A DNA stretch of 64,000 nt, taken from positions 620,001-684,000 of the forward strand of contig CBFDEM010000032.1 of assembly GCA_965603825.1 (NCBI GenBank), read 5' to 3'. The stretch's first letter is position 1; every line of letters starts with the position of its first letter. The DNA comes from Blepharisma stoltei ATCC 30299 (taxonomy: Eukaryota; Protista; Ciliophora). Below the pieces are notes generated by a model, which had not been told where the DNA came from, did no database searches, and was given only the letters and a program-made list of their open reading frames with translations. Both the position numbers and the translations under genes were made by a program. Positions 1 to 64,000 of this stretch are shown here, piece after piece.

Positions 1-631
1 TATTCGATGTCATCTGAGCATGAGAATACGGAGTATAAGTTCTCCCATTTCTCTTCGTGATTTTTAACTTGGGAGAATTCATTTTATAAACGAAAGGAGA
101 TTGTATGCTAAATTCTTCTGCAATTTCATTTGGTTTAGACTTTATCGGAGTTGTTGGCCGGCTTTGATGTATAATTTTTGTGCTTGTATTATCTTCGCTT
201 TGTTTTGATGATGTAAAAGAGGTAATTGGCCTTGCTAGATTAGAAGGCTTTATATTTGAAGAACCTGTAACTTCTGCAGACGTAAATCGTCTATGTTTTA
301 GTTTTGAGCCTGGCAAGGCACTTGAGGTTACAGGTCTAGTAAAATTTAAGAAAAGTCCTGACAAATGAGGAGTATGAGTTTTTCTTTCACTTGTATAAAT
401 TGCTTTTAGTTTATGTCCTCGGATATTTCAGTTGCCGTGTATAAAAGTGGAGATTCCTGTGTCAATTGGTATAATTTTTGTTTGGAAATTATTAACTTCT
501 AATTGGAGCTGTTTATCTTGGGATTTTTTAAGAGGTTTTATATTTTTGTTTTTTAATAGGCGCTTTTTAAGAATTTTTGGACTGGCTGATAAAATCTTCG
601 GATCAAAGGTGGAAAATTTGGAAGCTTTCAT
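1..631 (-). CDS. Uncharacterised low-complexity S/T/P/K-rich protein, 3' end runs off window
   Basis: ORF 428..631 continues in frame through TGA (428-430, read as Trp) and appears to stay open towards position 1. Confidence 0.6.
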
Positions 632-1619
632 TGGAGTAAAATTTAGTTATTTAAGAAATCTCTTTATTTATTAAGGAATATTAATTAATTGAGATTTTCG
701 TATTAGTCAAACAAAGTTAATTTTAAAAGTTTTATGTAAGAATCATTCTTATTAACTTATTCTTGTATATAATATAATCAAATTAATTAAGCACATAAGC
801 TAGTCTTCTTTTTATTTAGCATTTCAAACTTTGCTTTGAATTCTTGTTTTATTTGTCATTTTAATCTTAAATTTTTATTTATAATTGAAAAGAGAAAAGA
901 TAGCAATTAAGAAAGAAATCATTTTTTGATAAAATTATAGTGCTGTAATCTTAGATCATATTCACTAATTTAAACTCTTCATCGAAATTAAAATTTTATT
1001 TTTTTATCTCAAATGACGACATTTATTTTCAGTATTTTTATCATTTTTGCTCAAATAAAGTATGAAGTAATAGAGCATTAGTCACTAATGCTATTAATAA
1101 AAATGTTGGCAATTAGAGTAATTTCACGATATCTATCTCTATGCACAGCAGAGCAAAAAATACTCAATTTATCGAGACAATAAAGTGTTGGATTATTTAT
1201 TTATATCAAAATGCGCACAATATGAGTTTTTATAAAAAAAAATAATTAATTCGCTAAGCAATAAAAATTTTTGTGTAAATAAAATCTCAATAAGCGCTTA
1301 AAGATATAGAATAGGTTTTAGTCTGCTTGTAGACAGAAGGTAATTATTTTATTCTGAACCATAATTTAAACTTTATGAGTTTTCATTATTTAAAAGAAAT
1401 TATATGATATTAAATTCATAAGTTATTCAACTTAAATAATCGGGCAAGAATTAACCCAATACTATTACATCTTCGATTGCCAATTATATATACATTTCAC
1501 ATAAACCATTTTAACTTGCACTTACCAGATACAAAATCCTTTTCTATTTTTGCGATTTTGCATAAAAGCAATAATCATCAAATTAAACGCAAATATTAAT
1601 GAAAATCTATATTCAGGTA

Positions 1620-2351
1620 TTAGTTTTTTACTAATTTTTGTTTTTTCTTTTGCATCGTTCTCGCCTTTACATTAAGGTTTTCAATCACAAGCGGTTTGAT
1701 ATCTCCACTGCTTAAGCATATTACCGCCAATAAAAAAACTTCGTTCGTGTAATGGCTACTTACTTCATTTATGACCATATTTTCAAACTTTACTATTCCC
1801 GGCTCGCTCATTTCTGCTTCTGTTGTCCCGCGAAGGATTTTCTTGCCACGGATATTGCATTTAAGTAGCTTTGGCTCATCGTCTGATGTAAAAAGCAGCA
1901 CCTTGCATCGAGTATGGTTTTTTAAAAATACATTTTCATTGGAAGAATTTCTAAGAGATACTGCCAATGAAAATCCTCTTTCTTTATAGAGTGTCAGAGG
2001 GAGCTCCGATTCCAATTGTAAAGTATACTGGAAATCTCAACGTGATCTTAATAGCTGAAAGACCTCGCTTGAATCGTAAGATTGCTCCACAATAATCTCA
2101 GAGTGTCTTGGATTCGACAAAAACAATGAGAGCTGTTGTACTTCACAATGAACCTTGTTTAAGATAATTTCAGTCTCTAAGTTCTTGTTAATTATCATAT
2201 GCAGCATCGTGTTCTGACTATTGACAATTGAGCATGCACGGTCGATTTCTGAAGACTGCGTGTAGGAAAGCAAGCCTTGGGCAAAACCTGAGTAAAAATA
2301 TAGACACTCCTGATGATTGCAGAGCTCAGGGTTCTGGGTGATTAAGCACAT
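1620..2351 (-). CDS. Protein with possible CBP60/CudA/STAT-type beta-sandwich DNA-binding domain (243 aa)
   Basis: ORFs 2037..2351 and 1620..2015 are in one frame joined by TGA at 2037; C-terminal RGKKILRGT...GIVKFENMVINEVSSH..EVFLL...IKPLVIENLNVKAR plus basic NLS-like tail KKKQK. Confidence 0.55.
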
Positions 2352-3165
2352 ATTTTATTGAACAAGCAATTTCTGTAGGGCAAAAATGAAAAAGAAAAAT
2401 CAAATAGGTCTGGAGTTTTAATACGATAATGGCTGCTCAGTTATAGCGCTTTTGAATATAAAAATAGACAAATAGAGATTGGCTAGGGTGTTTGCAGCAA
2501 TTCTGTCTAATAAGGTGCTATATTTGCTTAAGTAGTTTGAGTTATGCAAGTGCATTTTGTTCGTGGGGCTAACTGTAATTCGAAGTAAATATGCTTACGA
2601 CAAATAAGGGACCTTGATTCTGATATAAGCTTAATTAAAAAACTTAATAGCTTGGAATTCTTTATAATAAAATAGTATAAAGTCCATAATTGTAGAACAT
2701 CAATTTGGCTCGTCTATTTATTATTATTCAACGTGAGGCTTTTTAATATGTGTGGGATTAGATACCTGCAGTTTCTCTAAAATTTTAGCTATATTATTTG
2801 CATTTTTATTGCATTATAAGAATTCAAATTTTATCAAAAAAATTAATCAGTCAAAGGTTTAAAAGCGAATAGTGCAGCATCGAAGATTATATTTCAAAAT
2901 ACTGCTTAGTTGTGATAGTTTGATTTAAATAATATAAAAATATTTTGCATTTTTTATGATAATATTTTTATTTGTTGCGTTCCATTTGAAAAATGCCATT
3001 TTAAATTGCTTTTAAAATGGTTTTATTTAATATAAGATATCATTATATCTCATCAATAATTCTTAATTACTAATCTCCTTTAATTCCATATTTAGAAGGT
3101 TAGATCGAATATTAATCAAAAAATTATTTTATGTATAAATCTTCTAATTTCCTATAACAAACAAT

Positions 3166-6100
3166 ATGGAGCTAGATCAGCGATTTCTAAAGCCAAAGCC
3201 TCTTCTATTACGCTATGACATTCTTCCTTTTCTAGCCTCCCAGCTCTTCCTGATCTGAACCTATTGAGTAATCCCTATCTAGAAACAATATTTCGGGCTC
3301 ATATATTTTTCAATCGCTATTTCTCTGCTTCTTTCCCAGCTTCTTCTTTATCTCTTTACACACTGAAGCAACTACATCCGAGGACTCGTTGCCTTTAGCT
3401 CAACCACTCTTGAAGACTCCACCCACATCTTAATCCAATCAAAAAAGCACAAACACAAGCACCGTCTCTGACAAATTGTCCCATTAAATAGAAATCCTTT
3501 ATCATTTGAATATTTTCACAAAAAATACGTTTTTGATGACTCCATAGGCCAATTTAATAAAGTCCCATATCCTATAGGACTGACTTTTCAAGAATATAAA
3601 GAATCTAAATCCTTAAGCGAAGAGCTTTTAAACAAAGCAGAAACCAAGTGGGGAGGAAACAAAATGGAGCTCCCAATCCCTACATTTTCAGACTTAATGC
3701 TTGAACACATACTGGCTCCTTTCTTTGTGTTCCAATTATTTTGTGTTTTATTGTGGATGCTTGACGAGTATTGGCAGCTTTCGTTTTATACCCTGGTAAT
3801 GCTTGTGGTATTTGAGTCTACTGTGGTAATGCAGAGAATTGCGAACTGGAAAAGAATTAAAGCGATGAGAAGGCCGCCTCAGCCTATTTTAGCATTGAGA
3901 AATAAAGGATGGCGTGAAATCAGCTCTGACTTGCTATACCCTGGGGATATTGTGTCGATTACTAAAAAAGACCAAAGGCTGGTTTTGCCTTGTGACATGC
4001 TTTTGCTTGATGGAAGCTGCTCAGTTGACGAGTCAATTTTGACAGGAGAATCAGTCCCACAGATGAAAGATGATATTTCTCAAAGGCATCCGCAGGACTG
4101 CTTATCTTTAAAACAAGATAAAACTCATTTGCTGATGGGCGGAACTGAAATCTTAGACGTAAAGCTAGGAAAAGACTCTCAAGGGATGAGATGCTACGTG
4201 CTTAGGACCAGCTGGGATACAACCCAAGGGAAATTAATGAGAACCATTTTATATTCATCAGATAGACTGACTGTAGGAAGTAAAGAAGCATTTTTCTTTA
4301 TCTCAATTTTATTGGTTTTTGCATTGATGGCTACAGGTTATGTAGTTTACTATACAATGGATGACCCAAAAAGAGACCCTTATAAGCTCCTCTTAAAATG
4401 CATTTTAATTATCACTTCTGTAGTCCCACCTGAGCTGCCTATAGAGCTTGCTTTAGCTGTGAATTCTTCAATCCTTTCTCTCCAAACCAAACAAATATTT
4501 TGCACTGAGCCTTTTAGGCTTCCTCTTGCTGGAAAAGCATCAATTTGTTGCTTTGATAAAACAGGGACATTGACTGACCAAGATTTTGAAGTAAAAGGAA
4601 TTAGCATAAGCTCAGGAAATCTTTCAGAGTCGAAATCCTTAAGACAGCTAGATTCCTCAAGAGAAGCTTCTTTAGTAATCGCTGGGTGCAATACTTTATC
4701 TTTTGTAAATGGAGACTTTATTGGTGACCCAGTCGAAAAAGCAGCCTTTAAAGCGATAGGAGCTCAGCTGACTGAGAATGGCATAAACTTCAAAGGACTG
4801 CCTATAACAATTTTAAAGAGATTTGGCTTTACTTCAGACTTAAAAAGAATGAGCACCGTCATAAGGCTTTCAGGAAATGGACCTGTAAAACCTTTGTTAT
4901 TAGTCACAAAAGGTGCTCCTGAAGTACTGCAAAATCTTTTTCAAGAGGTGCCAGTTTTTTATAAAAATTTACTGGAGCATTTTGCATCACAAGGGCTTAG
5001 AATTTTGGCTTTGGGGATCAGGGAGTTAACTAATGAAGAAGCAATGAAGCTTTCTGATATTGGAAGAGATGAACTAGAAAATAAGCTGCAATATTGTGGA
5101 CTTTTAGTACTGAAAAGTCCTATAAAACCGGATACAGCTGCAGTTATTGAAGAAATTTTGGCATCTGGGCATAAGTCTGTAATAATTACTGGGGATAATA
5201 TTTTTACAGCTGGAGAAGTAGCGTTAACACTGAATTATGGCCAAGAACTGAGGTTTATTGAGATTAAAAGTAATGAAATTGCGGTTGTTGACAACTTAGG
5301 AAACCCAGGAGAAGTTTCAGAGAAGAGCGTGCTATGTGTCAATGGAGACGCTTTGCCTATGATAATTGGCTCAGACATCTTTTATAAGGTAAAAGTCTTT
5401 GCTCGAGTTTCTCCAGCACAGAAAGAACAAATCGTGAATGAATTTAACAGAAAGCACGTAACCATTATGTGTGGAGATGGCACCAATGATGTCGGAGGGC
5501 TTAAAAAAGCTCATGCTGGCATTGCTTTATTAAACAAGCCTGTAGCTGTAACAAAGCCTAACACCCCATCATTGACTTCTGAAATGCTCGAACTCGGCGA
5601 TGCCTCAATGGCTGCACATTTTACCTCAAAAAAGTCCACAATTCTTGCAGTAAAGCATTTAATCCAGCAAGGAAGATGCACATTGGTAACCACCTACCAA
5701 ATGTATAAAATCCTAGCCTTAAACTGTCTGATGTCTGCATTCAGCTTGAGCGTCCTCTATTTAGATGGTATTAAATATGGGGACACACAGGCCACAATAG
5801 GAGCTATCTGTATCTCGGTCTTCTTTTTCTTTGTATCAAGATCTACACCTATGGACAAATTAAGCCATCATCATCCTCCATCAACAGTTTTTGAGCCTCA
5901 TATCATTATTTCAGTTTTTGGGCAGTTTGCAGTGCAGCTGATTGGGCTGTTATATGTAAATTATATAACAAAGCCTTTTGTACTTAAAGATGATGATTTT
6001 AACCCAGATTCGGATTTCAAGCCAAATATTTTAAGCTCGGCGATATTTTTATATACTTCTTGGATTAATGCAGCGAATTTCTTAGTTAATTATCAAGGAG

Positions 6101-6333
6101 AGCCGTTTATGAAGAAGCTGCAGGAGAATGCGGGGCTGTTTAAAAGCTTGAAAGTGTATTTTGTGGTGATTTTGGCGGCGGCTTTGCAAGTTGATCCATT
6201 GCCTGAGATATTGGAGCTGTTTCCGTTTCCAAGCATTGAGTACTCGTTTCAGCTGGCTGGGGTCCTGGTAGTAAATCTTGGGCTGTGTTTGGGAATAGAA
6301 AAAACTTGCAATTATTTCAGATATCGTGATTAA
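3166..6333 (+). CDS. ATP13A1: P5A-type ATPase (Spf1/ATP13A1 family)
   Basis: PPELP (P5A TM4), DKTGT phosphorylation site, TGES, KGAPE, TGDN, GDGTND. ATG 3166 is in frame with ORF 3664 via TGA=Trp (3256, 3265, 3364, 3469) and one 15-nt intron. Confidence 0.95.
3268..3282 (+). other. 15-nt spliceosomal intron GTAATCCCTATCTAG
   Basis: Removes an in-frame TAG from the P5A ATPase N-terminus; A at -6. Confidence 0.9.
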
Positions 6334-6724
6334 ATAACTGGATAATACACATATTTATTATTGACTAAAAGATAACAAGATATATAAGGCAGTTTTTTTC
6401 ATGAAAATTAATTAGCTTTAATAAAAGAGGCTTTGGATTATTTGCAGATTTGAAAACAAGGCTAAAAGCTTTAGCTTAAGGTGAGTAATATTTTCATATA
6501 TTAAAAATTTAATTTAATAAGTGAATTTTGAGATTTATATGAAGTAAAAATATGGCCTCGGTATTGCCTTCCGAATAATCATAATTGAAATATATTTATC
6601 AATTCAATATCATCTTCAATAAAAAACTTAATAATATTTAAAAAACTAATGAGAAATTTATCCTTTTCTAATACAATTCTTTTCCATTTTTTCAACTCAA
6701 GCTCAATCATGAAAATATTAAACT

Positions 6725-8689
6725 ATGAATATAAGCCAAACCACAATATACCGATATTTCAGCGTTTGAATTTTCATTTTCAACTTTGACTTATTTTCTC
6801 ACGCAAAAGCAATTATTCTCTTATCTCTCGCCTATTTCAACATCAAATTTGCAGAAAACCTGATAACCTACTCCCTCATCTACTTCACAACCCCAAACCC
6901 ATCAATTTTCGAAATTGGGCTCATTCTTTCTACTTTTCTGTTCCCACTCGAAGAAATTGAGCCTAAAGCCCTTACATTTAAGCTGATTTTATGGTTCCTT
7001 CTCAAGACTACTTGTAATAGAAACATTATCGAGCTATCGATTCTTATCATTATAGTATCAGTTTACTCTCTATATCAAAATTCCAGTCATCATGCCAAAT
7101 CTGAGCTGCACACAAAATTAGAAGAGCTGCAAGTGGAGCTTGCAGCTTCAAAAGAACGCGAACAAAACAAGCCAAACCTGTCAATGAGGGTCAGAAGAAT
7201 CATAAAGAAATTAAAGTTGATGCAAGAAACCAATGGGACGAAATCAGTTTCAAGCCAAGATTCTGTAGAATACACACAGGAGCGGAAAGACACAGATCCT
7301 GACATAAAGTTTTTAAGTCATGACAGGATTAATAACACTGAAGGAAATGAGCCTCTTGATACCAGATTTTGGCTGTCTTCTGAAGAAATAAAAGATATTA
7401 TCTATAACTTGGTGACAACAGAGACTGCATTATGGCCACAGTCAAGACCAAAAGAAGAGCCAGATGTAGCCAATGTAAGTTTAGAAGCCAAAAGAAGGTA
7501 TACACAAGCTGTTGCTTATACTGGGCAAAACTCTGAAGCAATTTTTAAAGCTCAAAGGGCAAGCATAAAGCCACCCAGTTTAGGGTCCACCAGGGTGAGC
7601 TTTGGAGTGATGAGAAGCACTGTAGAAGAAAATGAAGACCTAGGCGGCCATTTAGAGAAAATAGGGATGTGGGACTTTGATACATTAGGATTATTAGAAT
7701 TAACAGATAAGCCAGCCTTTGAAGTAGGGTTTTATGTCTTTGAGACGCTAGGGCTGACTGAAGAGTTCCATATAGATTCTCATAAGTTATTGAGTTTTTT
7801 AACGGACGTAGAGCGGTCTTATAATGCGACAAATTATTATCACAATGCGCTACATTCTGCTGATGTCACCGCTTCAACTGTATTTTTGATTAGAGAAGGA
7901 GTTGGAAGATGCGGCAATTTGCTGTCTATTGATGTTTTTTCACTAATTGTGGCAGCTTTATGCCACGATATTGGACATCCTGGGTTTAATAATGCATTTT
8001 TGGTAGCAAAAGACGATAAATTAGCTTTAAAGTACAATGATCAAAGTGTTTTGGAAAACATGCACAGCTGCTCTACATTTAAAATATTAAGAAGTGATGA
8101 CTGCAATATTATAGATAGACTTTCAAGAGCTGACTATTTGAGGTTTAGAAAAGTTGTGATAATGTCAATTCTCGCTACTGATTTACAGAGACATTATGAT
8201 GTTCTCAATGAATTCAAAACCAGTGTAAAAGCTCACACAAAATATGAAGACGAAAAATTTAGGATTTTGGCTTTACAGGCAACACTTAAATGTGCAGATA
8301 TTGGGCATGGCTCGAAAAAGCTTGACTTACACAAAATTTGGTCAGGACTTATTACTAAAGAGTTTTTCAGACAAGGAGATACAGAAAGACAAAAAGGAAT
8401 GACGGTAACTCCTTTATGTGACCGAAACAATATCGTGGTTTCTAGATCTCAAATGGGATTTTTGAATTTCTTAGCAAAACCTTTATTTGAATGCTATGAA
8501 GAATTCGTGGTGAGCAATAATGAAGAGCAAGACAAAGACGACTTAGAAATCAAAATATGCACAAAAAATATATTCAATAACCTAGCTTATTGGGAAGAAG
8601 AAGCCCAGCGATACGACGAAGGGAGACCTGAATATCTTTTAGACGACTCTCCTCCTCCACTATTGAAGAAAAAACTGCAAAACGCCTAG
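6725..8689 (+). CDS. Class I 3',5'-cyclic nucleotide phosphodiesterase with hydrophobic (multi-TM) N-terminus
   Basis: YHNALHSADV, HDIGHPG, ENMH, LATDL, KCADIGH, EFFRQGD, SQMGF. Frame extends upstream to ATG 6725 through TGA 6767, with an in-frame TAA just upstream at 6719. Confidence 0.92.
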
Positions 8690-8719
8690 CTTTAATACCT
8701 AATAATTATTTATAAAATA

Positions 8720-9193
8720 ATGTTGCCAGCTATAAAAGAAGATGAAAGCGCAATAATATCAAATTTCAGCCCCAAAAAAAAGCCACTTAAAGGATTCGAT
8801 AGCAGTAATTCCTATTAAGTCTATTTAAAAAGTAAAGCAAAAGAGCTATTAAAACGAGAAAAAATCAAAATTCCTTTATCATTGCTTAACTATCGCAAAA
8901 AGAAATTTTCAAGTGAATCTTCCCCACAGCCAAAAGAATTTCCAAGCATAAACTCTACATTACACAAGCTACGAAATTCATGTTCAGATTCTCCTTCAAT
9001 GCTTCTTCATTCTGTTTTACATGACTCTGGCTTTAATTCAGTTGAAGACGCTCCAAACACTTTTATATCCAAAACCCCTGATGTCCATCGCCGATCAATT
9101 TTCTCAAAAAACTCATCACCGCGGCTTAAATGCCATTTCCGGTCAAATACTCCAATTAACCCAAAATTATACTTGGTAAAAAGAATTTTTTAA
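8720..9193 (+). CDS. Small basic, S/P-rich uncharacterised protein
   Basis: ATG 8720 is in frame with ORF 8882..9193 after removing the 15-nt intron 8805-8819. Confidence 0.7.
8805..8819 (+). other. 15-nt intron GTAATTCCTATTAAG
   Basis: Removes an in-frame TAA; A at -6. Confidence 0.85.
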
Positions 9194-9203
9194 GTATAAA
9201 TAA

Positions 9204-11252
9204 ATGGAATATTTAGACTATCTAAAACCTTTATCATCAAGTGATCCTTTTTTACAAATCACAGGGATAACCCGTATCGCAAGTGCTGTAAAATCTCAGC
9301 CTTCACCTATATTTGTCAACACTGTCGCTATGAACATGGCAGTAGAATTCACAAAATCTTCTAACTACGTAAGGCATTTTATCTGTCAATTCTTTCAGCA
9401 GTGCAGCACTGAGATGTGTATGATAAAGACCAAGGTCGATTTCTTCCGCCAACTGACCTCAATTTTGGACCAAAACGACCCTGTTGCGCAATGCCATATG
9501 TTAAAAATTTTAGGATCTTTAGCGCCACTTCTTACAGATCTTTTAGAAGTCCATCACAAAATTCTCTTAGCGTTAGAAAGCCCACATAGACAAGTCAGAG
9601 AAACAGCCAGCAGCATTTTGCCTAGACTTATTTCCTTTGCTCCAAGCATTGCTAGACATGTGTTTGATAAACAAATTTCAAGGCACTGTGTGAGGAAGCT
9701 GCTGCAAGTGTTACCAGATGATGAAGAGACTATTAAAAAAGCATATGCTTTTATAGTGCAAAGGTTTCAGAAGACTGAAATGATGGAACATATGTCATTT
9801 TTAGCACTGAGGAGCCAGAGATTGGTCAAACACGTCAAAGAAATTTTGATTAAATATAATGAAATCAATTTGTTGAAAGAACTTTGTAAGCATTATGGGA
9901 GTAATGAAGTTCTTGGAGATGAAGATATAACGAGATTGAGGTCTAGAGGGGTCATTTTTAAAGAAGGAAGTGAAACACAAAGCATAAGTGAAGAAAATGG
10001 TATTGAAAATATGCTGAAAAAAGAAAATTTGAAAGAAAATGAGTATAAAGAAATTTATAAAAATTGAGATAAAAACTGTGATTTTGAGTGAATTGCGAAT
10101 AGGCTTGAAAAATTGATTAACGAGAAGTCAAAAGAAGTAGATTTTTGTTGTAAATTGGCAAAATTGCTGAGGCTGCCTCAAATTTATATAGAAAACTTAT
10201 TGAAATTAGAAGCAGCTGACCCTAAAGCTACATTAGAGTTTGCCTATATGATTATCAGAGTTGGCTGGCTTGACCCTTTGAATGAGATTATACACAAATT
10301 AGATACCTGGCAGCAGTATTTAGTAGCCTGTGAGCTGATGACAGAAGGTCTGCATTCTAAAGCACTAGAACTTTTTGTCAAGCTTAAAACAGAATTTAAA
10401 GGCTCTAATGAAAAAATCTATGAGTGGCTCTGCACACTAAAAATTATTTCTGAGTACGAGTCTCGCAGAGATAGAGTTGTCGATGGTTTTGCTGCACTTT
10501 CCCATTTAGGCTGCCTAGACTTAGGACACAAAATCTATTTTCAATCAGAATTTTTACTATGCCGTCTTCTATTAGTCCAGTATCTTAAATCCTTACAATC
10601 AAGCTTAGATATTTCTACAATAATTCCTGAATTTGTGAATATTAGAAGCAGGCTAAACAACCTACTGTTTTTATTCTTCAAATTGCCAAAAAGCACTACA
10701 CAATGCATTAAAAAATGGAGGGATATTGTAGGGATGCTTTATTTAATCCTAAATTCTATAAAAGAAGGAAAAGATTTTCAGTTTCGGCTGAAAAGGTATT
10801 ACCCGAAATCACACTTTTTGCTTGAAAGTATAGGGAATTCTGCAGAAGAGGTCGTGAATTTTGTATTAAATATCCCAATGAATTATCCGAAACAGTTCTT
10901 CCAGTTTAATAACCCAATCAGTATTTCTCTTGATGTGAATCAAGACGGAATGATCAAAATAAACCGAGGAAAAGAGTTTCTTATAGAAGCTTCTGCAAAA
11001 GTGACTGAGCTTTCCCACAAACCCCCACTTTTACAGTTCAACGTAAACGGTTCTCAAATAGAAAAAGACCCAGAATTCAGTTTTTCTTACACAAAAAAAG
11101 CGACAGCTGCTGGCGTCTGCAATATCACAATTCCAATTGTCCCTACAAATATAGGAATTTATATCGTGAAAATCCATGCCACAATTTTAGACTCAAAATT
11201 AAGACATATAGGGAAAAGCGAATACGGAGAAATAATTTTAGAATGCATTTAA
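9204..11252 (+). CDS. INTS7: Integrator complex subunit 7-like (HEAT N-terminus, C-terminal Ig-like domain), 682 aa
   Basis: Two ORFs fuse through TGAs at 10065 and 10089. QPSPIFVNT, NDPVAQCHMLKILGSLA, EVHHKILLALES and YPKQFFQ resemble INTS7 YPFPILINS, NDPVARAITLRMLGSLA, AHHSIRQSLDS and PRYFFQ. Confidence 0.75.
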
Positions 11253-11259
11253 ATAAAAA

Positions 11260-11958
11260 TTACCTCAGAGTTATAATATGCTCTATCCCTGTACACAACT
11301 CGACTAGTTTTTTCTTGTGGATGCTGATGTGAAATGCTTCACCATCAAGCAGAAATGGGAACTCCCCATCTGTGTATGTAAGGATCTCTTCGATTTTTTT
11401 TACTAGTGGCCTATAAGAGCCATCCGCAGCTTGCCATCAGAACCTTTCTGATGCTGAGCTTTCTCGGGCTAGTTTATATGAGTCATTGCTTTCTGGCAGC
11501 CATAGGCTATTTTCCAAAAATTTTATTTTTGCTTCTTTTTGGTTTAATATAATTTTGCATGAATTTTGGCCTGTAATAAAGGCTTTTTCTATTGTTTTAT
11601 TGCTGTTTTCGTCAAATTCAATTCTGTTTTTATTTAATAGGTAGTTTCATTTTCCTTGAATTGCCTCAGAAGATGTAAAAAAAACTGTAATATTTGTGAT
11701 GTCAATATTACTTAAATATGCTGGCAGGACAGGCTTGCTTATGTTTTCAACTTCAAAAATAATATCGGGGTTCTCATCGAGAGATCGCCGACGATTATGA
11801 GCTGATTTTAAATTTTTGACACCGAGTCCAAATTTCGGCAGTTCTGTTGTGCTTCTCTTTATTTTGTACCTTGGCTGGCTTGTATTTTGATTATTAGATT
11901 CCGTCCTTTTACTAAGGGTAATACATTGAGGTATTTTTTTGCTAGATGTGCTCCCCAT
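11260..11958 (-). CDS. Putative N-myristoylated protein with divergent tandem WWE-like domains
   Basis: Starts MGSTSS; frame continues via TGA 11647 into GKWNYLLNKNRIEFDENSNKTIEKAF... and RFWWQAADG...; ends TAA at 11260. Confidence 0.6.
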
Positions 11959-11982
11959 ATTTATCTATTATCTTAAAAAATC

Positions 11983-13623
11983 TTAATCTTCTTCCAAAGA
12001 GTCCTGCAAGCTGTCTTTATCTTCTTGCGATTCTTCTGCATTTTCATCAATTTGTTTATCGTTTTCTTCAGGCTCTTTGACGTTTTTCATATAAAAATCT
12101 CTTAATTTTACAAGTGATTCCTGATGCCTTTTTTTTCTTTGGGAAATTTCTTCAATTCTTTCTTTAGTCAATCCTCTAAGCTGTCCTTGATTATTTAAAG
12201 CTACCATTTCTGCAAAAGAGTGATCTAATGTAATTAGCAAACTTTCAGCCTTTTTTACAGCATCTTCCAGCTTATCTGTCCTATCAATTAGCATTTTTTC
12301 TCTTTTTGTCTGCAAATCTAACAAATTTTTAATTGATGAAATTTCAGCAGTTTTCTGCTTATCTCTGGCTTCTAAAATTGCAATTTTTTCTGTTAGGACT
12401 TTGACTTGTTTTGCTGACTCTCTTGACTCCTGTTCAATTTGATCAGATAATACTTGTTTTTCGTTCTCTAAAATCACTATTTTATCTCTATTCATAGACA
12501 GCTGGGTTTGCAATTCATTGATTTTTTTCATTTGTTCATGAATTGTATTCTCAACTTTGCTTTGAGGAATTTTTTCTCCTTGTTGGGACACAGAAACCTG
12601 TCAAGCTTGCCCAGGGCCTACTTCTGTTTTTTCAAGTGAATACACTTCAATAGGACAATAGCTCAGCTCAAGGCCGCCTAATAGTAATAACTGTGATTTA
12701 TCTTCAGAACTCTGCCCCCAGCACATAGCATGCCCATATCTTCTGCTTGGGCAGTATCCTCCCATAATGGGAACGCTCCAATGCATTTGTTCTAAATCTA
12801 GTATATAAAAATCATTCAAAATGTTCAGTCTTTCTGCTCTCCCTTCTCTTAAGGACTCTACCCCTCCAAAAATTGCTATACAGTTGTTATCTAAAATTGC
12901 AGTCGCATGAAACGCTCTTGGGCTTGGTCCTTTGCCTCTAGGTTGTGCCCGATGCCACCTCATGTCGCTTACATTTAAAATATATAGATCTGAGGAGTAT
13001 TTCTGGATACTAACTCCGCCAAATAAAATCAATGTGTCTTGGTAGCTGCACAATGTGTGACCTTTTCGAGGGCCAGGGCTTGATCCTTTAGTTTTATGCC
13101 TAACCCAGCCTGGTGCTGGGACTTCAGTCCCACTTGCACTTCAGTCAATGTCGAAAAATACAAAACTTCATAAGTCGTCTAATAACAAATTTTCAGGAGC
13201 ACTGCACCCTCCGTATAAAAAGACGGTGTCTCTTAGCTTACAAGCGGCATGATGAGCTCTTCCGCTTGGTTGGTCTATGATATAAAGCTTTTTCCAAATC
13301 CACTGATCTAAATCTAAAGCATAAATATCACTTAAAGAGTCTCTTTTTTCGCCTTGGCCACCATGGACAAACATAACGTTGTGAACGTCATCAATTCAGG
13401 CGACATGGTAACCACGGCCTTTTGGGCCATTTCCTTCAGCTTCGATTGATTCCCATTGTCCGGTAACTGGATCATAAATAAAAACTTCGCTTGATCTTCG
13501 GTCGCCTGTGCCTCCAAAGAGGATTCATTTTCTAAGTCTGGCTGTATAGAGTAGGGATAAGCCTTCGCGAGGGCTTGGGACTGTGCCTTGAGATTTTAGT
13601 TTATGCCAAAATAAAGAATTCAT
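11983..13623 (-). CDS. Kelch-repeat beta-propeller protein with C-terminal coiled coil (546 aa)
   Basis: Three ORF fragments in one frame joined by TGA; repeated PSxR.xH...FGG...D.Y.LD....W kelch motifs; ATG at 13623. Confidence 0.88.
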
Positions 13624-13650
13624 ATATTAAATGTTAAATTTTAGGAAAAG

Positions 13651-14920
13651 TTACATAAGAGTAGGTGTCGGAGTTTTAGTAGAGCCATAAGAGAAGCTGG
13701 AAGATGCAGCTTTTCGTCGAGAAGAAGGAGCACAGTAAGGAGTAGAGATTTTTCGAGCAAAAATTCCATTAAGTGATAAGCTGTCTTCTTCAAGAGAAGA
13801 AGAAAGGTCGAAGGAGGCATTTTGGTTGGCAGATGATCGATTTTTTATATGGTGAATTCTTCGTCGATGAAAATTTTGAGAAGGAAGAACAGATGCAGGC
13901 CTCATTGACTCATTTAAAGACTTTTCGTGGTCTGCCATATACTCACTTAGTTTTTCCCTAATTTTCATACGGAGTCTAGGATTCTGCATTACCACTTTTG
14001 CATTTTTAAGCTCTTCCTGCAATGACTTAATATGCTCTTTAGCTCGATTATCAATAAGCTCCCTGACTTCTAGCTCTTTTTCAGCATTTTTTTTATATTT
14101 TTCGAATCTGCTTATATTTTACTCAATTTCCATCCTCTGTTTTACCTCTTCTCATTCTTTTTCCTTCATCTCAAAATTATTTTTCAAGTTTTCAATTTCT
14201 TTTTCGTAAAATTTTTTTAATTTTTCCTTCTTTTCTTTAGCCTTTTTTGCCTTTTCTTTAGCTTTATTTGTATCTTCTTGATATATAAGACAAACTTCTT
14301 TCATATTTTCTATTTGATTTGATAAATTTATAATTTCTTGAGAAAATTGTAGGCCGGGATTTTCTTTCGGTGATTTATTAGGGTCGGTTCCTAAAGACTT
14401 TAGATCGAGCCTTTGTGTGGAAAAAAAAATTTCAAGGTCGATTAGCATTGAAGTCAGTTGGGCAATAGTTTTGTCTTTATAGAAAGCAAGCATTTTAAGC
14501 TCTTCATATTCGTTAATTAAGCCTCCAATATCTTGGGTGTACTTAGTTTCGAGCTCTTTAAACATGTCTTTATAATGATTTTTCGTCCGATTTCGAATCA
14601 CAATTGAATTAGCAGCTAATTCTTCGTCTTTAGCTTGCCGTATCCTTGTGAGCTTTTCTTTGAGGATCTCGATTGATCAATTCGAGCCGATTTCGGTTGT
14701 GTTTTTGATATTAATTTCAGGGTTTAGATCTGGGATACTTGATTTCTGCTTTAAATCTTTTAATTGTTGAGATTTTTGAGAAAAGAGTTGATAAGCAAAA
14801 TTAGCAAAAATTTTATTTTGTAGAGGTGGTTTCTGATTCAAAAAATACCTTGTCAAGCTCAGTTCAAAATTCCAAATCTGAATCGTTAGATTCGGACCTG
14901 TTTGTATCGAGTTCTCCCAT
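13651..14920 (-). CDS. Coiled-coil protein, uncharacterised
   Basis: ORFs 14152..14601 and 13651..14022 are in frame via TGA; ATG 14920 joins after removing a 16-nt intron. Confidence 0.75.
14833..14848 (-). other. 16-nt intron GTATTTTTTGAATCAG
   Basis: Restores the frame between ATG 14920 and the downstream ORF; A at -6. Confidence 0.8.
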
Positions 14921-15445
14921 TTCTAAATAGAAATTGTATTTATAAGAAAATTTTAATTAGAAAAGTCAATACTTTTATTGTGAAAAAATTGTTGGAGTAA
15001 AGAAAAAAGTCATCTTTTCCTTAAGTAAAGAGCCTTTTTATTAAGTTTATAACTTCCTGTATAATTATTGCTATCTAATATCATTAATATTATTTAATTT
15101 AATCCAAAGCCATCAGCATGCTGATTAGATAATACTTTGACTGATTAAGCATATACTCTTTAATAATAAATACCATTAAAGCTTCATGCATACCAAGCTT
15201 ATTTTAGAGATTCTGCCTTGATCTGATATTTAATAAATAATGGTATTTTACTTTCTTTATCCCAAAATTTTCTCTTCCAGATATTTTGTTATAAATGATA
15301 AGATTGCATATTAAACGGTCTAAATTCTCATATATTCTCACACTGCTTACTTAAAATAACGCCAAAAAACAGTCTTATGCAAATTACTTATTTACTTATC
15401 TGTAAAATTTAATCTTTATAGACTCACTAAAATATTCTTAACCAA

Positions 15446-16057
15446 ATGTTTAGTGCTATTAAGCTAGGATTGATTATTTTTGTACTTATTAAAGACAGCA
15501 ACCTTTGTATAGAAGCCCTGACCTTAAGCTTTATTCTTATTGGTGCATGCGAAGCTTATGAGCTAATTTTTAGCTGCCTGGTTGTCATCCCTCCCTTTTT
15601 ATTTCATCAGAACGTTTCGCAAGGGACTATATATGCAGGACAGCTGATATATGAATTGTAATGTCCAATTAGGTTCCGAGCAATTTTTACTTTTGTAATG
15701 TCATATAATTTTATTGAAGAAGATGAGTGTACTATGAATATACGGTCTGGATTACTGGCGATTTATTTAATTATCAGTGCTTTTTTAGGGTATTTTATCT
15801 TCACAATTTTTATTATTTTATATTGTTGGCAACAGAAAGTAAAAAATCAAGAAAATTCAGAAGAAGTTAAAAATATATTGAATAAATATAAAACAGAGAT
15901 TCCGATAGCAGAAGTATGTGGTATTTGTTTAGAAAATGAAGGAGGAGAAAGCGTGGTATTAAGATGTGGGCATGGATTTCATTCAAAATGTATAGAGGGA
16001 TGGCTGGAAATTAAAAAACTTTGCCCTATGTGTAGATCAGAACAAGGAAGTTTTTAG
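15446..16057 (+). CDS. Membrane-anchored RING-H2 E3 ubiquitin ligase
   Basis: CGIC...CGHGFHSKC..W....CPMCR; several hydrophobic segments; two ORFs joined by the 15-nt intron 15658-15672; true start may lie further upstream. Confidence 0.85.
15658..15672 (+). other. 15-nt intron GTAATGTCCAATTAG
   Basis: Removes an in-frame TAA between in-frame ORFs; A at -6. Confidence 0.88.
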
Positions 16058-16156
16058 AGAAAAATTGTGATGAAATAGATTTTTTGCTTTTTTTGGAATT
16101 TTCAATAAAATAATTTTGCATTTCACTAGTCAAGTGTTTATCAGAAATTTCTTAAT

Positions 16157-17305
16157 TTATATTATAGTTCTTACTGGCCGAATTATCTGGGTCCGTGCCC
16201 GAATAATATTGCCAGCTACAAATCCTGTCAGTTTATCATAATCGTCCTCATCTAATATGTCTGTTTTTAATATTTGCTCCATCAAATCTTCAAATGTAAT
16301 GAGACCTTCAACTATGTCATCATCTCTGATAATTGCCATTTGAATTTTTTCAAATTTAAATTTTTGTAGCAGCTCTAACAAAGTCATTCTGGATCTTACA
16401 AAAAATGGATTTTTCAAAGGAATCTTTAAATCCTTTATAGCTTTTCCTTTTTCGACACCTAAAAGTGTTTTGACCATCAATATGCCAATGATATCATTTT
16501 TAAACTCACCATTATAAATAGGAACTCTACTATATCCTTGAACTAGCACCTCTTTTAGCTTCTTTTTGCCAAGAATTGTATCATTGCTTAAACAATACAT
16601 TTTCTGATATGGGATCATATGGTCTTTCACTATTTCTTTGCCTAAATCCATTGCTCCATGAATTATTTTAATCTGCCTAATAAAAAGTCCTGATTTTCTT
16701 CTTTCATTTTCGCTATTAACAATTGCTTGATGAAGCGAAATAAGCGTTTTCAGCTCATCATGCTTTAGTTTCTTCGTTGAATCTTTAATTCCAAAGACTT
16801 TATCTAGTAATTTAGCTATAGGATAGCTCAATGGAAATAAAAGGACTGTTATAAATTTCACGACAGGGCACATCCTGTATGCAATTTTTAGCTGATCAGG
16901 CCCAGTGCAGATAGCTTGTGGAAAAATTTCTCCAAAAATCATGACAAAGAGAACACTTATGACTATTGATAAGATTGGGGATACTATAGCTTCTAAAAAT
17001 AAAGGTAAAGCTTCCATAGCAGCAGCATTGCCAAGCAATAAAGTTACTAACACTAAATGATGGTTGCTTATAGTTGATAATATTTTTTCTGCTTGCTTTT
17101 TTTCTGAACTAGTGCCTGACTCAAGCTTTAATTCAAGATAAAATTCGTCTAATGATAAAAGACCGACTGTGAGGCCAGACATAAGCCCAGAGATAAATAC
17201 GAGTCCTAATGAAATCACACTATAGACGGTGTATACTTCGATGCTTTGCTCTTCTACTAGTGCGATAGCTTCAGCTTGTATTAATAAAAATAGGTAGATT
17301 ATCAT
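16157..17305 (-). CDS. CNNM/DUF21-CBS metal (Mg2+) transporter
   Basis: SGLMSGLTVGLLSLD, HHLVLVTLLLGN, FGEIFPQA, GYSRVPIY, CBS pair ending GLITFEDLMEQIL..DILDEDD. Confidence 0.92.
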   Translation of the reverse strand: MIIYLFLLIQAEAIALVEEQSIEVYTVYSVISLGLVFISGLMSGLTVGLLSLDEFYLELKLESGTSSEKKQAEKILSTISNHHLVLVTLLLGNAAAMEALPLFLEAIVSPILSIVISVLFVMIFGEIFPQAICTGPDQLKIAYRMCPVVKFITVLLFPLSYPIAKLLDKVFGIKDSTKKLKHDELKTLISLHQAIVNSENERRKSGLFIRQIKIIHGAMDLGKEIVKDHMIPYQKMYCLSNDTILGKKKLKEVLVQGYSRVPIYNGEFKNDIIGILMVKTLLGVEKGKAIKDLKIPLKNPFFVRSRMTLLELLQKFKFEKIQMAIIRDDDIVEGLITFEDLMEQILKTDILDEDDYDKLTGFVAGNIIRARTQIIRPVRTII

Positions 17306-17682
17306 AGTCTGTGAAATAATATTTTATAAAAATTTTTTGCATATTTTATATGTAAAAAATTTTCATAATAGAGATTTCAAACAGCAAAGAAATTTGATAT
17401 TATTTGGATAAGAAAATTAAATATTAGATTGCCAAATATTACTTAAGAATATTTTAAAATAGTATATGCATTTTATAAAAATTTGAGGTTGAATTGAAAA
17501 GGATTTGGGCAGAATAGCATATTGCTATCACATTTGATTTAAAAAGATAAATTTTTTAATAAAAATAATTATGGGGTATAAAGATCTTACTCACGAATTC
17601 ATTAATAGAGCTAGCAATTTTATTAATTAAACAAAGGTGTATATAAAAATTTTAAACAATGTGCATATACTTTGCCCATTAG

Positions 17683-17892
17683 ATGGGAGAAATTAGTCAA
17701 AATATATTAGGGAAAACAGCTGAAATTGAATCATTTAAAGGTTTGAAGTATTTTGGTACAATAGCTCAAATTAATTCACGAGCATTGACGCTGACACTTA
17801 TGAACGTAAAGCAGAAGGACAGCAAAGATTTTTTTAACGATTTTTTGGTATTTCGAGTAATCGATATGAAATATTTATGAATTAAAGAATAA
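17683..17892 (+). CDS. Stand-alone LSm14/Scd6-type LSm domain mini-protein (copy 1)
   Basis: ILGKTAEI...GLKYFGTI..IN....TLTL.NV...DFLVFRVIDMKYL; TGA 17878 read as Trp, then IKE and TAA. Confidence 0.65.
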
Positions 17893-18228
17893 TCAAAATT
17901 AATTCAATTTTTATTTAAACATTAAAGACAGGCTTTTAGGATTAAGGCTTTAATTTTCTGGTCATAAAAGTATGCATTCTTAGCTAGCTATAATTAAAAA
18001 ATAATCTATTTACTCAAAACAAAAATCTGCTAAAAGGGCGGAAACTAAAAAGATCACTCTTAAACCAAATTTAATGCTATTACAGTCTCTTTAAGTAAAA
18101 TATTTATTTCAAACGAATAATCATCAAATTTCTTTATTATATAGAAAAATTTTACTTTAAGAGCCATATTTCTAATGCCTCCATTTCTGGATTTCAGTTT
18201 AATTAAACAAGCCTTTATTATATAAAAA

Positions 18229-18486
18229 ATGATCAGGAGTAGCGTGCTAGGCAGAACAATTGAAATCACCACATTCAGAGGCATAAGATACTCAGGAACA
18301 ATCATCCAAGTTAATCCTCGGAGTCTCTACGTCACACTTTCCAAGGTCCGAAGAATTGGCAAACGCGAGACATTTTACGACTTTTTTGTCTTTAGAGCTA
18401 CTGATATACAAAATTTGTACTTTGATGAAGACCCTGCAATTATTTGTAGAGGACCAAAGGTAAACAAGCTTATCGATGCTAATTAA
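18229..18486 (+). CDS. Stand-alone LSm14/Scd6-type LSm domain mini-protein (copy 2)
   Basis: LGRTIEI...GIRYSGTI..VN....VTLSKVRRIG...YDFFVFRATDIQNL...DPAII matches the LSm14 N-terminal domain including its DPAI motif. Confidence 0.75.
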   Translation: MIRSSVLGRTIEITTFRGIRYSGTIIQVNPRSLYVTLSKVRRIGKRETFYDFFVFRATDIQNLYFDEDPAIICRGPKVNKLIDAN

Positions 18487-18690
18487 TAAATTTACTATTT
18501 TAGTAATCAAACCCTTAATAAAATTTTCTTTAAACGAGCACAAAAGCTATTTTTAAGCTATTGTCAAAACGATATAATACATTTGAGTATGAATTGCTAT
18601 TTATTAGTTAAATCAGTGTCTATTACTTATAAGTATAAATAATTAATTATGCTTAGAAATTATGATTTTATTAGCTGCTCTTATTCATAA

Positions 18691-19686
18691 TTAGTAGCCT
18701 CTTTTGACCTTCCTTTGACTATATGTTTGTAAGTTGGTCTGCTTCATATCTTCTATGTCGATTTTATATGACCTGCGAACCTGGATTATAGCTTCAGGGA
18801 CTTCATTTTGAAATGCTCATTCAATAACCCTTGAAGCTTCTGAGGTCATACTCTCCCACTTCTCATCGTCAATTTCGAAGCGCCATTGTTTTTCAGTAGA
18901 TTTAAGATATCTGCTATTGGTGAGGTTTTCTGAGCCATCATTCCTTAAAACAGTCGTAACTCTTTTTTTTCTTCCTTCTTGAATTTCTATTGCCGGATTC
19001 CTTAAGTTGATATAGCGTTGACTGTTCATTTCTCCTATATAAACTAGATCTTTGCTGCTTTGAAAAGCATTTTCAATGATTTCATTATCAGCTAGGCTAT
19101 AAGGCATAAATTCTCCATTATCACCTAGTTTTGATCATATAGCATTCTTCTTCAGTGTTTCATTACTGATTTTGGACTCTTCTTTAAGGTTTGAGGATAA
19201 AGGGTTTTGGATATTGTCTATACGTAGAAAACTTGAAATGATTTCTGTAGAATAATTATGAGGATTAATGAAATTATCGTTTACCAGAGTTTTTATCACT
19301 GCCTCATATGGACATCTAAATAGGCTACAAGTTTTATCAGTTCTTGAGAACTCGGTTGTCGTAAATATTTTCTTTATTAAGTTTTGAAGGGCTGATATGT
19401 CGACTTCAATAAGACCTAAAGTGCTTTTTAGCTTTTCTTTAATTTTTTCAAGCTCTTGATATGTTTCTTTTATTTTTTTGTCATTAGTTGAGTCTAAATC
19501 TTTGATAATTCTATATATATTTGAGACCGCCTGCACTCTTTCATTATAATCTGGTCTGAAGTAAAGATTATTAAGCTGATGCAAATCACCAATGTGAGAA
19601 TAGATGTGCTCTCTGCATAAGATTGTGGTTTTTCCATTGCATGAGCAAAAATACTCAGCGTATAATGGGCATTCAGAGCAATTCAT
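18691..19686 (-). CDS. B-box-like Zn motif / coiled coil / tandem WWE protein, copy 1
   Basis: CxxC-x7-CxC-x7-CxxH-x3-H N-terminus; ORFs joined by TGA at 19135 and 18817; ends YKIDIEDMKQTNLQTYSQRKVKRGY*. Confidence 0.8.
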
Positions 19687-19874
19687 ATGGGCTAAATTCT
19701 ATTTATATGGAAAGCATTTTTAAGCTTATAAGAAATTCTTAAGCGTTATAATTAAAAATACAGAATATTTTATTATTCTCAGAATCCTAAGAGAAAAAGA
19801 TCCTTTAAGATAGCTACCCAAAATCATCATAAATATATTTAAATGTCTAATTAGTCTTAATAAACTGTTATAGG

Positions 19875-19918
19875 AATTGCCCGAGGATGGCGCTATCTTG
19901 CGCCATCCTCGGGCAATT
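19875..19918. repeat. Perfect GC-rich inverted repeat, 19-bp arms and 6-nt loop
   Basis: AATTGCCCGAGGATGGCGC-tatctt-GCGCCATCCTCGGGCAATT. Confidence 0.95.
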
Positions 19919-20266
19919 AGTATATATCCTGTATGGTTTCAGTTATTTGTTCGTAATCATCAGCCTACAATCTAAGTCTCTTCTTATCTTTTGAGAATCT
20001 TAATTTATTTTAGAATTGATCTGCTATATATTTAAGTGGGGCGGCATGATTTCTTATTTTTACTCAAATTAAAACTTTATTATATTTTCCTAATATACCC
20101 ATTCGGCCATTCTTGAAATTTCATTCATCATTTCTTCTAGCCTTTTGCTACTTTAAAAATATCAGTGCTCAAGGTTAAACCTGGAGTCAAAATCCTATCA
20201 ATTGTCAATAATTTGCTTTGGGACAATATTTATACAAAACAAAAATTTATAGAAATCATAATAATT

Positions 20267-21439
20267 TTACTTATCAAGTTTATAATTATTCCTAGGAGTA
20301 ATAGGAGTAAATCAAGGGAGGTTGAAATCTGAATTTATAGACACTTCATCAGTTTGATAGCCTTTATTTAGAGTCGAACTACTACTCCTGTAGCCACTTC
20401 TTGGTATCATAACTCTCTCTGTATTATCAGTAGTTTTCTTTTTATTTTCTAAGCTGCGTCCTCTTTTGATATCTCGTTTATAATTTGTTTGTAAATTGAT
20501 TTGTTTTTTTTCATTTACATAAATTTTATACGAGTTACGATTTTGAACTCAAACTTCACGAATATTATTGTCAAGTGCCCATTCAGCTACTCTTGAAGCT
20601 TCTGAAGTCATTTTTTCCCATCCTTTATCGCCTTTAAAATACCACTGTTTTTCAAAAGTTGAGTTTAGATTTTTATTCGAATCGGATATTCGTGAGCCAT
20701 CATTCCTGATAACTGCTACAGCTTTTCTTGTTATTTCTTGGACTTCGATTTTTGGACATTTTAAATTTACGTAGCATTGGCTGTTTCTGTCTCCTATATA
20801 AGAGCGATCCTGTCCATTTTGATAATCATTTTCAATTCTTTCATTTTCAGCATGGCTATAAGGAACAAATTCTCCGTTTTCGCCAAGTTTTGATCAGATA
20901 ACTTTTTTAGGCCCTTCATTTAGAGCTATTTGTAAATTTGACAAATCTTGGCATAATAGATTGTCAAAATATAAAAAATTTGGGATTATTTCAGTAGAAT
21001 AATTCTGTGGATTTATAAATTTATCTTCTTTTAGAGCTTTCATTGTGTCCTCATAATTGGAATTAAATAGACTGCAGATTTTATCAAACCTTGAATATTT
21101 CGGAGCCGCAAATATTTTCGTTAAGAAATCATAGAGGTTTGATATATCTTTGTCTATATAATCTACAATGTTTTTAAGGTTATTTTTGATCTTTTCGAGC
21201 TCAATATAGCTTTCTTTTATTTTATTGGCTTTTTGTGCTTCTAAATCTTTAATTTTGTGACATAAATTTGAGGCGAGTTCATTCCTTTCATCAATGCTTG
21301 GGAAATAGTAAAGATTGCTTAGCTGATGCAAATCTCCAATATGATAATAGACATGCTCTTTGCACAGCATTGTTCATTTACTGTCACATGAACAAAAATA
21401 TTCAGCCTCAAATGGGCAGTTGAGAGCCGTACAATTCAT
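20267..21439 (-). CDS. B-box-like / coiled coil / tandem WWE protein, copy 2
   Basis: MNCTALNCPFEAEYFCSCDSKW(TGA)TMLCKEH; continues via TGA 20894 through WSKLGENGEFVPY and QWYFKGDKGWEKM; TAA at 20267. Confidence 0.8.
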
Positions 21440-21780
21440 ATTAAAATTCTATAAAACGAAAAGCATTTAGCTTATCTAAAATTCCAAAATAAGAACGCTT
21501 AAGGACTGTATCAAAAAAATATACAGATGCTTTAGGATTTGATATCTTACATAAATCTGTAGCATAAACAGCAAGAAATAAGTCTAACTTAAATTTTTAT
21601 TATACCAAAAAATACTATTTAGGTAGGGCTCCTCGTGACAACGTATAATCATCATAAATATATTTTAAGCATCAAGGTAAGAATGTGAAGAAGAGCTACT
21701 AGAACTTAGTTTGATAATAGCAATTTTAACCATTTTGCTACAAGGCAGTTTTGAAAGTTGTGATTAAATTATTAATACCC

Positions 21781-22520
21781 TTAGCCTCTTCTTCTAACTC
21801 GTTTGGTTCATTGCCTCTCTTAATCTCTTTTTATAATTTGTTTGCTTCACTTTTTTAAGTTGAGTTGGTATGATTTCTTATTTTTCGCTTGAACTATAGC
21901 TTTATTAATATATATGGCATGCGCATTCAGCAATTCTTAAATCTTAAGTAGTTGTTTCCTCCCATCCTTTGTTGCCTTTAGAATATCAAGACTCAATTTT
22001 ACTTTAATAACAAAAATCTCTGAATAATTTCTTGCAACATTTATAAGCTCTTTTCCAATGCGAATTTAATATACTTAGTTTTAAAAATGAGCATTGACTG
22101 TTGGACCTTATATACTAGCAAAAAATCTTTTTTGATATGCGTTTTTCATTATATCGTTACCAGCTTTCTCATAAGTGACAAGTTTTCATCAGCAGTAAGT
22201 TTTGTCCACACGCCGATATAATTTGGTATTTTTGCAAGAAATTGGTAAATATTTTGAATTTTATGACCTTTGGCCATGATTTGTTTTTTAATTTTTTGTT
22301 AATTTTTGCTACAAAAATTTGAAAATTGAATGACAGTTTTTTATTGTTTCTTCATGTGATGAATTAATTACAGGATTTTCAATCTTTGCAGAATTTTTCG
22401 AAAAAAATATTGTGTTTGCAAGGCAGCTAAGATTTCACATGTCTCCACCAATTGATTCTAAAAGTTTTGCTAGGAAATTGAATAGTTTAAAAAAAGAATT
22501 GTTTAGCCTTTAAAAATTTT
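21781..22520 (-). pseudogene. Degenerate WWE-array copy 3 (5'-truncated, many indels; upstream boundary approximate)
   Basis: Patchy nucleotide identity to copies 4/5 (e.g. aaggcagctaagatttca, gtatgatttcttattttt, shared RG* terminus) with no continuous frame. Confidence 0.7.
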
Positions 22521-22720
22521 ATGCAAATGCTTCAAAATTCTCCAAGAGATAGATCTATCAATTCACGGTTATAGCTAAGTTAATTTTTTACATAAATTCC
22601 TGGTATATATAACACAAAAAAGTCATTTTTGCTTTAGATTGAGCTAAAAAGGCTTGTTAGTTACTAGTTAAGGCTATTTATAATATATAAATATATTAAT
22701 CAAAGTCAGAATGTGATGCA

Positions 22721-23893
22721 CTAGCCTCTCTTAGTCGGTAAAGGTGATTTTTGTGAAGCTAACGCAATAGGCAGTGCATTTAAACCATTATCACTCTTAG
22801 TCTCTTCTTCTGCCTTGCTTGGGATATTGCCCCTTCTAATATCTCTTTTATAATTTGTTTTAGGATTAATCTGTTTCATGTTTATCAAGTCAAGTCGGTA
22901 TGATTTCTTATTTTCACCTTGAACTAAGGCTTCCTTATATTGTTTCCGATGCGCGTATTCAGCCATTCTTGAAGCGTCAGGAGTCATTACTCTCCATCCT
23001 TTGTCGCTTTTATAGTACCAAGACTCTAATATGGCTTTAGAGTCAAAAATTTCTGGGCTATTATTTCTTAAGACCTTTGTAATTAAGCTTCTCACTTCTT
23101 GGATTTCTAAAATTGGGGATGTTAATTTTACGAAGCATTGGTTGCCATCACCACCAATAGAAGCAAAAGGATCCTTTTTATGATATGCGTTTTCAATTAT
23201 TTCGTTATCAGCTTGGTTATAAGGAACAAAAGTTCCTTCCTCTGTAAGTTTTGACCACACTGCATTTAATTTTGGAAGTGGCATTTGTGCTCCTCTGTAG
23301 ACTGGGAAATCATTATTTATTTGAGCTTGTATTTTTGGAGCTGGTCCAACAGTAAATGGATAAGAAAGATCGCATAATGGCCTTTGATCTGAGTTTATAG
23401 CTTGTGTTTCACTATTTTTATAAGTTGGGCTGATTTTTGAAATAAAATTTTGAAGTCTTAGCCAACCATTGTCTTCAAGAAATTTTATTATGTTTTCATA
23501 TGAAGAATTAAATAGTGAAACGATTTTAGCATGCTCAATATTTGAAATACATGGAACAGTTAATTGCTTCAAAAAATAATTAAGATTTGATATGTCTCCA
23601 TCAATAATTTCTACTTCGTTTTTCAGTTTTTTTAAGATATCTTTGATAACTTGGTCATTTTCTTTAATTTTATTAGCTTTTATAGTTTCCAAAGTGCTGA
23701 TTTTAATTTTTATATTATTGAAAAGCTTAACCTTCTCTGGATAAGTTGGGTAATAATAAATTTTCTCAAAGAAATGTCAAGCACTCGGATTTTCATTTAC
23801 GTGGCGAAAAGCGTGCTTTTCGCAAACAACTGAGCTTTCACTCTCGCATATACAAAAATCTTCTGTCTCTGTGTTGCAAAAATAGCATCTCAT
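22721..23893 (-). CDS. B-box-like / coiled coil / tandem WWE protein, copy 4 (390 aa)
   Basis: MRCYFC..CIC..CEKH..H joined via TGA 23777; VWSKLTEEGTFVPY..IIENAY and WYYKSDKGW...YRLDLINMKQINPKTNYKRDIRRG. Confidence 0.85.
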
Positions 23894-24187
23894 TTGATTT
23901 GATTCTATAAATAATAATAATAATAATTTAATGATAAGTCTAATAAGAGAGACAAATTTATTCAAATAATCGAAATTATATAAATATAAAGAAATTTTAT
24001 AATTTAAAAAATTTGCAACAATTTAGAGTTGAGATATTTATTCTTCCAATTGAAAATTCAGACATTATGACGCATTTTTCAATTTAAAATATGTTTATCT
24101 AATTATATTTTTCTCTAATTAAAGCATGTATATAATTATCATAAATATTTTTAAGTATCAGAACTTGAAGAGCTGCTAGAGCTTAGT

Positions 24188-25261
24188 TTACGTTTTTTTT
24201 ACCTTGCCTAGCTCGTTGCCCCTTCTAATATCTCTTTGATAATTTGTTTTAGGATTAATCTGTTTCATGTTTACCAAGTCAAGTCGGTATGATTTCTTAT
24301 TTTCCCCTTGAATTAAGGCTTCCTTATAATCATTCTGATACGCGTATTCAGCTATTCTTGAAGCTTCAGGAGCCATTACTTCTCATCCTTTGTCGCTTTT
24401 ATAGTACCAAGGCTTTAATATGGCTCTAGAGTCAAAAATTTCTGGGCTATTATTTCTTAAGACCTTTGTAATTAAACTTCTCACTTCTTGGATTTCTAAA
24501 ATTGGGGATGTTAAACTTACGAAGCATTGGCTGCCATCACCACCAATAGAAGCAAAAGGATCTTTTTTTTGATATGAGCTTTCAATTATGTCGTTATCAG
24601 CTTGGCTATAAGGTACAAAAGTTCCATCTTCTGTAAGTTTTGACCACACTGCATTTGATTTTGGTATTTCTCTGTAGGTTTCAATACTTTGGAGACTAGG
24701 AATTTCTAAATTATTAGCTGGATTAAGCAAATATTTTGAATCTAAAGAGATTTGGTCTCGCCTTGTTACTTGAGCTTCCTTATAATGATATTTTGAGCTA
24801 ATTTTAATGAACTTTTGAAAATTTAATCAGCCATTATCTTCAAGGATTTTTATTGTTTGTTCATATGACGAATTAAACAGTGAAATAATTGCAGAATTCT
24901 CAATCCTTGAGAACTTTTTTGAAGAAAATATTGTCTTTATAAGGCAGCTAAGATTTCATATGTCTTCATCGATTAATTTTAATGTTTTTTGGAATTCATT
25001 TAAGATTCTTTCAATCTCTTTGCGTTTTTCTTTTATTTTATTAGATTTTATGGTCTCTAAAATGCTGATTTTTTCTTTTAGGTTATTGGCAAGCATAATT
25101 TTTTCTTGATTATTTGGATAATGATCAATCTTTTCAAACTTATGCGAAGCTAAAGGATTTTTGTTTGTGTGCCAAAGAGCATGCTTTTCACAAACAATTG
25201 AGCTTTCGCCTAAGCATAAGCAAAAATGCTCTGTTTCTGCCATACAGAAAAAGCATTTCAT
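24188..25261 (-). CDS. B-box-like / coiled coil / tandem WWE protein, copy 5
   Basis: Three ORFs in one frame; TGA lies where copy 4 has TGG (DNGW, DKGW). Confidence 0.85.
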
Positions 25262-25948
25262 TTGTTATCTTTCTATAAATAATAAAAATTTAATAAACAG
25301 CTTCTAATGTAAGTTTGTAAAGTGATAAAAATCAAAATGAACATATAAGAAAATTTTATAATTAATAAAAAAAGTAATTTCTTTAATTGTAAATTTAGCT
25401 ATTAAATTTGAATTAAAATTTCTGACTTTATAATATTGCTGGACAAATATTTTCTGCTTGAATTATACTTTGGGAGGTATTTTATTGATCAAATGAATAT
25501 TTTTGTGAAGATATATATTGATGGCGCATTCCTCAATTTAAATATTCATGAATAAATAGATTAAAGCTTCTCTTATTTTTCTCCGAATATATATCTGAAT
25601 CAGAGATCTTCATTTATTACTCACTTTATAAATTATAATTAACGAATCTCCTAAATCTATTTCAAATCTTCTAAAATTGGCTTTCAGCTTCTAATTCTTA
25701 ATTAGAATTTATTCTAATTTTCCACTCATAGTCAGATGTGGTATAAATAATGAAATTATAAATATTATTTAAAATCAATGACTATTAACCATAAATATCT
25801 TAGCACAAATCCACATAAAACCTAGATTTCCATAATCCTCAAATTTTATGAAATATACCAAAATATCTTCCTTCTGGGGAAAAAATTATTCTCAGATATG
25901 ATCGAATAAAGCCATATTTTCGAGCATTGGGGAAATAATAAAAATAAA

Positions 25949-27010
25949 ATGAACAAGTTTTACTTCGAAGAAAGTGAAAGACCAAGCAACAAGAAGAAGG
26001 TTTTACTCGGAGCTTTCGCAGTTCTCGCAATTGTAGGTGTAGTTGCTACAGTCGCAGTTCTTTCTAGCAGCTCATCCAACGAATATGCCCTTAGGCAATA
26101 TGAGATCGACGAGCAAGAATTTTTCGGCTTCATCGCCAAATTCAACAAAGTTTACAAAGATATGGACGAATTCCAAGCCAGATTCAGAATTTTCAGAGAC
26201 AACGCTGCCTATGCCAGAGTCCACAACACCTTAGGAAGATCATACCTTCTCGGCATCACCCAATTCGCTGACTTAACCCACGACGAGTTCTCAGCTCTTT
26301 ACACCCCTAATAAATATCAGCCATCTGAAGAAACTGCTGATTTCACCCCAGACCTCAGTGCTCTTCCTTCACAAGTTGACTGGAGAACCAAAGGTGCAGT
26401 GACTGCAATTAAAAACCAAGGACAATGTGGATCATGCTGGTCATTTGCCACCACTGGAGCCGTTGAAGGTACTTGGTTCCTTGCAGGCCACACCTTAGTA
26501 TCACTTTCTGAACAAGAACTTATGGACTGTTCAAGCAAGTACGGAAACCAAGGATGCGATGGAGGTCTCGCCACCAATGCTTTCAAATATGTTGTAGTTA
26601 ATGGCTTAACCACTGAGGCTAACTATCCTTATGAAATGAAAGTTGGAACCTGTAACGACTCAAAAGTCAAACAAGTCGCAGCCAAAATTTCAAGCTACTC
26701 AATTGTAGCTGCTAATGAACCAAATGCACTTATGTCAGCTGTTGTTGGAAGACCTGTAGCTGTTGGAGTTCAAGCTAACCAAGCTGCTTGGCAACATTAT
26801 GTTGGAGGAATTGTGACCAGCGACTGTGGAACTAGCCTTGACCACGCTGTACTTGTGGTTGGATACAATAACGCTAACTCACCACCTTATTGGATTGTTA
26901 AAAACTCTTGGGGAGCAAGCTGGGGTGAGGACGGATACATTAGAATTGGAATCACCACTGGATATGGAATTTGCGGAATTAACATGAACCCTTCATTCCC
27001 TAACGCTTAA
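25949..27010 (+). CDS. Cathepsin L-like papain (C1A) cysteine protease with I29 prodomain and N-terminal signal anchor
   Basis: QGQCGSCW, LDHAV, KNSWG; ERFNIN-like and GITQFADL prodomain; strong codon bias. Confidence 0.97.
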   Translation: MNKFYFEESERPSNKKKVLLGAFAVLAIVGVVATVAVLSSSSSNEYALRQYEIDEQEFFGFIAKFNKVYKDMDEFQARFRIFRDNAAYARVHNTLGRSYLLGITQFADLTHDEFSALYTPNKYQPSEETADFTPDLSALPSQVDWRTKGAVTAIKNQGQCGSCWSFATTGAVEGTWFLAGHTLVSLSEQELMDCSSKYGNQGCDGGLATNAFKYVVVNGLTTEANYPYEMKVGTCNDSKVKQVAAKISSYSIVAANEPNALMSAVVGRPVAVGVQANQAAWQHYVGGIVTSDCGTSLDHAVLVVGYNNANSPPYWIVKNSWGASWGEDGYIRIGITTGYGICGINMNPSFPNA

Positions 27011-27970
27011 GTTAAAGTTCATTTATTTTAATAATCTTTGAAATATTGTTTAGAATAAATACAGGATAAATAGTCAATTTATTAATGGAAAAGCATTTAA
27101 TTGTAGAGGATCATAAAATAATCTTAAAGAATGAAGCGATTTAAAATTTAATTTGAAATATATGTAAAAATATTATATCTTTATTTGTGATTTTTATGAT
27201 TTAAATATCTTTAACGAGGATGATTCAAATTAAATTTTAAATGTTAAAATTTTATGGAAAATATCAAATAACACATATTATTGATACTTTTTGAAAACTA
27301 ATTTATATTGGGCCACGAAATTATGCAATTATTGAATTTTAATAAAAATAGTTCAAGGTATTTTGGCTTAGAAGATCTTGCTGCGGCCTGAAGATAGAAA
27401 CCTGGCAGGAAGCAAAGTCTATAGATACTCAACATTAGTTTTCGATTGGGCTTTTCCTCCCTTGCCTGCTACCCAAGACTTAAACTCAATGGGCACTGGA
27501 AACATCAAATCTGAAATTAGAGATTTAATTTATAAGTATATAAAATATTGTTTATCATCAAATGCGATCGTATTTTCTAATTTTAAATAGAATGATACCT
27601 ATAAGAGTAATTTTATTAAGCTTAAATGGGCAAATATTTATTGGCAATTGGCAATATTATAAATACCCAAATATCCATGCTTAAATTCAAACTTATCTAT
27701 TTTTGTTATAAAAATAAAATAATTAAATTATTTTTTCAAGCATAATTTATACGATTAAAATTTATTTTATTGCTTTAGCTGATCTTTGTTATGCATAGAA
27801 TTTCATTTTCCGTTTTTTTAAATTCTCACCATTATCAAATATTTTACCATTACCCAACTTTATCTATTGTGCTAGTTCTGCACAAGATAAAACAAAGTAA
27901 AATCTGATCAATTTACTTATTAATTTCAAAATAGAACTGGGAAATGCATTACTAAAAATAAAATAAAGTT

Positions 27971-30900
27971 ATGTCAATTGACTTCGTTAGCACATCTATA
28001 GATAAAGAGCAGGAAGATCAAGTTGAAATGTCTGGTTTGGACAAAATTTATCTGAAAAAGCTTAATAAGGCAAGTTTAAAAAGCTCGGTGTTTGAATTAT
28101 TCCATTTGATATATTTTAATCACCAGTCATCTAAGCCGATAAGTCTTAAAAAGAAAATTATTTTTGCACTTCTTCAATTTTTCATGAGTTTTCAACTAAT
28201 TACATTACTATGGATCCCCAAGGTTCCAATTTACCACTGGAAAAATAATTATACTATTTGAGAAATAGCTGGCTACTTAAGATTAGATAATATTGGCTCA
28301 GATCTGAATATAATGACTGAGTGCATTTATGGAGCTATTATTTTAATATCAGTTAGTTTTTTTATAATTGGAATTTTCGTGATTTTGACGTTTTGCAGAG
28401 TCAAGATTCCTGAAATTATTTTGCAAATGCTAAAGGGTTGATTAAATGCGTTATCTACAGTTTTTTTTATTCCTTCTGTAAATATTCTTTGCAAAACTCT
28501 AAAATATTATATAAAACCTACAAGTGATCTCTCAGATTATGAATACCCTGTCACAAATGATGATTTTCAAGTAAATATAGGAGTTGCATGCTCTATTCCT
28601 GTCATTCTTTTGGTGATATTTGTAATTTTATTCATCAAAACTTCATGCTCAGCAGAAATTAGGCATTCATTGTCTGAGCTAAGTGTCGACAGTCAAGCAC
28701 ACTCAAAAATTGAATTAAAATCAACTATTCTTACAATATTTTTAATTATTTTGAATACAATTTTAGTTCCTGATCATCTGATTTTTTACCAAGTAATATC
28801 ATTAATTACATCTATGTTCTGTGCTATAAATTCACTTATCTTTCAGCCATATTTTTCAAAGTTTGCAAATATAGTTTTGGCTGCTAGATATTTCACAGAA
28901 GCTTGTGCAGCAATAATTTTTCTTATAGGCGCTATTTTTGATAGCTCGGTTTTGATGGTTTATTTATCAATATTTGTCCTTCCGTCTACTGTCTCTATTT
29001 TAATTAGATTTTTCTTGTTTTCAAAACGGTCGCAAAATCCTGGAAATTATAGTAGCATTAACTGCTTTAGCAGTATTTATGATTTCGAGCTTAAAATAAG
29101 ACCTTATTTAATAAAAGGAAACTCAGATGAAAAAGAAGAAATAATCAAATTATTTTCACAGTGCACAGACACAAAAGGCTTCCGCGAAAGCAAATTATTG
29201 ATTATATGAGAAGCAAATTATTGCCATTTTTCATTGAAAGACGAAACCTTGGCAAAGGTAAAACTGTGCAAAACTAAAAACTGCGATTGAAGCTTGGAAA
29301 ATGATTTTCAAGAATTTAGGTGTAGAAAAGAGCTTTCTGAAATGGAAAGCAGCGAAGAAGCTAAATATTTAACTTTTTTGGAAAAAATAGAGACAGCTAA
29401 GACTGCTGATAGGATTTTATGTTTTGATTTGTTGAATATATGAAATGAGGTTACTTCAAAAAGTCCAAGCCTTAAGAAGTTGACTGATATTACAGGAAAA
29501 GTATATGAAGGTATTGAAAAACTCCATACAGTATATTCATATCTTTTAACACAATTCCCTACTAGTACTGAACCATTGATTCTATATGGAACACTCTTAA
29601 ACACAATAATGCTAGACAAGGAGAAATCTATGGCTATGCTAAGTAAGCAAGAGTCTCTGCAGAAAACTAGAAATTTCTTCCGAGAATCCCAAAAACTCAG
29701 CTGCTTTGATGAATCTGTTGGAATACTTCTGATCTCAATAGATGACCAGTCATTTGGTGACATTTATTTTTCAAATACCCGAAGCACTTACATTTTAAAG
29801 CAACAAATGAATCAAATAATCGGCGCCAATATCTCCAATTTTATTCCTCCACCCTACAACAAAAATTTGCAACTATCATTAACCTCTTACATTAATGAAC
29901 TTAGCCATTCCGAAATTTATTTACCAGAAACTTTATTTGTCCTTGACGGCAATAATCTTATCATAGAGTGCTGTATAAAAGTTGTGGTTTCTGCATTATT
30001 TAACAATGAATTTATGCTATTTTTAATAAAGGAAAAAGAAATAACCTATCAATTTGCAATTTATTCAGACAATGGAGAAATCTTAGCCCATAGTGAATTT
30101 TTTGGAAAATATATGGGATTAGAAAATAAATCTTTAAAAGGGTGAAATCTTGATTCACTGATTCCAAATTTTCCATTTTCTGAGCTTACCGAAAATCGTC
30201 CTTATGATATTATTAATAATGGAAAAGAAATTACTCTTATTATCAGTTGCAAAGAAATTGAGGGACTTAGGATCAAGTATATTCAACTGCTGCATGATCC
30301 AATAACATCTCCAGTTAAGCTTGATAATGAAGTAGAGGAAATAGAAGAATCAAATCCTCCGCCGCTGAATAAAAAAACAACTTTTGTCAGTACTGGATTG
30401 GATGATACTATTATTGAAGAAGAAAATGTTACAAAAGTCCGTCATAGCGAGCAAAATAATTTATTTTCTGAAACAGGCATTATGCTTCCTTATGAAAATA
30501 AAAAACTAAGCCTAGCAACTGATAAAAATGATAAATCTTTTCAGTCAACGACCATTTCTTCTAGTAACTCTGGGAATATTTTGGGCAAAAAATTAGTCGC
30601 TATTTCATCAAGATCAATAAAAATCTTCAATTATACACTCATATTATCAGTAATTTATATGTAGATTTTAGCAATAATTATCACAAATTGTATAGTCCTC
30701 TATTATACCAGTACCGAAGTCAATAAAGCTAAAGATTTAAGCTTATTAATAACGCTTGGAAAAATCACTGCATCTATGGCTTCAATCGCAAATCAAGCTA
30801 GATCTATTGAGATATCACGAAAATTAAAAATTGACACTTATATCTCTTATTATGAAAACAGCATTCAGAATAATATAAATTATTTAATTAGCACCAATGC

Positions 30901-32197
30901 CCATCTTCTTGAAAATGTTACGTCCTGGTCTCAATGTTCTGGCATAGGAATTTTCACTGAAAATGAAATAGATATATGAGATGCAGATGGAACCGGCATG
31001 AGTAAAGCGAACCTTATTGATACAATTTCAAAGTTTGCAGCGAAAGCGACTGGCTTCATAAGTGAGTTTCTTGAAGAGGATGACTATAAAACATTTATCG
31101 GATTTTTAGCTGCAAATGGGCTTGGAAATGCTCATAGACAAATTAAAAATACGATATCAAGCATTGTTGATTGTGAACAGGACAATGTCCATGAATTGAC
31201 TTTAAAAGTCTCATTTTTGCTTGGAATAGGATTTGGGGTCCTCGTGCTGTGTGTAATTATTATGATTCCTTTTATATGCTCAATTGATAATGTTTTAAAT
31301 ACTTTTTGGAATAAAATAAAAAGCAATGCTTATCAATCCTATTTTGATTTGCGGCAAGCTTGCATTGATAGATTATCTGATTTTCATGGCCAAACCATGA
31401 TTACTAGACCTGAAAATAGCAAAAAATTAGTAAACCAGGCTGTCAAGTTTACTAACGCTTGAAGCTATATTATCCGGCTATGCATGTCTCTTGTTGCAGC
31501 ATTTCTTTTTTTTATGGTAAATTTAAATGTCCTTTATAAAGAATGTGAAAGCTCATTAAATTTAAGACCTGAACTGTTAGAAACAGCTATAAATAGAAGA
31601 CTCTTGGTGACTGAAGTTGCCTTTTGAGGAAGAGAAAAATTATTTAAAGCCTCTGAGTACCAGTTGGTAAGTTTTCTTAATGAGTCTTATCCTTTTGAAG
31701 ACGCAGATTATGAGCTTAAGAAAGTAATGGACAATATCAAGGATACCAATAGTTATATTCGGAAATCAAAAACTTCAGATTTACTATCAAAAAGCTTAGA
31801 AAAACAATTATATGAGAGTATTGATAATCCGGAAACAAATAAAGAAACTTATGGAACCTATGGGTCTATGAATATTCATGCTCTCGAAGCTTTATATTAT
31901 TCGTATTCTCTTAGCAATGACAGTATTAGTTCATGAGTAAACGATTATTATGAAATAAATATGTTGCGTGACCAATATAACCAATTCATTGATTCATCAA
32001 ACTCAGATTCTGAAGCAATAATCGAACAGCAATTTACCTTTATTATTTTGATAGCAGCATTTTATATGCTATTACTATTAAGCTTGTATATTTTTGTATA
32101 TGCACCATTTTTGAGAAGGGAAACTCAAAAGCTAAAAAAAATGCGTACACTTTTAGCATTAATTCCTATTCAGAGCTTGGAAAAGTGTAATACTTAG
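27971..32197 (+). CDS. Large multi-TM PAS-domain protein (TmcB/TmcC-like), ~1400 aa
   Basis: Eight ORF fragments share one frame, joined by TGAs and a 15-nt intron; N-terminal TM bundle, PAS-like segment (IYFSN...IIGANISNFIPPPY), C-terminal TMs ending LLALIP. Confidence 0.75.
30650..30664 (+). other. 15-nt intron GTAATTTATATGTAG
   Basis: Removes an in-frame TAG inside a TM-coding segment; A at -6. Confidence 0.9.
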
Positions 32198-32334
32198 ATT
32201 AAAATTTAACTCTGATAATCGGGTATTTTATAATTATCTAGTAAATAATTAGTCATTACTTATTTTTAAAATGAGTGATTTAGAAATATTATTAAATGCT
32301 AAACATTATGATGATATTTCTGATATTCTTAGTT

Positions 32335-32748
32335 TTATTTATTTCTTCTATCTCTGGAATAATCCGCAAATGTTATTGTATGGCTACCTTTGACTCTATT
32401 CATGGTTTCCATCCATTCTTGGGTTGTTCCACAGGGATCACAAAATATCGCTCCCAAAAGGCTTGTAAATATATTATCTTTTAGTCCCAAATTTTTTGCC
32501 AACCTATGAGTGTTATAAACACTCCCATAGCAGCAGAGAGCAAGTGAGCAAAAGCAAGCGACACAGGCTGCATTCTTATTTTCAGGCTCAGCAGTTTGTG
32601 CTATTGCTGCCTGCATGCAGTCTCCACCAAAAGGAATGCATATTGCTCATATAAACATCATAGGATTCTTACAACAGTCGAAAAGCCCAAATTCCCAGTC
32701 AGAAATTTCTTTTCCTCCTGATTTCACAAGTGGGAGAGAATTAGACAT
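32335..32748 (-). CDS. PLAC8 family Cys-rich protein
   Basis: DWEFGLFDCCKNP..W(TGA)AICIP, ALCCYG, FCDPCGTTQEW; ATG at 32748. Confidence 0.85.
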
Positions 32749-32987
32749 TATATTGATACAACATGTTATAAACTGAGGTGAAAATAAATGATTCAACAAT
32801 ATAAAAGATATATATTATAGATTTGATTATTTTATTATTATAAAAGTAGGGTATAAAATTATATTATTGGGAGGAGAAACAAGCTAAAAAATATTGCATT
32901 CGTTTGTGGAAATTTATTAAAAAGAAGAAATTGAGAGGATTTGATAAAGTTACAGTTAGGTTAGATCAGCAAAATGTTTTATTTTAT

Positions 32988-33686
32988 TTAACCTAAAGCT
33001 ATAGGCACAGCAATCACTGCTCCCAAAACGGCGACAACAACGACCACAATGCCTAAAATACAATAAAGCTTGTTTTTACTCTTTTTTTGATAATTTTCTG
33101 CTTTATCCAGTTCGACCACTGCTCTTCCTGTTTCTTTCACTGCAACGTCCACATTATTTTCAGCTGAATCCAGCATAGCTCCTTGTTCCACAACCATATT
33201 GCTCACATCTTTAAACATAGCATTAACCGTAATCATGTCTTTTTCCAGCTGCTGTACCTCTTCCATCCTATCTCTAAGCAGAGCTTCATCAAGCCCTCCT
33301 ACGCTTCTAAAGGATTCTTCAGCCTGTTCTTGCTCATAACCCTGTTGCGTCTTTTCTTCCTCAACATATGTTTTTTGCTTCTCCAATGAAACCTGGCAAA
33401 GATTTTGAAACTGCTTGGACAGGGCTTCGAATTCCTTGGCAAGTTTATCGTGCTGAGGTTTTTCAGCACGAGATGGTGGTTTTTCTTTGAAAGATCTTAT
33501 GATTCTTTTACAGAGATCAATTGCATCTTCACGTTCTTTTGTAATTGAGCTGTGTAATTTTGGGTTGTCCTTGGCACTGCCAAGCTGAGCTGATAAATCT
33601 TTGAGCTTTTTTATGCGCTGGTTGAACTCTCTGACCATCATGGCTTGCTCTTGAAGAGCAGATTGAGAGTTATTGTAAGTAGACAT
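32988..33686 (-). CDS. Qa-SNARE syntaxin (endosomal STX7/12/Pep12-like)
   Basis: Habc with LGSAKDN, SNARE motif with MVVEQGAMLD, C-terminal TM; ATG at MSTYNN. Confidence 0.9.
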   Translation of the reverse strand: MSTYNNSQSALQEQAMMVREFNQRIKKLKDLSAQLGSAKDNPKLHSSITKEREDAIDLCKRIIRSFKEKPPSRAEKPQHDKLAKEFEALSKQFQNLCQVSLEKQKTYVEEEKTQQGYEQEQAEESFRSVGGLDEALLRDRMEEVQQLEKDMITVNAMFKDVSNMVVEQGAMLDSAENNVDVAVKETGRAVVELDKAENYQKKSKNKLYCILGIVVVVVAVLGAVIAVPIALG

Positions 33687-33956
33687 TTTAATATGCAACA
33701 AGAGTAATGACTTTAAGGCTATGTCATGTTTTATTTTAATTCTTAGTAAAATGATAAAGATATGTGATAATTATAAATCTATTTAAATATTAATCAGATT
33801 CTCGATAATCACGATGAATTCAAATCAATTATATTTTATGCTTAAAGGCTCAAAAATTCGAGTATAATAAGGATAGAGTGAAATACTTTAATAATCAATA
33901 CATGTGATTAAAATTTTGAATTTTTGTGATCAACCATAATTTGGTCATTAATAGAA

Positions 33957-34796
33957 ATGGAGAGCGTCTATGATGCAAATCATGCAATATATAACGAACA
34001 ACTGAAATCTGGTCGCAGATATTATTGTGAGGAATATAACGTTATCAAAGAATTAGCATTAAACAGAGAATTCTCAGATAATTGCTTAGAAAACATGAGA
34101 ATCCTCGATCTTGGCTGTGGTTCAGGAGAATTTGTGGCACACATGATTCAAAAAGGAGCCCAGACTGCAATTGGTATTGATATTTCTCAAAAAATGATTG
34201 ATGACGCCAATAATTTACTTTCCAGCCAGCCACAGCTATCATCACGTTTTTCATTCGCTAAAGCAAATTGTTTTTCCATCGAAAATGTGCAAGAAATTTT
34301 GCCTCTTGAAAAATACGCTGGCTATTTTGACGCAATTACTTCAATATTTTTACTATGCTATGCCCAAAGTGAAAGAGAATTAAACGATTTGTTTTGCCTT
34401 TGCAATAAATATTTAAAGGAAAATGGAACTTTTGCCTTTATCACAACAAATCCAAGAATTGCATTAGAATTTCCAGAATACCAAGAAAAAACCAAGACTG
34501 GAGGGTTTAGGCTGTTAAGTTTACAAGAAAATAATGGCTTGCCTTTGCTTGAAGGAGGATTTTGCGATATTGATACAAATGAGCTAAGATTTACAGTCAG
34601 CAATATAATTTATTCAAGAGCACAAATCCAATCTGCATCAGAGCAAAATGGCTTTGAAATAGAGACAACTTTTTATCCTGCTTTTCACCCAGACTTTGAC
34701 ATTACTAGCCTTTCTACTAGGATAAGCATTGATTTTCTCAACGGAAACGACTCAATCAGTTTCTTTTTTAAAGCCAAAAAAGTTCGCTCTTTATAG
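33957..34796 (+). CDS. Class I SAM-dependent methyltransferase
   Basis: ILDLGCGSG, IGIDISQKMI, FDAITS, LKENG. Confidence 0.9.
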   Translation: MESVYDANHAIYNEQLKSGRRYYCEEYNVIKELALNREFSDNCLENMRILDLGCGSGEFVAHMIQKGAQTAIGIDISQKMIDDANNLLSSQPQLSSRFSFAKANCFSIENVQEILPLEKYAGYFDAITSIFLLCYAQSERELNDLFCLCNKYLKENGTFAFITTNPRIALEFPEYQEKTKTGGFRLLSLQENNGLPLLEGGFCDIDTNELRFTVSNIIYSRAQIQSASEQNGFEIETTFYPAFHPDFDITSLSTRISIDFLNGNDSISFFFKAKKVRSL

Positions 34797-34841
34797 GTTT
34801 AAGCTAAATCTTTAAATAAAAATTATTTATGTAAGATATAA

Positions 34842-36035
34842 ATGAGTAATATAATGGATACTATACAGTCAAACACAAATCCAAGTACTAAAGGAGACAC
34901 AATAACTTGTCTTAAGTTCAGCCGCGATGGAGATCTTCTTGCTATTGGGGATGGAGAAGGAATTATACATTTATTGAAATCAGATTTTCGAGAGGTTGGA
35001 CAGATTGAAGCTCATTCTACAGACTTGGATAGTTATAAAAAACCTGTAGTGTCCCCTTGTGTCAGGAACCTGGAATTTTTACATAGCCATGGCTCCAGGG
35101 CTTCTTTGTTTTCCTCTAACGAAAAAACTATAAAACTGTGAAAAATATTTCCAGTCCACAATAAAATTACGGAATTTAATACCTGAGAAGATGGAGAAAA
35201 GCTTGAAGAGGAAGAATGGCTTAGTAGAACACATAATAAATTAATTATCCCATCAAGAAGAGCTTCACAAGAGTCTTTAGAATCGAAATGTGTAACTCAA
35301 TTTTTGGGTGCTCATCAATGCTACATAAACTCTGTTTCTTTGTGCTCAAATTATCAAAATTTTGTATCAGCAGACGATTTAAAAATTTTTTTATGAGATA
35401 TAAATCGAAACGACACAGCTTTTTTACTAGTAGACCAACGTGAGTCGGTTAAGCCTATAAGTGAAGTAATCACCTCTGTCAAATGCCACCAAAGCAACTC
35501 ACACATTGTGCTGTGGACCAGCACAAATGGAACTATAAGAATAGGCGATTTACGAGACAGGAGTATATGTGATAACCCTGCTGAAATATTTAAATATTCT
35601 TCTCGATCGAATGGCTTTTTTGATGAGCTGGTCCTGGCTATATCAAGTGCTGATTTTTGCCAAAGCATGGACTATATAGTCGCTAGGGACTATTTTACCG
35701 TGAAATACTGAGATATGAGGAACTGCAGCAGCCCTGCTGTCATTGTTGATGTAATGAGTAATTTGCAAAGAGACATGAACGATTTATATCAGAGTCAAGA
35801 CATTTGTGCGAAATTTGAGGTAAAAGATTTTCCAAGCTCGGAGTACTGTGTGACAGGGGGGTATTCGGAAGTGATTATGATTAGCAGGATGGGAGAAATT
35901 TTGAATAGAATAAATGTTACAGATACTGATGAAGAAATTTTGCATATGGATGTGCATCCGAAAAGCGAAAGCGTAGTGTTTGCGTGTGATGATAGGATTA
36001 ATCAATATATATTTAATGATATTTTATTGCAGTAG
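34842..36035 (+). CDS. Divergent PP2A B55 (Cdc55/PPP2R2)-like WD40 regulatory subunit
   Basis: SNEKTIKLW(TGA)K, HQCYINSVS..VSADDLKIFLW(TGA)D, GTIRIGDLR, ARDYFTVKYW(TGA)DM, DICAKFE. Confidence 0.85.
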
Positions 36036-36423
36036 ATGATTTTAGTCCTATAAAAGTAAAGAGTAAAAGGTTAGATTTTATCGTAAATAAGTAATATTAG
36101 GAGTAATGAAAATTAAGCTGAAATTTGCAAATATCGAAGATTGGACTTGCTTTGTTAAGCCAGAACTTGAGAAAATCCACCTAGTCTTAGGATTTGAGTC
36201 AATAGCTTTAATTTTTGTATAGCTGAAATAATGTCAAAAATAGGGATGTTTTCTTGGATGGCGAAACAAACTAATTTTCTGTATGCTAGATAATAATTTC
36301 TATCTTTGATAATATTTATATCTTCAGCAATTTTAATAAACATCTCTAATATAATTAAAGATTATTATCTATACACCTTTCTGTACCTTTAACGGATTAC
36401 TCTGTATTTTATCATAAATTAAT

Positions 36424-38583
36424 ATGGACTACTTCAACCAAGCTCATATACAGCAGAGCAGTGAAGAATCTCACGAGCTTTGACCTCCACTTAGTGCTAA
36501 AGACCGTGTCAATGAAGTCAAAATTTTGAAAGCTGGAATTACAATTAAAAATATTTTCTTTCGACGCTTATCAAGACGAGAAGCTTTTGCGAAATGAAAA
36601 GAAACAAGAACATCATACTGGTTCCAGAAGTTTAAATCAATGCTTGATGAAATCTCGAAAGAGCGTGATAGCTTGATGCAGGAAAATAGAGATCTCTTTT
36701 TAGCGTTAAAAAATGAAGATAGCTCTAGTTCAGAAGAAAATAATACTCATAAATCGGAAAGAATTTCTTTGGAACTGCCAAATATAGAAACTAATACAGT
36801 TCAAGAACTTTTTTCGGAGCTAGAACAGTTTATGGGGATTTTAAAACAAAAGAAATTTGTGCTGGATAGAGAATGGGTTAGGCTTAAAGAGGAGAAAGCA
36901 AAACGCTCGAGTAGAAGAAGGACAGAAAAAGATGATTTACAGCATATACACCAAATTAATGAAAGCATTGAAGCTCATGAAAGAAAACTGACTGAGAACT
37001 TAATGAATTACTCAATGAAATTAGAACGGCAAAGATCACATGAAGATGATGTAGAAAGAGGCCACTTCCCCACAAAATCAGCCCAATTCCAAAGCCCATC
37101 CAAGCTAAGCGAAAATCTAGACAAATTCAAAAGCAGCCTATTTCGTGGCTCAGACCCAACAGATTTCTGGGCAAGTGCTCCAAAAACAGATATTAATGAA
37201 AAATTAAAAACTCTTGAACAAGAGCTAATTAAAGAGCAGCAAAAACAAAAAGCCAACCGAGACAGACTTCAGCAAGAATATCAATTATTAGCACGAGAAA
37301 AAAAAGAAATCAAAGTAAAAGAGGAAGAATTAAAGGAATATCAAAGCTTTTTAGAAAGAGAAGGAAAACACATTCAAAAAAGCTGGCTTGAGCTCAGCCA
37401 ACTAGCTGATTCTTTAGAAACTAAACAAGGAGCGAAGCTGAAATGTTTGGCTGATAAAAGATGCCAAAGCTGGGACTGTTTTTCTAGTAAGCTATCAGAA
37501 TCTAGCTTTATTCAGCTTGAAGAAGGAGGAATTAACAACAAAGGATGAGATGAAAATATTTCCCCAAAAGAAAACGAAATTTTTGTGACTGACCAAGTAA
37601 TTCCTAAAGACTATTTTTTCACTGAATCGGTGTCAAAAATTGATCCTATTCATGATATTAAAATTGAGCCTGATGAAAGCTTTTCCCCTTATAAGCCTCT
37701 TCATTTTGAAATTACTCAATCTAAAAACAGCACTATTACTGGATTTTTGAAACAAATAAAAAATGATCTTCTGATACAATGAATAAAATATTCTCAAAAA
37801 TCAAATTATCGAATTGCGTTTTATTTATGAAAATATAATTGTTTAAAAGATAAAAATGAAAGCCCAAGAGAAGTTTTGTTAGATATATTATGACTAAAAC
37901 GACGCAAAGAGCTTAAGGCACAAGGACTGCTTACTATTGTAAAAAATATTTAGGAAAATTACAGTAAAAAACGAAGAGAATTCGAAACTAGTGCTTTTGC
38001 AAAAAAACAAAAAAAATTATTCCAAACCCATACCCTTCGAGTTCTAAAAGCTACCACAAGGCATTGGAGGCAGAGGATTTTATTTTTGATTAAAAAATAC
38101 CTTTACAAATGATTCTCAAACTCACTTTCCAATAAATCCAGTGAGCTTTGTGTGACGTTAAAAAATATCCCTCCTTCTAATCCGCCTCAAAACCAGGTTT
38201 TAAGTGTCACTACTTTAAGGGCAGATTTATCAAACAGCTCTGTATTTGATTTAAGTGCTATCACTTTACATGAAAAAAATGTCGGGATTATTAAATTTAT
38301 CTGCTTTTTGTCAAAAATTCAAGGAAAGCAAGAAAGAAATATAAATATAAGATTCAATAAATGGAATGCTTCAACAAAGAAAAAAAGCTTTGAGAATATG
38401 AAATCGGTACTTAAAGAGTTCGAAAATAGGATATCAACATTGAAAATTCAAGATACTGCATTTAGAACTGAAATTATTATACAGCAGAAAAAGCTTGAAT
38501 CTAAGCTCTCACAAATGAAAACTGTGCTGAAAAATTTGGCAGCTTGCAGTTCAACAAATAATTCCAATGCAAAAATTCAATAA
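36424..38583 (+). CDS. Long coiled-coil protein with scattered F/LxxW motifs (possible Sfi1-like centrin-binding repeats)
   Basis: One frame from ATG 36424 via several TGAs and intron 37939-37953 to TAA 38581. Confidence 0.7.
37939..37953 (+). other. 15-nt intron GTAAAAAATATTTAG
   Basis: Removes an in-frame TAG; A at -6. Confidence 0.88.
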
Positions 38584-38923
38584 TTATGTTTTAATTTATA
38601 ATTTGCTATTTTTTTATAAATTCATTTACAATTTAAAATGGCAGTTCATCCCAGTGAAGAGAATCTTTGATATTTGAAGGTTTATCAAAAATAGATTCAT
38701 CCGCAGGAATTGATGAGAAACCTGTTCAATATCCTTTCTGCTTAAAAGTTTATGATTAAGGAGAAATTAAAAAAATATTAAAATATTTTTGAATGTTACA
38801 GTAAATTTTAGCTTCCAATCATGAAAATTTTTAGAGCTTGTAACACTAAATTAATATCTTTATTTAAATTAGCACATATTTAAATTTCATTACTCTAATA
38901 AAAATTATAAATAAAAAAAATTT

Positions 38924-39619
38924 ATGAAAATCTATATAGAGCTGATTAAAAGAATTGAAGAAGGAAACAGCTTAGAAATAGCTGCCAAAAATTTAAAGCC
39001 TAAGCTTGTCCACATTATTGAGACAATTAAACAAGAAATTGATTTATTAAAGCAACAAGAAATTTTGCTTCAGATAGCTTGTAACCACTACGATGGATTA
39101 GCTCAGAAATTTCCAGATAGAGTGAGTTTCTTAAATGATGTCTCTAGAGCTGACATGTGTGAGGTTCGTTCATTAGCCCAACCTCATATGCTTGTCCAAA
39201 TGGTAGCTGAGGGAGTCGGCATTCTACTGAATGAAAAAGAAAAATGAAATTCTTTTTATCAAAAGCTTCCTAATGGAGTATCAGCTTTATTGGATGTTGA
39301 ATATAATCAACTTTCTGAGCAAATCCTATATGATTTAGGAACGATTGTTAATGCCTATAGAAATAACACCAGGGCTTTTTATATGGTATCTAGAGCTACA
39401 GCAAAATTATTCTGCTTTTTATTAGCTACTTATGACTTAGCAATTACAATTAGAGATAATTTCCCACAGTTTACAAGCTTCAAAGATATTGATAGACTTG
39501 CAAGAAAAGAGCTTTTTGAATATAGCAACTTGGAAGCTGTTAGAAATAAAATAAAGAATAAAGAAATGGAGTTAGATTTATTGATACAATCGGACTTAAA
39601 GTTATCCAAAATATTATAG
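38924..39619 (+). CDS. Stand-alone dynein stalk/microtubule-binding-domain-like protein, copy A (231 aa)
   Basis: Coiled coil-FP-..DMCEVRSLAQP.MLVQMVAEGVGILLNEKEKW(TGA)...LLDVEYNQLSEQ...VSRATAKLFCF...FP-coiled coil. Confidence 0.75.
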
Positions 39620-39860
39620 AAGTATAAAACTATTTTTTTTAAATTAATAAAATAGCAGATGCTACTCTTATTCTCTGATAATCGAAATCGAAAAGCAAAA
39701 TATTTTTGAATACTACAGCTATTTTGCAATTTTAAAAAACCGTAGAGCGCTTCCAATTATCAAGAGACTTTAGATCTCATAACATTAAATTAATATCTTT
39801 ATTGAAATTAATATATTTAAATTCATTATTCTAATAAAAATTATAAATAAAATAAATATT

Positions 39861-40549
39861 ATGAAAATCTATTCAGAGCTGATTAAAAGAATTGAAGAAG
39901 GAAACAGCTTAGAAATAGCTGTCAAAAATTTAAAACTTAAGTTTGTCCACCTCATTGATACAACTAAACAAGAAATTGATCTATTAAAGCAACAAGAGAC
40001 TTTGCTTCAGATAGCTTGTAACGATTAGCTCAGAATTTTCCAGACAGAGTGGGTTTCTTCAATGATGCCTTTAGAGCTTCCAAATACAGGTATGAGAGGT
40101 TTACATTTGTTAGACCTCCAATGTCATTCCAAATTTTAGCTGAAGGAGTCTGCATTCTACTAAATGAAAAAGAAAAATGAAATACAATTGGTGGAAAGCT
40201 TCAAAGAGTATCAGCTTTATTGGATGTAGAATATAATCAACTTTCTGAGAAAATCCTATATGATTTAGGAACAATTGTTAATGCCAATAGAAATAACATC
40301 AGTGCTTTTGATATGGTATCTACAACTGTAGCAAACTTATTCTGCTTTTTATTGACTACTTATGACTGAGCAATTACAATTAGAGATGATTTCCCACAAT
40401 TTGCAAGCTTTAAAGATATTGATAGACTTGTGAAGAAAGAATGTTTTGAGTATAGCAACTTGAAAGCTGTTAGAAATAAAATAAAGAATAAAGAAATAGA
40501 GTTAGATTTATTGATACAATGGGACTTAAAGTTATTCAAAGTATTATAG
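39861..40549 (+). pseudogene. Dynein MTBD-like copy B, frameshifted
   Basis: Net 10-nt deletion (tgtaac^gattag versus tgtaaccactacgatggattag in A) gives TAG at 40026; the rest aligns to copy A. Confidence 0.8.
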
Positions 40550-41564
40550 AAGTTTAAAACTTTTTTAATAAATTAATAAAATAGTATATATTTCTAATAT
40601 CTTCTGATACTTATATTAATACAAGCATCAGTCCATCTTATAAAATTTATTTGATTAAGTGTTTAATTCATCACTTAACTTCTAAATTTTATATTTTGCA
40701 AGTCAACCCTGATTGGACAATGTTTTGATAGGGTTGGGATCAGCCAAAGTTAGAACACTGTCACCAGAGGAAGTCTGTTGGAACTTAGAATGATCTCAAG
40801 TAGAAATGTATTGTTGACTTAGGCACAGAAAAACAAGTAGAGTCCTTTCTTTTCTTTAAGGGTCTCGCTCATCACGAACTCTAAGACGTAAATTTATGCT
40901 TTAAATGTCTCCCTCCCAGAAGCAGGCAGGAATGCACGTGATGTCATTTAGGCAATTGCCTCTCTACCTTCTCCACTACAAAAGAAATTTTTTGGTCTTT
41001 TTGGGAAGATAAAGCGTCGAGTGTAGTGATTTTCTAGAGATAAATAGAAAATAATTAATTGCATATTGCCCATTATTGCAGAGTTAGCCTTAATTAATTT
41101 TCTTTTCTTCTTGCTTTCCAGCTAAATCGAGTATTTTTTGGGGCAAGTGAATTGAGTAGAATGCTTCTGATTCATTTTCCTCTTTCACACTAAACTGATT
41201 TTTGAAAAAAAATACGCCAAAAAACAATAGTCGTTATAATATAGGCGTCTTGTGAAGGAACCTTTTCATTTTGATATTATCCAAAAATAGTCCCTGAGCT
41301 TGAACAGCATCAAATACAAGTTGATTGCTGATATTTGAATAAATTTCCTAGGATAATATAAATTCTTCTCTTCTTCTACTCCATTCAGTGCAGGAATTGA
41401 TTAGAAAGCCTGTCCAATATCCTCCATGCGTAAAAATTTATGATTAAAAAGAAAAGCCATTGAGAGTTTCCAATTATCAAGAGATTTTAGAGCAAATAGG
41501 TTCTATATTTAAATAATATATATAAATTCATTACTCTAATAAAAATTATAAATAAAAAAAAAAT

Positions 41565-42260
41565 ATGAAAATCTATTCAGAGCTAATTAAAGGCATTGAA
41601 GAAGGAAACAGCTTAGAAATAGCTGCCCAAAATTTAAAGCCTAAGCTTGTCCACATTATTGAAACAACTAAACAAGAAATTGATTTATTAAAGCAACAAG
41701 AAATTTTGCTTCAGATAGCTTGTAACCATTACGATGGATTATCTCAGAAATTTCCAGATAGAGTGAGTTTCTTAAATGATGTCTCTAGAGCTGACATGTG
41801 TGAGGCTCGTTCATATTCCAGACCTCCAATGCTTGTCCAAATTGTAGCTGAAGGAGTCGGCATTTTATTGAATGAAAAAGAAAAATGAAATACTTTTTAC
41901 CAAAAGCTTCCTTATGGAGTATCAGTTTTATTGGATGTTGAATATAATCAACTTTCTGAGAAAATCCTATATGATTTAGGAACAATTGTTAATGCTTATC
42001 GAAATAACACCAGAGCTTTTGATATGGTATCTAGAGCTGCAGCAAGATTATTCTGTTTTTTATTGGCTACTTATGACTGAGCGATTGCAATTAGAGACTA
42101 TTTCCCACAGTTTACAAGCTTCAAAGATATTGATAGACTTGTAAGAAAAGAGTTTTTTGAATATAGCAACTTGGAAGCTGTTAGAAATAAAATAAAGAAT
42201 AAAGAAATAGAGTTAGATTTATTGACACAATCAGACTTAACGTTATTGAAGATATTTTAG
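41565..42260 (+). CDS. Dynein MTBD-like copy C (231 aa, intact with TGA=Trp)
   Basis: DMCEARSYSRPPMLVQIVAEGVGILL..W...VSRAAARLFCF; closest to copy A. Confidence 0.78.
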
Positions 42261-42572
42261 AAGTATAAAACTTTTTAATAAATTAATAAAATATTATATG
42301 CTACTAATATATTTTGTAAATATGTTTTTGTCAATAATCTGCAGTTATGAGCTCTTATGATTTTTGAACGAAAAAGAAATTTTGCAAAATCTAGAAGATT
42401 TTAAATTCTTAAAATAATTTTGAATACTACAATTATTTTGCAGTTATATAACAAACGAGAAAGATTCCAATTATCAAGAGATTTTAGAGCTCATAACATT
42501 AAATTAGTATCTTTATTTAAATCAACACATATAAAATTTCATTACTATAAAATCATAAATAAAATAAATATC

Positions 42573-43271
42573 ATGAAAATCTATTCAGAGCTGATTAAAA
42601 GAATTGAAGAAGGAAAGAGCTTAGAAAAAGTCGCCAAAAATTTAAAGCCTAAACTTGTCCACCTCATTGAGATAAATAAACAAGAAATTGATCTATTAAA
42701 GCAACAAGAGATTTTGCTTCAGATAGCTTGTAACCACTACAATGAGTTAGCTTATAATTTTCCAGATAGAGTGGGTTTCTTAAATGATATCTCTAGAATT
42801 GACATGCATGAGATTTATTCATATTCCCGACTTCCAATACTTGTCCGCATGGTAGCTGAAGGAATCAGCATTCTACTTAATGAAAAAGAAAGATGAAATA
42901 TTTTTTATAAAAACCTTAATTATGATGGATTATCAGTTTTATTGGATGTTGAGTATGATCAACTTTCTAAGCAAATCCTATATGATTTAGGAACTATTGT
43001 TAATACCAATCGAAATAATATCAACACAATTTATATGATATCTGTAGCTGCAGCAAGATTATTCCACTTTTTATTAACAACTTATGACTGAGCGATTACA
43101 ATCAGAGATAATTTCCCACAGTTTTCAAACTTCAAAGATATTGATAGACTTGTAAGAAAAGAGATTTTTGAATATAGCAACTTGGAAGCTGTTAGAAATA
43201 AAATAAAGAATAAAGAAATAGAGTTAGATTTATTGATACAATTAGACTTAAAGTTATTTAATCTATTTTAG
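42573..43271 (+). CDS. Dynein MTBD-like copy D (232 aa, intact)
   Basis: ATG homologous to A/C starts; open to TAG 43269 with TGA=Trp. Confidence 0.75.
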
Positions 43272-43801
43272 AATTATAAATTTTTTTTTTTAAAAATTAA
43301 TAAAATATTATATACTCTAAAAGAGCGTCGAAATACTTCCTCCCAGGTATTCATAAGCACTTGGTGCTTCAAATACCATGGTGGAATATTTGAGTTTCAC
43401 TATCCATCTGTAATGCTTTCTAGGCCTGACCAGAACTTGGCTCACCATCTGCATTTTGGCTCCAAGTGCATAATTTAAAAAGATGAATTATCTTCCAGAA
43501 TCAATAAACGTTTTACAGATATTAATTGCAGCTCTGATTGCCTTTCTTCATAATTTTATATATTATGTATCTCTACTAAAGTGGAAAACTAATTAAACAA
43601 TTTAATATTTAAACTACAATGAGCTGTGATGTCAAACATTAATTAAAAGCTGATAATTTAATTTTAAAAATACAAAGTCGAACAAATTCTAAGCCAGAAG
43701 TAATTTATACACTTCATTTCTCCAAGCAGTAATGAGTTTAGATTTTATTGGTCGCCTATATAAAACTAAAATATTTTATTAAAGTTATTTTACATATAAC
43801 T

Positions 43802-44517
43802 ATGCTAATAAATATGAATATTTATTCAGAGTTCATTAAAGCTATTGAGCAAGGCACCAGCTTTGAAGTAGCCGCAGCCAATCTCAAGCCTAAACTTATC
43901 CACCTTATTGAGACTACTAAACAAGAAATTAATTTATTAAAGCAGCAAGAAATTCTGTTGCAGACAGCTTGCAACTACTATAATGATTTAGCTCAGAATT
44001 TTCCAGATAGAACAGGCTTTTTAAAAATTTTTGATAGAATAGAATTGTTGGAGCTTGGTTCATTTTCCTGGCCACACCCTATTATCCCTGTAGCAGAAGG
44101 CATCAGCACAATTCTAAATGAACACGGAATTTTTATGAAAAACTAATTAATCCTTTGCTACCTTCTTTAATGAATGTTGATTATAATGATATTTCTGAGC
44201 AAATCCTACAGGATTTAGGACTAATTGTGAATTCCAATCGAAATAATATTAATCAGATATACAGCATGTATAGAGGTGCTGGGAGATTATTTAGCTGGCT
44301 AGTAACTACTTATGATTGAGCTATTACAATTAGAGACCATTTCCCAAAATTTTCAAATTTTAAAGAAATTGATAGACTGATAAAAAAAGATTTCTTAGAA
44401 TATAGCTCCTTATGCGCAGTCATTAATTCAATAAAAAATAGAGAAAAAGAACTAGAATTATTAGAAAATGCTGATCTTCTAATTACAGATATTAATCACA
44501 ACACTAATTTGCCTTAA
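43802..44517 (+). pseudogene. Dynein MTBD-like copy E, frameshifted
   Basis: Net 10-nt loss across the KEKW codons relative to copy F gives TAA at 44144; downstream half still aligns. Confidence 0.75.
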
Positions 44518-44799
44518 TTCATAATTTTATATATTAGTGTTATTATTCTGGAATTTTTTACTAAAATGGAAAATCGTTAAATAATTTAATATTTAAACTA
44601 CAATGAGCTGTGATGCTAAACATTAACTAAAAACTGATAATTTAATTTTAAAAATGCAAAACCTATCACACTCTAAACCAAAAGTAATTAAAAAACTTAA
44701 AAACTATTACACTTCATGACTCCAAGCAATAAGAATTTAGATTTTATTGACTGATCCCTGTAAAACTAAAATTTTGATTAAGTATTTTACTTAGAACTA

Positions 44800-45519
44800 A
44801 TGCTAATAAATATGAATATTTATTCAGAGCTAATAAAAGCTGTTGAGCAAGGTACCAATTTTGAAGTAGCCGCAATCAATCTCAAGTCTAAAATTATCCA
44901 TCTTATTGAGACTACTAAACAAGAAATTAATTTATTAAAACAGCAAGAAATTCTGCTGCAGACAGCTTGTAACTACTATAATCGTTTAGCTCAGAATTTT
45001 CCAGATAGAATAGGTTTCTTACAAAATATATCTCTTAGAGACATGGTGGAGCTTCGCACATATGCCCGGCCTCACCCTATTATCATCCCTGTAGTAGAAG
45101 GAATTAGCATAATTCTAAATGAAAAGGAAAAATGAGTGAATTTTTGTCAAAAATTAAATTTCAACTGACTACCTTATTTAATGAATATTGATCATAATGC
45201 ACTTTCTGAGCAAACCCTACAGGATTTAGGACTAATTGTAAATGCAAATCGAGATAATATTAGTCAGATTTACATGATGTCAAGAGCTGCTGGGGAATTA
45301 TTTCGCTGGCTAGTAACTACTTATGATTGAGCTATTATAATTAGAGATCATTTCACACAGTTTTCAAATTTTAAAGAAGTTGATAGACTAGTAGAAAAAG
45401 ATTTCTTAGAATATAGCTCTTTATGTGCAGTCATTAATTCCATAAAAAATAAAGAAAAAGAGCTAGATTTATTAGAAAATATTGAGCTCCCAAGGATTAA
45501 TAAAATTTTAGGACTATAA
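44800..45519 (+). CDS. Dynein MTBD-like copy F (intact)
   Basis: DMVELRTYARPHP..VVEGISIIL..W...MSRAAGELFRWLVTTYDW; open to TAA 45517. Confidence 0.78.
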
Positions 45520-45947
45520 ATTTATATTATCTTAAATTAAGACAGCGTTTATTATATTTTATTATCCTCCTCTCTTATATACAGCACAAAGTACTTGAGG
45601 TTAGCTCATATTCCATCCACTCTTGGTAGAAATAAGAAACACTACATTTGTATTTTTTGGCTGCATATTCATATAAGTTTATAGGATTAGTACTTAGATA
45701 TTGTTGCGACTACATTGTTACGTATTTGGGTACTCATTATAGCTCTTCCAATAAAAAACATTTTCAAAAATTTGACGTAAATACGCTCTATCCGATAATT
45801 AATTTTTAAAATACAAAATCGAACACACTCTAAGCCGTAAGTAATTTATAAACCTCAAAATTACTACACTTCATTTCTCCAAGCAGTAAAGAAGTTAGAT
45901 TTTCTCTAAAAACTAAAATTTTTATAAGGTTATTTCACTTAAAACTA

Positions 45948-46666
45948 ATGCTAATAAATATGAATATTCATTCAGAGCTCATTAAATCTATTGAGCAAGG
46001 TAACAGCTTAGAAGCAACCGCAGTCAATCTCAAGTCTAAACTTATCCACCTTATTAAGACTACTAAACAAGAAATTAATTTATTAAAACAGCAAGAAATT
46101 CTCTTGCACACAGCTTGTAACTACCTCATGATTTAGCTCAGAATTTTCCAGATCGAAGGGATTTCTTAAAACATTTTGAGAGTAAAGACATGGGAGAACT
46201 TCGCCCATATTCCCGACTTCACACTCTTCTTATCCCTGTAGCAGAAGGCATGAGCACAATTCTAAAAGGAAAGGAAAAATGATATAATTTTTCTCAAAGA
46301 TTAAAGGTACCTGTGATACCTTATTTAATGAATATTGATCATAATGCACTTTCTGCGCAAACCCTACAGGAAATAGGACTAATTGTAAATGCAAATCGAA
46401 ATAATATTAATCAAATGTGAGGGTTATCACTAGCTGCTAGGGGATTATTTGGCTGGCTAGCAACTACTTATGATTGATCTATTACAATTAGAGATCGTTT
46501 CCCACAGTTTTCAAATTTTAAAGAAGTTGATAAACTGGTAGAAAAAGATTTCTTAGAATATAGCTCTTTATGCACAGTCGTTAATTCCATACAAAATAAA
46601 GAAAAAGAGCTAGATTTATTAGAAAATTATGAGCTTCCAAGAATTAATAAACTTTTAGGACTATAA
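45948..46666 (+). pseudogene. Dynein MTBD-like copy G, frameshifted
   Basis: 1-nt deletion after aactac near 46125 gives TAG at 46134; the remainder is open in the shifted frame. Confidence 0.7.
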
Positions 46667-46708
46667 ACTTATATTATCTTAGATTAAGACAGCGTATATT
46701 ATATTTTA

Positions 46709-47875
46709 TTATCCTCCTCTGCTGATATAAAGCACAAAAGTATCTCCTATCCTCAGCTCTAGTGCTTTATGTCTGTCATATACAAATCCCATCCTTTTTA
46801 CTTCAGTCACTATTTCTACACCAGGCTTTTTAATTTCAATCTGAATCCCTATCCTTGATACACTATCAGGTACAATACCCGCTTTTTCAGCTTTATAAGT
46901 ATTTCTTGACACAGTCACGTCAACCCCTGCAAATTCGCTTCTAACTAGCTTCAAAAAAGGGTAAAAATAGTCATACACATATACTTGGTTAGGCTTCCCA
47001 TAATATTCTCCATCATATCACTCAGTCTGTGACAGCTCAAGCTCACAATGTCTGGACACATTATAAAGATAAAGCTTTTTCTTTATACCGTCTGAGTCAT
47101 CCTGAGGAGTTTTTGGAAATTCAGGCTCTAATTGTAAAGATTTTAAGATTTCGTGTGTATTTTGGATTATTGGGGCTTGCCAATGGACACTTTCAAGCTT
47201 AATCAGGCCCATTAAATTGAACCAGTTAATAGCAATTTCTATATTATCGCTTATACACACAGCAGTAATTTGTTGTGTGAAAGCTCTTCTGATGTCTTCT
47301 CCATTAAATTTGCATTCGTCTCGATGTGCTCACAATTTTCTTTTGCCTTTATTTATGCAGTCGAACTTGAATTCTGATTTATATACATAATCAGATGAGT
47401 ATAGCTTGTAAGTGTACCTTAGTTTAATAGTGTGGTTTATTAATATTGGCAGAAGCTCAGCAACGATTATTCTATCAACCCTTATTCCTTTTCTTTCAGC
47501 CACAGCAATATTGGTGATATCATGGTAACTTTTTTTGAAGACTAATAAATGTGAATGAACTAATGCGAACTGAGATTCTACTGAGTTAAAAGCATGATCC
47601 ATAGCTTCCATAACTTTGACGTGTAGAGAAGCTGATAAAGCAAGAACTGTTCTTAAGTCACCCGCAAGATATTGCAGTATTCGAAAAAATGCAATTTCTG
47701 GGAGCGATAATAAGGATAGAGAGGATTTTGAATTTTGAGAGCTAAGGACTCTTTTAATCATACCTGTGTAAAGGTGTTTTCGTCTTCTTCTCATATTAGA
47801 AATATGTTTTGAACGTGTTAATTTCCCTTCGATTACTTCATCTGTTTCTTTTGGATGTGATAAATAAGGTCCCAT
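46709..47875 (-). CDS. Uncharacterised 388-aa protein with F-box-like motif
   Basis: Three ORFs in one frame joined by TGA at 47330 and 47018; LLSLPEIAFFRILQYL. Confidence 0.75.
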
Positions 47876-48045
47876 TTAATAATATGAAATTTCAAATTGG
47901 TTCTTATTATTGACGATATTTCCTATAATAAAATTTTATTTGTTTCTCATAAATAGTTTGCATTGGAGATATTAAATTATCTGATTTTAAAAAGTTGAAA
48001 AATTATTTTATATAATATCCATGATGATAACTCATCAAAGTACTT

Positions 48046-49464
48046 TTACTTTTGTATACCATTCATAAAGATCTCCAAAAATCTTTTATAGTCAATTTTT
48101 GCTTCCTTTTTCTCAATTGTTTTAATTAATTTACTTTCCACATCTTTATCTAATGCACAGCCTTCTCTTTTTATTGTTCTTCTAATATCATTTGCTGTTA
48201 TAAAGCCTTTTCTTTCAATATCGAAAAGGTCAAATATCGCCCAAATTTCTTCTTGGGAAAAATGATGCTTTGAGCATACTGCAGCTGCTAAAAATTCTGT
48301 ATAATTAATATTCCCATCTTTATCAGTATCAATTTCTTTTAAAAGCTCTTTGATTTTTTTTTCTGAAATGCTTATAGACGAGCTCTGCAAATGCTTTTGT
48401 AGCTGTTTTGTGGAAATCATCCCTTTATTTTCCTCATCAAGTTTGATAAATAATTTGTTTAGTTCTCTTAACTCATCGAAAGTTATGTTTTTAATCATCA
48501 AATTCAACAGCTCTTTACAAAATAGCGAAGACTTGCAATACTCTTGGAAAGAGACTATTAGAGAGCTATCAATCAGAGGATTATTGTCGGCAAAGATATG
48601 GAACCATTCATGATTTAATGCTTTTTTAGCAGAAATTCGTTTTGAAGGGTTCACTGACAGCAATTTTTTTATCAAGTCTTTCCCTGTGGATGAAATTTGA
48701 TTCCAACTGTCGCTAGTTGTATTAAATGATCCTCTTTTTATTTTATCAAATGTAAAAAATAAATCTTGGCAATAAAATGGCATTTCCCCATATAGCATTG
48801 TATACATTATTACCCCTATTCCCCACTCATCACATTTTTGGTTGTAATTGCCTTTGAGAACTTCTGGAGCTATGTAATAAGATGTCCCAAGCTGCTTATG
48901 CATTGATAAAAATTTGTTGTATTTTTTTGCAAAGCCAAAATCAATCAATTTTAATTCGTCGTGGTCTGGGGAGATAAATAAAAAATTCTCCGGTTTTATG
49001 TCTCTGTGAACTATTTTGTGGAGGTGTAAATAGTTTACAGCCATAAGGATTTGATTGATTAAAACTTGTGCTTCTGTCTCAGTATATTTGACTTTCTTAA
49101 GCATCCTGCCCCATAGGTGTCCACCTTCGCAATATTCAGTAGCTACATGGATACTTTTTTCATCCTCGTAAGCTTCGTAAAATCTAATAATATTTGGATG
49201 GTCTACAGATTTAAGCATTTTCACTTCTCTTAAAACTTTAGCTCTGCTGTAGTCGCTAGCACCTTTGGATATTGATTTAATTGCAACCTTGAGTGATGAG
49301 TCTGATGAGAAGGCTTCTCTGACAACTCCAAAGTGACCAGCTCCTATTATTTTTCCAAACCGATAAACTGTGCGGACAGAAATTTCTTGTATGGTTTCAC
49401 AAGAATTGTCTAAAATTGACCCGAGTGAAACTCGGTGTTGTGGCTTACTTACTACTATTCCCAT
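48046..49464 (-). CDS. Calcium-dependent protein kinase (CDPK)
   Basis: GAGHFG, VAIK, HRDIKPEN, DFG, APE, followed by EF-hands (DTDKDGNINYTE); MG N-terminus. Confidence 0.95.
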   Translation of the reverse strand: MGIVVSKPQHRVSLGSILDNSCETIQEISVRTVYRFGKIIGAGHFGVVREAFSSDSSLKVAIKSISKGASDYSRAKVLREVKMLKSVDHPNIIRFYEAYEDEKSIHVATEYCEGGHLWGRMLKKVKYTETEAQVLINQILMAVNYLHLHKIVHRDIKPENFLFISPDHDELKLIDFGFAKKYNKFLSMHKQLGTSYYIAPEVLKGNYNQKCDEWGIGVIMYTMLYGEMPFYCQDLFFTFDKIKRGSFNTTSDSWNQISSTGKDLIKKLLSVNPSKRISAKKALNHEWFHIFADNNPLIDSSLIVSFQEYCKSSLFCKELLNLMIKNITFDELRELNKLFIKLDEENKGMISTKQLQKHLQSSSISISEKKIKELLKEIDTDKDGNINYTEFLAAAVCSKHHFSQEEIWAIFDLFDIERKGFITANDIRRTIKREGCALDKDVESKLIKTIEKKEAKIDYKRFLEIFMNGIQK

Positions 49465-50159
49465 AATCTTTAATAATAAATATCTATTATAAATGGAAAT
49501 AGGTAGATTTAAAAAAAAAATTAGATTGCTTGAGCCGAGTGACCTTGTTATTAATGAGCATTAAAATATAGGACTTTTTCATGCTATTTTAAGGTTAGTT
49601 ATTATTCTTTAGATTTATAATAATGAATTTACATATTAATATTACTGAATATCATGACCATTGGGCCCAATCATTTAGTTATTATTTTATAATTTTTAAA
49701 ATTTGAAATAATTCATCTGAGAAATTTGTAAAAATAATTTTGTTATGAAAATTAGTTTATAAAAATAAATGTTTTAATCATAATTGTTTTAATTAAAGTC
49801 ATTAAGTATCAACAATTTTCAAAAATTTTTAATAATTTGACATCATGCATTTTTTGAAATTTAGATTAAAAAAAAGGCAAAAGGGCTAACTTATAAAGAG
49901 ATACAAGTCAGTTTTATATTAAATTTATACAGACAATTAGATTTGATGCCACTTAATTATAAGAATAAAAGAAGCCCGTATAGAGCGTTATCTCCCTTAA
50001 AAATTTAAAAACTTCAAAAAATAAGAAACTTTCGTAAAATATTTTAATTCATAATATTAATTTAGTCCATTTTTAAGTAAATTTAAAAGGATCAGTATAA
50101 ATTTATGCTTTGACTTTATCATTTAAATCGCATTTTATTTTTATAAAATTGTATAAAAT

Positions 50160-52469
50160 ATGTTTGAAGTCAGAAACCAGCAAGAAATAGATAAAGAAAT
50201 TCTTGGCTCAATTCTGGCTCAAAAAGAAGAGAAAACTACCAAGCTTAAACTAGAAAATGAAAAATTACTTAAAATTTTTGAAGAAACTAAAGATTTAAAA
50301 TCTAAAGCTAGATCAAAAGCAATTCAGAAAAAAATTGAAAAACTTGAGAGAAAATCCAAGCAAGTTGAGATCGCTGTAAATAAGAGTTTAGCCCCTGTTA
50401 CCCAAGCAGAAGAATCCGAATCTATAAGTATCAATGGAGAGCTAAAATTAAACAAAGAATTTTGAGGAAAATTACTTGATCATCAAAAAGCAGCTCTTGA
50501 ATGATTATGAGAGATTCACAAGAAAAACGCTGGTGGGGTTTTAGGAGATGAAATGGGGCTAGGTAAAACAATAGAAATCATTTCTTTGCTTGAATCTTTA
50601 CGCTTGACCTCTTTAATAGAAGGTCCAACACTTATTTTGGCCCCAGCTACTATAATTCATCAATGAAAAAATGAATTTTCCAATTGGGCGCCGAATTTCC
50701 AAGTATATCTTTATGATTCACAAAGGTCAAAAATCCTTAAAGAGATTTTTAATAATTGTGGAATCTTAATTACGACATATGAAATTCTGCACACAGAAGG
50801 CCCTGCTTTATTAAAGAAAAAGTGGTTTTATGTCGTTTTAGATGAAGGACACAAAATAAAAAATCCTAATGCAGCTGTTACTCAAATAATTAAAAAAATC
50901 ATGTCAAGCCATAGATTGCTGTTAACGGGGACGCCTATACAAAACTCTTTACACGAACTGTGAAGCATTTTTGACTTTGCTTTTCCAGGACTGCTAGGAT
51001 CATTAGAAGTATTTGACCGAGAAATTGCAGCACCAATTAATAAAGCTGGATATTCAAATAGTGATCATTTGCAAGTAGAATTAGGCTATCAATGTGCACT
51101 TCAGCTAAGAGAAATGATTTCACCTTATTTTTTACGAAGAACAAAGAAAGAAATTGATATAGGGATTCCTGAGCAAGAAGAAAAGCTACTTTTTTGTGAA
51201 TTAACTGTTGATCAATGGGAAATTTATATAAACTATATAGAAAAGTTCTGAAATAGTGTTACTGAGGTTAATAAAGGAGTTACATTTAGATGTATAAAAG
51301 ATCTTAGGCTGATATGTAATCATCCAGATTTATTGAAAAATTCAGTTATAAAAGTCATAGGTGAAGAGAAAAATTATAGTTCTGGGAAATTGGAAGTAAT
51401 GAAACAGTTAATTGAAATATGAGGAGATGAAGGCCACTCAATAGTAATTTTTTCTCAATTTAAAAAAATGCTTAATATTTCTGAAGAAGTATTAAGAAGC
51501 GCAGGAATTAAATTCGGAAGAATTGATGGAAATATTAATATTGATGACAGATTGCCAATTATCCAAAAATTCAATTCAGGGGAAATCACAGCTTTACTAA
51601 TGACTACCAAAGTTGGTGGATTTGGAATAAATTTGCCTAAAGCTTCCAGAGTACTAATTTTAGATCCAGATTGAAATCCAATGAATGATTCTCAGGCAAA
51701 AGAGAGAGCTCTTAGAATAGGCCAATCAAACAAAGTTTTAATTTATCGATTCATAACAAAGCACACTATTGAAGAAAAAATTTATAATAGGCAAGTCTTT
51801 AAAACATTTTTGGCTAATAAAATTTTGCTTTGCCCTGATCAGCGATCATTTTTTAAAAATAATGAACTAAGAGAACTATTTTCAATTCCTCCAAAGCCAG
51901 AAGACTTAAATACAGTAGAAAGCTGTAATTTACCTCAAAAGCGGAAAAGGGAAAATATTATATTAAAATCATTATTAGATAGTGAAGGAATAAAAACTTA
52001 TAATGAGCAAAAAGCAATTGGAGGTGTGGAATGTGCTGGATATAGAGAAATAAATAGAATGAAAACACATGCTTATGAGTATTTTTTATTTAGGCTTGCA
52101 CAAATTGCAAAAAATAATTTAATAAATTCAATAAGAAATAATCAAACTGCTGATAATAGAAGATTATTTGAAATCCAATATAGAGACATCAAAATAGGGA
52201 ATGGTAAGGCTCGAGATATTATTGCTAAAAAAAGAAAAGCTATAGTCAAAGATACAACTGAAAAGCCGAGAGTGGAAGAATCAATCGTGAATGATTTGCA
52301 TGAATTTTTTATTCAAAAAGGTGGAAAAGCTCAGTCGAATGAAATTATAGAGCATATTAGCAAGGAGCTTTGCCCTTTTGATAATATGCTAGTGAAAGAA
52401 GTTTTGCATCAGTTGGCTAAGAGAAAAAATGGTTTGTGGGTTCTGAGAAATGAGTTCATAACTGAATAA
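50160..52469 (+). CDS. ERCC6: SNF2-family ATPase, CSB/ERCC6/Rad26 subfamily
   Basis: GDEMGLGKT, LDEGHKIKN, LTGTPIQN, GYSNS..QV..GYQCA..LRE.ISPYFLRR, DPDW(TGA)NP, QAKERA.RIGQ, C-terminal winged-helix-like GLWVLR. Confidence 0.88.
52079..52093 (+). other. Probable stopless in-frame 15-nt intron GTATTTTTTATTTAG
   Basis: Fits the intron consensus (GT..A(-6)..AG); removal deletes an out-of-place YFLFR. Confidence 0.6.
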
Positions 52470-52564
52470 TAATTAATGCCTGGATTATAATTAGCATAAT
52501 TCAATTCAAAAAATAGTATTTCATCATATAAATTATTCTTCAACTTTATAGCAAATTAATTGAT

Positions 52565-53209
52565 TTAATAATAGTAATTAGGTTGATTTACAATAATATC
52601 TCTAAAATTAGATATTTTTCTTCTTACCTCAGGAAATATCTTATTTTCCAGAGAAATCGGATTACTTATAATATATTTTGGCTGTTTTTTCGTATAAACC
52701 TGTTTATTAAACATCGGTAAATGCTCTAACGAATTCCCTCTATCCTGCGATATAATTCTCCTTTTATGATTTTTTTCTAACATTCTCAGATTTTCTTCAA
52801 TCAATTTATCCATAGATTTATTAGGCTTCATACTATACAAGTCATTCATTTTACTAAAAATTCTCTTCTCTTTCTGTGGAAATTTTTCAACAAATGAAGA
52901 TCTGCTATTGATTTTAAGCAAATTCGCATATTCTCTGTCTCTTTTGGCTGCGAAAGGCTTGCTATAACTGTCTTCTAAAGACATAAAGACAGGGCTTCTT
53001 CTATGAATTGAATCAAATGATTGATTGCTTTCTCCTGATAATGAGTGATCAGGAGAAATAGAAGGAGTCCTTTTAACATCAAGGTTTAAAGCTTGGGCAA
53101 ATTCTGCTGAAATATTGTTTTTGTGATTTTCAAATAGTTTTCTCCCATCACTTGGAGCTCTTTGGCCATTACGGGATTTTGTTTGTCAATACCGAATTTT
53201 GGATTTCAT
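52565..53209 (-). CDS. Uncharacterised basic protein
   Basis: Frame open from ATG 53209 via one TGA. Confidence 0.65.
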
Positions 53210-53344
53210 TTAAAGTTTCAGTTGCAAAATAAATTTTTATTAATTTTAGCTCAATTGCCTTAGAAACCAAAATTTAATAGGTAACATAAAATTTGCTTCG
53301 CATTTAACTAAAAAACCAGAAGAAAATGGGCCATTAATATTAAA

Positions 53345-54268
53345 ATGCAATCTGTGCCCGACCCAATAATTGTCGAAATTTTAAGCTATTTGCCAATTTC
53401 TGAGATTATCCGAGCTGAGTCTATTTGCAAGAAAATAAAATCGTGCGTTGAAAAACACTCCTACGTACTTTATTCTAGAGTGCTATCAAGGTTTAGCCAA
53501 GAATCGATATCTTATAGTCATTGGAAAAATGTGATAAAGCAAATGAACAGTCCATCTAAAGAACTTCAGTTTCTCCCTTACTATACAAATGGAGGCACAT
53601 ATTATGGCAGCAATACTTATTATATTCATAATTTAGTGCTTGAAGGTTATTACTGCTATTGCACAGTATATCCAACTAATATTCTAGTAAAATATGCTTT
53701 ACTAGGAACGGATTATGATACTGATAGAATAAGAGCAAGGCAGTATATATCTTCTGGAGTTAATGAGGGCAATGATAGAATTTATTTCGAAAAAGAAATA
53801 CTAAGGGAGTCACAAGAATTTACATCACAAGCTTCTATTTATGCAGTCATAAAACAAATTTACGCTAGAGCACCTCAAGGGGGCTACACCTGCCCAATAT
53901 TTCACTTCATGTGCTTTTCATCTATAGAAGAAGATGCTGATTTAGGAATAATTGACAGATTCAATGGAGTAAGCACCATTGACAAAGCCAAAGAAATTTC
54001 TGATCAGCTTGGGCTAGAATATGAAGAAGTATCAGCTAACTCAATACGCCAGCTTGTCTTCAATAATTGCAACCTCCCTATGCAGCCTTTATGTTGGGCT
54101 GAAATGAGTGAAGATTATAATCAATCCGCTTTAAACTTACCCCTAAAATCAAAGAAATTAGCAAGATACTTTTATGGGCTTTTAATTGACGGAAGAAGAA
54201 CAAATAACTATGACAATAACATTGATATTAGCCTTTTACTCCCTAAAGGTTCAATTATCCACTTTTAG
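53345..54268 (+). CDS. F-box protein
   Basis: N-terminal VPDPIIVEILSYLP..EI.....ICKK. Confidence 0.8.
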   Translation: MQSVPDPIIVEILSYLPISEIIRAESICKKIKSCVEKHSYVLYSRVLSRFSQESISYSHWKNVIKQMNSPSKELQFLPYYTNGGTYYGSNTYYIHNLVLEGYYCYCTVYPTNILVKYALLGTDYDTDRIRARQYISSGVNEGNDRIYFEKEILRESQEFTSQASIYAVIKQIYARAPQGGYTCPIFHFMCFSSIEEDADLGIIDRFNGVSTIDKAKEISDQLGLEYEEVSANSIRQLVFNNCNLPMQPLCWAEMSEDYNQSALNLPLKSKKLARYFYGLLIDGRRTNNYDNNIDISLLLPKGSIIHF

Positions 54269-54301
54269 TAAAGAAATTAATTAATTTGATAATTGATAAT
54301 A

Positions 54302-54709
54302 ATGGACTGTTATTTTAATAAGAGAATCCCAAATAGTAAGATTGGAAGTGTAATCATAAGGCCAACGTCAAAAACTTTTGTGTCAGGATTATCAAGCTCT
54401 TATGATGAAAAATATCCTGAAGAATTAAAAGATATAATGACTGAAAATGAGTTTATTGAAGATATTAAAGAAATCAATGACTCTTTGTTTTACTACTGGC
54501 CTTGCTTTTTCTGCTTTAATTTTGGCTACACATGTTGCATTTGCACACTTGGACTTTCATTTTTAGGACCTTGGATTTGTGTTGATGATGCCCAAAAAAG
54601 GACAAATGAATCGATTAAGAAAATTAATGAGAGATATATTGCGAGGAATATCAAATGATATTTAATGTGTGAGTGCTCAACTTCTTGGATTGAAATTAGA
54701 TATGGATAA
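54302..54709 (+). CDS. Golgin A7/ERF4-family Cys-rich protein
   Basis: YDEKYPEELKDIMTENEF...I.EIND, CCICTLG, INE.Y..RNIKW(TGA)...WIEI. Confidence 0.75.
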
Positions 54710-54790
54710 TTATTAAAAAGCTAAAAATTTATAAAATTATAAAAATTCAAAATAATCGTGCGATTACGTTTAATTCTTTTATATAGGTAA

Positions 54791-55504
54791 CTAATTTGAG
54801 CTATAGCTTGATTCATGGATTTCTTCAATTCTTTTTTCAATTCTCTTTAGTTTTTCGTCACAAGTTGCAATTAATTTTGCCCAAAGCATTTTTTCGTCTT
54901 TAGTCAATTGCATTCTTAGCCTTAAAGCTGGGATTTTGTCAGTTTGTGTGCAGTTACTCAAATTATATCATCCTTCATATAGATTTTGGTCTTCTAAGCT
55001 TTTTAAGTTTACTTCATGAGTCCCTAATACTTGGTCACCTTTAAGGCTAGACCTCATCATGACTTTAAAGACCACGCTTTTATATGACCACAATGACTGT
55101 TTAAATTGGATAAACCTATACCAATAAGGTCTATATCTATCTGATATATAAGTATCAATTTTTGGACCATTCGGTTCCAAAGAAACTGATACATATGGAT
55201 TTCCTTGGCTTATACAAAACGAGTCGCTATAAAAATTCGCACCTTTTTGCACCTCTATATTCAGCTCCGGAATCTGTGGAACCCCTTGCAAAGCGTTCTC
55301 ATGCTTATACTGATATTCCAATTTCTTCCTCTGGAACTGTTTTTTTTTGCTTTCAAGAACATAAATATTAGTTTCATTTTGTACAGAAATTTCAGTCAGG
55401 GCTGTATAAGGCACGAACTGAAAATGCTGGTCATTTTTGGGGTTGGAGCAGGTTATATGCATTTCGAGCTCTTTTTCGCTTGGCCTACTTGCGCAGTCTC
55501 CCAT
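54791..55504 (-). CDS. C2-domain protein with MGxC acylation-type N-terminus
   Basis: NPYVSVSL...P.W...F...VLGTHEVNL..L.DQ...EGW(TGA)YNL; TAG at 54791. Confidence 0.75.
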
Positions 55505-55534
55505 TTATAAAGCGAATTTTTAAATAAACTTAAT

Positions 55535-56740
55535 TTAATGCTCGTGAGATAAATCTTTTGGAATTTCCCAGGTAAAATCAGCCTCTTCTTCTCTGCCGAA
55601 ATGCCCATATGCAGCTGTTTTTTGGAAAATTGGTCTATTTAAAGCTAGATCTCTGATAATGCAGCCTGGTCTTAAATCGAAATTTCTATAGACGATTTGC
55701 AATAAATCGTGATCGGTCTTGCCTTTTCTGACAGTCCCATAAGAGTCAACGTGGACTGAGAGAGGGTGGGCCACACCAATTGCATAGGAGACTTGGACTA
55801 AAGCCCTGTCACAGAATCCGCCTTTTACAAGTGACTTAGCGACCCATCTGGCAGCGTAAGCTGCAGATCTGTCCACTTTTGTAGGGTCTTTTCCTGAGAA
55901 AGCTCCTCCACCGTGAGCACCCCATCCTCCATAAGTGTCTACAATAATTTTTCTCCCTGTGAGCCCTGCATCTCCATGTGGTCCGCCAATCACAAATCTT
56001 CCTGATGGATTTAAATGATAAATAGTTTTGTCGTCTAAATACTGAGCTGGGACAACTGGCTTAATGACATGTTCTTTAAGCTGCTGCTGGATTTCTTCTA
56101 ATGACACGTCTGGGTCATGCTGGGTTGATATCACAATTGTATGGATCCTCAATGGGACGACTCTTCCTCCTTCATGCCTATACTCCACAGTCACCTGTGT
56201 TTTCCCATCAGGTCTCACCCACCCTAGAAGCCCATTTTTTCTGACCTCTGCAAGTCTAAATCCCAGCTTATTGGCAAGTAAATGGGACAATGGCATACAC
56301 TCAGGGGTCTCATTTGATGCATAGCCAAACATGTGACCTTGGTCTCCTGCGCCGATTTCTTCAACAGACTTGTTTATATGAACTGCCTGGGCAATATCAG
56401 GGCTTTGGCCTTCAATTGCCACCATTACTTCGCAGGTGTTATAATCTAAGCCTTTGTCGATATGGTCGTAGCCAACTTGTTTTATGGCGTCTCTGACGAC
56501 TTGCTCATAATTTACGTTTGCTGCTGAAGTAATTTCGCCAAAAATCATGATGAAATTAGTCTTGGCACAGGTTTCGCAAGCCACTTTGGAATTTGGGTCT
56601 TGGGAGAAGCAAGCGTCGACAATGGCATCTGAAATTTGGTCACAGAGCTTGTCTGGGTGACCCTCATTAACACTTTCAGATGTGAAGAGGAAGTGGCCTT
56701 CTGGTAATTCGGCTATGTTTGTTATGAACTCGGAGCTCAT
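55535..56740 (-). CDS. MAT: S-adenosylmethionine synthetase (MAT)
   Basis: [41 protein letters not shown]. Confidence 0.98.
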
Positions 56741-57300
56741 ATTTATAGCTGAAATAAAATGAAAGCATTTTTTTCACCTAATGAAAATATGGAATAGCAG
56801 ATATTCTATGAATGAATTATTTTGCAATGAGGGTGGGAAGGAGTCTATATAATCGGCTAGAGATGATTTAGATTTTGATGTATTTTATTTATAGAATTAT
56901 CTTTATTTTAGGGAAATTAGTGATAATATGCTCGGCATTTTTATCAATCCTTTAATTTAGTAAAAAATTATTTGAAAAATTAATTTTGCTATAAAAATAG
57001 TCTCTCTTTATCAATTTTACTAAGTAAAATCTTGAAAAATGTGTAATGAATTATGCATGAATATTACTCAATTTTTTGCATTGAAGATTATTTCTTCATT
57101 GCATACATAAATATTAATTTAAAGTCTTTTATAATTATATTTTTAGTTTTTCAATTTAAAAGTTACTTAACTTTTATTATTTACATATTGTTAATAGCAC
57201 TACTTTTAGCATATTTCTTTGAACTAATTCTCAACATTTATAAATGATTATCATTTTAGTATATTAAACAATTTATTAAAGCCCCTTTTATTATATTATA

Positions 57301-58073
57301 ATGGATAATCAATCACTTGATTTACAGACATTCAACTTAAGCAGTTTTTTCGTGCGCTTCATCTTTTACATATTGAAAGCAAAGCTACAATAAAAGTTAC
57401 AAATATACTAAAACTCTATGAACTTTATATTTTTGTAACAAAGAATGGTGGCTATAATTACTTTGAGGCAAATCCCGACAATTGGAAAACTACAAGTGAG
57501 GTTCTCAAAATTGGAAAACCTAGAGTATGATTCATGCAGTACGACCTCCAAAATTGCAAAAAGTTTTTCTAAAAATCCTCTTTAGAAACATCATTTTTTT
57601 CTGGTTTCCCAAGAAAATATATATGCCTACCAGTAATTATAATACAGGAACTTGTCAAAAGTTTGCAAACTTTAGTAGTTTTAGCAATAAAAAAACTCTT
57701 AACTTTTCCAGAAATACGTTTTGCATCGAAATTATATACTTACATTGATCAAAGTATTGCCCAGCTTGAATATATTAGATCATTTACCAAGGGGCAGATC
57801 AGGATTAACCAAAATCCAAAAATTACTAAATAAATAGAAGGATCTCAAAATAAATTTCCTAATTTATTATCTGAAGATTCTGATACTGAATTTGAAAAAG
57901 AAATTGTAAAAGAAGAAGAAGGAAAAACTGAAAAAGAAGAAAATTTCCTCGATTGTCCACATTCAAATGTATCTTCAATTGAACTCTCTGTTAAAAGAAA
58001 AAGAGATACAGATACAGAAAAAAGAATTTTAAAAAGAAAAAAAGTCAATGAAAGATCATTTAAGCTTTTTTAA
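57301..58073 (+). pseudogene. Decayed ARID/BRIGHT-domain gene
   Basis: LKLYELYIFVTKNGGY...NWKTTSEVLKI; frameshift soon after ATG 57301, internal TAAs, acidic/basic tail; intron-like GTATGATTCATGCAG at 57525-57539. Confidence 0.5.
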
Positions 58074-58262
58074 GAACATAATTTCTCTTAATTTATACAA
58101 GTTTCCCTTGATTAAATACAAAATATTAAATTTAACTTCTTTTCTCTATGTCTTTTTATTTCTTATCGATGGAGAAATTCTGATATTCCAGATTAAAATA
58201 TTTTGAATTTTCAATCATTTTGATTTTTGTCTCCTTTTTAATAAGTCAAAGAAATAATTTAA

Positions 58263-59195
58263 CTAAATTGCAGTAGCATTGATAACGTTGAAACGGGTTG
58301 ATGAAATTGCATTCACGCTTTCAAGTCTAAATCCAGTTTCAGTCAGCAGTGCTTCGAATTGTTCTTTCGTTCTTTCTTTTCCATTTAAAAGTGCCATCAT
58401 ATGAATATCTGCCATTATGGCGCAAAGATAAAGCTCATTTGATTTACTCATGACGCTATCTATTATTTTCAGCTGTTTTCCTGTCTCTAACGCTCGAAGA
58501 ATTTTTGCAATTTTCATGCAAGATTAGCTTCATCGGGATGCAGTCAAATCTTTCAGGACATTGTCAAAAAAGCTGATATTACACTAATTTTTCTTGTAAA
58601 TCATGCTCAGTAAATTTTTTCTCTGCTTTTGATGTAACATCCAAAAGGTCATAAACTGCTCCATTTATATGAGGATTCCACCTCAGAAGCTCAATGAGAA
58701 GTGATCCATCTCCGCCGCCCACGTCAAGAATTCTATTAGAGCCTGAAAGATCAACATTTTGTAACAGTCTCCAGAGGTCAAAGTGAAAGCTGACATGAAT
58801 TTTTGAAAAATTTGGAAAGTCTCAGGATGAGCTTCCAGGTACTAAAAATAACGACGTTCAAAGTGCAGCTCAGTGGCTGATGTATGCTGCTTTACTGAGT
58901 CTGCGAATTTGGCTAATGGCTCAATCTCGAAGGGGTTCCCAAGCCACCTTACCATAGTGTTGATTTTGTCATCCAGTAAAATTTCTGACATAGGAGAATT
59001 TGACCAGTTGCCAGTTTCTTGGTCAAATGAGAAAAATCCTCAGCAAAGCGAGCTGAGAAAAAGGCTTTGGCTCAATAAGAAGCCGAGGAACGTCTAGCTC
59101 AACAACTGTATATAGCATCAAAAATTAGTAAATTTTTCCAAAATGAACAAGTTTGTCTCCGTCCAGTTTTAAATGAAAAATTCAGAAAAAAATCA
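58263..59195 (-). pseudogene. O-methyltransferase (COMT/ASMT-like, Methyltransf_2) pseudogene; 5' boundary approximate
   Basis: LYTVVELDVP, RILDVGGGDGSLL, AVYDL, MKLILH, NGKERTKEQFEALL.ETGF, interrupted by TAG/TAA, frameshifts and deletions. Confidence 0.8.
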
Positions 59196-59327
59196 TAATT
59201 GTTCACTTTTAGAATTAATAATCCATAATAATCATTTTAATTAAATAGTTCCAAAATGAGCTTATGCATAAAAACTATTTTTAGGTTACTGAGTTCTTTA
59301 ATTTATTACTTATTTTAAAGCTAATAA

Positions 59328-60071
59328 ATGGAAGCCATCAAGAAAATTACAGATCTCCGAAAAGCTGTATTTAAAATCCGCATTTCAGGTGCTATAACAG
59401 GTAAAACTCTTGACAAGCTAAATAAAGAGTTGCAAACTCAAAGTTGGAGATCTCCAGTAGCCTTGGCTGTAGTAGTGAATTCTCCAGGAGGTAGTGCAGC
59501 ACAGAGTTCTTTAATTCGTCAACGTCTATTAGCGTTTTCTAAGCACCACCATATCCCAATTTATGCTTTTGCTGAAGACCTTGCTGCATCAGGAGGATAT
59601 TATGTAATGTCAGCTGGAAATGAACTATATGCAACACCTGGGTCCATAATAGGAAGCATAGGAGCTATATTCAATTTATTTGGGATTAAAGGACTAGCAG
59701 CAAAATACGGGATTGAGCGTAGAAGCTGGGCTACTTCACCTTTAGATCTAGATGAAAGAATTGACCCATTAAAAGAGCTGAAGCCAGATACCCTGAAATG
59801 GCTTGAAGGTTTAGTAAAAGAAACTAAAAACGAATTTACAGCTGTTGTGGATGAAGCTAGAAAAGAAAGAATAAAGGTAGAAAATGCTAAGAAAGAAGAA
59901 ATTTTGTATAACGGAGACGTTTTTACTGCAGATGAATCCATAAAGCATGGATTAATCGATAAACTTGGGGTCTGTGACGAAGTTATGAAAGAGATATTTC
60001 CAAAATATCAAATATTGGATTTGTCAAAGTCTTCTAAGATCCAGAGAATTTATCAATCTATCTTTGGGTAA
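59328..60071 (+). CDS. Peptidase S49 (SppA-like)
   Basis: NSPGGS, EDLAASGGYY, GSIIGSIG, NGDVFTA...GLID. Confidence 0.9.
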   Translation: MEAIKKITDLRKAVFKIRISGAITGKTLDKLNKELQTQSWRSPVALAVVVNSPGGSAAQSSLIRQRLLAFSKHHHIPIYAFAEDLAASGGYYVMSAGNELYATPGSIIGSIGAIFNLFGIKGLAAKYGIERRSWATSPLDLDERIDPLKELKPDTLKWLEGLVKETKNEFTAVVDEARKERIKVENAKKEEILYNGDVFTADESIKHGLIDKLGVCDEVMKEIFPKYQILDLSKSSKIQRIYQSIFG

Positions 60072-60665
60072 TTTAAGGTTCTTAATAATAAAAATAGATT
60101 CATAGAAAAATTATGAAGACTTTTGATATAAATAGCCTGATACGAATAAAAAGAAAATACAATTACCATTATTTATAATAAATTTTTAAAATTTTTCAAT
60201 AGATATGTATAAGATATTTTTATTTATGATATTTATTAGACAAGTATTGATCAGGAAAAAGATTTTAAAATTTTAAGAGCTATTCTAAAATTTAAAACAT
60301 AAAGTTTTACTGCCTAAACTAAAATTTTCAATTCATTTTAAATTGCCATATAAATTTGAACTATATAGATTTTATGAAATTTTTAACTAAGTGCAACTGA
60401 TTATGAAAGGCAAATATTTTGATAATGGTTTTTGAAGTATTAAAAAAATCTATTTAGTTAATTTAAATATAATAATTAATAATAAAAATTTTTTACTTTC
60501 GGAAATCGAAAACAAATCAATTTTATAGCTATAATAAAAGTTTTTTGCAAAAATCCGATTCATCAGTTACACACATAAATCAGTTTCTGATCCTAAGTGT
60601 TTTTTTTCTTCCATTTTATTATTCAGTAATGCAAGTGAAGTAATTTTAGTTTATTAAATATTAAT

Positions 60666-61160
60666 ATGAAAGACATTATCTACGAATGCAAAGCTCCAGG
60701 CTGCTCAAGCACTTATGCAAGTGAAACGAACCTCAAGCGCCACATAGAAGCCTACCATACTGAAAGCAAAAAATTCCAATGCAATTTTTGCATGAAAATT
60801 TTGTCTTCGAAACAAAATTTAAAAGAACATACTTTTACTCACTCTGGAGAAAAGCCTTATGTATGTAAAGAACCTGGATGCGGAATGAAATTCCGCCAAG
60901 GAAGCCAATTATCGTCGCATAAAAGAGTCCATGTAGCAATTAAAGCTTATACGCATAAAGCAGAGACCAATAAAGTGAAGGAAACATATATCAAGCTGAC
61001 TGAGTGGATAGATAAATCAAACTTCTACAAGCTAGAACAAGTTTTGCCGGTTTTGCAAACTTCTGAGGAGTATAGCTTTATGCTGCCTCCTATATCTGAG
61101 CCACAAGGGTTTTGTACTCTCCCAGCAGCTATATTCGGAAGTCAATTGTTCAATCAGTAA
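60666..61160 (+). CDS. C2H2 zinc-finger protein (3 fingers)
   Basis: Three Cx2-4C..Hx3-4H units with an SGEKPY linker. Confidence 0.92.
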   Translation: MKDIIYECKAPGCSSTYASETNLKRHIEAYHTESKKFQCNFCMKILSSKQNLKEHTFTHSGEKPYVCKEPGCGMKFRQGSQLSSHKRVHVAIKAYTHKAETNKVKETYIKLTEWIDKSNFYKLEQVLPVLQTSEEYSFMLPPISEPQGFCTLPAAIFGSQLFNQ

Positions 61161-61416
61161 ATAAATTAAAAATTGCTTATATTTTAACTTTTCTTTTAAT
61201 TTTAGAATTATTTTAAATAGCTCAGAATTGAATTTTCCAGAAAACCAAAAAGCATCCACACTCAAATATACAAAATATTTAAGTAATAATTTCAGTATTT
61301 GCAGTTAAAAAAATATTTTATTTATTTAAATCTCGAAACAAATTAAAAAACAAGCAGTTTCTTAAATATTTTTTTTTTATTCATTAAAACTTATAATCTA
61401 CTTAAATTGACTAACC

Positions 61417-62598
61417 CTACCATAGAAATCCAATATTCTTATAAGGTTTAAATACAAAAATGCCAAGCGTGACGATATTTATGGCATAAAGTGCCAGAAT
61501 TCTAATTTTTGAGAATTTCGTTTTTGTTTGCATCAAAAATGTAACGATTGGAATAATAAAGTATCTTAATTCCAGAAGCGGAGCAGGGATTAAAACTACG
61601 CAACTGCAAAAAATTCAAATAAAATAGCGCAGCGAGTTTTCAGCTCTAAAAAACAAATAAATAAACGAAATCTCAAACAAAATCGGAAATATATAAAGAT
61701 AAGGCTTCAAAATATTTTTCCAAATATAAAAAGTATAATGAGTGTTATCTGCAATAATAAAAGGATGCTCATATGTAAAATATGTAACACCAAGGCTTAT
61801 TAAAACCAGCCATAAAAATAAAAACACATTTTTTAATTGCTTTAATGCTTTTATTCACAAATTTTGGTCATAATCTGTGTATAAAGCCATTATTAAAGCT
61901 AAATAGCATATTTGTGTAAAATGGAAAACAGGGATATGATTTTCCCTATCTCCTACAGCTATTCCTTTATTTACAATAAGAAAAGCAATAAATAAAATCA
62001 GCAATATAATAAAAGGAAAATAAGTTTGAATTATTGCATATTTTTGCTTCCAAATTGTTTTAATATTTTGATATAATGAAGGTCCTAATCCAGCAGAAAT
62101 CTCAATTAGTACAAAATACCCAATTCATATAATATTCGTCTGTCTGCAAATTATTGAAAAAAGCCCAATAAGTGCTGATAGTTTATTTTTCTTATTTTTT
62201 AAGAATAAATAAGAGAGGAGAATTGATAATAAAGCAGCATTGTCAGTGTAATATAAGCATCCTGATAAGAATAAAGGTGGGTAAAGCATAATGATTTCTG
62301 ATGTTTTTGGGTCTTTTAAAGATCTTAATAAATACCAGCACAAGCTTCCAAATAAGGCATTTATCAGTCTTGATGCAAAAACTAAGCCAAGGAATTTATG
62401 GATTGGAAAAACTTGGAGTATTATCCATGAAGCAATATAAAGACCTGGCAGGGTTGTAATTTTATCATCCCAAGTTGCGAAATCTCAGTTTAAATATGTG
62501 CCTAATTGCTTTATGTGAAAAATTTCATCCATATACGGCTCAGGATATTTTCATGACACTAAAATTGATCCTGCAACCTGCAACAGAAGAAGTGCCAT
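61417..62598 (-). CDS. ALG10: Dol-P-Glc alpha-1,2-glucosyltransferase ALG10/DIE2
   Basis: PYMDEIFH..Q, WDDKITTLPGLY, YYTD, RQTNIIW(TGA), GDRENH, HPFIIADNTHYTFYIW, P.PLLE.RYFIIP, terminal FLW*. Confidence 0.93.
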
Positions 62599-62766
62599 TT
62601 ATTTAAGCAAAATTTTCAAAAAATATTTTTTAAGCTAATTTTTATAATAAATAGAATTTCATTAACCGAAAGAGATCCTGCTTCATCTCCTTTTGGATCT
62701 CATCTTCCATCAGGGACAAAATATAAAACTTCTTATCCTAGAACGGCTTCTGTGCGATCATTTTCT

Positions 62767-63015
62767 ATGAGATCTCCAATTAAAAAAGTCTACCGAGAGC
62801 AGTTAAAATGCTCATCAAAATCGAACCTATCCTTGTTTCCAAGCCTCAAGCAAGCTTCTGGGCTTATTTCTAAGCCAAAATATCAAGTTCCTCATAGAAG
62901 CTCAACTCTTACCAAAATTCATCTAAATCTTGCTCCTCCTGAGACTTCTCTACCCTTATCAAGACTTCCCCCTACAATTTTGCCTCCAAAAAAACCACGA
63001 AAAAAGCCTAATTAA
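62767..63015 (+). CDS. Possible small basic P/S/K-rich protein
   Basis: Open frame with coding-like composition extending upstream of the first ATG; start uncertain. Confidence 0.35.
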   Translation: MRSPIKKVYREQLKCSSKSNLSLFPSLKQASGLISKPKYQVPHRSSTLTKIHLNLAPPETSLPLSRLPPTILPPKKPRKKPN

Positions 63016-63061
63016 CTAAAAAAATGTATTAACTAGTAAAACTAGCCAAATAATCTTGACC

Positions 63062-63910
63062 CTAATCAGTCTGCGTCAACCCACAGATTGTATTTGCATA
63101 TTTTTCAAGCTCAAATCCAGAAAATTCTTCGTTCTTAATTGTGATAAAAGTTTCAAGCGTTACCAAGCTATCACTCCCAGCTTGGTGCATTCTTCCGTAT
63201 CGCTTCACTCCTACCTCTTCTGCAATTCTATTTAGTCCTCCTCTGAATTTATCAATTCCTTGCACCATGAATTTAATATCATAAAAAATCGGAAAATACA
63301 CTGAAAGCTGCTTATAAAATTCATCTTGGGTTTCAGGCAATTTTAGGTTTGTAGCTGCTTTAAGTAAGTAAGCAAAATCATAGCCGCTATGAAAAGTAAT
63401 GTATGTTATGTCTTCATTTAGACATAGCCCAGAGACCGTAAAAAGTTCTGAAAAATCGAAATGAGAAATACCATTCGTCGCATGCATGTCAAAATCTATT
63501 CCAGATTGACGGAGTAGCTGGATTGAGTCTTCTGAGTACGCGTCTAAATTTAAATCAAACTCAAAATTGAATTGCCACGTGCAGACACCAGGTGGAAAAT
63601 TTCCTTGCCCATCTGATAAAGTAATGCCTACTTGGATAAGTTTGAGACGGTCTACGTTGTGGCGGATGTTTTGATATTGAATATCTTTTAACTCCCCTTG
63701 AGCTTTGACAATAATTCCGGGAAATTCTGTGTCCATGGCTACCAAAGGATAATTTTCAAGCAGCCTTGAAATTGCAAGAATTTCGGACTTAAGATTGTGC
63801 TTTCATACGTTTTTTATCATTGATTCGCTTTGCTGAGGAGGGATGAATTTAAATGATAAAGGCTCAAATGCAGGAGTGCTTGGGTTCAATAAGGACATAT
63901 TTGCAAACAT
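63062..63910 (-). CDS. CAF1: CCR4-NOT deadenylase subunit CAF1/POP2 (DEDD nuclease)
   Basis: NVW(TGA)..NL, AMDTEFPG, LIQVG, WQFNF, FHSGYDF, HQAGSDS; start at ATG 63910 or 63898. Confidence 0.95.
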
Positions 63911-64000
63911 TTTGAATATGGGTTTATTAGAGTTTCTTATTGATTGGCAGATTAATTTAAATTCAGCATTTTTGTGAATTATATGTGGCTTTTTTATTTA

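Follow-up and report, generated by a model that had tools for sequence, protein, structure and literature searches.

A tandem array of motor-less genes encoding mini-proteins related to the dynein stalk and microtubule-binding domain in the ciliate Blepharisma stoltei

The stretch of Blepharisma stoltei ATCC 30299 DNA analysed here, referred to as the window, spans 64,000 nucleotides (positions 620,001 to 684,000 of contig CBFDEM010000032.1) and provides all coordinates given below. Between positions 38924 and 46666 it contains seven paralogues on the same (+) strand, each of about 231 codons upon translation with code table 4. Four of these are intact, namely copies A (38924..39619, 231 aa, P0005), C (41565..42260, 231 aa, P0006), D (42573..43271, 232 aa, P0007) and F (44812..45519, 235 aa, P0004), the last being the most dynein-like of the set. 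In all four intact copies the tryptophan at codon 108 is encoded by TGA, which is the single TGA of copy A, while C, D and F feature one or two more (in copy C at codon 172). The other three copies are broken, and nucleotide alignment of the copies placed the lesions. Copy B (39861..40549) has a 10-nt deletion around codons 56-59 plus a 6-nt insertion and reaches a TAG after 55 codons; copy E (43814..44517), the N-terminal 110 aa of which correspond to P0008, has lost the same tryptophan codon by a 10-nt deletion and carries an additional 3-nt deletion; and copy G (45960..46666), represented by the C-terminal 158 aa of P0013, has a 1-nt deletion around codon 57. The same-orientation array of four intact, TGA-reading and three frameshifted copies that had been proposed from the letters alone, hereafter the sequence-only reading, was thereby confirmed.

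Each ORF of the array possesses its own ATG and stop codon, and conserved flanks of about 140 nt upstream and about 40 nt downstream accompany every copy. The intergenic spacers measure 241-1015 nt; inspection of them revealed no convincing ORF, and an Rfam search of positions 38000-47500 returned no match. The array consists of independent small genes in tandem, which gain and lose copies in a process of birth and death. The expectation that standard-code annotation would miss these genes did not hold, since the public annotation already lists the ORFs as unnamed proteins (P0004-P0008 and P0013) devoid of any Pfam domain; they were not missed as genes, just unrecognised as dynein-like.

All copies share the motif order anticipated by the sequence-only reading: FP, DMxExRS..P, VAEGxxILL, W, LLDVEYNQLSE, SRAAxxLF and FP. 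In the AlphaFold (AF2) model of copy C, the copy used for folding, helix CC1 (aa 17-62; 41613..41750, assigned by DSSP) is followed by the conserved proline P64, a globular domain of six helices, H1-H6 (aa 66-179; 41760..42101, delimited by model, Foldseek and hhalign), the conserved proline P181 and helix CC2 (aa 186-230; 42120..42254), all on the + strand. Alignment to dyneins places P64 and P181 on the two junction prolines of the dynein stalk and shows that further hallmark residues are kept, including D77, E80, P87/P88 and S156/A158 as well as W108, the near-invariant H3 tryptophan, which is encoded by the TGA at 41886..41888. In addition, the spacing of 16 residues between the H6 tryptophan and the CC2 proline, which the sequence-only reading had put forward for copies E and G, is identical to the dynein consensus in the alignment. 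The model (pLDDT 87) shows a six-helix globular domain that caps an antiparallel coiled-coil hairpin, both junctions being marked by a proline; the best 50 PDB matches found with it by Foldseek are all dynein stalk/microtubule-binding domain (MTBD) structures, and it superimposes on the microtubule-bound MTBD 6rzb_C with a TM score of 0.66 and an rmsd of 3.8 A, in agreement with the fold suggested by the sequence-only reading; the folding alignment included dynein stalks, so the model may be pulled towards the dynein fold. Each array gene encodes two antiparallel helices, each about 45 residues long, which form a hairpin equivalent to the distal half of the dynein stalk. At the tip of this hairpin sits a six-helix domain with homology to the dynein MTBD, and a short N-terminal helix specific to the family comes before it.

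The correspondence with the dynein stalk/MTBD, as represented by PF12777 and the structures 3ERR, 5AYH, 3WUQ and 6RZB, comprises the order CC1, Pro, H1-H6, Pro, CC2, the near-invariant residues (D, E and PP in H1, Trp in H3, S-A and W in H6) and the same predicted fold over the whole length. A dynein heavy chain, however, comprises about 4,000-4,700 aa, with a linker and a ring of six AAA+ modules in which the stalk is inserted between AAA4 and AAA5. The array proteins show no such arrangement: at 231-235 aa for the whole protein they lack the AAA+ ring, include roughly the distal half of the stalk and no more, and feature the extra N-terminal helix, while their MTBD is 4-5 residues shorter than that of dynein.

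Statistical support for this homology was obtained with an HMM built from 10 dynein stalk regions of the same genome, which scored copy F with 44.3 bits and copies A, C and D with 32.6-33.2 bits across the MTBD (E-values of 1.5e-11 to 5.5e-8 at Z=25,000), while the best of 10,000 shuffled sequences reached 12.7 bits. Moreover, hhalign matched an array-only profile to a dynein-stalk profile with 98.4% probability (E 1e-14, 136 columns), the top 15 phmmer matches of copy F among PDB sequences were all dynein MTBDs (best E 4e-5), and all of the nearest 30 language-model clusters carry PF12777. On the other hand, PF12777 itself, the Pfam MT family to which the sequence-only reading had assigned the copies, matched none of copies A, C, D and F even at E<=10, be it as whole proteins or as pieces (gathering cut-off 24 bits), and a genome-wide scan with this profile passed over the array. 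The array hence fails formal Pfam membership, yet its homology to the dynein stalk/MTBD is statistically supported, and the proposed stalk-tip identity stands.

The missing PF12777 match is also the one observation in favour of an artefact, in which the resemblance would be chance coiled-coil similarity or the copies would be pieces of a disrupted dynein heavy-chain gene. This explanation is highly improbable and was discarded on the basis of the shuffle control, hhalign and tblastn. The matches fall in the globular MTBD and not in the coiled coil, and they exceed the shuffled sequences by about 20 bits or more. When 1,330-aa segments spanning AAA4, stalk and AAA5 were compared with the window by tblastn, only the array was matched, and by the stalk part only (E 5e-10); no AAA+ or other dynein motor segment was detected anywhere in the 64 kb outside the MTBD parts of the array. 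An individual ATG, stop codon and flanks per copy and the presence of the same ORFs in the public annotation likewise speak against an artefact, and the description of the genes as motor-less stands.

The array is not the only source of such proteins in Blepharisma. A relative of 225 aa (P0001), conserved, single-copy and located on a different contig (C46), is named 'Dynein heavy chain coiled coil stalk domain-containing protein' in UniRef; it scores 64.4 bits against PF12777, above the gathering cut-off, and spans positions ~64-254 of the 344 of that profile. An orthologue (P0002) is found as a 70%-identical transcript in the Blepharisma transcriptome MMETSP1395, and two further paralogues exist beyond the array and the C46 gene. 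Two additional PF12777 matches were considered as motor-less genes and rejected, the one on contig C41 being a genuine dynein heavy chain and that on contig C14 a weak match in a region with unrelated long ORFs.

The free-standing C46 protein resembles the array copies in architecture, length and genome of origin, and alignments reveal an N-terminal signature, M-x-x-Y-S-x-[IL][IL]-x-x-[IV]-E, in C46, its orthologue, C53, C12 and all array copies. By contrast, it exists as a single copy free of TGA codons, passes PF12777, keeps an R-K pair in H3 and has a basic MTBD (pI 8.7-9.2). Identity to the array copies amounts to only 22-24%, and the array HMM scores the C46 protein with 45 bits. A tree that places all Blepharisma mini-proteins together was 16.6 lnL better than the tree from a quick free search (p-AU 0.71). 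With about 225-240 aa and a signature helix followed by CC1-MTBD-CC2, the array proteins have the build of the C46-type family, and monophyly is not rejected. Judged by sequence, the array is part of a Blepharisma family the conserved single-copy member of which sits on contig C46, and it probably descends from an older, already stand-alone C46-type gene and not directly from a dynein gene. Of the view that the modules were excised from dynein and then expanded, the tandem expansion stands, while direct excision from a dynein gene gives way to the probable C46-type origin.

Within the array, dN/dS between the two subfamilies amounts to 0.34-0.37 (CI 0.22-0.55) at a dS of about 0.85, no bootstrap replicate having reached 1, and for A-C it is 0.40. 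Copies D and G evolve near neutrality; the values for A-D (0.91), F-G (0.91) and C-D (0.68) have confidence intervals that include 1, those of copy D against A and C thus lying at 0.7-0.9. Contigs from four probable RNA runs lie on the coding parts of copies C to G, with bins within the spacers empty or nearly so and the sole intergenic cover upstream of C, at the left margin of the stretch; the RNA nature of these runs is a guess, and the contigs give neither expression levels nor transcript ends. No orthologue of the array was seen outside B. stoltei in homologue searches. The first 107-aa piece of copy C, chosen so as to pick up B. japonicum transcript ORFs in the standard code, likewise yielded no match, but the copy E fragment was not recovered by that search either, so this blank carries little weight.

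Several of these observations would fit decaying duplicates, that is, a recent tandem amplification in the course of being lost, whose intact copies are transcribed but functionless, such that only the C46 gene matters. Three of the seven copies are frameshifted, the near-neutral pairs have intervals spanning 1, the frameshifted E and G have contig coverage too, and other species furnished no orthologue. This reading is nevertheless improbable given the constraint between the subfamilies and between A and C, the four ORFs that have stayed open over about 700 nt in AT-rich DNA, and the conservation of promoter-proximal and 3' flanks. The array copies look like diversifying and partly decaying offshoots of an older C46-type gene.

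The surface of the domain bears on what such offshoots might do. Net charge of the array MTBDs is -1 to -3 (pI 5.2-5.9) versus +2 as the median of dynein MTBDs and +2/+3 in C46, although genuine dynein stalk rows range from -5 to +9 and some are as acidic as the array. The array domains contain 11-13 K/R, most dyneins 16-22. In the alignment, which was read at charged columns conserved among dyneins (10.1101/590786 names K3299 as the only tubulin-contact residue), the conserved basic pair of dynein H3 is replaced by Y-Q, while the basic residues of H1 are retained. Because the array MTBDs are acidic and have lost the H3 basic pair, microtubule binding counts as a plausible rather than an established property of these proteins, and the roles suggested by the sequence-only reading, as microtubule-associated protein (MAP), brake or decoy, are putative.

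The same features could be taken to mean that a fold descended from the dynein-type MTBD hairpin has been repurposed, with microtubule binding lost, the acidic surface binding another partner and tandem diversification reflecting selection on the new interface. Beyond the acidity, the reduced number of basic residues and the missing H3 pair, this is in line with a dN/dS that is higher in the MTBD (0.46-0.52) than in the coiled coils (0.17-0.31) and with the very long branch leading to the clade of array plus C12 (1.98 changes per column). Against it, the basic residues of H1 and every structural hallmark residue are kept, true dynein stalks can be equally acidic, and no search points to an alternative partner. 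Such a change of function is unlikely on balance, albeit less so than mere decay.

That a module of this kind can work is shown by engineered proteins: when 3 or 12 stalk heptads bearing an MTBD are joined to seryl-tRNA synthetase (SRS), the fusion attaches to microtubules at the intradimer interface, with an affinity determined by the register (10.1101/590786, Lacey 2019). The fusions share with the array a short stalk hairpin plus MTBD and the lack of a motor; they differ in being artificial, their register being fixed by the SRS base, whereas in the natural mini-proteins the register would depend on the end of the hairpin and on the N-terminal helix. Work by Carter in 2008 is reportedly a source of SRS-MTBD fusions as well.

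Natural motor-less proteins built from dynein-type MTBDs were also encountered in other protists, where 2-9 of them occur in tandem within one chain, for instance nine repeats in P0157, six in P0010 and four in P0015 (an MMETSP complete ORF), with further examples in Diphylleia (P0021) and Picozoa (P0020). PF12777 is the only Pfam family detected in these poly-MTBD proteins. In contrast to the array, they join several globular MTBDs by linkers and have no long stalk hairpin. No array ORF contains two or more MTBDs; Blepharisma has one MTBD plus hairpin per gene, and multiplicity resides at the gene level.

Taken together, the preferred explanation, which is rated somewhat more likely than not, is that of a C46-related family of motor-less stalk-MTBD mini-genes whose products act as non-motor binders of the microtubule lattice. 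By analogy with the engineered stalk-MTBD fusions, the hairpin would present the MTBD to the intradimer groove of tubulin. Lacking an AAA+ ring that could change the CC1/CC2 register, the proteins would bind constitutively instead of under nucleotide control and would occupy or mark the dynein footprint on the lattice. Such a role is likely for the basic C46 protein, while in the acidic array copies it would be weaker or altered. A broader and distinctly more tentative proposal unites the Blepharisma hairpins with the poly-MTBD proteins of other protists in a widespread, unrecognised class of non-motor MAPs that reuse the dynein MTBD on the dynein/kinesin footprint, the array possibly constituting a diversified set whose members suit different populations of microtubules or different tubulin modifications within the elaborate cortex of heterotrichs and serving as natural motor competitors or brakes.

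To our knowledge, the dynein MTBD has so far been treated as a part confined to the tip of a motor about 4,000 residues long, and no earlier description of the stand-alone stalk-MTBD form was found in the literature searched. Highly diverged members such as those of the array escape Pfam, and the class is therefore probably undercounted in protist genomes. The mini-proteins offer small, expressible probes of the site to which dynein binds, or competitors for it, and would serve as natural experiments on the dependence of affinity on stalk register where an AAA+ ring is missing. Natural free-standing stalk-MTBD hairpins, as well as the bead-on-a-string poly-MTBD proteins, would represent a new type of MAP.

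The array at window positions 38924-46666 consists of seven paralogues on the plus strand. Translation with TGA as Trp, together with nucleotide alignment, thereby bears out the sequence-only reading of seven same-strand genes of ~230 codons, four intact and three frameshifted. The intact copies are A (38924-39619, 231 aa, database protein P0005), C (41565-42260, 231 aa, P0006), D (42573-43271, 232 aa, P0007) and F (44812-45519, 235 aa, P0004), all of which carry TGA at codon 108. According to nucleotide alignment, copy B is broken by a 10-nt deletion and a 6-nt insertion, copy E by a 10-nt deletion removing the Trp codon of helix H3 and a 3-nt deletion, and copy G by a 1-nt deletion; P0008 represents the N-terminal part of E, and P0013 the C-terminal part of G. 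The array gene models require no splicing. In B. stoltei ATCC 30299, the published macronuclear genome comprises 41 Mbp, uses UGA for Trp and features tiny introns (PMC9942806). The array had been expected to be missed by standard-code annotation, but its ORFs are already public, as unnamed proteins without Pfam domains.

Two subfamilies can be distinguished, A-D with 84-93% and E-G with 82-86% nucleotide identity, compared to ~70% between the groups. Since each copy possesses its own conserved flanks of ~140 nt upstream and ~40 nt downstream, the copies, which are separated by spacers of 241-1015 nt, are whole-gene duplications. About 80 nt located 3' of copy F (45520-45600) recur 3' of copy G (46667-46745) and include the 3' end of the minus-strand gene at 46709-47875, hence the F/G duplication unit extended into the neighbouring gene. 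Moreover, the breaks of B (40020-40035) and G (46120-46135) fall into the same stretch of ~15 nt, codons 56-59; these two copies belong to different subfamilies, each loses one base modulo three and each reaches TAG in a homologous ...TTAGCT context. The common break point is probably a coincidence.

The array proteins have the architecture of the dynein stalk tip and are homologous to it, as was indicated by several concordant searches. An HMM of stalk regions from 10 dynein heavy chains of the same genome scored 44.3 bits for F and 32.6-33.2 bits for A, C and D (E-values 1.5e-11 to 5.5e-8, Z=25,000), compared to a maximum of 12.7 bits among 10,000 shuffles and values below 0 for reversed sequences; the alignment covers the globular microtubule-binding domain (MTBD), not the coiled coil. 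Comparison by hhalign of a profile comprising A, C, D, F and the paralogue on contig C12 with one of 23 dynein stalks yielded 98.4% probability (E 1e-14, 136 columns). In a phmmer search of all PDB sequences with F, each of the best 15 matches was either a dynein heavy chain or an isolated MTBD of dynein, aligned at the MTBD in every case, and DNAH6 ranked first (E 4e-5). In language-model features, 30 of the 30 nearest clusters of copy C carry the Pfam MT domain PF12777. Copy C retains residues that hardly vary among dyneins, namely the junction prolines P64 and P181 as well as D77, E80, P87/P88, V91, V94, W108 and S156/A158. The proposed direct match to PF12777 was not obtained for array copies, searched in pieces and whole. 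A tblastn search of the 64-kb window with dynein AAA4-stalk-AAA5 segments (1,330 aa) matched the array alone, via the stalk/MTBD part only, and revealed no motor module.

The AlphaFold model of copy C (pLDDT 87, pTM 0.71), whose folding alignment included dynein stalks and may therefore have favoured their fold, begins with an N-terminal helix (3-12), followed by a long helix (17-62), short ones (66-179) and a second long helix (186-230). As anticipated, its best 50 Foldseek matches in the PDB are all dynein stalk/MTBD structures, among them 5AYH (E 1.2e-6) and 6RZB_C, an MTBD bound to a microtubule (TM 0.66, rmsd 3.8 A, 140 columns), and a shape search of the ESM Atlas returned mainly PF12777 clusters.

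A PF12777 scan of the genome (41.46 Mb, 64 contigs) retrieved, besides the dynein heavy chains, a single short open frame, located on contig C46 (697634-698308; L011:3635-4309, minus strand). This conserved, single-copy, stand-alone stalk-MTBD gene encodes P0001, a protein of 225 aa which passed PF12777 at 64 bits and contains no TGA codons. Its model (pLDDT 89.9), folded from an alignment of seven mini-protein rows only, matches dynein exclusively, over 224 columns. P0002, a complete 225-aa transcript ORF of MMETSP1395, which we take to be the B. japonicum transcriptome, is its orthologue and 70% identical to P0001. The latter shares architecture, length and the N-terminal signature M-x-x-Y-S-x-[IL][IL]-x-x-[IV]-E with the array, a signature without counterpart in the dynein consensus, and is probably the archetype of the mini-protein family. 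Profile scans of the genome additionally yielded the array-like P0018 (241 aa; C12:681521-682231, plus strand), which groups with the array, and the C46-like P0049 (166 aa; C53:316716-317207, minus strand), which ends after H6. Two weak partial matches, at C14:592063-592437 (minus strand, with stops besides TGA) and C55:486138-486581 (plus strand, no stops other than TGA), may be remnants of family members. When 100 MTBDs were placed in a tree, the array and the C12 protein grouped together (SH-aLRT 99), and the branch leading to this clade is very long; a tree joining all seven Blepharisma mini-proteins has a log-likelihood 16.6 above that of a quick free search and a p-AU of 0.71. In view of these relatives and the joined tree, the array can be read as a rapidly evolving derivative of an older stand-alone gene. 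Thus, of the suggestion that the modules were excised from dynein and expanded, the expansion holds, while recent excision from a dynein gene is not favoured.

Selection was assessed by Nei-Gojobori dN/dS (table 4, codon bootstraps). Between subfamilies, dN/dS amounts to 0.34-0.37 (CI 0.22-0.55) at a dS of ~0.85 and is higher in the MTBD (0.46-0.52) than in the coiled coils (0.17-0.31), while pairwise values are 0.40 for A-C, 0.53 for F-E, 0.68 for C-D and 0.91 for both A-D and F-G. The pattern is one of birth and death, with long-term constraint, several relaxed copies and three dead ones.

The B. stoltei genome is accompanied by RNA-seq data from a time course, which were deposited in 2022 (PMC9942806). 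About one third of the words sampled from the stretch are present in four runs of one 2022 study, whose type is only guessed to be RNA. Contigs of these probable RNA runs, placed on 41300-46700, coincide with the coding regions of copies C to G; none of the four runs covers any bin fully inside the spacers after C, D and E, the bins after F contain traces only, and a contig covers the left edge, upstream of C. This pattern fits transcripts rather than genomic DNA, although such contigs are silent on expression levels, strand and transcript ends. The longest spacer, B-C (40633-41474), seems to be transcribed as well, given an 842-nt contig of run X2 ending at 41474 and shorter contigs of runs X1 and X3 at 41300-41479; neither of its strands has a convincing ORF, and Rfam returned nothing for it.

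SRS-MTBD fusions, in which 3 or 12 stalk heptads plus MTBD are mounted on seryl-tRNA synthetase, bind the tubulin intradimer interface with an affinity set by the CC1/CC2 register (10.1101/590786). By analogy, the natural hairpins would bind the microtubule lattice at the same interface. Because the AAA+ ring is absent, binding would be constitutive, and the hairpin end together with the N-terminal helix would fix the register. Such binding is likely for the C46 protein owing to its basic MTBD (pI 8.7) and the retained R-K pair in H3. For the array copies it is uncertain, since their MTBDs are acidic (net charge -1 to -3, pI 5.2-5.9; dynein median +2), contain 11-13 basic residues compared to 16-22 in most dyneins, and carry Y-Q in place of the H3 pair, although the basic residues of H1 are kept.

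When 1.84 billion representatives were searched with a profile, 2,294 matches were obtained, and the top-scoring ones after Blepharisma's own were mostly non-dynein proteins with several MTBD matches. Among the best 150 of these matches, the hairpin form is confined to Blepharisma. The environmental P0107 (299 aa), which resembles a further free stalk-MTBD hairpin with non-dynein ends, and an oomycete ESM Atlas cluster combining Impact_N with PF12777 hint at further non-motor uses of the MTBD. A literature search for stand-alone, motor-less or tandem MTBD proteins found no description, and only the C46 protein bears a label so far, a UniRef name that was assigned automatically. At least two MTBDs occur in 65 of 166 collected protein sequences. 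Proteins of other protists with 2-9 tandem dynein-type MTBDs, devoid of motor and long stalk, comprise P0157 (nine MTBDs, 1,568 aa, period 173 aa), P0009, P0010, P0011, P0014, P0015, P0160, P0161, P0020 and P0021. In Pfam, multi-MTBD proteins match only PF12777, at about positions 90-210. Their sources are Diphylleia, Picozoa, environmental contigs of eukaryotes and a complete ORF of an MMETSP transcript; one of them is encoded by a single ORF of 2,241 nt flanked by eukaryotic genes. Hence, motor-less MTBD proteins are not limited to Blepharisma.

What the first reader, a model, noticed from the sequence alone, without database searches (positions are those of the whole stretch)
39125..46445. 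Variation among MTBD-like copies concentrates in the predicted microtubule-contact helices H1, H3 and H6
Seen: the coiled-coil flanks are nearly invariant (KQEI(D/N)LLKQQEILL; F(S/T)xFK(D/E)(I/V)DRL), while three short windows differ in almost every copy. H1 A-G: RADMCEVRSLAQP / RASKYRYERFTFVRP / RADMCEARSYSRP / RIDMHEIYSYSRL / RIELLELGSFSWP / LRDMVELRTYARP / SKDMGELRPYSRL. After the Trp: NSFYQKL / NTIGGKL / NTFYQKL / NIFYKNL / (deleted) / VNFCQKL / YNFSQRL. H6: AFYMVSRAT / AFDMVSTTV / AFDMVSRAA / TIYMISVAA / QIYSMYRGA / QIYMMSRAA / QMWGLSLAA. Established: H1, H3 and H6 form the tubulin interface of dynein. Inference: diversifying selection on the binding face, suggesting specificity for tubulin isoforms or PTMs, or an arms race with a non-self ligand.
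Basis: partly seen in the sequence, partly recalled or inferred. Interest (0 to 1): 0.82.

Follow-up and report, generated by a model that had tools for sequence, protein, structure and literature searches.

The report
Variable tip on motor-less dynein-MTBD mini-proteins
Seven tandem genes of the ciliate Blepharisma stoltei encode small proteins built like the microtubule-gripping tip of dynein without the motor; they do differ most at that tip, but the changes run at about the neutral rate and three copies are frameshifted, so lost constraint explains the pattern better than an arms race.

Summary
The three windows have about twice the amino-acid entropy of the rest of the protein (random placement reaches this in 67 of 20000 trials).

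The homology is real: a profile of the four intact copies hits dynein heavy-chain MTBDs (E=3e-9). An AlphaFold model (pLDDT 88) places the windows on H1, H3 and the start of H6.

- Copies B, E and G each carry one frameshifting deletion, and their terminal branches evolve at omega about 0.9.
- Among the intact copies A, C, D and F, site models find no omega>1 class (p=0.43).
- H3 (omega 0.2-0.6) and H6 (0.3-1.0) are at or below neutrality.
- Only H1 reaches omega 1.0-2.4, at nominal p of 0.006-0.03, depending on partition and on which copies are included. A-D also show recombination.
- The basic tubulin-contact residues conserved in dyneins are mostly gone, notably in H3.
- Site-by-site constraint is uncorrelated with that of the MTBD superfamily.

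Best reading: a young, species-restricted birth-and-death family whose coiled-coil scaffold is under purifying selection while the former microtubule face has lost dynein-type constraint. Positive selection confined to H1 remains possible but unproven.

The same array was noted before in this scan (s1-646657).

The parts
38924..39619 (+). Copy A, intact 231-aa gene (P0003); Leu replaces the otherwise conserved Trp in TYDW
39861..40549 (+). Copy B, frameshifted: 10-bp deletion after codon 54 (break at 40023), plus an in-frame 6-bp insertion in H1
41565..42260 (+). Copy C, intact 231-aa gene (P0002); slowest terminal branch (omega 0.20)
42573..43271 (+). Copy D, intact 232-aa gene (P0001); has lost the conserved Arg of H1 (Tyr) and of H6 (Val)
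43814..44517 (+). Copy E, frameshifted: 10-bp deletion at the KEKW/H3 start (break at 44126); the public annotation holds only the 110-aa 5' ORF (P0005)
44812..45519 (+). Copy F, intact 235-aa gene (P0004), the only intact member of subfamily E-G
45960..46666 (+). Copy G, frameshifted: 1-bp deletion after codon 55 (break at 46125); the public annotation holds only a 158-aa 3' ORF (P0012)
39146..39184 (+). H1 window in copy A (residues 75-87: helix H1 75-82 plus the H1-H2 loop). This is the only window with omega of 1 or more
39248..39268 (+). H3 window in copy A (residues 109-115, after Trp108 = TGA at 39245-39247). Omega is below 1, and the dynein-conserved basic residues at 112/113 are replaced in all copies
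39374..39400 (+). H6 window in copy A (residues 151-159, start of H6). Omega 0.3-1.0
39081..39101 (+). GTAAC...TTAG segment at the end of CC1 (21 nt in A, D and F). The frameshifting indels of B (40018-40028) and G (46117-46136) both fall inside its counterparts

Best explanation
The array is a young tandem family in Blepharisma stoltei, not yet seen in other taxa. Each gene encodes a protein of about 27 kDa made of a short N-terminal helix, an antiparallel coiled-coil hairpin (CC1, CC2) and a dynein-type six-helix microtubule-binding domain (MTBD), with no AAA+ motor. The family evolves by birth and death: four copies are intact and three carry one frameshift each.

Purifying selection acts on the coiled-coil arms and on the stalk-proximal base of the bundle (H5-H6 loop, H6/CC2 junction). 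The microtubule-proximal tip (H1, H3-H4 loop, start of H6) and the C-terminal tail have lost dynein-type constraint and change at roughly the neutral rate. This makes the variation look concentrated on the 'contact helices'.

Shown: homology, fold, frameshifts, rate heterogeneity, and loss of the conserved basic contact residues. Inferred: the tip no longer needs to grip tubulin in the way dynein does, and the proteins work mainly through the scaffold, for example as static binders or adaptors. Positive selection may add to the turnover in H1 but is not demonstrated.
For: Homology and fold:
- The profile of A, C, D, F hits dynein MTBDs in the PDB (DNAH6 E=3e-9, DNAH10 1.6e-7, cytoplasmic dynein constructs 6.5e-5). 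It also hits dynein loci of the same genome.
- AF2 with a 126-row alignment gives pLDDT 87.8, and every top Foldseek hit is a dynein stalk/MTBD.

Decay:
- B, E and G each have one frameshift.
- Their terminal branches run at omega 0.89 against 0.38 for the rest (p=0.0016). The intact copies A and D also run at 0.9-1.0.

Rates:
- Flanks omega 0.2-0.45, H5 0.2-0.3, H3 0.2-0.56, H6a 0.3-0.97, H1 1.0-1.8.
- Independent contrasts give H1 1.46 and H6a 1.43, neither above neutral; for intact copies only, 0.99 and 0.38.
- Intact-only site test M1a vs M2a p=0.43, with 43% of sites at omega=1.

Lost constraint:
- Positions that are K/R in 65-97% of 117 other MTBDs are Y/C/M in all intact array copies (112, 154) or variable among them (75, 82). 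Position 113 (74% K/R) is K only in D.
- The MTBD core has net charge -6 to +3 and 6-12 K+R, against +3.2 +/- 3.2 and 16.3 in other MTBDs.
- Site variability in the array is uncorrelated with that of the superfamily (rho 0.04-0.10). Sites free in dyneins are frozen in the array: G139, N143, R146, N148, Y170, D171, I174, I176, D178, F180.
- The outlying paralogue H (P0009) has lost even the near-invariant E80, PP and W108, yet keeps an open frame and conserved flanks.
- In the canonical paralogue I, the flanks are also better kept between species than the MTBD (78/77% vs 27-69%).
Against: Site models with all seven copies do prefer an omega>1 class (M1a-M2a p=0.003; M8a-M8 p=0.001; omega2 about 2.6 for about 11% of sites). 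Seven of 15 H1-window sites have posterior above 0.5. The signal survives separate trees for the 5' and 3' halves (5' p=0.006). In the 5' partition it holds even for intact copies only (p=0.031). Among A, C and D the H1 window has about 14 nonsynonymous and at most 1 synonymous change.

B's private changes are concentrated in H1-H4 rather than spread evenly, as a long-dead pseudogene's would be.

E80, W108 and S156 are kept in all intact copies, so some tubulin binding may persist. No binding or expression data exist.
Confidence: 0.55

Rival explanations
1. Diversifying (positive) selection acts on the tip of the MTBD, chiefly H1. It tunes each copy to a different ligand: tubulin isotypes or PTMs, or a new non-tubulin or non-self partner.
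For: - Omega>1 class in the seven-copy site models (p=0.003 and p=0.001).
- H1-window omega 2.4 in A, C, D (p=0.006-0.017).
- 5' partition p=0.006 for seven copies, 0.018 without B, and 0.031 for intact copies only.
- Candidate sites cluster in H1 and the H3-H4 loop.
- The genome holds at least 24 tubulin-family loci, some divergent, so varied targets exist.
- The scaffold is conserved while the tip varies, as in other variable binders.
Against: - No omega>1 class in intact copies over the whole gene (p=0.43) or in the MTBD core partition (p=0.22 and 0.90).
- H3 and H6 are below or at neutrality.
- Independent contrasts are not above neutral.
- No H1, H3 or H6 site has a posterior above 0.95.
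- Recombination among A-D and many double-hit codons can inflate site tests.
- Three of seven copies are broken.
- The region was chosen post hoc and many tests were run.
Confidence: 0.3
2. The contrast is largely produced by gene conversion. The flanks look invariant because they are repeatedly homogenised among tandem copies, not because they are selected, while the central segments escape conversion.
For: - Quartet-informative sites among A-D switch from AC|BD (13 sites, mostly 5') to AB|CD (9 sites, mostly 3').
- Sub-trees differ between gene thirds.
- Synonymous divergence among A, C, D is very uneven: CC2 pS 0.06 against 0.25-0.34 in H2, H5 and H6b.
- Identical runs of 56-94 nt are longer than expected.
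Against: - Between the two subfamilies the flanks have diverged synonymously (pS 0.48-0.61) yet keep pN/pS at 0.36-0.49.
- Flank omega is 0.2-0.45, significantly below 1, even when the synonymous rate is left free.
- Against paralogue H on another contig, the flanks still show omega 0.2-0.27.
- H1 has a low pS among A, C and D, so it has not simply escaped conversion.
Confidence: 0.1
3. The whole array is non-functional DNA: seven decaying copies of a once-functional gene. The 'intact' ones are merely not yet hit by a stop or frameshift.
For: - Three of seven copies are frameshifted.
- A and D terminal branches run at omega 0.9-1.0.
- A has lost the conserved Trp of TYDW.
- No array-type relative was found in the word-index protein collection, which holds a Blepharisma transcriptome record for paralogue I (MMETSP1395).
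- Pfam no longer recognises the copies.
Against: - Four open frames of 231-235 codons in a 30% GC genome.
- C and F terminal branches run at omega 0.20 and 0.37, and internal branches at 0.29.
- Flanks are significantly below neutral among intact copies.
- The broken copies have only one lesion each and no further stops.
Confidence: 0.1

Closest known systems
Dynein heavy chain stalk and microtubule-binding domain (Pfam PF12777 'MT'; structures 3ERR, 5AYH, 6RZB, 6RZA)
   Same: Antiparallel coiled-coil arms carry a six-helix bundle. There is profile-level sequence homology (E=3e-9). The Glu of H1, the Trp of H3 and the Ser of H6 are kept. The helices H1-H6 align one to one.
   Different: - There are no AAA+ modules: the proteins are 231-235 aa in total, with a private N-terminal helix.
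- They do not reach PF12777 in Pfam.
- The conserved basic contact residues (112, 113, 154; variably 75, 82) and partly the PP motif and Trp165 are lost.
- The MTBD core is neutral to acidic rather than basic.
- The constraint pattern is inverted: arms are conserved and the tip is free.
Paralogue I of the same genome (P0006, 225 aa, UniRef 'Dynein heavy chain coiled coil stalk domain-containing protein') and its 70%-identical Blepharisma relative in a transcriptome (P0007)
   Same: Same stand-alone architecture, including the N-terminal helix motif. The flanks are also better conserved than the MTBD between species.
   Different: Paralogue I is a single-copy gene on another contig. It passes PF12777 (64 bits). 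It keeps K75, R82, K86, R112, K113 and K154 and has a net charge of +2. It is 18-23% identical to the array copies.
Motor-less proteins with 3-9 tandem MTBD repeats in other eukaryotes (P0010, P0011, P0013, P0157; Picozoa P0017)
   Same: These also carry MTBD modules outside a dynein heavy chain. They are the best non-Blepharisma matches to the family profile (E 1e-63 to 1e-30).
   Different: The repeats sit in one polypeptide rather than in separate tandem genes. They have canonical basic MTBDs and lack the long hairpin arms and the N-terminal helix. Their taxa are mostly unknown (metagenome contigs).

Membership tests
Dynein stalk/MTBD (PF12777) | Match to the Pfam PF12777 model above its gathering score | tested here: not met
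   No PF12777 hit for A, C, D, F, their pieces, or H, even at E up to 10. Paralogue I passes at 64.4 bits.
Dynein stalk/MTBD (PF12777) | Significant profile-to-sequence similarity to dynein heavy-chain MTBDs | tested here: met
   The A1 profile against the PDB gives DNAH6 3e-9, DNAH10 1.6e-7, DNAH2 1.7e-6 and DYNC1H1 constructs 6.5e-5. Dynein-sized ORFs of the own genome match at 2e-12 to 1e-7.
Dynein stalk/MTBD (PF12777) | Six short helices H1-H6 between antiparallel coiled-coil arms CC1 and CC2 | tested here: met
   AF2 model, pLDDT 87.8: CC1 17-62, H1 75-82, H2 89-101, H3/H4 108-123, H5 132-144, H6 149-179, CC2 186-230. Foldseek top hits are 5ayh, 3wuq, 3err, 6rzb, 3j1t and 6rza. Caveat: the alignment used for folding contained dynein MTBDs, and a 4-row alignment gave pLDDT 56.
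Dynein stalk/MTBD (PF12777) | Near-invariant residues of the superfamily (Glu in H1, Pro-Pro before H2, Trp in H3, Ser and Trp in H6) | tested here: inconclusive
   E80, W108 and S156 are kept in all intact copies. Pro-Pro is present only in B and C. Trp165 is present only in E-G (Phe in A-D).
Dynein stalk/MTBD (PF12777) | Conserved basic residues on the tubulin-facing helices | tested here: not met
   Position 112 (86% K/R in 117 MTBDs) is Y/C in the intact copies. Position 113 (74%) is Q in A, C and F and K in D. Position 154 (65%) is M. Positions 75 and 82 (91% and 97%) vary. Core net charge is -6 to +3 against +3.2 +/- 3.2.
Dynein stalk/MTBD (PF12777) | Embedded between AAA4 and AAA5 of a heavy chain of about 4000 aa or more | tested here: not met
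   Complete ORFs of 231-235 codons, each from ATG to stop and separated by 240-1000 bp spacers. There are no AAA domains in the proteins.
Dynein stalk/MTBD (PF12777) | Binds microtubules | not testable with these tools
   Needs co-sedimentation or TIRF assays.
Gene family under diversifying selection | Site-model likelihood-ratio test favours a class with omega>1 | tested here: inconclusive
   Seven copies p=0.003 and 0.001. Intact four p=0.43 and 0.19. Intact plus H, not significant. 5' partition p=0.006 (seven copies) and 0.031 (intact). MTBD core p=0.22 and 0.90. Dropping any two of B, E, G removes significance.
Gene family under diversifying selection | Selected sites lie on the ligand-binding surface (H1, H3, H6) | tested here: inconclusive
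   Sites with posterior above 0.5: H1 window 7 of 15, H3 0 of 12, H6a 1 of 15, H3-H4 loop 4 of 11, C-terminal arm 4 of 51. The only two sites above 0.95 are in the H3-H4 loop and the tail.
Gene family under diversifying selection | Members are functional, expressed genes | not tested
   Three of seven copies are frameshifted.

The most novel reading that the evidence does not exclude
The dynein MTBD fold has been recruited in a ciliate as a stand-alone recognition module. Its coiled-coil scaffold is fixed, and its H1 tip is diversified by positive selection among tandem paralogues. This would give each copy a different target: a tubulin isotype, a PTM state, or a non-tubulin ligand.
Probability: 0.22. 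Interest if true: 0.75.

Novelty: new variant of a known kind. Interest (0 to 1): 0.5.

Why it matters
The dynein MTBD is known almost only as part of the motor. A family of motor-less stalk-plus-MTBD proteins, multiplied in tandem and with its constraint pattern inverted, would show how a motor's track-binding tip can be re-used.

Such proteins could act as a static microtubule-associated protein, as a competitor of dynein, or as a new binding scaffold. Heterotrich ciliates also have an elaborate microtubule cortex.

For this particular claim, the practical message is cautionary. Clustered amino-acid variation on a known interface is not by itself evidence of an arms race. Here most of it is explained by relaxed constraint and by decaying copies.

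Tried and rejected
- **Pfam.** Searches of pieces and of the full proteins gave no hits for the array.
- **Single-sequence PDB search.** Searches with pieces gave only sub-threshold dynein hits.
- **AF2 with a 4-row alignment.** This failed (pLDDT 56).
- **Word-index protein search.** It found only the window's own proteins.
- **ESM Atlas search by features.** No result. The search by shape returned only dynein-fragment clusters.
- **Relic eighth copy in the 1-kb B-C spacer or elsewhere in the window.** None found by tblastn with code 4.
- **Rescue of the frameshifts by tiny introns.** Arithmetic and splice-site checks argue against it for B and E, and G remains open.
- **Variability explained by sites that vary in all MTBDs.** Rejected, since rho is 0.04-0.10.
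- **Literature on stand-alone MTBD proteins.** Nothing found.
- **Model coordinates.** These are not exposed, so variable sites were mapped at helix level only, not onto a docked tubulin complex.


Full report
**What the DNA is.** The window is G000:C32:620001-684000 of a 41.46-Mb, 64-contig, roughly 30% GC genome. Reading TGA as Trp lengthens the ORFs. A paralogue found later carries the source name Blepharisma stoltei. The genome paper describes a 41-Mb macronuclear assembly of 64 telomere-to-telomere contigs, UGA=Trp, introns mostly 15-16 bp, about 145x coverage and HiFi DNA reads (bioRxiv 10.1101/2021.12.14.471607). The tools translate with table 11, so I worked with the database copies of the proteins (P0001-P0004) and with code-4 scripts.

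**Anatomy of the array.**
- Seven + strand copies lie head to tail: A 38924-39619, B 39861-40549, C 41565-42260, D 42573-43271, E 43814-44517, F 44812-45519, G 45960-46666.
- There are two subfamilies, A-D and E-G, about 70% identical at the nucleotide level. The tree is (((A,C),B),D),(E,(F,G)).
- A, C, D and F are open frames of 231-235 codons.
- B has a 10-bp deletion after codon 54 (break at 40023) and an in-frame 6-bp insertion in H1.
- E has a 10-bp deletion that removes the KEKW motif (44126).
- G has a 1-bp deletion after codon 55 (46125). Each of these three shifts the frame.
- The public annotation holds only a truncated 5' ORF for E (P0005) and only a 3' ORF for G (P0012).
- No further relic copy is in the window.

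**Check of the observation.** All quoted strings are present. The three windows have mean entropy 1.17-1.37 against 0.69 for the rest. Random placement of equal-sized windows reaches the observed sum in 67 of 20000 trials. The H3-H4 loop and the last ten residues are equally variable.

**Is it an MTBD?**
- Pfam gives nothing.
- A profile of the four intact copies hits dynein heavy chains in the PDB exactly at the MTBD: DNAH6 3e-9, DNAH10 1.6e-7 over residues 70-221, cytoplasmic dynein stalk constructs 6.5e-5 over 34-177.
- The same profile hits dynein-sized ORFs of the same genome.
- With a 126-row alignment of family members and MTBD segments (A4), AlphaFold gives pLDDT 87.8. The model has an N-terminal helix 2-12, CC1 17-62, H1 75-82, H2 89-101, H3/H4 108-123, H5 132-144, H6 149-179 and CC2 186-230.
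- All top Foldseek PDB hits are dynein stalks or MTBDs.
- The literature places the tubulin interface on H1, H3 and H6 (Koonce and Tikhonenko, cited in PMC4298687), or on H2, H3, H4 and H6 with H1 as the affinity switch (PMC6629372).

**The wider family.**
- The genome holds more motor-less stalk-plus-MTBD proteins: H (P0009, 241 aa, C12:681521-682246), I (P0006, 225 aa, C46) and J (P0059, 166 aa).
- I passes PF12777 and has a 70%-identical relative in a transcriptome collection (MMETSP1395; P0007).
- An exhaustive profile search found 1898 relatives. Only Blepharisma proteins match full length as short proteins.
- The next-best hits are proteins with 3-9 tandem MTBD repeats and no motor, from metagenomic eukaryotes and a picozoan.
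- No array-type sequence appears outside this genome.

**Selection analysis.** I built a 248-column codon alignment, dropping only the partial codon at each break. I wrote a GY94-F3x4 code-4 likelihood program, and its M0 likelihood reproduces iqtree2 (-3957.36).

Whole-gene pairwise omega is 0.23-0.91. Rate heterogeneity is overwhelming (M0 vs M1a 2dlnL=172).

Site models (M1a vs M2a unless stated):

| Data set | Result |
|---|---|
| All eight sequences | p=0.005 |
| Seven array copies | p=0.003, omega2 2.6 for 11.6% of sites; M8a-M8 p=0.001 |
| Intact A, C, D, F | p=0.43 (57% of sites at omega 0.1, 43% at 1) |
| Intact plus H | not significant |
| Any one of B, E, G dropped | p=0.03-0.05 |
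| Any two of B, E, G dropped | p>0.12 |

Fixed partitions:
- Flanks 0.2-0.45 and H5 0.2-0.5. Flanks are significantly below 1 in every set; H5 is significantly below 1 with a shared synonymous rate.
- H3 0.19-0.56, below 1.
- H6a 0.3-0.97.
- H1 1.0-1.3 in intact copies, 1.76 in all seven with a shared synonymous rate (p=0.0006) but 1.29 (not significant) with a free rate, and 2.4 in A, C, D (p=0.006; p=0.017 with a free rate).

Other tests:
- Three phylogenetically independent contrasts give H1 34 N: 7 S (pN/pS 1.46, binomial p=0.24). Intact-only contrasts give 0.99.
- Posteriors above 0.5 fall in H1 (7 of 15), the H3-H4 loop (4 of 11), H3 (0 of 12) and H6a (1 of 15). Only a loop site and a tail site exceed 0.95.

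**Confounders.**
- Informative sites among A-D switch from AC|BD in the 5' half to AB|CD in the 3' half. Synonymous divergence is very uneven. Both point to conversion or recombination.
- With separate trees, the 5' part (arm plus H1) still gives p=0.006 (seven copies), 0.018 (without B) and 0.031 (intact only). The 3' part gives 0.07, and an MTBD-core partition gives 0.22 and 0.90.
- Many candidate codons differ by two or three bases, and single-hit models read such codons as excess nonsynonymous change.
- Many tests were run on a region picked after inspection.
- I therefore treat omega>1 in H1 as suggestive only.

**Branch pattern.** The terminal branches of B, E and G run at omega 0.89 against 0.38 elsewhere (p=0.0016). 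A (1.0) and D (0.9) are also near neutral, while C (0.20), F (0.37) and the internal branches (0.29) are constrained. This is the signature of birth and death, not of a uniformly maintained, diversifying family.

**State of the interface.**
- In 117 other MTBDs, positions 75, 82, 112, 113 and 154 are K/R in 91, 97, 86, 74 and 65% of sequences.
- In the array, 112 and 154 are never basic. Position 113 is K only in D. Positions 75 and 82 vary.
- The MTBD core has 6-12 basic residues and net charge -6 to +3, against 16.3 and +3.2 +/- 3.2.
- Site variability in the array does not track that of the superfamily (rho 0.04-0.10). Conserved dynein sites vary, while a set of sites that are free in dyneins is invariant in all seven copies (H5-H6 loop and H6/CC2 junction).
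- Paralogue H has lost E80, the Pro-Pro motif and W108 and carries an insertion in H1, yet keeps an open frame and conserved arms.
- In paralogue I, the arms are 77-78% identical between species and the MTBD helices 27-75%.
- Across these mini-proteins, selection thus sits on the hairpin and the base of the bundle, the reverse of what holds in motors.

**Mechanism proposed.**
- Shown: stand-alone stalk-hairpin/MTBD fold, tandem amplification, three lesions, purifying selection on the arms, near-neutral turnover at the tip, and loss of the basic contact residues.
- Inferred: the array proteins no longer depend on a dynein-type electrostatic grip on tubulin and act through the conserved scaffold. 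The tip is free to drift, with possible adaptive change in H1.
- The tubulin-isotype idea is not excluded. The genome has at least 24 tubulin-family loci, some divergent.

**Limits.** Power is low with four intact sequences.

Noticed in passing
window 40018-40028 (B), 46117-46136 (G); counterparts 39081-39101 (A), 42730-42750 (D), 44969-44989 (F): The frameshifting indels of B and G both fall in the same short GTAAC...TTAG segment at the end of CC1, which has the outline of a tiny intron. Removing it would restore the frame in G (20 nt) and arithmetically in B (11 nt, which is too short for the 15-16 nt norm). Against an intron: C lacks the 3' TAG, E lacks the 5' GT, and the public annotation treats the segment as coding.
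   Followed up: partly
G000:C12:681521-682246 (L016:1501-2226), G000:C46 (L021:1354-2028, minus strand), P0059: There are three further motor-less stalk-plus-MTBD mini-proteins in the same genome. H is 241 aa with a degenerate H1-H2. I is 225 aa, has a canonical MTBD, passes PF12777, and has a 70%-identical relative in a Blepharisma transcriptome. J is 166 aa.
   Followed up: partly
P0010, P0011, P0013, P0157 (L029:1001-5707), P0017: Proteins of 390-1570 aa made of 2-9 tandem MTBD repeats with no AAA+ motor occur in metagenomic eukaryote contigs and a picozoan. P0157 is a single 4.7-kb ORF with nine repeats. I found no description of such proteins in the searched literature.
   Followed up: partly
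G000, e.g. C27:583425-586873, C35:624356-627354, C2:209601-212804: There are at least 24 loci with a tubulin C-terminal domain, including tandem clusters and several divergent, lower-scoring members. The organism therefore has many tubulin paralogues.
   Followed up: no
window 48049-49464 (-): The second ORF downstream of the array (window 48046-49560, minus strand) encodes a calcium-dependent protein kinase type protein (Pkinase plus EF-hands). The flanking ORFs at 36640-37545 (+) and 47333-47875 (-) have no Pfam match.
   Followed up: partly
window 42573-43271 (D) and 45960-46666 (G), H1-H2 loop: D and G share the codons CGA CTT (Arg-Leu, with Leu replacing the near-invariant Pro87) although they belong to different subfamilies. 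This is either a parallel change or a very short conversion tract.
   Followed up: no
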